Below, piece after piece: positions 1-64,000 of a stretch of 64,000 nucleotides of DNA (position 1 is its first letter; each line of letters opens with the position of its first letter). Position numbers and translations under genes: made by a program. Under the pieces are notes generated by a model. That model was not told the DNA's origin. It worked only from the letters and a program-made list of their open reading frames with translations, and did not search any database. Source of the stretch: Phallusia mammillata (taxonomy: Eukaryota); contig OZ281498.1 of NCBI GenBank assembly GCA_965637545.1, positions 19,778,001 through 19,842,000 of the forward strand. The letters are read 5' to 3'.

Positions 1-43
1 AACATAACTGCCAATACTGTGTTCTACAGCTTGATTGACAACC

Positions 44-83
44 TGTACTGATGATGACAACAGCGATTGTTGAAACGTCTGCA
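44..83 (+). ncRNA. Minimal type I hammerhead ribozyme (Penelope-associated, dimer-type) in an AIFM2 intron, antisense to the gene
   Basis: UGUA-CUGAUGA-U-GACAA(CAGCGA)UUGUU-GAAA-C-GUC-UGCA: intact core, 5-bp stem II, GUC cleavage triplet, 4-bp stem I (UGUA/UGCA), stem III reduced to palindromic ACGU; AATAAA follows at about 108. Confidence 0.8.
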
Positions 84-433
84 TAATGTATTCTAGGGCT
101 GATATTAAATAAAGGTTTTTCATTTTTTTTTTCATTTTATTCTAACAGATTTTTTTGGGATACTTGCTGAATTGAATTGTGATCTATACCATTTTAACTG
201 CAATTTCATAAAAATGTCACCAATGTGTTCAAGTAAATTGATTTTTGCACATAGATTATTTGAAATGAATAAAAAAATATTTGATAAATTTTTAAATATT
301 AAAAAAATTCAAATAATCAAATAATTATTTGTATGATAACAGCCCTAATGTATTCTATATACACATGTTTTTTGGCAGTTATATTTATGATTGAATAATA
401 ATTTAAAATTTGAACGAAATAGAAAAGGTGTAC

Positions 434-3050
434 TTTCGTACCATACATGACTTCAATTTTCCTTTCCTTTAACTTTTCTTGAATTTTAGTGCGAGCTTCA
501 GGCTCAAGCAAACTAGACACCAAAGTATCGCCGTTGTGGACAATGGTCATCTAAAAATAAGTGTACAAATGTCTGAAAAGATTATACTCTTAATGTCCTA
601 ATATATGTTTGCACATAGTGCATTTAGGTCTGTTGTTTTCCCTATTAAAATGCAGTTAAAAATGTTTAATGATTTTGGTTAAAAAGTAACAAAAAACTTT
701 GTGATAATAATGTAAAAAATATTTTTTGGTTAATGACAATTACAATTCAAAGTTTTTTCTTATGATTTACCCCCCAAAAATTTTACTCATAATAAGCTAA
801 AGTTTATTAAACAGAACAAAATACTTGTATATTTGTTACAGAAAAAACAGGATGTTTTGCAAAATAAATGAAAAAAATAATGGCAATGTACCTTTTTACC
901 CTCAGGATAGTCTCCAATAATTTCCCCAGCCATCTCGACGCCGACAGCGCCACCCCCAACGATTACAATGTTTTTAGCTTGCTTTATTTCATCTGTGAAA
1001 TCATTGTACATTTTCATCAGACTTTGAGTCGACATATCAAGTCTACACTTTCCAGGAAAGGGTCCACTGCTCCCTGTGGCAAGAACCAACTGAGTGTAGT
1101 TAATTGGTTCCTATGATAAAAAATGTATATTTTTATGAAGTAATTTCACACTTGGGTTATAAGAACACTCAAAAGTAGAATTTTGTTTTTGTCATAAAAC
1201 ACATAAAGTGTATTGCATGACTAGGCATTGTTACACTTTTTCATGTAGTAAAGTTTAACAGTAGCTAAAATTATTTTCAGAGGAAAAAAGATTATTTTAA
1301 AAGGACAAGCCAAATACAGCTAAAATGGCATGAAGTTTACAATAATACAACAAGTCTAGCCATGATTAACACATAAATGGTAAATCAGTGTTCTGCAATT
1401 CCTTGAACCGAAAATAACAACCGATCAATGAAAGTAAACATAGTACAGACCTTTCCTTCTTCGAGTGAAACTTGTTTGTTGGTAGTGTCAATATCAACAA
1501 CTTTTCCTTGCAAAAAGTTCGCACCAAAAGTTGGTTCATAAAATATAAAGGTTTTCTTCGCAAAACCTGGTTCCACAGCAGCCCTACAAGCAAAATAGAG
1601 AAATAATAGATACACCAGAACTGCTAAGAACTCATATTCTAATAACTAGGGCAAGTTTTTGTTGCACTAAAAACGTGAGAAAGTTGCACTTAATTTCAAC
1701 AAAAGTTGCAGTAAAAAGTTGCATTTATGCACAAGTTGCATTTATGCATACTTCTTGGAGTTAAAATGACTAGCGGGCTGCAGGTTGGACAATCCCTGCC
1801 TTAGACTGTCATCTTAACAGATATCAAGGTTATCGCTTCTTACTTGCAAAATAACGAATGCACTTTTATATAAAACTTTATGCTTGGCTGGGGTTGTTGA
1901 ACTTCTAGCTTGCAAGCCAATTGTTGCGTCATAGATAACATTGAGATGCAGCTAATCCATCACATAGCTCTTTGTTATGCAAATCAAAGAGAATAGAACC
2001 ATACTAAAAATAGTTTTATAGCATGTTTTTTAAATCACTCCTTTACATTTTGCGCGATACTTGATAAAAGTTGCACGAAAAATAGAAAAAAGTTGCAAAA
2101 AGTTGGAACATAAAATTCCTACAAACAGCTCATAACATCATACTACATAAATTCTGAGTATTTAGGAAGCTGCCGGAAGCTGTATAAAAAGGTGCAAAAG
2201 TTGCGGAAAAGGCTGTTTATGTCAATGATTTTTAAACTGTGATTTTTTGTAGGTAACAGATAAATGGAAAAACACCTTCAACATCAAAACAAATCATTCA
2301 CTCAGAAAAGTGTCTACAATGGTAATTTTTTGCTAAAGTTTAAAACAAACAAAACAATTTTTGTTAAAGAAACACAAGAATTTATACCTCACACAAAAGA
2401 CTTACTGGTGCAGCTTACCGTAAAGCAGCCATGTTGTGATGAAGAGCATCTCTTTGGTCAATTAGGGTAAAACTGCCCCTTCCTTTAAGCTTGTTTGCCA
2501 ACCTTGCACCCCCATAACCTCCTCCAACAATCACTACATGTTGATCTTCAGTTAGTCGCTTGCTGCAAAGTAAATTACAGTTTATAAAGACAGCAACAAA
2601 TGCAGAAACATCACAAATAGTGTACATGCATTTGCAATTTAACATATTTCATTTGTTGCCTCTATAGATAATATTCTTTATTTGTAAAAAAATGTTTTGT
2701 GGCAATGAGATTTTAGGTGGAAACACAATAATATACAGCTAAAATAAAACATGTATAATATGACAAAAATACTAGTCTTGCAAATTTAAGTGATGCTAAT
2801 TTTATACATAAAACAAATAACTAAAAAATATGTTTTGACAGTGTGAACCTTTCAGTTTAGCATAAACCAACTTCCATGTGCAAAAAAAGTATGCACACTA
2901 ATTTAGATGTAGCATTGTTTTATACCTAAATCACAATTAATAGTTTTGTTATTATTGTCTTTTTTTAATGACTCACCCAATATCTACAAAATATCTGTAA
3001 CCATACACAGCAGCTCCAACACCCAAACCAATTCCAAGCAATTTCGCCAT
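434..3050 (-). CDS. AIFM2: Ferroptosis suppressor protein 1 / apoptosis-inducing factor 2 (FAD-dependent NAD(P)H oxidoreductase), 5' part; 3' exons lie beyond position 1
   Basis: Exons 3050-2977, 2562-2419, 1583-1451, 1110-892, 550-434, all GT-AG and phase-consistent. Motifs [45 protein letters not shown] and [16 protein letters not shown] closely match vertebrate AIFM2. The first coding exon (3050-2977) is less certain than the others. Confidence 0.93.
1646..2215. repeat. Degenerate non-autonomous DNA-transposon-like element with AAGTTGC subterminal repeats (AIFM2 intron)
   Basis: Starts TAGGGC; about 9 copies of AAGTTG(C) cluster at 1685-1740 and 2068-2205; no TSD found. Confidence 0.4.
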
Positions 3051-3322
3051 TACAGCAATTAGTCAATAGTTGCAAACCACAAACCCTGTTGTAAAATGAA
3101 AGTTAATGAAACGTGTCTTTAACTTCAGTGCCTTTAAAACTACAGTATGTATAGCTCGCTTTGTTAACAATTTAGGCTTTTATGTGATTCTATGTTGCTA
3201 AAATTACAACTTTCTAGGCCTTTTGTAAAGATAATAATCTTTATCTGAAGTGCCAGAGTTGAGCATTTTCTCTTTACTTTTGCAGCATTTGTTGACTTGA
3301 CCGGCATGAGCCAAAAAAGCAA

Positions 3323-3478
3323 CAGGGGTTGTAACCAAAAATTGCCACTTGCCACTTGCCACCGGTTCAGTGGCAATTGCCACCGGTTCAGTGGCAATTG
3401 CCACCGATTCAGTGGCAAGTGTTTCGGTTGTCACCGGTTTCGGTGGCAAGTCGGTTTGGTTTTGGTGACAAGTGCAAA
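3323..3478 (+). repeat. Transposon-like terminus followed by TTGCCAC/GTGGCAA palindromic repeat array
   Basis: CAGGGGTTGTAACCAAAAATTGCCACTTGCCAC, then three 21-bp units TTGCCACCG(G/A)TTCAGTGGCAA; the terminus is an inverted match to about 6600-6630. Confidence 0.75.
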
Positions 3479-3849
3479 GTAAATCAATTGATACAAATTG
3501 TTCCCGATCGTTGACAAGCTATTAAGTCGCAAGTTGCTGTGGAGTGTGGTGTCTTTACCAGGAGCACATGAGATATGGCTTGAAGGAGATATTCTAAGAA
3601 GTGGTGTACACAAATGGCATTATTTTATTGGGTATAACGCTAAATTTTTTGGATATAGTTATCATAATTTGTGTGTACTGTGATATGTAAACTTTAAGAT
3701 CAAACTTATTTTTTATGTTTTTTTGCAATTGTGCTCCTTGTAAACATTATTATTTTTCTTTGTCAATGTGGCTTTTGCAGTATGGATTATAATAAATAAA
3801 TACAAAATACTTGAATACATTTCGTGAACATTTAGGCAAATTCCTAGGT

Positions 3850-4158
3850 CAGTGGTTCTTAACCTTTCATGCACTGTACCCCCACCCCCACTTTTGGGCC
3901 TCATGGGACCCATAAGTGGTAACCCAGTAAGACTCGTGCCCCCCTAGCAAAAATGTATTTGACAAACTTAACTAAATTAAAAAGACCATAAACCACAAAA
4001 TAGTCGATTAAATTAGGTTATTTAATCATTTGCAACATATAATTAATTATAAGCTTTAAAATAGAAAAGGGCTCACTGACTTTTAGTGGGTGGTTACATC
4101 AAGCGTACACCCATGACTGCCCTAAATACAGCTCCTGGGCCCTGGTTGGAATCCCCTG
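3850..4158. mobile_element. hAT (Charlie-like) MITE
   Basis: Termini CAGTGGTTCTTAACC and GGTTGGAATCCCCTG; 8-bp flanks TCCTAGGT/TCCTAGGC (7/8 match). Confidence 0.8.
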
Positions 4159-6024
4159 TCCTAGGCAGATGCACTACAAGCATAAATAAATCATTAATCT
4201 TGTTTATTGATGAACTTGCATGAACAAAGAAAATGGGTGCAAATAGGGCATTTATACTTTGGCTGTTGCTCAAGGAGGTGAACAAAATCGTAAGCACATC
4301 TAACAAAACAGCAGTAAGAAAAAACATTATGGTTAACGTCTGTGTCACCTTACTGCAAAAACATAATTAAGAGGAAATATAAAGTCCATCTAGTAATTGT
4401 CAAATAACATATCATAATGCAGTAACAAACAAAAAGCTTGACAATGCACATAGGCTTGTGTGTGTGCCAGAGGAGGAGAGTGCTTGCTCGACACTTAACT
4501 ACAAATTTATTACCTATAAACATTTTTCATTAAAGTATCACATGCTAACACATGATGAGTTGGTAATAGATCACAGAACAACTAAACATCCACGTAAGAA
4601 AATATGCTTGGGCGATCGCCAAAAGGACCATTAAAATCCAACATGGAAAGAGTAGTGATGGCACAATAGCTAACCATTCAAGTGTAATGAATAAATGTTG
4701 GATAGGGTAAAATTCCATAATAATTCACAAAACTATTATCAATCAATACAATATGCTAAAACAATGAAATATATGTAATGCTTGCATTCCATGGACCAGG
4801 TTATGTTCAGTTGCAGGTCAACAATATTGTGATGCAAATCAAATGTCCTTAAATCTTATACTAAAATATGCTTCGTAGAGAATCACACATCAATTCTGAA
4901 ATGATAAATAGAGCCAGCAATTATACAACAGATACAGAGCAATGTAAGTTTCCTTTGTACTAGAACAAAATTTAAGTCTAAGCAAGATAAAAGTCAAAAA
5001 TTGTCACTAATTAATTGTTGCTTTCACTCTGAGTCTGATTTAGAATGCAACATCATGGTTTCAATTGACAGCCATGGCGAGTAGACACCACGGCTTTAAG
5101 TAGCTGCCATGGCCAGTGGGCATCATGGCTTTAAGTAGCAACCTTGGCCAGAAACATATATGGCGAGAATAAGTTCTGCATCAAGTATTTAAATACCAGG
5201 TACAGCAACCTTGATATAAATGTCATAAAAGAACAGCTTATTGTGCATCAACATAGGGCAAAACGGTCCTTGCAACCAAGCAACTGCTAAGGGATTCCTT
5301 CACACCCACCACAAGGGATTGTGTGCTAATCAGAGGCAGAGCCAACTTTTTCAGCATGGGGTTATCTTTTCAACATGGCCTAACGATTAAAGTGTCTTAA
5401 CTCTAAAAAGACAACTCTCCACTTCGTTGATGGGTATCAAGACAACTACATGTGATAAATATGTAATTAGTCCCAAACAAAAAGTTGGAATTGACAGTGT
5501 TCACAGTACTTGACTCCCTATAACATTAGCAATTGGAAAAAAAGTAACATAACATGTTTGGCATAGCTTGCTAAAAAAAATACATTTCACCAACTTACAT
5601 GTTGCTGTCTCAATGAACATAATCGTCTGAGTGTTTGTCTATTTCCACTTTTGCATGTATTTTCATGCTCCTGTGAGACTTTATGTCAGAGAGTTTTTGT
5701 ATGGTTAAAATCAAATGTTTATGAGATTACTTTTCCATGTTTGAAAGCAAGGTTAAGTCCTTTTACAGATTGAATTAATCTCATTTTCTTAATCTCATTT
5801 TCAACTGTCAGCTAAGTCAGGCTCACAATTGTTATGAATTAAGTAGAAATTTCAGCCATTGAAATTTGTAGACTTGTTGTTTTCAACGATTTCAATCTGA
5901 CCAATTCACAATGGCGGGATTATTCCATGAACACATGCAAATTCGTTGCAAACTAACGACGATGTTAAGTTCAGTAAAAAGGTGTTCGTTTAACTGTTCG
6001 TTCGGTAATAAGCGAACTTTTCAT

Positions 6025-6630
6025 TCAGTGGCTACCGAACCTTCAGTGGCAACCAAACCTTCAGTGGCAACCGAACCTTCAGTGGCAAGTCTCATCCGAT
6101 CGGAACGTTCAGTGGCAAGTCTCATCCGATCTGAACGTTCAGTGGCAAGTCTCTTTGAGTTTGAACACGTCCAGTCATAGAAACCAAATACATTTGACAG
6201 ACGCAATCATCTACATTATATATACTCATCAAAAAAATTAGCATGCAGAATTTTTCTTTTTCACCTCACCAAAACTCAATCTGAGAGTTTTATTCGCATT
6301 ATAATCGTCCACGAATGGATATTTGCTTGTCTCGGCATCGAGGTTTACATCTCTTGCCGTTGAGACATTTAACACATTTACTTGCCCCTTGCCAACCAGA
6401 CTTGTCTACAAAACTTGCCACTTGCCAACAATACTTGCCACTTGCCAACAACGCTTGCCACTTGCCAACAACGCTTGCCACTTGCCAACAACGCTTGCCA
6501 CTTGCCAACAAGACTTGCCACCAACACTTGCCACTTGCCAACAACGCTTGCCACTTGCCACAAAAATTTCTTGCTTGCCACCGGATTGAGTGGCAACCGT
6601 GGCAAGTGGCAATTTTTGGTTACGACCCTC
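6025..6630 (-). repeat. AGTGGCAA/TTGCCAC tandem arrays ending in a transposon-like terminus
   Basis: 17- and 29-bp units at 6025-6150; about 7 copies of the 20-bp unit CTTGCCACTTGCCAACAACG at 6415-6560; terminus reverse complement AGGGTCGTAACCAAAAATTGCCACTTGCCAC matches 3323-3355. Confidence 0.8.
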
Positions 6631-7492
6631 ACTCCAAAAAAGACATTTTCCTTTTTCTTTTGCTCTCTTTTTTACGCTTCACCTCACTTTCAAAAAAAGA
6701 AAAAAAGCAGGTCACGTAGCGCTCTTCTGTAATCGCTGTCTAAAAACAAGATCCCAAAGCGATTGCTTACAAAAAAACCTACATGAAAGCTGTTTTTTTC
6801 AATCAAACCTGTGGCCCAATTAAGTCTTCGAAGCAACAGTTTCTTCCGAATCTGTTAAAACTCTCCAAGACGACTTTGCAATGCGAAAGAACGAAGTTTC
6901 GCCGCATGTTTTCTGCAACGGACCGTGTTCTGAACGAAAATTTGTTAAAAAGACCAAAAAACTTATTTTCCTTTGAAACAGAAAAAGTTCTTGTTTTTTT
7001 GAAAATTACACCTAATTTCAAAACGATTAGGTTTATACCTATTTCTTTTATACTCAGATACACCCATAAGCAATGGCATCCACTTTTGCGACGAAATTTC
7101 GTACAAACTGTACGACGCTGTTTGTGGGAGTTACCTAGCATCGAAACTTGTCCCAGGAACACACGGAAGTATATTGGACCAATCGTCTTTGTGCACATTA
7201 GTTTGCCTTTGGTTAGACTTAATTATCATGTTTTTTTCTGTGTTTGGTAGCGGAATCAAATTAATCGCACAGAAATAGCGTTATTTCGTTCCGTTATGAA
7301 ACACGTTTTCGTGTGTAAAGGTTTATAGACGAAATTCGGTTACGAAAGTGCTGAATCGTAGTTTAATTTCATTTTTCACCAGCAATCTGTCAAACTTTAG
7401 TAGCAAAGTAGCCTAATGCCTGAGAGACCGACTTGATGCCCCTAGCCGTTGTGTAGCCTACTATTATTTAACTTCAAGTAGAGGGTATAACA

Positions 7493-7771
7493 CAGTGGTC
7501 GACAATCCCAAGGTTTTTCATGGCACGCCAACCGATTTGCCTGTTTATATTGTAGTAACAATTTAACCTGTTACACTGCTAGTTTATAGTTTTTATCATG
7601 CAATTGTCTTAAAATTCAGCCTTTCATGAACAAAACACTCTGATTTGTCTTTATTATTGATATCTGCTGGCACGAACCACTATTATTTTGAAAAACGTTG
7701 GAACACGAGGTTATTAACACACGGAAACAACAAGTAATGGCATGCGTCGCCTGAAAGGTTGCCGACCCCTG
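7493..7771. mobile_element. hAT MITE
   Basis: TIRs CAGTGGTCGACAA / TTGCCGACCCCTG; exact 8-bp TSD GTATAACA (7485-7492, 7772-7779). Confidence 0.88.
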
Positions 7772-9074
7772 GTATAACAGAAGAAAAACTCATTCATCAA
7801 ACGGACTGATTGCCAGTAGTAGCAACGGTTTAAAAACTTTAAATGTTTTCATATTTCTTCTTGTTTTCCTGATGACCTGTTCTTGGATTATACTTAAATG
7901 AAGATCAACATTGTCACTCTTGTTCTTAACATTGCATGTGGTATTTCCACCTTCTGCATACATGAGAATAAAACAGTTTATTAACTAAGTTTTTTCCCTA
8001 TTGACTAAAACTAAATGGAAATTTATTAAACCTGCAATTAAAAGTTAAAAAAAATATAGATCTTTCAAATTTCGGCATGTTTCATATTCGATTCCAGGTT
8101 TCCAACCTTGAAATTTCCCCCAAAAAAGTGTTTTGCAAAATGTCCAAGAGAATAGGCCTATAGCTTCCCCAAAACCTGAAAAACAAAGGACAACCCCAAC
8201 AAAGATATGCTCTCTTTCTAGCATTACAAAAAAAATGAGTTTTATCAAAGCAAAATTTTCAAAATACCTGAATACCAACTTTTTTTCATAGCTCCTCAAT
8301 TTTTTTCCTTTCATATCAAAACATACCCAACATTCTGACATGAAAAAATCCTGTATATTCCCTGTAGCCTACTACATGCAATTCCGACGTTTGGCAGTTA
8401 ACATGATAAAACCGAAGAGTAATAAATAAACATACAATATGGCAACGTATAGCGTAAATAGTTAGACAAACTGATACCAAAGGCACAACGCAGACAGAGT
8501 TAAGATTACTTACCCTACCTTGTTAAGCACAAGTAACGCTTTCACAGTTCCACAATTCCGGTTGATGATGGACAGTCTTATACGTTAACATGCATGTTTA
8601 AATTTGAGGTTGTCAGCAAGTGAAAGAACAATTAAAGGTTGTAGGATTCCGAGGAAATCTAAAACAGAGGGGAGGAATCAAATCAAAATAGTTAAAAAGA
8701 CGCTAACATGCAATTAAACGAAAAAGACGATAAGAATATAAAACATGTTGTGTGGAATAATCCAAACAGTAAGCTATCAAACGCTGTTTTGCCTAAACGC
8801 CGAAGTGATAAGGTAGAAATTACTTACATGACAAGCATGTACTAGTTACAGGAAAAAGGTGTCCGAAAGTTGATTCAAACTTCGCAAACTGAAAAGAACT
8901 CAGTGAACCAAATAGTCTGCCACATAACTGCAAATAATTTTACTTTGTACAATAAGGTAACATTCCGGTATCAGTAACTACTTTATTTGATAACTACTGT
9001 ATTGTGCTTTTCACTCGATTTTTAGAACAAGGAAGACCAACAAAGTAACAACCCGATAAAACGTATAGGTATAC

Positions 9075-9193
9075 CTTGCAAACTTCGCCAGTTCTCCACC
9101 TCAGCAGGCTTTCACCTTCACAAGCCTGAAGTGACTTTTTGCAAGGCAAGATTTGACGCGTTTTAGAATACGCTTTGATTGGACGTGACGTCA
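9075..9193 (-). promoter_or_regulatory. Putative AIFM2 promoter and non-coding first exon
   Basis: CRE palindrome TGACGTCA 9186-9193, CCAAT box 9178-9182 (minus), minus-strand donor AAG|GTATAC at 9075/9074; further GG|GTAAGT donor near 8512 and acceptor at 3086 just before the ATG. The TSS is inferred only. Confidence 0.4.
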
Positions 9194-9401
9194 AGAGATT
9201 TGTCAAGCGTGTCGGATGGTTATTTTTTTATTGAACCAGGCTGGCTGAACTTATTACTTTTATTTCAAATAGATTAAATAGATGTTAACCAATGGGAACC
9301 TGTGTACTGATTCCACAGGAAACCAATTGATAAATGTGTAAGTTACATTTGGACACAGATGTCTTTTTATAAGTTGGGCAATTAGCACAGTCAAATTTTA
9401 G

Positions 9402-9611
9402 GGTAGAGCTACTAACACTGAGCTTTGGCTGGGGCCTGGTCTGGGAATTTTTGGGAGGTGGCGCAACGGAGCATAGGCGTTTATGGTGCTGACTCAGCAA
9501 TTTGGGTTTATTGTAAGAATGATTGCTGAGTCAGCACCATAAACGCCTATGCTCCGTTGCGCCACCTACCAAACCGGGCCCCAGCCAAAGTTCAGTGTTA
9601 GTAGTTTTACC
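9402..9611. mobile_element. Mutator-like foldback MITE
   Basis: Almost fully palindromic; perfect 46-bp inner arms 9456-9501 and 9522-9567, near-perfect outer arms, GG...CC termini; exact 9-bp TSD AAATTTTAG (9393-9401, 9612-9620). Confidence 0.88.
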
Positions 9612-9921
9612 AAATTTTAGATGTTTAGGAATAAACACAGCCGAATCTTTTTGGTCTGTACACAATTATATGTCTTTATTTTAACTTTTTTTGCCAACTG
9701 TTTACTCTTGAACCCAGGTAATTGTCTACTTCACATGGATACCTGACTGTGGCCTGAAGGCCGGCTGTTGCTAACGTTTGGAGTTTTATAACTTATCTGC
9801 TGTCCATGAATGACTTAAATATGATGGGGCTACCTATATCGTTCGTTGATGCGTCGTTAAGGAACGGCTATTCATATATAGCATGGTGAAACATTTTGGG
9901 CGAAACACTCAGCCTTTAAAT

Positions 9922-10401
9922 CAGTGTTTCATACCGGAACGGAACGGAACGTTATACCGGAACGAAATAAATATTTTTTGGCTCAAATACCGGAACGAAA
10001 TACCGAAATAAAAAATATTCAAAATACCGGAACGGAACGAAATACCGTTAAATTTTATTCCGGTATTTCGTTCTGGACATTTGACGTGATACAATTGCTC
10101 AAAAATTTCGCGCCGTTAGGCTATAATAAAAATTGAAGCTCCTACAATTTACATCCGTTTGACCATCATTGACAAATGTTATGTGACGTAACAACTACCG
10201 ACAATAATTATTGTGTGTTGCAAGACCACAAACAAATGTTCGTTTGTTAAGACCGAAATACCGAAAAATACCGTTATAAATTTATTTCGGTCAGACCGGA
10301 ACGAAATGAAAATATCGGTCCAGAACGAAATAACGAAATAAATAATTTGCTCAGAACGAATAACGTTATTTCGTTTCGTTCCGTTCCGGTATGAAACACT
10401 G
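9922..10401. mobile_element. hAT non-autonomous element with ACCGGAACGAAAT subterminal repeats
   Basis: 25-bp TIR CAGTGTTTCATACCGGAACGGAACG at both ends; exact 8-bp TSD CTTTAAAT (9914-9921, 10402-10409). Confidence 0.92.
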
Positions 10402-11243
10402 CTTTAAATACACAAAACGTAGTGTTGAGCTGAATACAAATGGCCTGTAGAAACATGTATCGACCTGACAAGCATATATCTGTCTGGTATAAACGTATAC
10501 TAACATTCAAACCCGACAAAATTGGTTGAAAGTCCATGGGGTGGAACCTGTAATGCAAGTTTGAAAGATGCAAAACTCTCACCAACAAAACCAGTCTTCT
10601 CGCAGTTTCTATAGCAACGGGTTGTATTTTTGCTTTGCGAATAATTCCAACACGAAATAAGTTTAAAAACAGAACACAATTCCTCGCAAGCGCGAGCGGT
10701 GAGAGAGAAAAATACATTAACAGCAATTACAGCTAGTAGTATTGCATGTATGTACAAACCACGGTCATCTAAAACACTTCACCGATAATGATATCCTGCT
10801 AGCAATTCGAGGATGAAATGGGAATATATCACATAAGTAAGGTCCATCGACTCGCCGAAGTGTCAAAACTGCATTTTTTCGACACACAAATGAAACTTGG
10901 GTCTAGAATGTAACTGAGGTCACGAGGCCGCTGAAACATGGCGATGGCTGGTGGATAAACCACTACGTTTCGTTGTCCCGATTGGGACAGTTTCCTACTG
11001 TAACAAACCAAGCATCGATTGCAGGCGAAGATACCACAGCGTGTATATAAGTAAAGCACAGCGTACGAAAAAACAAACAAACTTATGTCGTGTCTTTGCT
11101 CCTGGTTTTATGAACTTAAAACACGGGGATTGTGTGACCATCCAATAGAATTTCCTTCCCACAAACTCGCCAATGGATTTTGGCAATGACGGACGTCGCC
11201 CACTACTGCTATGTACTAGCGCGCGCGAAGGCACTGGGTGGCG

Positions 11244-32860
<21,617 letters not shown>

Positions 32861-35800
32861 GTTCGCTTGTCGGCCAGATAAAAATGGCTTTGAAATGTCT
32901 TGGGACTAAATTTCTTGTGTTGTGTTCCGGCAGAAGTGTCATCAACATTTTACAACAAATGCTTTGGGTTAGGAAGCCGGCAGTTGATGTTAAATGACGA
33001 ATGCAAAGCGTGCAGACAGGCTGCAAATTGAAACTTTACCTGGTCATTATGGCTGCATTGCAGGAAACATTTTAGGTAAGTTTCAAAACTAACTCAAAAC
33101 CTGAAAATAAGTAAAACAGGTAAATAAAAATCCTACAACCCATATATTACCTTCCTTTGCAAAAACGCAGCACTAGGGGACTAAAGCAAGCCCATTCCCA
33201 TAAATAGCTTTATAAAACACACACCTTTAATCTCAAGCTTGTTTTAACCTGAAATCAATTCAGTTTCGGTTGGTGCACCAACCATTTGGTTTCAGTTGCC
33301 CTACATAGTGATTAGAAACTTAACAGGGCAACGACTTTTTTCGCCACCGTCGTCTGGGCCGATTCAATTGCCATTGTTACCTTCTGTCCTGCTGCGATTT
33401 GTTTGATTTGTTCTGGGAGTAAGTTTAGGAAGTGGCGGCGACGACGCCCTAATGATAACGAAATTTCTAACACTGTGCGCTGCTGGACCTGTCTGCGTGC
33501 ACACAAGCGCCACAACCGTTGTTGTAAAAGTATCTCCAAAACGCAAATTCGCCAGCAAGGGCAGCTATCGTGGTTGCGCTACTTGGTAAATTCTCACAAA
33601 TCAAGCAAACCAGAAATCGTCTGGTTTGGGCTTACGGATTCTAAAACGACCTAGATTAAGATGGAGTGAAATACGACACCAGACAAATAAACCACGAATC
33701 CAGTTCGGTTAAGCCGACTAACCGTAAGACAAAATGTATTCAAAACATGTGCGACATCCCTAATTTAACAAGTTAAAATCACAAATGACACTATCTTAAT
33801 TTGCAAAAGCAGATTTTAAAACATCCTAACTATGCCTGTACAAAGTAAAGCCCACGCAATTTTGCTCTTAGGGTACAGAGTTTAAGCTTTGCTGACACAA
33901 CACTTCATAGAAAAATTCGCAAACAAAACGTTTTCAGCCAGAATAGCTGACCTATATTTCTCCAAATGATCAGTTATTGGGCGTTAAGGACATGATAATT
34001 GTGACGTAACAAGTGTAGATAATGATAACGTTCGGTTTCCAAGTTCTCTTGTCACGTCACAATGTACTAACAGAAAAGGTGCCAAGCCCTAATAAGTCAA
34101 AATTCGTCAACACGTTATACATAGTAGATAAAGTATTGCGTTAGATTGCCAAATTTAGAAACTAGTTTGTTGTGCTAAATTGGATGGGTTATGAAAGCAA
34201 ACTTTTTTCATCGAAGTGTCGGGCGAAGTAAAGAATATATCGACCGGCAAATCCTGAAACTTAATCGATTTTGCAATTGCACGCATTCGATGAACACGTG
34301 ACCCCACTTCGTGGTGACGTAACTTCTTGTGGCCAAGGAGCTGCTTCATGAAGGAAATGAATGCGTGATTAATTACATTGTAACCATGCAGGTTTGTAGG
34401 CCTATTTTCTGGATAGTTCATTGTGCAACCAGTTAAGCTATAGTTAGCAAAGGGTATTTTGTTTTTTACATTTAAACTGTTTTGTTGAGTTTATTTTCAT
34501 GCTTTTCCATTTTTTGAAACGCGTAAAAAGTTGCCATTATCTTATTGAAAGAATCGTGTTATATCATTGCCATTGTTGACCTTGCATGGCTGATATCTTG
34601 TATCAGCATAAAATTTGTATTTCATGCAATTAAATCAGTCAAGACAGGATTGCGCGATACGCAGATCGCCAGAGGCAGTTGAAAGTTTCAGACTTGCGGT
34701 TTGCTGTAATTCCGGTAAAGATGTGTGTGGCTTTGGGCCCACCACGCGAATAGCCTTCCATTTGATGACGGCAAATCGTAAATCTCAATACATGCCGTCG
34801 CCAAAGATTTATTTATTGTCTCGTGGGTTGGCGTCGCACCTGCGGACGAACACCGTCAGTTCATCATTAAGCTTGATATACTTCAAACATTCTCATTGGT
34901 TGATTTGAATATGTAACAATTGGCGGTAAAAGTGACAATCACCTTGAGGCAAATAACATTAACTGAATAAATTAATATCTATTAAATGCGTTCATAAGGT
35001 ATCCTATTGTTTTAATTTGACGTTACAAATACAACGCAAAAAAAAACATAAACTACAAAGCTTACCGAAAACTGTAAAACCAGTAGAAAAGCGTACAATG
35101 TCAATAAATAAGATTTATCTCAAACGCTACCATCCTGAATTTGTTATAGCGCCCATTCTGCTATAAACTGTTTACTGCACTAAACCATCGCTTCGTAATG
35201 GATGGTAACAGGTCCTGCAAACAAGTTTAAACCAGACAACGAAAATTCTTCTTTTCTTAAAAATGTCATACGTTTTATCCGAGCCCGTTGCTTAGTTGTT
35301 CAAAAGACTGAAATTAGTTGCAAATAAGACAGCTAAAACGATTTTCACTAGTACGTAAATACGTAGTTTTTCAGCAGTACAAATCACATACATATATTTG
35401 TTTGTTTAAAAACCCACAAATGCTAAGCAGATCTCAAAACAACTTTCCCATTGCCCATTGTACGAACCTTACCGCTGCAGTAAAAGATGCTAATTGTCCA
35501 CACTTCCACTTTCCAACCCACCCAATTAACAGTATCCCACCTTGGGTACGCCTACCATTCTCTCTAGCTTGCGCAACAGTTCCAGCCGTCGGGCTAGCTA
35601 GAGATATGCGTTGCTGTCCTCTATCCCACGACGACCGCCGATTTATTGCGTCGAGTCATACATTAACTCGCAAACCGCTGGAATTTACTATTGCGACAGC
35701 AGGGTGGTACTGAACACACACTCAGCTGCGAAGCCTAATATATTCAATAACGGGCGTTGGGTTTGCAAGGCCCGGCGTGCCAACCTGGCCCAGGCGTTCG

Positions 35801-36284
35801 CCATAAAACGAACTACAGCGCCGATTAAACACACGAGCACCAATCCCACAACACTCGAACGGTTAATAGGTATTTTTATGCCACCACGACAAACTTGGGC
35901 ATGTCTCATTAAGGTATGCGTTGTGGAATGTGAATGTTTTGTGCATCCAAAGGTTTAATGCAATGTTACCCTAAAACACCGTGTTTGCGGGTAAAACTAA
36001 GGAAGTGTAGGCGAATGAAAGCGTGCAGGAAATGAGAAAGAGAAATTCGACAACTTGTCCCGAAGGGAATTGGTTTAGAACTGGTAAACAGAACCGGAAA
36101 ACAATACAGTTTTTTTTTCAAACAACTAGTCAATTTGAGGCGTTTGGCGTTTTTATCCTTCCTGCCCATACCACCTGTTTCAAATTTTTGACAACCCTAA
36201 CATGGAGAGTGCTATCACTGCGTTTTTTGTGTGTTTTATCGTCTTTGTTGCTTTATAACAACTTTGTGTTATAATTTATGTCAT

Positions 36285-36340
36285 TACCCTGGTAGGGGTG
36301 TCTTGTATGGGACGTCGAAACGTTGGTACGTTATAATAAA
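36285..36340 (+). ncRNA. Degenerate minimal hammerhead ribozyme / Penelope-like LTR remnant
   Basis: UACC-[CUGGUAG, core mutated]-stem II ending GACGUC-GAAA-C-GUU-GGUA, then AATAAA at 36335; same family as 63187-63230; a further fragment TGTATGGGACGTCGAA near 44717. Confidence 0.6.
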
Positions 36341-39300
36341 AACTGCTTAAAGAGCCTCCTATTTGTTAACCCTAACCCAGCTCTATCAACAATATAGTAT
36401 TATTTCAACGAAAAAAACAAGAAAAATCACAAACAAAGGCATTATACCGAAGGGCGGGAACTGGCCCTAGAGCAAACATTCTCCTAAAGACAAATCGCAT
36501 CCATACCACAGTTCACATAGCGCTTAAGGAATGATTAACCTTGCCTATTGGGATAGTGTCAGTCACCCAGCACAGTGGCGCTAGGGACAAACAAGTGTGC
36601 AAGTCGAGTGCTCTGCGATCTCACAAACAAGTGACGTCACGTCCATTGATTGGTTGAAAGGGTTTCAGAGTGCAAGGCGGTGGCTGTCATTTTTCCCTCC
36701 AAGCACCCAGCATTTAGTGGGTTTAGATGTTTAATTTCAAGATAGAAAATAGTTGATTTTGAGCAGTATTTTAATACTATTTTGTTTATTGTATGTTTAA
36801 ACACTGCATAGTTGAACAATTTTCGAGGTGCTTGTTCTTTGTTGTGGTCATGTAACGCAGTAAGCAATAGATCGTAGACCAAAAAGCAACAGAAAATTCT
36901 TGACAACAAACAAATTTATTGTATTTCTTTTAATGTCAAATGTATAATTGGGCACAACCCAAGCCAGGTACAACGATTTTCACCTGTTTTTTGCAAGAAC
37001 TGCATCTATAATCTCTACGAATCAGCGCATTACGAAGGGCCAAAGCGTTCTTAGTTGCAAGGCGTTTACAACCTTATAAAGCTATTAAAGGATAAAATAA
37101 AGGAATAACTAGATCAGCGAGTACAAACAAAATGCAAACAACAACCCAAGGTCGTGAGCACGCAGAGAGGTATTTCAGGAACATCTTCTTGTGTCCTAGG
37201 GTCACAGAAAACCTGCGGATTTCGGGTAACTTGGGGTCATCGACACGAAATCACGTGATGATGGTGCGTGCCGCAGATAACGCAATTAACTAGCAAGTGT
37301 TTGGGGCACGACTGCCGTGATGTGATCAAGACTCATTTAGTGGTAAAATATGCGGCCCAATGCATTTTCGGCAAAAAACGCATTGCTATTTGGTTAACAA
37401 AAAAACGTTTTCAAATTATAAAACAACAGTAAATGTACCTCTTTTTTAGGTTGAAAATCCGTTTGCAGTTTGAATATTCTTCAATAGGGCAATTGCCCTT
37501 CAACAACAACTGATATATATTGAACTGATTTTTCCACATCGAAGGACACGTTCAATTTAAAAGGCACGACCAACCCATCGCGGTTTTAGCCAGAACTAAG
37601 AAGCGAAACAGTGTATTACAAGCTCGTCACGCCCGTACTGTTTCGGGGAAATCTACACTATGTGGCAACAAACTAGCACAAAAACGTGAACCCTACGCCC
37701 GTGGGTTAATGCCTGTTGTCAGCCAAATACACGCTTCATGGCATATTCGTTGTCGATTGTTGCAGGATGTTTACGTTATAGCCCGGTTACAAGCGTCACC
37801 ACAGCCCCGTATCAAGGCTTGTCTTTTTATCACAGCAGTGTAACTGTCCTGGGATGTAACTTTTAATTACGTCTGCTTGCATGTGTGCGTTTAAATCGGG
37901 TTTAGGAGCAAGCTACATGCAGTGGAGCATCGTAAAAGTTTGGAAAAAAATCAGAGCATGGGGAAAGTCATTTTATGCAATGAACATACTAAAAGTAATA
38001 CAAAAGTCCCGCCTGAAATTTCTGCTTTATAATAATGTATTTTAAGGTAGCCTTCGCCCCTAAAGCTGTACACGACTTAAGAGTTGACAAAAGACCACAA
38101 ATAGCAACTGGGACTTTCCAGATAAAACCCAACTGAAAATCCATCGTGAAAGCAGCGAAACAATGCCTGAACTGAATACATACGAAGGCGGCATGCTGGC
38201 GTGGACCTCAGCCTGGTTTCGACGCTAACCGTTACATATTTCTTTTCTGCCTGCGAGTGACAGGTCGCTTGAGAAGGGGCGTCCCTGGCCTGTCACGCAG
38301 CCAAGCACTAAAAGCATGATGCGTCTCCGCGGTTTGATTTGTCGCAACGTGCTGCGTGACGATCATACCGATGTGTGACGTCACTCGAGGGCAGGCACGC
38401 AGCTGCAAGAGACAAGGGATTGCCTTCAAAACGAAGATTTTGGCCATGTATTGAAAAAGAGTGAAACCAATAGTAATGCACATTTTTAAACACAATGCCA
38501 TTGCTTCAACCAAAAAAAACTTTCTGGTTGAACTAAATTAAAGTTACTAACATACATGTCAATTAAGTTGTCCAACCCACTGGCAATAAAACAGGCAGCT
38601 CACTGACAGACTGATTGCAAACATAACGCATAGGGTGTTGCTTAACTAAGGACAAAACGAAACAACCTGGAACAAAATATGAAATATGACTTTAAACATT
38701 ATATCTTTGAGATGGAATGCTTGGAAAATCTGGTTATGTTCAGTAACGATTGTGCTTTGTAAACATGAAATGCTTTAGAAAGTAAAAAGTTTCATTAACT
38801 CAAAACAATGAGCAGCTTGGATAGTGCCAATTCATCACAGAACCAACACAACTGTATCCTGTTTGGGGCTGAGCGTGCCCACAGCGTCTTTAAATAAAAC
38901 AAACTATCAACACTACTGGGGCAACATTTACCACATTACATATCTTCTCTTCAGACAATTTTAAGTTGTTTATAAAGTTGGAATAAACTTAGTGGATTTC
39001 TTTTTGTTCATAAAATATCTCTAAAAAGGTGCAGCCCATTTCTCATCACTTTATGTAAAAACACGATGACACAGGCGTCAAGCTAAACTGATTTAACAAG
39101 AAATACTATGGTGTCTGCATACACACAAACCACAAGCTGCTTAAAGTTGACATGCTGTGATGTACAAAACAATCTCGTGAGAGACAGAGTGTCCACAAGT
39201 ACGACAAAACCATAATAAACATTTTTTGGCTTCAACAAAGTCGGTCTGTTCTCTCAGTACTATAAAAAGGTCAAATGCAGTTTCAAAATAGACCAACCTT

Positions 39301-40740
39301 TTATACACTGGATAAATTTATTTATTGCCAATGTTGCAATATATGCAAATGCTTTTGCATGGTGTCAAACTTCAGACTACAATGGTCATAAAACTGGTGG
39401 TTATATATGGTTATACTACCACAAATTTACATCTGTTACCTCACCCATGCAGCATTTTAACAATGTAATTTTATCAAATTGATGTTTTTTGATTGTTGAT
39501 TTTAAACTATGTAACAATTAAAAGAGGTAAAAAAATGCAAAATATAAGATGCATTAGGGCCTTTTTATGCAGCAACCTTATTCTAATAACTTATATCGGT
39601 CTGCAAAAGGAATTAAGTGAATACACAAATATATTCAATGCACAGAACAGTGCTATACCAATTGCACAAAGTTTTTAGCAATAGAAATGTGTTAATACAC
39701 CTATTTTCAAGATGAAGTTTTCACAAAAGCATTGTTACTTAAGCATTGGTAGTTTAAAAATTGTTTTGTACACAAAAACAATTTGACCACATATAATTTG
39801 TCATTTAGTAATCACAGAAAGTTGTTCAAATATTTTAACACAAATTTATCATTTTAAAACTTCTCGCAAAAAAGTAGTTATTATTTAGATGAAGTAAAAT
39901 TCAGAAATAAAGACATATATGTCTTCACTATATTGGACTATAGTCCAATAGACAAACAAAGTCTTTCTATTGGACAAAATATTTACTAAAAGTGTGAATT
40001 TTATTCCTAAAAGGCAAAAGAGGCCTAGCAACTCCCCCACAAAAGTTAAACACACAAACTAAAGCCAAAACATTGTATTTTGGCCTTTGAATAAATAAAC
40101 ATACCAAGTGCCAAGTAGAAAAAGTAAGATCACTATTCCTTTCTGCCATAAAACTTTACAACTCAAACCCACTTTAAAAATATGCTGCACAAGTTATAAA
40201 TTGTTTACATTATACAAGCAGAATAGTAGGTAATATAGTTTACAAGAGAAACCTCTTTTTCCGTTGCACAAAAACACGCCAAACTTCTACTTTCCTTTCG
40301 TTGCCGTTTCCTTCGTCGTGGGTTGGGCAGTTGCGCAGCGATGCGTAACGAAATTATTTTGACAATTCAGACGTTTATTGCATGATTTTTATGGCAGAAA
40401 AAACGAAACTCGAAAAAACGCAATGTTTTGCCACACTCCAACTGTAAACCAGGGCTAGATTGACCATTACATAAAGGAACAACTTTTTAATTGAGAAATG
40501 AGGTAAAGGACACCAGAAAAAACTTTAACAGCCAAGTTTTCAGACGTTTCTCAGATTTTAAATCCACCACCAAGCTGTTTTTCTAGTCGGCACTGATTTT
40601 TTTTATTTCAAGATTTATTGGTTTCCAACATCGTTGTTATCTTACAAACATTTAACATCGTGAAACATTTGAGTTACTTTTTTATCTCAGCTTGAATTGT
40701 ATTGTTAGTGAGTGTACATGATGTCAATGGTCCTTAGACT

Positions 40741-41204
40741 CAGGGAGTCGAACCGGAACTGAACCCGAACCCGCGAACCGGTTTGAGCGGTTTATTTCAT
40801 TAAACCCGAACCGAACGCGAACCGCTAATTACGATTATCTAAAAACCCGAACCGGAGTTGAACCCCATATTTTGGTTGGCGTTGAACCCGAACCGGAACC
40901 GAACCAGTAAAAAATGCGCGAGATAACACTTATAGGGCGTGTCAAAAATTACAGAGCACGGTCAAAATTATTTTGGAGTTTGATATAGCCAGGTAGATGA
41001 TGGGTAGACTTAAATTGACATGAATAAAAATTTGAACCGGTTTAAAAACCGTAAACCGGTTCGGACCAGATCATTTGCCCGAACCGGAACCAAACCCGAA
41101 CCCGAAAATATACATTTTTAAAAACCTGAACCGAACCCGTAAAAACAAAACCAAGTGAACCCGAACCGAACCTGAACCCATATGACAAGCGGTTCGACTC
41201 CCTG
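40741..41204. mobile_element. hAT (Ac-like) non-autonomous element with AACCG/AACCCG subterminal repeats
   Basis: 14-bp perfect TIR CAGGGAGTCGAACC; exact 8-bp TSD CTTAGACT (40733-40740, 41205-41212). Confidence 0.92.
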
Positions 41205-42255
41205 CTTAGACTACAGAACGAATTTAGAGATTTTCGAACTAGCCTACAATCGTTTCAAAAATCAGAAAGCCTGTCGTATAGGCTATGTCGGTTGAAACTA
41301 TAGCCTTAAATTAAGAACATATTCTGTGTCATACTAAACCGCTAAATTCATTTTGTAGTCTGATAGGAAGTATTTGTAAACCTGCTGAACCTTCTAAAAA
41401 CTCTACTGAATTTCTCCAATTCGTAATAGAACTCCAAACGACCAAAGTTAGGTTAAGAAAAGCTAGTATAGAGTAACATTCCTACCTTATGCTCCGCACA
41501 AGTCCAGTTCATAACAATTAAGGTGGTTACCTTATCTTACTAGCCTAATGATGTTCTATGTTTTGGTTAGCATTGACCAGTGGTTAGCAATGGAGTATTT
41601 TTTATGATTGAAATATGGATATGTACAAGTGCAAATTAACAAACAAACATGAATCAACAACAAAAATACTTATCAAGCAGATTTAGAACGTTTCGATTCA
41701 ACACAATAAGAGCACAGTTTGGGGTGGCTACAAATATAAGGCTAAAACTGAATAAAAAAAACACAGTTAAAATATAATTTTCAGGTACAGAAGTTTTTGC
41801 GTAGCTGCAAGAATTACAGCATATTGGCAATGGCTTTTTACTTGAGGTTTGGTTCGTTTGAAGAACAGATCAGTTGGTGTCAAATGCCTTAGCTACGGCA
41901 ATAGATGTTGATTTAGGCGAAAATCGCACACATACATTTTCAACATGCTGGAATTAGAAAAAAGCCTAAAAGCAAACTCAAGCAGCACATGATATGTGGA
42001 AATGATATAAGCAGGGCGCGGCGTAAATACTGCTAGGAAGTTACGTTTCGTGGTTTTTGCGTTGGGGACAAGCGCTAGGGGCGATTTTAATCAGGGATTC
42101 AAGTGTGACGTCATACAACTGTGACGTCATACAATGTTGAGTCGTCTTTAAAGACAATACGCATTTACAGATTTGCTGTTTGGATGCAAGAAAAACCGAA
42201 AGGTGCAGCAGCAAAAAAATGTGATAAAAAAATCATTTTTTCACATTTCAACATC

Positions 42256-45200
42256 CTAGTGAAGTTGTTCAAGGTCCACAGGTTTTTCGGTGAAGATTCG
42301 CAGAAGAAAGGTGCCGCTTTTCGATGCGTAGAACGTTGACGGCACTATGACGTAATAACCGGGGCTGAGAAGGCCGGTGATGGTAACTTCACGACGATTG
42401 ATGTAAGAACCGCTAGACATCACTTCGTAGTTTCGACTGAAATATCTTGCGTCCAGTTTTCGAGTTGGGCGCTCGCTTACCTACGTGCAATAGGAAATAG
42501 TAAAGAAACTGAAATGTGCAGCATAAAATTAAGGCAAGCAACAGTGCTTGTGATCCAACTTTCGGCGGGTTCAGCACTGAGCCTGTGTAGCTCAGTTGGT
42601 AAAGCGCGAGTCACGAAAAGACTCATGTCGTGGGTCCGTGATTCAGGATATCGTCCTCAATAGCCCTGACTAATTATGATTTAGGAAGTAGGAAACTTGT
42701 TCCTTTTTGTGATTTATCTACGGTCCTATATGGTCGTAAACAGTGACATTTATTTATTATTTTAAACCACAAAGAATCACAAATATGATGTTTGACTTTT
42801 TCAGCTTTGTAGCAATAAAACCTTACGAAACTTGTTCGAAATAATGCGATTCTGTTTGAATAATGAAGAGCTAAATAGACCCAATGCTAAATAGACCCAA
42901 TATATATCTGTGTATCAACTTGTTACATAAAACTGTTTGTTTAAATACGAGTTTTTAACACAAAAAGATTCTTACCGTTTTGATATTTGTAAGCTAATGC
43001 TAAAACTAATGGCATTGTTAGTAATTCAACGAGACTTGCACTAGAAATGAGGGGGGACACAAATATTTTGTAATACTGCGTTACAAAAACTTTCAAAATT
43101 GTCTTTAAAATATGGATAAGCACCAACCCTGAAAATGTTCACAGAAAGATACAAGTTTTCAACTCCTTTTGATCTTGCAACTCTCCTGTATTCCTGCATC
43201 AGCCCGAGAACAATAGAACATTTTCCTTCCTCCTCTGGTTCATCCTCCACAGGATCAAAGTCATCTGTGCAACAAATACACAGGTTTGAGCGAATTTGTT
43301 TTCTGTTATTGTTCATTTAAACGGAGATAATATGCAAATGTGCTCATAGACTAGCCCAGTGGTTCCCAACGGATAAAGAAATTTTAATACTTGAGAGGAG
43401 GAATTTACTTAAAATTTTACCTGTGGTTTGTAAATAGATACTATAGCTCTGGGAGTACAACCTGTGAAGTTGATAAAGGTCTGATTTTAAATGATCTTTG
43501 TATGGTTTAGCATCGGCTATGTAGTCTACTAGGGAGAAATGAACATGTTTTAAATTGTTTAAGGAGGAATTCGTTGTTTGGGAACCACACCATTGTGTAC
43601 ACACATCAAAATATATGTAGCCGACTTCAAGTCAAGATTGAAAGTCAGTTTCATTGTTCATATTATGCCAGGTCCCTAAAGTCATCATACCGAACGAACC
43701 ACATATTAATGTTATATTTCAGTACTTTTTGCGTTTTCGAACTGTGCAGCTCATTTGGTAGAGCGCCAGCCCCTGACATAGTCCTGTCGCGGGTTCGAAT
43801 TTCACCGCTGGATATTTCTATTCCATGCCTTGTTGTATCGAAATGCTTGGGAGACCATGCAGTTTGATTCGTTGAATACATTCAATATGTCTGGTGTCCT
43901 ATGCTAGATTATTATTTTACATAGCCACCGTTTCTTGCTTTAGTGTAGATATTTTCCATGATTTCCTATTTTATAAGTAAACTAATAACAAGTGTAAAGC
44001 CGTAATCACTACCTCATTCAGACTTGTGAGTTGGGCCGGGTTCGGGCTTAAATTTCACAAAAAACAGGCTTGATTTGGCCCTGACTTTGCATTGGGCATA
44101 ATTTTGACCGCATTTTTAAAGCATTTTCGGCCTGAGTATGACTCGGGTTTCGGGCATGGTGCCTTCGGGTTCGGGCCTCAATTTTAGACCCGCTTATAAA
44201 TCCCATTACTTACCTGGTTCGCGGAGTTCCATGAAGTACTGAGGATTGGTTTCATACGAATATAAATCGTTCCTACTTCCACCTGCTGTTTTGCCTGTAA
44301 CCCATTCCCCGTTAATTGTAGACCGAAGCCACCTGGAAAAAGTGGCAAAAATTGACATGAATGACTGGAGGTTAACATATACTATCCCTGTTGGGACAGA
44401 CTGATGGGTTTAGAATTTCGTATACCCTAATAATTAATGTATAGATCAGTGGTACCAAAATTATTTCATGGCCCAAATGTTGATTCACAATCATCATATG
44501 CTGTCATGATTTACAAAAAAAATACAATAGGGTCACAAGCGTTTATGCCAGCTTATTTAATAATAATACCCAGTTCAGATATCTCTAAGGTACACTAAAA
44601 TAATTTTGTGGATTACTGCTACGCCATAAAACAGTTGTAAAAATCACTATTCTAGATGGTAGCTAAAACGCTATGCTATTTCGAATAGGATTTCAAAACT
44701 AAATCTAGCATGTATGGGACGTCGAATATTGCAATAAAAAGCTGTTGGAAGAGCCTGGCAGCAACAGCTTTTATACTAAATAATATAAAGTTCGTCTTTG
44801 CTTGACCATTAACTGACCTGTCCCCTGTGGGCGCGCCGTCGCTGTCAAAATCAGGTCCCACAGTGCAAATGGTGAGGTCAGTGAAAAAATGCGAAAGGTC
44901 ATCGAAGGTCATCCACCATTGGCCGTTGTCCTTGTCCACGTGCATACTTCGCTTCACATCCTCGCTTACAAAATCCCAAGTGTGCGATCTGTGAAGGAAT
45001 TGTAAACATTTGTAGTTAATACTGGTATCACTCGATACCTTGACGTATTGTAGGTTGTTTGTTTGTTTGTTGTCCTAGGTGGGCGGACAAAGCCTGAATG
45101 CCTTATGCTTACAATCAGTCCGACGTTAAACTGCTTGTTTCACTGCACTGTCTGTAACAAATAATTTTTTGATCGTTTATGCCTTAAATTTAGTTCAACC

Positions 45201-48200
45201 CATCAGGTTACACTCCGTGTCGGAGAAATTGTCGCTCAAGTTTCCTGCTCTTGGAAACAGAAGTGGCCGAGAAAGGATTAGAATCAACAACCTTGTGCCA
45301 AAACAAAAAAGGCGGTTGCGCCCACAACTCAGCCATCTTGGCAAGAAGGGATGGGAAACATGCGGCCTCCAATCTAGCTAAATATACTTCCAACGCCATA
45401 TGGTTAACTCATAGGGTTAAAAAAACAGTTTATGCAGACTCAATGAGGAGCCTTCATAATGAAGGATTCACCACCCCAAGAAATAATCTTTAAAAAACAG
45501 CTAAAATTTTGCACGTAAAAATCAACTTATAAATACAAACTCACTCGTCACTCCAGTCACCTTTCCATTCAGTGGAGCTTCCCCAAGGATTTCTCAGTTT
45601 TACCAAATTCACGTAAGCACCTCGGTACGCCACCTATCGGTAAAATTTAGACATGATTACAATAGCTGAGTGAGAGGGTGCGTCAAACGCCTGCTTGACC
45701 GTTGTTATCTTTTTATCTGGTCAATGTCTATCATCAATGCAAATGTTTACAGTAGTTTGATTACAGATATCTGGCCTAGACGTAAATGATGCAGGAAGCA
45801 ATCTAACTAGCAAAATATGTTGTAATATGTTCAGAACCTATTTTTAACCAGACTTCAACAAGATATGACACCAAATATACAGCTATGAAGGGCCACGCTT
45901 AGTACACAAATCTGATTTGATGCCATAACGTTGTAAACTTTGATTAACTAAAGCGCATACAACGGTCCGGTTGGGCTGAGCAGAAAAGTAGCCTATAACT
46001 AATAAAGGTGTTCCAGATTTATTGCTCGGTATTCGACCAGGTGTTAATTAAAATGTGTAAACATCATGCGATGGTGAGTAATTGTTTGAACAAAGCTACA
46101 TCGCAAAAGCTGGAACTTTCTCCCTACAACTGGTACGTTTGAACTTTTATTAAAAATACAGAAACTAAATTATTGTACCGCTCTGTAGTTACATGGCAAC
46201 CTCATAGCACTTTTTGCCTAAATAGAAGTTTTTCTTTGTCCAGAAGAATAAATTACCTCAAATTTGTATATCTTACCTTTGCCACTTGTAGAACTGCGTA
46301 AGCATGGGCGCTCACCAGTCCTGTATTCTTATCCACGCTTTCTGTAGTACCTTCGATGCCAGCACAGGCAAAGCTGTCGTATTTCATAGCCCTGATTTAT
46401 ACATACAAAGTTAGTTAGCTGCTCAAGTCAAAGGAGAGATTGAAAGACTTGACAATGATTGATATTTGTATATGCAGAGTAGTAAGTCGGGCCAAGTTAG
46501 TTGTTAAATTTAATTGAACAGGTTTAAATCGGGCCAGAATTCACACTTGCAAATTCATCTGGGTATTTCTAACTATATATCTAACTCGGATATATAATTC
46601 AGATTTATTTGATAAACATCAAATTCGAACCGGTTGGAGCCAAATTTGGGCCCAGAATACAGACCCACATCAACTCTGGATTCACGATCCAGTTTTTAAG
46701 ATTTTTTTACAGAAGTCTTCGCATGGTTGAAATTTTTCTTTTACTTTTTAAGCACGGCAAATAAGTTGTCCGGTGTCTTGTTGCCAAGGTCATATGACAT
46801 CACAATCCCTCCAGTAAGGTCTTCCATTCCGTCTTGGGTGAATCCCCCTTCTATTGCTTGGTATGAGTTGTGGAGTCTTGCCAATCAAAAACAAAACTGA
46901 TTAAATGTTCTTCTAGTAACTATTGTTCCGTAGACTTTTAAACGATTTTATGAAAACTGCATGACAGCCATGAAACCGTGTTTTCATATGCTTTCAAATG
47001 TTACATCAAGTTTCAATTTAAATAATTTAAACTATTTTCGCGCTTTTAGCCTGTAAAGTTTATTAGTGTGTCGCAAATTTGAAAAGTTATAAGAAGTGCT
47101 GCCCTTAATGGAATTAGTTTTGTCAGTGGGCTATTTTATTCTTCGCATAAGACCTTACCCACTAATCCTTACATATACAAAATACAGCAGTCTTATCACA
47201 AGAACTCACTTTGCGTAAGCCTTTTCCACAAGAGGAAGCCAGAACTCGCTGCGGTCGCTCGATTTTCCGAAGCAAAGTGATCCGCGAATTGTAGGAAGGG
47301 CGTCATCTACTATGACGTCAACCCACTTTCCAAATCGCCAGAAACGAAAGTGAAACATTCCCACGTAATCGGCCCCTTGCATTACCTGATCTTCTGGGAT
47401 CACCTGCAACGCAAGCGGAAATATAAACTCGTGCGTTTATTTAACACCATAACTCACGTCAGACGCACATTTAGCTGAATTTCGATAGGTGGCGCAAAGA
47501 GCACAATCACCCATTTAAAACGGTATATCTCCAAAAATGCCAAAAAATAGAGCATTCCAGGTTGGGTTTGGTATTTATCAATAAAAGGTCAATAACACTA
47601 ACTTCAAAACTTTGTTACTAATGTTCAATTTTTAAAAAAAACTCACATACCAACTTTACCCCTTTTAGCTCCAAAATTAAAATTTTAGCTTTTTTGCACC
47701 ACCTATCGAAACTAGATAAATGTGGGGCGGATGTGAGTTATGGTGTTAGTAGTTCTATTTGCAAACCCACGCGTGTTAGACTTGCGTTTTGTATATACAG
47801 TAAACCTAGTTTAAACCCGATTCGATTAAGCCGGATCTTCGCTTAATTCGGACAAACCTACTGTACTGTGTTTGTGTTTGTACCTTTTTTAGGTATTTGG
47901 GAGACCTTGAAATGGCTGCACACGAAGCTAGGAACCAACAATTGCCCAGCATTCCTTGTCTAATATCTTCACTACTTGTTCCATCTTTGGTAAGTCGCGG
48001 TGAACTTGAGATGTCCTGAAAGTAAACGTTGTCAGTAAACTGTCTTGTTCGGTTTAAAAGCATGTAGCCAATAAATGATAAGAAGGCTGAAGACAGTGCA
48101 CACAGTGTCGACCTATACGGTCATTAGAGCAGCTGGCGACAAGGCATAAGTCGCATTTGGATATTTGATGTGTTTTATTTACTGTAATAAAAAATGCCTG

Positions 48201-50941
48201 AGAGTTTTTATGTCGTTAGTACATTATATTCCAGCCGTGTGTTGTGATAAAGTTTGCTATTGACGAAAGTTAACATATCTGCAATTTTCACTGCGTTCAC
48301 GCTCCTTTGTAGTTTTAGTTTTGTTTAAGACACTTTTTGTTCAGTTTTCCTGTGTTTAGTCCAGCAGTAATAGAAGTAATGCTTTTTAAACAACGTGATT
48401 AAGATGGAAAATATACTACAAATACGAAAATAGAATCCAGGTGTACAACCTGTCGCTGTTTTGTACGTCTCATTTGCATTTTACCGAACATGACTTTTGT
48501 ACCTACAGCTTTAGTTAAATTCAGCAAACAATGTTACCACCTATTTAATATGTACATAGTTCATCGTAACGTTCGCGGAAGCATCGTCCTTCGTCCTATA
48601 CTCACCACAGAAACACACTGAGCTGCGATAAGCGATAGCAATCCACTCTTGTTCAAATTCAACAAACAAGGTACCCGTTATTTGGTCAACCAACCCGGCG
48701 ATAATAGCCTACTCATATTCCCGTTATGGATAACATTATTGATTTTACCAACTTGAGGTCGAACCAATGCCAATGAATCTATATAAGCTAGAAAATGCCC
48801 ATTATATGATTAATCACGGGCACACCTTATTACTGTTTACCTTTGGTCTTTTCCATTCGATGTCCCTCCAGTTTGCAGGGGCACGGGAGGTGTAATAAAG
48901 CGACTTGGTTTCGCTCGGAAAGTCGACGTCTCTGTAAACGTAACTTTTACCTTCTTCCTCGCTTTTCTTGTGTATTGCGTCGCGGATTTCGTCGAAATCC
49001 TACAAAAGAAATGCTCATAAATAGTGTATTGTTTTCCAAATTTGATAAACTATCCCCTTGCTCTTCCCTTTTCGACTGTTTAATATGAGACAAAAATTGA
49101 CAACGATTTGTGGAAACATATAGCTAAAATTCATTGTAAAGATAAAACACGTATCTAATATGTGCATTCCACATATTTACACCCCTGCAAAAATATTATG
49201 TAACGTAATTAGCTTTAGTACCTACGATATTGTTTAAAATATTGGGTTTATACCGTAAGTGTAAAACGCACGATTTTAATTGCGTCGTGAATATACAAAA
49301 AAGGGTCAGTTGAAGACCTTTTTTGTTCAAACTAGCTGTTTAAGCGTGTTTAAATCGGCATTCAGTAAAATAAGCATTTAGTGTTCAGGCGTGAACAAAA
49401 AAATGAAACTGGGCGTTTAGAAACATTCGTGCACAAGTAAACCATCAAATATCACAAAAGGGATGTCGGTTAACGTGGTTTACAGTCCGCTGCTAGGCAA
49501 CCGCGTTTGACACTGAATAATGTTCGTTGTGTGTTTGAATTCAACAATAGCGGATGACCGCACCTATATTTGGTGACATTTGGTGACTCTGAAACCACTA
49601 TAATCGCAATCAAATAGGCAGACTCCGACAAACGCCAACGGCGTGTACAACTTAACAGCACCATTTAACCAACTATGGTTGATTTTGTACGCAACGGCAG
49701 GTAGCTAGGTTATATTTTTTAATTGCCAGTTGTAGTCTACTTAAATCCGGATCTTTATTTACCAAGCAATTGAAGTATTGAAGTATGCTCTATTCTGTAT
49801 GTGCCGATATAGAATGTAATAAACCCAATACAAATTTAACAACATGTCCTTGGGGACGTTTCCCTTATAACGCCCTAATGCCCTAAGCTTGTTGATAACA
49901 AGCAACCCTCAAGGCAATATGCGTATTATACATCACAGGCCAGCTGTTTTGCCTTGCAACTTTTAAAATTTGTTCAGAGTAAAAACACATAACATAACAA
50001 ACAAAGTTTAATATACAGAGGTAAGGTGTGTGCTTCAGCCATTTCTAAAACGCCCAGATAGGCTAAAACGCAGGAACTCGACGTCTTTGGATATGACGCT
50101 GATAGGTTGACATATATGATGCAAATATGTTTTACATCTTACGAAATTGGGATGGTGCTGCAATCATGTACATTAAATTCAGTCTGCGCAAGAGGGCATT
50201 AATTTTAGAAGACATGACTCACCCCCTGCCTTAACTGCGCACCTAAATACAACGACGGTTGTAACATTTAGATGTGTTGCAAACAGCCTATAGCTCTAAC
50301 CAATTCAGCCGTTCGTTTACAGTTACTTATACCCTATTACAAATGCCTTCACCAAAACACAACACACTATCAAGTTTGACGATATACTTCTAAACCAGCG
50401 GTTCCCAAACTGGGGTCCGCGGTCCTTTAGGGGTCCGTGAGGCAATTTGGGGGGGATCAACTTTCGTTTTTATGAAATACACATTTAGGCTTAAGGACCG
50501 CGAGCCCTCGAAATAATGACAAAGGGACCGTTTTGAAAAAAATATGAAAAAGTTTGGAAACCACTGTTCTAAACGGTAAATTAAGGACCACCTTCGATAA
50601 CTTGAATATAGCGAGTCTAGGTTGTGCACCACCAGTTACTGCATTTAGTTAGTACAACCATCAAAGTAAAATTGCCATCGTCAATTCCAATTATCGATAA
50701 TTACCATGTAGAAAAGTCAATAACACCTTGACTAGGCACACTTAATAAGATGCCATTTTAAATCTCATACCGACGTGACTTTATATTCGGAATACGTCGA
50801 GCTTCCTTCAACGTTTTCAGTGATGTCCGGATCAGCTCTTGGTTCAACAGGAGGAGGCGCTTCGGTCGTTGTCTCATTGAAGTCAATGTCATTTTCCTCC
50901 TCCTTGGGTTCTGGAGGAGGACTTGAATTGCTGTTCCCCAT
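42256..50941 (-). CDS. Atypical calpain (CysPc + CBSW/domain III only), about 547 aa, complete catalytic triad, predicted N-myristoylated
   Basis: 11 phase-consistent exons: 50941-50771, 48999-48841, 48015-47884, 47403-47210, 46876-46745, 46391-46277, 45633-45545, 44988-44818, 44332-44214, 43264-43128, 42480-42256. [11 protein letters not shown] (Cys), GLVSAHAY (His), LRNPWG (Asn), [45 protein letters not shown], then TAG. Confidence 0.93.
42507..42681 (+). mobile_element. tRNA-related SINE-like repeat, copy 5 (internally deleted)
   Basis: Leader GTGCTTGTGATCCAACTTTCGGCGGGTTCAGCACTGAGCCTG, A box TAGCTCAGTTGGTAAAGC, jumps to tail ending TATGATT. Confidence 0.75.
43357..43588. mobile_element. 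Charlie-like hAT MITE, same family as 57881-58129
   Basis: CAGTGGTTCCCAA ... TTGGGAACCAC; shared internal TTTAAATGATCTTTGTATGGTTTA..A.C..CTATGTAGTCT. Confidence 0.75.
43741..43910 (+). mobile_element. tRNA-related SINE-like repeat, copy 6 (5'-truncated)
   Basis: CAGCTCATTTGGTAGAGC A box, GGGTTCGAATTTC B box, shared tail. Confidence 0.7.
44019..44203. mobile_element. Degenerate MITE with TCGGG(C/T) repeats; related copy at 46475-46678
   Basis: Starts CAGACTTGTGAGTTGGGCC, ends GACCCGCTTATAAATCC; several TTCGGGC motifs; no TSD. Confidence 0.45.
46475..46678. mobile_element. Degenerate MITE (CAGAGT...ACTCTG termini)
   Basis: Termini CAGAGTAGTAAGTCGGGC and GACCCACATCAACTCTG; TSD not recognisable. 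Confidence 0.45.
50396..50566. mobile_element. hAT (Charlie-like) MITE
   Basis: TIR CAGCGGTTCCCAAACT / AGTTTGGAAACCACTG; exact 8-bp TSD TTCTAAAC (50388-50395, 50567-50574). Confidence 0.9.
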
Positions 50942-52166
50942 TGTTGTACAATTCTTAACTATAACCAACCTAACTATTATTCTAAACTATGTTACAGACC
51001 TGTAAGTAAAAACTCGATTACTTCAGACATTTGTGTGTTGTTTTGAACACGTTTACCCAACGGCCAATGTTTATTATATGCGACTCAATGCAAGCATATT
51101 ATAAGTAGTTAGTTTGCAGTAATCCAAAAACTCATATTGTCATCCAAGCAGCAAAGCGAAAGCGTTTCGTTTAAACTTTATGGCCCAAAAACCCGCAACG
51201 AAAATCATATTGAGGTCATCGCCACAGGGCGTTTAAACAAAAACAATGAAATTTACGCATGAGTAAGCACGAGTAGGGTCAACGAGTCTGGCAGTCGCCT
51301 TGTCCGAAAGCGTTCTTTTTGTCGCAATCAGTTTGCAACAGGCCTCATAGTCACTATCAAACTATGTAGAAGTAAAGTGAAATATAATCTATTACACATC
51401 AACACTAACGCGCCGTGGACTTCTAGGTAAACTCACTTTCTCAAAACAGGTTGTTTGACACTGACACATTTCTATTCATGTCTCTAACCCTAGCGAACGC
51501 AGTTAATATTTAACTAAACCCTGAATAGAACGGTACAGCTTACTCACATAAAAGTAAGAAATAACACATTTCCTCCATCAAAGCACACATCGATGACTGT
51601 AGGCGCTTTAGAATCCCAGCGGAATCCAACAGCGGCGTCTTCGAATGTTTGATATGGGCAATTACATGTCAACGTCCAATAGGCTACTTATTGACCGGTA
51701 GTGCGTCTGCATTTGCTCGGCCAACTGACCTGTTACATTGCCTGGTGACATGGTTATACTACTGTTAACAACTTTCCGTCTCATAGGAAATGACTGACCT
51801 GATGTCACATCTAACTGCAATTCACAACACTTAGAATGCAAGCTGTTCTAATTCATTTTTAATGTATGACTCAATTCAGCCTAGAAAACTGAGACGATTA
51901 CAAATAATAGACTAACCTGTTTGTAACCTTTCTTTCTTTCTTTCAACAGAAAGCACTGTGGCATAACAATTGTTATGCAAACTTGCTTATCAAACAATAA
52001 CTTCGAACCCTGTTGCAGTGAAACATTATCAGACCAACATTGATTACATCGTATTGCTCAACGAGGGCATTGACCGAATAGGCCTTCAAGCCTGCTCGCC
52101 TGCTGTCAAGAGGCGCTTGTGTAAGCCGCAGTGTCAGCAAAGCGCCTGAAAAAGCGAAGAAGGCAA

Positions 52167-52448
52167 ATGTCAACGATTTCTGGTTCAGGCACCTCAAGTG
52201 AGATGTCACAAAACGCCCAGAGAGCGACCAGAAATTAGTTATTACGTAATTATATTACAAATGGGTAGATACTTCAAGCCTTTACCTGCCTGTAAGGCGC
52301 TACCTTTATATTCAAACCTACTACGCCTAATTGCTGTTCTTTTGCAGCCTGGGAACCCAAGCGTCACAAATACGAAATTCTGCTTGATAATGAACCAGGA
52401 AAGTACATACGGTTCCCTAACTGCACGAGATGGTTCAGTTGCCTTTGA
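52167..52448 (+). CDS. Candidate 43-aa spliced microprotein MSTISGSGTSTWEPKRHKYEILLDNEPGKYIRFPNCTRWFSCL
   Basis: Exons 52167-52197 and 52348-52448; donor AA|GTGAGA, branch CTAAT, acceptor TTCTTTTGCAG; upstream strong acceptor at 51949 with ACTAAC branch and long pyrimidine tract; A at -3 of ATG. No homology recognised. Confidence 0.45.
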
Positions 52449-54103
52449 GACGTGCAACGGGCTTAGATTTATTGTTCACTTTCGATCGTGACTTCCTTTT
52501 CAAACAGAGCAACCCTATCGTTTAATGCAGGTTTATAAACGCATAACAGTCATAGGTGTTTTTAATCTTTTAATCTTAATCTTTTCTGTAAATAACTTCA
52601 AGTCGATGCGCAATGGCTGAATACTTCACTGATCAAACAGCAAAGAATAATCCTGTTTAAATTAACCACAATTAAGCTCGTTTGATACGGACCTAGTTTC
52701 AGTTGAACAACATCACACGCGCCCAGTAAAGTATTTTTTTTCACAATGACTGCTACACGCACAATAAGTTGTAAAACTGTTGTAAAATAGCGTATAATGC
52801 AATGTTGCAAGAAGATTATGCAGCCATACGCTGTGTGCTAGACTTGGGTATGTGTAACTGTAAAACAAAAGTCAAATGCAATATAGGGCGCTGTATAGTC
52901 TGGTTTGCTTTTGACCCATTGGCGCTTTTAATGCAGTGTCACATTTCCCAAGATCCCTTGGATAGTTGAAAGGAACAAACAATATCTCAAAAATTTTGCC
53001 TTTTGTAGGGAAGCCAGTAAATTAATGCCAAATTTTAACAAGGTGCAATTGCGTAAATTAGAAGGAGTTATTTCTGCTAGTCATTATTAAATGAGTTGAG
53101 TTAAGTTTATTTCGCTTGGGGAAAAAACATAGCACGAAAAAATCGAGAGTTAATTTATCCTTTATATGTCACACACCGGAACATTCAAAATCAAGTTTAG
53201 TATTGTACAGGCTCTATTGAAACTGTTTCGTGCGTAATACTTGCTTTTGCTGGGCGATATCCCAAAAGCATACAAGCGAAAACTAAAATGAAACTCTTTT
53301 TTCTATAAATTAAGTTCTCGCATCATAACAAGTTGGTTAGGAACGGTAGGCTATTGCGACAAAATGAAACATTGGTTTATCAATAGTGATGACACTTATT
53401 AGGTAAAGCTACAGCGGGGAAAAATGAAAGGCGTTTTATCTGAAACTGTTTTGCCACGCATTTAGTAGACGAAAAAATCTGCGGTATTTGCTAAGCGTTA
53501 ATGAGAAATACTAATAACCAGATGACCGGAAACTACACAATATGGCAGTCAGATAAAAGTTTCCTATTCATTTCAACTGAAATTGTGAGCGGAGTTGTCA
53601 AGTTTCAAGCCTTTGCTGAACTTTAATCTGGCAATAACGTCGAAATCATGTATTCTGTTGCCTTATTGGACCATTGTTTAAGCCCTAAACATCCACCATC
53701 CTCCAATTAAACCGAAAAGCTGCTTCCTTATTAATTTGCTGCGAATGCTGCTTTATCGGCATACTGACAATTTTCCTGGTAGCGTATAAGAGAAAGAAAT
53801 ATCAAGCTGTTTGTGGGCGAATACATTATGTGTAACGAAATCTAAAAAATTGTAGATTCGTGTATACAATGCTGTTACCAGTTTGTTTACACTTTATAAT
53901 TTATTTTATAAGACATTCGCTATAAATGATTAGTTAAAGTGAACGTATAACAAAGTAAAATCCAGGTTCAGTAGGGAAGAGAGTTCATGAGCGAAAAATG
54001 GGTATTAGTTTGCCAGTAGTCAGTGTTCTATGTTTTGTAAGAGATTACTACATAATTTTTACTGTTGATTTTGCATCTTTCACAGCATTTTGAAACGACA
54101 ATA

Positions 54104-56991
54104 ATGCATAGCTTGACAGCTTTTGCAGTTACTTTGCTTTTTGGCGTCGGAGTAGCCAAGTTTTATTATCCAGGTGGGATTTTTTTCCATGGTATATTAA
54201 ACTCCTGGCTAAGCTAGATTTTTAAAAGTTTGGTCCGGATTTCTGACTTGCAAGTTATTTTTTGGTCGGCCCACAATTTTAAAGTGTTTTTTTGCGCTTT
54301 TTAAGTATTTTTGCAAACTACTGTATATTTAAAACACAGAATAACTTTGGAACACTACATACGGATCTGTTCATAAGTTTAATGGTGAAAATAACGGCCC
54401 AAATAGACGTAAAAAGCAACATGCTTTATTGTTCAAACGTTTCGGCAAATGCTCATGCCATCATCAGTGATATGAAGGCCACATCAATTGCACCCATTTA
54501 TATACACTTTAGTCGCATAAAAGAATGATAAAAAGGTGCGAAACAAGCGTCGCATAAAAACGATAGATAAAAAGGTACCCAGAAGCGAGGTGAAAGCCAC
54601 CTGCGAGTGTGCGTCGAAACGTCCGAGGTGTGTCAACACCTTCAGGCCAACAAAGACCATGTAGTGGACTTTAAAAACCCGGAAGTGCTTGGGACAGCCA
54701 GGGACCGCTATCGACTAATGTTACTGGAATCAATTGTCATTCAACGCTATAAACCGGAATTAAACGTTGATTCTAAGTCGGTTCCTCTGTATTTGTTTAA
54801 TACCTAATTAACTTATTGCGTATTTTTGATGTGACGTGCTGTCCTACTATTGTTTCTTTGTTTGTAAATATATTGTATGTCGTAGTTGCTCTGCACCTGT
54901 TTGGTCAGACGCACACTCGCAGGTGGCTTACACCTCGCTTCTGCGCACCTTTTTTATCTATAGTTTTTATGCGACGTTTGTTTCGCACCTTTTTATCATT
55001 CTTTTATGCGACTAAAGTGTATATAAATGGGTGCAATTGATGTGGCCTTCATATCACTGATGATGGCATGAGCATTTGCCGAAACGTTTGAACAATAAAG
55101 CATGTTGCTTTTTACGTCTATTTGGGCCGTTATTTTCACCATTAAACAGAATAACTGTTTTGCAATTTTAAACAAAGCATTTGGTGAATATCAGTAAAAT
55201 TTTGACAACGGTATTTTTTACCCCATCTGCTGTTTAGTCTGGAGTTGGGTTGGCACCAGGACAGACATGTTATGTATAAATTTATTTTTTGATATATTTT
55301 ATTAGTTACGTCCATTGCATTTGTTAACTTGCCAGATTTAGGGTCCCGGACAAATGCAACAACCAGCGCAGCACAGCCCGAGTTATTTTTCCAAGGAATT
55401 TTCTCATTAATATTTGTTTTACATTACCAGCAATCTACTGCAGTTTGGGATGTTGGAAAGACAAACCTTTACATCACGCCATTACGAGCATGGAAGGAAG
55501 TTACTTGCTGGACGGAACTTATAAGAAACGTGACATGGCCATTGAAAAGTGTGCCAGGATAGCATTTGGCTGCAATTACAAAGCGTTTGCAATACAGGTG
55601 GGAAGGAGCGGGTTTAACATTGATGCAAATACGAACAAAGTCCATAAGCGAGCAATCCTTAATTGTTTGTTGCAACAACCTTGACGTCCAAAGTCTATCA
55701 ATTAGAGAGTTAGAGCGATATTTTGTTATCAACGGTTTTATTGAAAACAATTGCATTTTTTCAAAAACTATATGAGGTATTGGCGTAGCCTGAACAAAAT
55801 TTTGGAAGGGGCCAAATTATTACGATTATTTTTTGGAGGGGGCAAATAGTTGTTACTTTTTGGAAGTGTGTGAAGAGAAGAAATGTTCTTCTTGGTCCCA
55901 TGTCTATGCCAATGTATGAGAATTTAACTTTTACTTTAGGAACCAATAAAATTGCAGCGATAGTAGCTTTCTTCGAGCTATATTAATTGTAAAGCCTTTG
56001 TATTCGTAAACACTATTGGCCTCGAAAACCAATATCGAGCAATTTAATTTATGTGTTTTTCAGAATGGTGGACTGTGTTCGACTTCATGTGATGCTATCG
56101 ACGACTACAGCAAGTATGGTGCTTCCAACAGTTGCAAAGCAGACGGGAAGGGAGGTGTCAACGCAAACAACGTTTACGAAATCACGAAAGCCGCAAAGGG
56201 TACGATTTTTATATGATTTTGAAACATTTTTAACATGGTTTAAACACCAAATGCTTTTGAGTACGAATCCAAATCAGGTTATTTGTCCGTGGTTGCTGTT
56301 AAGACTGTTTGGATGTGATTTATGTTTTAGGGCCTGCAATTGTTAGCCGTTTGTTAACCTTGGGAAAAGCAAAACATTTGTACGTTTAGAATAAACAGTG
56401 AATCACCTAATGGCGTTCTATACCTCACGTTTTGGGTTAGCAAACCAATACTTAAAATAATTGACCCAAAACGCATCTGCAAGAGAGATTGTACTCTGTA
56501 AATACATTTTACTACATCTCAATCTGCAAATATTAACAGCATTAATCGTCGTAGCGCTAGCAGTAAATTACATTCAGTAGACAGAGAGGCTATTTTTCAG
56601 CAGTTTTGACCTGATATTTGTCCCGAAAAAGAGATGCATTTTGAACTGACTTCAACACACTTCAAGCCATTTTTGTATCATAGTTCGTCTGAAAAACCTG
56701 GGTTGTTGGAAGGACACCATACATAGAGCAATTCCAACAATGGAGAAACTACATAAAGTTCTGGATGGCAAGTACTGGACACGGAAGGAGGCCATAGCAA
56801 AATGTGTGCAGGCCGCATACAGTTGTGGTTACAACGTTATTGCTCTTCAAAACGGTGGCTGGTGCGCTGCATCAAAAACCGCAGGATTAACTTACAAGAA
56901 ATACGGCAAATGCAATACGTGTAAAGCTGGTGGTAAAGGAGGGCCGTGGGCCAACCAAGTATACAAGATTGTGGTGGTAAAAGAGAAGTAA
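54104..56991 (+). CDS. Secreted protein with signal peptide and two tandem WSC-like Cys domains, about 226 aa (C-terminus may extend by splicing)
   Basis: Exons 54104-54173 (MHSLTAFAVTLLFGVGVAKFYYP), 55431-55597, 56064-56199, 56684-56991, phases 1/0/1. Both repeats follow LGCWKD..AI..ME...LDG.Y..R..AI.KC...A....Y...A.QNGG.C......Y.KYG....C...GKGG..AN.VY, the WSC-like repeat of marine invertebrates. Confidence 0.85.
54377..55147 (+). mobile_element. 5'-truncated Penelope-like retroelement with an inverted pseudo-LTR
   Basis: About 240-bp inverted arms 54377-54615 and 54908-55147 (5 mismatches by eye) flank an ORF end ...QHLQANKDHVVDFKNPEVLG...LLESIVIQRYKPELNVDSKSVPLYLFNT*, typical of the GIY-YIG C-terminus of Penelope elements; hammerhead motif and AATAAA in the LTR. 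Confidence 0.88.
55054..55091 (+). ncRNA. Minimal hammerhead ribozyme in the Penelope LTR (mirror copy on minus strand at 54433-54470)
   Basis: UCA-CUGAUGA-U-GGCA(UGAGCAUU)UGCC-GAAA-C-GUU-UGA; 3-bp stem I, palindromic ACGU stem III. Confidence 0.75.
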
Positions 56992-57880
56992 GTTATATTG
57001 GCTACAGTAATATGCTATGGTTTGCCTAAATCCCAAAGAAGCGCGTCTATTGTAGTATTTGTTTTTCTAATTTATATAGGTTGGTGTTTTTCTTGCATTA
57101 ACGCGCTGCAGCTACACCGTGTTATAAAGCCTTATGTAACTGCTGGGGCTCACAAGAAAGTGAGGTTGGCGCATTGTGGGTAAACACGACTGGGGATAGA
57201 ACGTTGGCGGGATAAGTCAAAACTAACTACCTGTGTTAGAAAAGAGTGATTAAATCTACCCTGTAAGGTCAACATATGTAGAATTTAAAGCATTTATTGC
57301 AAGGCAAATAGCAGCAGGATTTGAAACCACGCCTACAAATATCACAATAGGTGGAAACCTGTGCAGTCCAACTTCACCAATGCAAGGAAATAAGCAAGTT
57401 TCCTCGAACCAGTAAGGGATGTTACTGTTTTGGTGGAACACGACTGTACCATACGGAACGCAAATTCTACTTCCCAGGGCTTATTTAAACAAATAGCGGA
57501 ACTATTCGTTAAATCGATAATTTCCACATGCGATTAGAACGCTGCTTAGCGGTTTGTAGATATGCTTTAGCCTTCGTTTTATACGATGGTAGTTTTGTAA
57601 ATGATTAGCCTGATTCACCAACGGCTGCCAGTGTCCACCGAGTTTGGATAAGAAATCTACAAACTTGACGCAATTAAGTGTCTTCCAGACCTATAATATA
57701 AAATTCCTGTGTCTTTATAAAAAACAAACATCTTTTATGTCAGTCGTAAATAAATATCAAGTGAACCTTTATCACTACATGGCCTTCAGTACATACGTTG
57801 ATATGTAGGTTATTTGCAAAGCTGTGTGCATTTGTATCTACGTCGTAATGTAGAGTTTTTGACATTTTAATCCTTTTGTT

Positions 57881-58129
57881 CAGTGGTTCCCAATAGGGGA
57901 GGAATTCCACCCAATAGACGAAGTTTGAAACTTCAGGGGAGAAATTGCATAAATGTTTTGATGTGGTTTTAAAATAGACACTTTAGCTCTAGGAATCCGA
58001 CTTGTAAAGTTGATGAAATAATTTCAAATGATCTTTGTATGGTTTATCACCTACTATGTAGTCTTTAGGAAAAGAATAAAAATGTTTTGAATTGTTAAGG
58101 GGGGATTTGCAAAAGGTTGGGAACCACTG
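57881..58129. mobile_element. Charlie-like hAT MITE
   Basis: TIR CAGTGGTTCCCAA / TTGGGAACCACTG; flanks CTTTTGTT/ATTTAGTT (6/8); homologous to 43357-43588. Confidence 0.8.
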
Positions 58130-59148
58130 ATTTAGTTAAATAGGCCAAGATTGTATGTTTTCACCTATTATGTCGTAACAATGATCAGACGCCGCACTCT
58201 TATCGTTAAATTAAACAAGTTTACGATTTTGACCATTAGCGGGGTACGCTCGTTTAGTAAACTTGTCATTTCTTTGTTATTGTAGAATCAACAAATAAAG
58301 ATATGGACCAAACACCCATTCGGGAGTTCCAATGGTAAAGAATAAAAAATGGCAATAAAGTTAATTTACACAACTCGTGTATTGTCTTTAGCAAATCAAG
58401 AACAGTTGATAGTTGTTACAGGTTTATTTCGTATAGCACGTTGCCTACCGTACAAAAATAGATATGTGAATGTGTAAGAATGCAAACGAAAAGCAATCGG
58501 TATAAAAATACTTACACGCGGTCTACAGTGATTTCAAACACACATGAAAATATAGCGAGCATTTTGCATGCACTTGTGTCTTTGGCACAAATAACTTGTT
58601 AAAAAAGGAACAAAAATCGCTTTAAAATCGTTAATTCCGCTTAAATCAGGACTTTTTTTACTCTAACCAACAAATGTAAACAATTGTTTAAATAAGTTTT
58701 TGGCATACATACAAAAGTCGTATATTCCCCGATCTCTTTTCGTTTTTAAAAATAGTCCAAAATATTGTATCTTTCACGTAACTAAAGTCACAATGAAAAT
58801 GCTTAATATCACAACTGTAAGAGAAAGCGTTGCGTTTTACGTTTTTTTCAACCTCTCAATGCAATCCATAGGCATAAACATTTTTAGTTTTGTTTAGACA
58901 AATGGACGGAAAGTAGATCTCACATTCAGGATGATAAAACAAAAAAGGTTGTCATGGGTCAAAATCATTGGATTGTTAATATTTCTTTGTTCGATTTCAG
59001 CTCAGGGTATAAATACACTGTTCATCAAACGTTTTCAAAAGTTTTGCGTTACATTTGCCTAGTAGTGTTTTCGGTAATCTGAGAGTTTTTTTTTTCTCTC
59101 AAATAAGTCAAATAAGCAATATTCAATTAAAATTACAAGAAGTTAGAG

Positions 59149-59493
59149 TACTGCTTCTCAACTCTAAATCCGTTGACTCAAATTACGAAATGTTAAACTA
59201 AGGCAATAATGGTCCGGACCTCAATCGGTTGAAAACACCAAGGTAGAGCATAAGAGAAGTATTTCGCGATTCCCGTAAATTTGCTTTTACTTTAAAACAT
59301 TGGTTGTCAAACTTTTTTATTGCCAGGACCAAATGGTAGTTTTTTAAGTGTGTAGAAAGCCGCAAAAACGAAATCTTGAGAAAATCACTAAAGATTATTA
59401 CCTTGAAAGCTGAAATAGCAATCTTTGGTGGTTTTCTTAGGTTTGGTGGGAGCCGCAAAATAAGTAGTTGGGAGCCGCGTTTAAGAATCACTG
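59149..59493. mobile_element. Degenerate hAT MITE
   Basis: Right end GGGAGCCGCGTTTAAGAATCACTG, degenerate left end TACTGCTTCTCAAC; no TSD. Confidence 0.45.
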
Positions 59494-59686
59494 CTTAAAA
59501 ACGAACCAAGACTCCACAAAGACCAACAGTAAGTAACACAAAATAATAAAAAATGTTCAAATATAGGGAAAAAGTCAAACTCTACCTTAACAGAGTCTAA
59601 AAAACGGAACTGACGAATAAAAACAAAATAATAATAAAATATACGATACTTCAGTAAATGCACAGCAAAACCTACACACCGTGACG

Positions 59687-62600
59687 TCACACTTCAGAGG
59701 AGTGGTCGTAGGCGTGGTTCTCGGTCCCGCCCACTTCCCGTAACTTTCTATTGACCAATTCCAACATCGGTATCTCTTCACTTCTTTCCTCACTGGGAAC
59801 GGTTACCAGCACTTTTGGAGCGCGTCCACGACTAGAACTTCGATTTCGTCGGGACTTGGACTTTTTCGCCTTGGTCGCTGTTGACGTCATAATGGGAGCG
59901 AGTGACGTAGGCAAAGGCCCGCGCGAACCTCTGACGTCATCGTCACGGTTGAATTCCGGGCCGCCGATTACGGTTTTCGAGAGCAAGCTGTCGTTTTCGG
60001 CTAACTTACTTTTGACCGCCTCGAGGACCCCCATTCTAGGGCGCACAGTGGGGTAAGCATCGGGGTCATCCTCAGTGGGGGGTTCTGGTGGGGGATGGTA
60101 GACCTCTGCTTGGACTGACGTCATTTGTGGTTGAATATCAGATTCGAATGTAACTTTTTGTCGAGGGCTGGAGCTACGGCTGCCTTTTTGCACAGTGGCA
60201 TATACATCTTCCGTTTTTGTTTCTAGATGTTTTAAATATCGCAACATAACTTTTTTTTTTTAATTTAAGTTATTTGTTAATTTGTTTTCACTTTTTTTTT
60301 CTCACTCCCAATTTTTTTAAATTAAATTCTCTCAATAAAACTACGGTTAAAAGTTTTTCAGATTTTTTAAACTCTAATATGTAGTTAATTTTTTAACAAA
60401 CCTTCTATCTCTTCGACAACAATCTCCTTTGGTTTGGTTTCCAATTGACTTGAAGATATCACCGGTAGTGGGCGCGCCGGAAACGTAGCTTGACGGGGAC
60501 TCCGTTTGCGAGTTCGACTTCGAGGAACAGGGGTGGTATCCGCGGCAGATCGGGTTTGTGGTTGCGGCGTATCGTCCTCGCGTGACCCAATGTCGGGTTG
60601 AGGTGCGGTGTCCGAAGATTTTATTGCCGAAGACCGGTTTTGGCGCCGTCGTTGTCTTGAACTGCAAGAATCGTACAAAATGGGTTTACAACGTTTTAAT
60701 AAATTGGCTCCAAAACCGGAAAACAGTGTTTGGTGCATTTGGCAAATATTGTATTTTTCACACAGATTGAGTTTTACCTGATGCTGGTAGAGGCGCTCGG
60801 TTTTTCCTGTTCGCCGTCCGACTCGCTGTGAGAATAAAACTGCAATTTTCCGTCCAACATTTTCAGCGCGTGAATCTGAATGAAAAACCCTATGTTGTAC
60901 ATACACTACTAATGAAGAATATAATGGCCGCAGTAAACTAAAAAACCTTTTTATTAGGAGTATTAGACGTTTCTGTAAATGCTCATGCCATTGGCGGCGA
61001 TACAAGTCTACGGCTAATGTCATTTTTATTGAACTTTTAAACAGATCCATGTATAGTTTTTCAAAAGCCACTATTTATAATACTTTGGGTTAGTTACGAA
61101 GCACAAATACTATGATTGTTAATATGCGGCAATTGGGTACACTTTATGAATACAAAAATATAAATTTCGATTTGCTTTTTCCAACAAAAAGAAATCTTCA
61201 ATTGTTTTTGCTGAGGTCCAATTTTCACATAAGTTTGAAAAAGGGCCATCTAGATATCTTTAGTTTGGATTCAAGCTACTGTTGTCGCCTACCTACAGTC
61301 TTGTAGAAGTTTCACCAACATAGTCTTATTTTACACAAGTCCACATACCGATTTATTGCCGACGTCGCTCGCTGAGCTCATTGGACGTTGTTCCGGAACA
61401 CCAAACATCACTTCCGGTTGTTGATCACGTGTTTCCAACTTTGATGCGACAGATTCGTTATCTGAGTGACATGAAAACATTGGAGTCAAAAATACAAGTC
61501 AGTATTGTCATTTTTTTTATTCACCTCATTTTTATTTAAAGTTATTATGAGACAAAACTAGATTGAAACCTAAAAGGAATCAGAAGCAATAATCTAGGCC
61601 AGAGTTCTTCAACCTGCGTGCACCACAACAGCTACAGGAGTGCATGGCATCTCAAAAATGTATAAATGTAAGTAATTGACACCGTGTGACAACTAAGTTT
61701 TTGAAAAACATCAATTTACATTTGTTTTTCAATTTGCAAGTTGAACATTTTCATTACACACCTGTAAAACGGTCAAAAAGACCCTTGAGCAGCACCAGTT
61801 ATAACGAGTACAAGCGATAAAAAAAGCAAAAAAAGCACTGGCCAATAAGGAACTCCAAATTTCAAAGGTGCAAACACTTAATAAGGTGTTAGAATTGTAC
61901 TTGGCCGTCTTACCATCCAATGCAACGTAGTTACTGGGGAAATAGCCTTGTCTTCCATCACTCAACCTCTCACCGAACCACCAACTCTCCCCGTCTTTGT
62001 ATAACACCTTTATGACGTCACCACGATACATTGTGAGGTCATCAGAACGACTCGCCTGGTAGTCGTAAAGGGCGACCACCTGTCAATTAAAACAACGTAG
62101 CATTAAATACATGCTGTTACCCACAGAACGCTATTTGAAATCGGATTTTTTACCGTTTGTTCTTCTCTGATAGGTGTGGCGGTTGTGACCTGAAGTGACC
62201 TCCTGCCCTGGTCGTCAACGGCAACCGACACGTCAGGGCCGACTCCTGTGCGGTAGGGACTTCCACCGACTAGAAAAGAATAGCAGTATACAACCCGCTT
62301 AATAGTATAGAGATATTACAAAACTAGAGACAAAGAAAGACAAGAAAGGGGCCCTAACTTTTACCACAAGCCTTAAAGTAGACTGTCCGAAAAACTGACT
62401 ACCATGCAATAACATTCAAACCATATTGATAGTCAGTAGGTCATCACTCATCACAATGGACAAGATATAGTCATAAAACGCAGCAAGCAAATCTTCAATT
62501 ACAAAGTGCTCTACAGGCTATGTATATTGCAGAAATTGTAGTTGGGGTCGGGCGTAACCAGCGGACCTTACTTGTAAATTATAGCCAAACTAGTTTCAAA

Positions 62601-63432
62601 AGACTGGAGTGCCATTGCCTGGCTTTACTAGCTATTACATATCTTGTCACAAAGTGCACTTATGGTGCCATATAGGTCAAAACAGAGTGCATTGTCTGCA
62701 GCTAACTTATCATGGTTAAATTGTCTGGGAAAATGGAGAAACAACATACCTGCTGTAAATGTAGGTCGCCACCCCTGGTTGACTTCAGCCTTGGGTTGGT
62801 TGGCCGCTAGATGGCGCGCAATCGCCCGTGCTTCAGGGCTTGCGTGCGGCGAAAGGTAAGCAGGCTCCAGACTGGAACCCTACAAAAACAGTAACAAAGA
62901 TTAACGATTTAGTTGGTCGAAAATATTACTGTAGCAAATACATCATATTGCAAACGTTTTAACAACGTTATGTACTTCCCTACATACAAGTTGTCAGACA
63001 AAGGTTTTCAGTTATAAGCTGTTGCTGCCAGGCATAATATCAACCATACAGCAACACACACCTGCTCAAAGTTTAGAGGCCCAATCATTCATTATCGCAC
63101 AGTGTTTTCATCGCATTATGACACGTTTGTGCCTAATTATTTTCCTTTGTTTATCGTGCACTGTACTCCGCGCATTCAGTATTATTTACCCTGATGAAGG
63201 CGATCTGTATAGGACGTTGAAACGTCGGCACAAAAATACAAATGCCAAAAAAGCAAGAATACTTAGATTGCATGTTTACCAGCGTGCTGTCAAAAGTTGA
63301 TCCCCAAGTCAAGTTGCTGTCGTTGACACTGTATGGATCTTGGGTGCTGTAACGATTGGGGGCCAAATACGAACCCCCAGGGGTTGGAGACAGGGTCCGA
63401 AGTGGGGCTGGACCCCGTGGAGACGATAAGGT
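59687..63432 (-). CDS. AHI1: Jouberin (AHI1), 3' part with SH3 domain and long low-complexity tail; 5' exons beyond the window
   Basis: Phase-consistent exons 63432-63280, 62879-62750, 62269-62154, 62079-61914, 61461-61349, 60875-60778, 60661-60402, 60222-59687. SH3 [47 protein letters not shown] resembles the AHI1 SH3 (ALYDY.A.RSD.LT..RGD.I.V..KD...WW.G). WD40 repeats are not in the window. Confidence 0.8.
63187..63230 (+). ncRNA. Minimal type I hammerhead ribozyme in an AHI1 intron, antisense to the gene
   Basis: UACC-CUGAUGA-A-GGCGAUC(UGUAUAG)GACGUU-GAAA-C-GUC-GGCA: intact core, GUC triplet, stem I 3 of 4 bp; preceded by a T-rich Penelope-LTR-like stretch. Confidence 0.75.
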
Positions 63433-64000
63433 CTAAAAATGAAAAAAGTTATTTTCGTTTGTTAGAAGGATGGATATAGAAGCCTATGTTTATGCATGCA
63501 GGAAATTAGAAAAAGTAAGGATAAAAATAAAAAAATAATAAAAAACTTGGATTTAATGCAAATTAATAAAAATTCTAAGACAAATAACATTCACCAGTTT
63601 AGTTTTGTCCATATTTTAATGTTTTAAATTTAACATGACATAAGCAGAAAAAAATGAGGCCAATGTGTTAACAGCATAGAATTACAGACGAATCCGGTTA
63701 ATTGCATACCCAATTTCCCAGGCTGTTTTATTTAATAAACTGGATTTATATTAATCAAAATTTTTTCGAGGATATGGGATACAGTTTTACAACCACTATG
63801 CAAGTAAACGGAATATGCTATTACCCGGATATGTCCGTACATGAATTCGCTTTTATAAATAGAAACATGCTGAGGAAAAAGTGAAGATTATCAAAGCTTT
63901 AAGATGGCGAAGGTGTCAATGATAATTGAAAGGGTTAAAGTGTAGAAGATATAAAGACACAACTTGGCCTGTTTCACGTGGCTTTGAACTAACGTCTATA

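Follow-up and report, generated by a model that had tools for sequence, protein, structure and literature searches.

A foldback element in the genome of the ascidian Phallusia mammillata, lying between a TAO-kinase gene and the gene for ferroptosis suppressor protein 1 (FSP1, AIFM2), raises the question of whether a young transposon has carried binding sites of the Maf and NRF2 type to the promoter of a ferroptosis-defence gene. That proposal was made in an earlier note on this DNA. Here, the window denotes the whole 64-kb stretch of DNA that was analyzed, and positions refer to the window unless a genomic locus is named. The answer that we consider probable is a plainer one: the element is a real but ordinary MITE insertion near a probable promoter, its motif is borne by its family, and the insertion is likely neutral or a modest modifier. 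The evidence is taken up in turn for the element and its family, the neighboring transcript, the motif, and FSP1.

The element of Phallusia mammillata spans 210 bp, from 9402 to 9611, and the foldback structure, the 9-bp target-site duplication and the 46-bp perfect arms described in the earlier note are all present where that note had placed them:

9393-9401, unstranded: target-site duplication (9 bp), left copy, AAATTTTAG, repeated at 9612-9620
9612-9620, unstranded: target-site duplication (9 bp), right copy, AAATTTTAG
9402..9611, unstranded: foldback MITE of 210 bp, of a shorter subfamily
9402..9420, plus strand: left terminal inverted repeat (TIR), GGTAGAGCTACTAACACTG
9593..9611, minus strand: right TIR, an imperfect inverted copy of GGTAGAGCTACTAACACTG
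9456..9501, unstranded: left inner arm, perfect, 46 bp, from the sequence
9522..9567, unstranded: right inner arm, perfect, 46 bp, from the sequence
9487..9499, unstranded: T-MARE 13-mer, TGCTGACTCAGCA, with the AP-1/TRE core TGACTCA
9524..9536, unstranded: T-MARE 13-mer, TGCTGAGTCAGCA, the reverse complement of TGCTGACTCAGCA

The two inner arms are separated by a spacer of 20 nt, and folding of the MITE as single-stranded DNA returned one long hairpin (-105.4 kcal/mol, z = -22.5). Cruciform extrusion of the element is conceivable, and is rendered less favorable by the 20-nt spacer and a 10-nt bulge. Relative to the modal 220-bp form of the family, the window MITE possesses 10 bp fewer in the outer part of one arm, and its right TIR differs by one change private to this copy, reading GGTAAAAC where GGTAGAAC is common at that end. 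The element bears no long open reading frame (ORF), only short ORFs derived from the hairpin. An Rfam scan of the MITE yielded sub-threshold miRNA-hairpin matches only, as any long hairpin would, and a tRNA scan yielded no tRNA; with these two scans, a ribozyme or a tRNA-derived core was rejected.

Querying the genome with the 19-bp terminus, as GGTAGARCTACTAACACTG, with at most one mismatch allowed, returned 735 matches, and the reversed control returned 0. With the 210-bp element as query, 481 first-look candidates were obtained, and at least 40 scored places besides this copy have an identity of 87-95%. For a sample blind to the motif, we took every TIR-bearing place listed on contig 1; both ends were present in 37 copies. 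Duplications of 9 bp flank 33 of these 37 (28 perfect, 5 with one mismatch), and the duplicated sequence is different at each insertion, in agreement with the prior claim that the element is a mobile, non-autonomous transposon. Copy length in this sample is modal at 220 bp (18 copies), with 210 bp found in 5. Several subfamilies can be distinguished, with the divergence between them residing mainly in the subterminal 20-55 bp. With 19-bp TIRs, a duplication of fixed 9-bp length, and a small, multi-copy and non-coding body, the element is a member of a bona fide MITE family that numbers several hundred copies in Phallusia mammillata. No description of this family was found in the literature searched, and on present evidence the family is undescribed but typical.

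The course of the insertion can be reconstructed in outline. The window MITE would have been inserted as a non-autonomous DNA transposon by a cut-and-paste mechanism, in which a staggered cut of the target left the 9-bp duplication behind. The nearest sampled relative is 94.8% identical, and approximately six private changes, counted by eye, distinguish the window MITE from its closest aligned copies; judged by these differences, the copy appears recent enough for a perfect duplication to have persisted, yet not brand-new, and moderately diverged. Elsewhere in the genome, at least eight near-identical copies with equal scores lie inside 370 kb (G000:C2:3052364-3420678), a cluster which suggests that they form part of a larger tandem or segmental duplication.

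The superfamily to which these copies belong was less readily settled. The label 'Mutator-like', which the earlier note had drawn from the length of the duplication, is best read as a lead. A duplication of 9-11 bp is a Mutator hallmark that the 9 bp of the MITE fits, and it is not exclusive to Mutator; because Merlin elements likewise make 8-9-bp duplications, the family may belong to Mutator or to another superfamily. MULE domains are found in the Phallusia mammillata genome. Flanks of ±1.5 kb around 20 MULE-domain loci, where the MULEs are longer than those flanks, contained no match to the MITE termini, and neither did such flanks around 12 IS1595/Merlin-type loci; the termini were also absent from one NOF-type Mutator locus (L037). 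The label is thus left with a duplication that fits and with no autonomous partner bearing these termini at the loci searched. Three further places had been considered as autonomous elements or their ends and were rejected. One long-spaced TIR pair on contig 1 (L031) is really a MITE into which 2.4 kb of DNA lacking long ORFs has been inserted, a second (L032) consists of an LTR retroelement between MITE pieces, and the interior of a solo TIR (L097) is single-copy DNA.

Whether the MITE has a promoter to act upon depends on the DNA at its lower-numbered side, which we queried with RNA contigs of four runs on the stretch 5301-11300; the FSP1 acceptor, at approximately 3079, is outside that stretch. 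The contigs show GT-AG joints and sharp 3' ends, that is, they behave as RNA. The features of this region are:

9178-9182, minus strand: CCAAT box (ATTGG on the plus strand), motif match
9186-9193, minus strand: palindromic CRE TGACGTCA, motif match
9289 and 9323: further CCAAT boxes, motif match
9075..9104, minus strand: 3'-terminal 30 nt of the first exon observed; the RNA contigs (runs X13 and X1) extend no further 5'
8828..8927, minus strand: exon 2, 100 nt, RNA contigs
8519..8658, minus strand: exon 3, 140 nt, RNA contigs, splice sites checked
8073..8175, minus strand: exon 4, the contig end at 8073 lying inside the exon and not at a splice site
10604..11244, minus strand: TAO-kinase gene upstream, 3' UTR; contigs of all four runs stop at 10604-10624, and the ORF ends at 11244

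The CRE and CCAAT cluster at 9178..9193 is a putative core promoter. The minus-strand donor that follows it (exon end 9075, GT 9074-9073) is used in runs X13 and X1, which come from different studies, and hence the donor singled out in the earlier note is borne out, just downstream of the motif cluster. The joints of the minus-strand RNA fall at 8927/9075, 8658/8828 and 8173-5/8517-9, all of them GT..AG, and its introns of 147, 169 and 343 nt possess good polypyrimidine tracts. Beyond exon 4 there are AATAAA signals at 8027-8022 and 7982-7977. Joined together, the four exon pieces contain 6 ATGs, and the longest ORF is 22 amino acids. Judged by these sequence features, the four-exon RNA of 8073-9104 is more suggestive of a short non-coding RNA with a poly(A) tail than of a 5' UTR. 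Its contig depth is 3.7-5.9 as compared to 48-397 for the TAO kinase, contig depth being a poor measure of abundance. The RNA, which lies between TAO kinase and FSP1 and is weakly expressed, may be an independent lncRNA. A transcript that is supported by RNA, possesses no long ORF and has a probable promoter between these two genes bears on the annotation of the locus.

That the contigs reach 30 nt into the first exon does not map the start, because 30 equals the assembler's k-1. A short 5' piece clipped off by the assembler as a dead end would fit a transcription start site (TSS) within ~100 nt. With a genuine donor following the CRE/CCAAT cluster, a promoter could plausibly lie ~200-300 bp from the MITE. 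The TAO-kinase gene ends at ~10604, and 1.4 kb separate this 3' end from the first exon of the minus-strand RNA; the MITE lies in that interval, about 300 bases upstream of the RNA.

The alternative that survives best concerns this very geometry. The exon ending at 9075 could be an internal or alternative 3' exon that is fed from the TAO kinase, in which case the MITE would be intronic and would have no promoter beside it. The coincidence of the contig stop with k-1 is consistent with an exon that extends further, and an acceptor-like CTTCAG (boundary after the G) is present at ~9125. However, RNA depth in run X13 is absent from 9105 to the 3' end of the TAO kinase, bar pieces derived from repeats, the TAO-kinase contigs end at 10604-10624 in four of the four runs, and a short 5' piece clipped by the assembler would fit a nearby TSS better. 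We regard a TAO-kinase-fed exon as unlikely, though still deserving of consideration, and a promoter between the MITE and the donor as the preferred reading.

Several observations attach to the surrounding sequence. The interval 9918-10412 holds another repeat, which contains ATACCGGAACGRAA units and a long hairpin with sub-threshold miRNA-like Rfam matches. Because contigs from other copies of this repeat break at its edges (9918/9922 and 10408/10412), most of the spacer between the TAO kinase and the first exon is transposon-derived. Tandem arrays at 5900-6700 and 3356-3418, with units of 18-53 bp of the GCCAAC/GTGGCAA type, exhibit high RNA contig depth in three runs, a depth that probably stems from many genomic copies. 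A contig of run X13 has a loose end of 20 T just before 11178, inside the coding end of the TAO kinase, which may be an internal poly(A) site or a priming artefact. Contig depth over the element itself, present in runs X1 and X5, was weighed as a sign of its transcription and was set aside: at least in X5 the depth derives from another family copy, into whose sequence the contig runs on; that contig matches the copy type of the G000:C2:3052364-3420678 cluster.

We then come to the motif. Both window sites are exact instances of the 13-bp T-MARE palindrome TGCTGA(C/G)TCAGCA, and there are no others in the 64-kb window. The two count as one event, because the inverted arms make the second follow from the first. 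In the 240-Mb genome the T-MARE 13-mer was observed 545 times, compared to ~3.6 expected from base composition, an excess so far above chance because repeat families carry it. In at least 185 arms, across several subfamilies, the TIR core stands at the family spacing from a T-MARE. Other copies of the MITE do carry the motif, which the earlier note had raised as a check: 26 of the 37 motif-blind copies have at least one perfect T-MARE. Two are found in only 2 of the 37, and both of these are the closest relatives of the window copy, so that the 'two perfect elements' which had drawn attention to this locus are indeed there but represent a minority state of the family.

Separately, we examined 20 T-MAREs on contig 1 that have no TIR match nearby. 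Approximately a third are diverged relatives of the MITE family, about six are apparently unique, four are in a different repeat, and two constitute a duplicate pair. The different repeat (L117, L125, L128 and L135 on contig 1), unrelated to the MITE, bears the exact T-MARE in an AT-rich context (...GGTGAGCGCCTAATTTTGCTGACTCAGCAAAAAAATT...); it follows that more than one repeat family spreads the 13-mer in this genome. By this census, nearly all perfect T-MAREs of the Phallusia mammillata genome are repeat-borne, which bears on motif-based searches for Maf and NRF targets in ascidians.

T-MARE sites contain the TRE core TGA(C/G)TCA and the minimal antioxidant response element (ARE) TGACnnnGC. 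The minimal ARE taken by itself, as TGAYNNNGC, is no commoner in the window than chance predicts (42 occurrences, 44 expected). The palindromic 13-bp MARE is favored by small-Maf homodimers, which repress; the CNC-sMaf element is non-palindromic, with A/G flanking the CNC half-site before TGA, and CNC-sMaf heterodimers often bind MAREs as well (PMC9756947). The window sites have a C before TGA on both strands and do not match the CNC-sMaf consensus [A/G]TGA(C/G)nnnGC. The description of the sites as 'Maf/NRF2-type' is accordingly right as to the exact T-MARE with its minimal ARE, and overstated as to NRF2, given that the A/G flank of the CNC half-site is absent. Candidate factors are encoded at the following loci:

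C3:22491859-22492550: CNC factor, with the CNC motif and basic region in adjacent exons
L137: second CNC/BACH-like basic region
L034: small-Maf-like exon
L033: Maf-like exon
L035: Jun
L036: Fos

Genes for CNC, small Maf, Maf, Jun and Fos factors are thus present in the genome, a set that agrees with the one Nrf locus and Keap1 described for ascidians (PMC6155405). If any factor binds the MITE, Maf homodimers would be favored, with CNC-small Maf and AP-1 as weaker competitors.

In a second alternative, the MAREs would be functional on a target other than FSP1, the MITE serving as a Maf/AP-1 site that tunes, or under small Maf represses, the promoter of the adjacent RNA or the TAO kinase. The closest transcription unit is the four-exon RNA, whose start lies at 9104 or higher, Maf homodimers have their optimum in the palindromic MARE, which has a TRE at its core, and Jun, Fos, Maf and small-Maf genes are all encoded. 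Against this, the transcript is rare by contig depth, poor measure though that is (3.7-5.9 versus 48-397), and since the same site occurs at hundreds of other places, most copies are presumably inert. We consider such a function improbable. The reading that we prefer, a MITE that is most likely neutral at this locus and at most a modest modifier of the neighboring promoter, takes neutrality as its default; what speaks against neutrality is that the MITE is within enhancer range of a probable promoter and that the bZIP factors needed are encoded.

Column identity in the family alignment is 0.97 for the TIRs, the best conserved part of the family, 0.92-0.94 for the inner arms, 0.90 for the loop, 0.89 for the T-MARE motif and 0.79 for the subterminal parts. 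As far as the alignment can tell, the T-MARE was inherited from the MITE family and is conserved no better than neighboring columns. In the arm of the 9487-9499 site, 17 of 34 motif-blind copies have TGCTGTTACAGCA and 9 of 34 the T-MARE; in the arm of the 9524-9536 site, 20 of 34 keep the perfect T-MARE. The main 220-bp subfamily combines TGCTGTTACAGCA in one arm with the T-MARE TGCTGAGTCAGCA in the other. As compared to TGCTGAGTCAGCA, TGCTGTTACAGCA retains the outer TGCTG...CAGCA with three central bases changed. In the subfamily of the window MITE the arms are symmetric, as if one had been copied onto the other. The preferred account of the paired sites is that they arrived with the MITE, as one family-borne sequence that is doubled by the near-perfect inverted arms of this subfamily.

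The same alignment bears on a third alternative, namely that the 13-mer is kept for the transposon itself, as a transposase-binding sequence or a sub-palindrome at the hairpin tip, with the match to a host site being incidental. The conservation of the inner arms across subfamilies, well above that of the subterminal parts (0.92-0.94 as against 0.79), is in keeping with such a need, and TGCTGTTACAGCA, by retaining the outer TGCTG...CAGCA, is more in line with a small stem-loop than with an AP-1 core. A third common variant, TGCTGAGTGAGCA, breaks the small stem, however, the presence of the exact T-MARE in one or more unrelated repeats is easier to reconcile with a host-factor site, and the family is one without a known transposase. 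On this evidence, retention of the 13-mer for the needs of the transposon is rather improbable. A broader proposition would be that the MITE family and at least one unrelated repeat have seeded hundreds of perfect Maf elements, at ~150 times chance, of which a subset, possibly including the window copy, has been co-opted as enhancers responsive to CNC/Maf or AP-1, thereby constituting a transposon-built stress or Maf regulon; we hold this to be a speculative and quite improbable outcome.

There remains FSP1, the gene for which the stress-wiring idea was conceived:

2976..3050, minus strand: first coding exon of AIFM2/FSP1, with the ATG at 3050 and an acceptor-like site at ~3079

The distance from the window MITE to the FSP1 ATG is 6,352 bp, with FSP1 downstream. 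Exons of this downstream gene are 98.5-100% identical to P0156 (UniRef: 'Ferroptosis suppressor protein 1, Phallusia mammillata'), and the product of exon 3050-2976 matches the N-terminus of P0156 without a difference. Among the RNA contigs on record, none encodes this protein. The N-terminus encoded at 2976-3050 is hydrophobic, a property in common with other tunicate FSP1 proteins (P0001, P0003). Vertebrate FSP1 has a Gly2 myristoylation signal; the tunicate N-terminus is hydrophobic instead.

The minus-strand donor had been described as 'leading toward AIFM2'. The donor is used, but its acceptor is only 147 nt away and is followed by exons without an ORF longer than 22 amino acids. Over the stretch 5301-11300, the contigs follow the chain from donor 9075 through 8927, 8658 and 8175 to their end at 8073 within an exon, with the FSP1 acceptor (~3079) outside that stretch. 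None of these contigs joins the chain to the exon with the FSP1 ATG, although they leave room for a less frequent splice that would link the two. Ascidian mRNAs are commonly trans-spliced, and the acceptor near 3079 could take a spliced leader. That an RNA starting near the MITE continues into FSP1 is unlikely, though far from negligible. Mammalian FSP1 is a published KEAP1/NRF2 target, in agreement with the earlier note (PMC9033817, PMC9584440).

The least probable alternative, that the MITE gives FSP1 two CNC/NRF-small Maf elements, makes it inducible by oxidative or electrophile stress and spreads such elements with its family, can invoke perfect T-MAREs containing TGACTCAGC, at least one of them in 26 of 37 MITE copies, a used donor and CRE/CCAAT cluster 300-390 bp away, one CNC locus with small-Maf-like and Maf-like genes in an ascidian setting of Nrf and Keap1 (PMC6155405), and the control of mammalian FSP1 by NRF2 (PMC9033817, PMC9584440), but we judge it very improbable in view of a splice chain that leads to six ATGs, no ORF beyond 22 amino acids and polyadenylation signals rather than to FSP1, an FSP1 ATG at a distance of 6.35 kb and preceded by a possible trans-splice acceptor, a C before TGA on both strands where the CNC half-site prefers A/G, and a motif conserved no better than its neighbors in a family in whose main subfamily one arm bears a palindrome other than the MARE.

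Taken as a whole, the locus can be set beside several known systems. With its 9-bp duplication, an inverted repeat of nearly the whole length, a non-coding body and a high copy number, the MITE resembles MITEs of the Mutator superfamily and foldback elements of the FB/NOF and Rehavkus types, and it differs from Mutator and FB/NOF systems in that no autonomous element with its termini was found at the MULE, IS1595/Merlin-type and NOF-type loci or the contig-1 TIR pairs. A useful outcome is a clean definition of the MITE family by its termini, its 9-bp duplication and its 210- and 220-bp forms. Among bZIP sites, the MITE has the exact 13-bp TRE-type palindrome, TRE core and minimal ARE in common with T-MARE and CsMBE (ARE) sites, and departs from the CsMBE in being palindromic with C before TGA, whereas the CsMBE is non-palindromic with A/G at that position (PMC9756947).

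The closest precedent for the stress-wiring idea is Bari-Jheh of Drosophila melanogaster, a natural Bari1 (Tc1/mariner) insertion that adds antioxidant response elements and is reported to upregulate Jheh1 and Jheh2 under oxidative stress, and which, like the element described here, is a DNA transposon with ARE-type sites upstream of genes (PMC6093896). Bari-Jheh is full-length and is backed by population-genetic and expression evidence, whereas the window element is a 210-bp MITE known from its sequence; the ARE there is of the CnC type, whereas the MITE has a palindromic Maf site and its nearest transcript is not the proposed target. Were the stress wiring true, it would present a chordate transposon family that rewires a ferroptosis-defence gene, comparable to Bari-Jheh. 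Transposons that spread transcription-factor sites are further exemplified by mPing in rice and by AP-1-bearing LTRs in mammals, for which there is binding or expression evidence. Like these, the Phallusia mammillata family has placed one MITE-borne motif at hundreds of loci, some of them beside promoters, a distribution that is known here from a census of the genome sequence.
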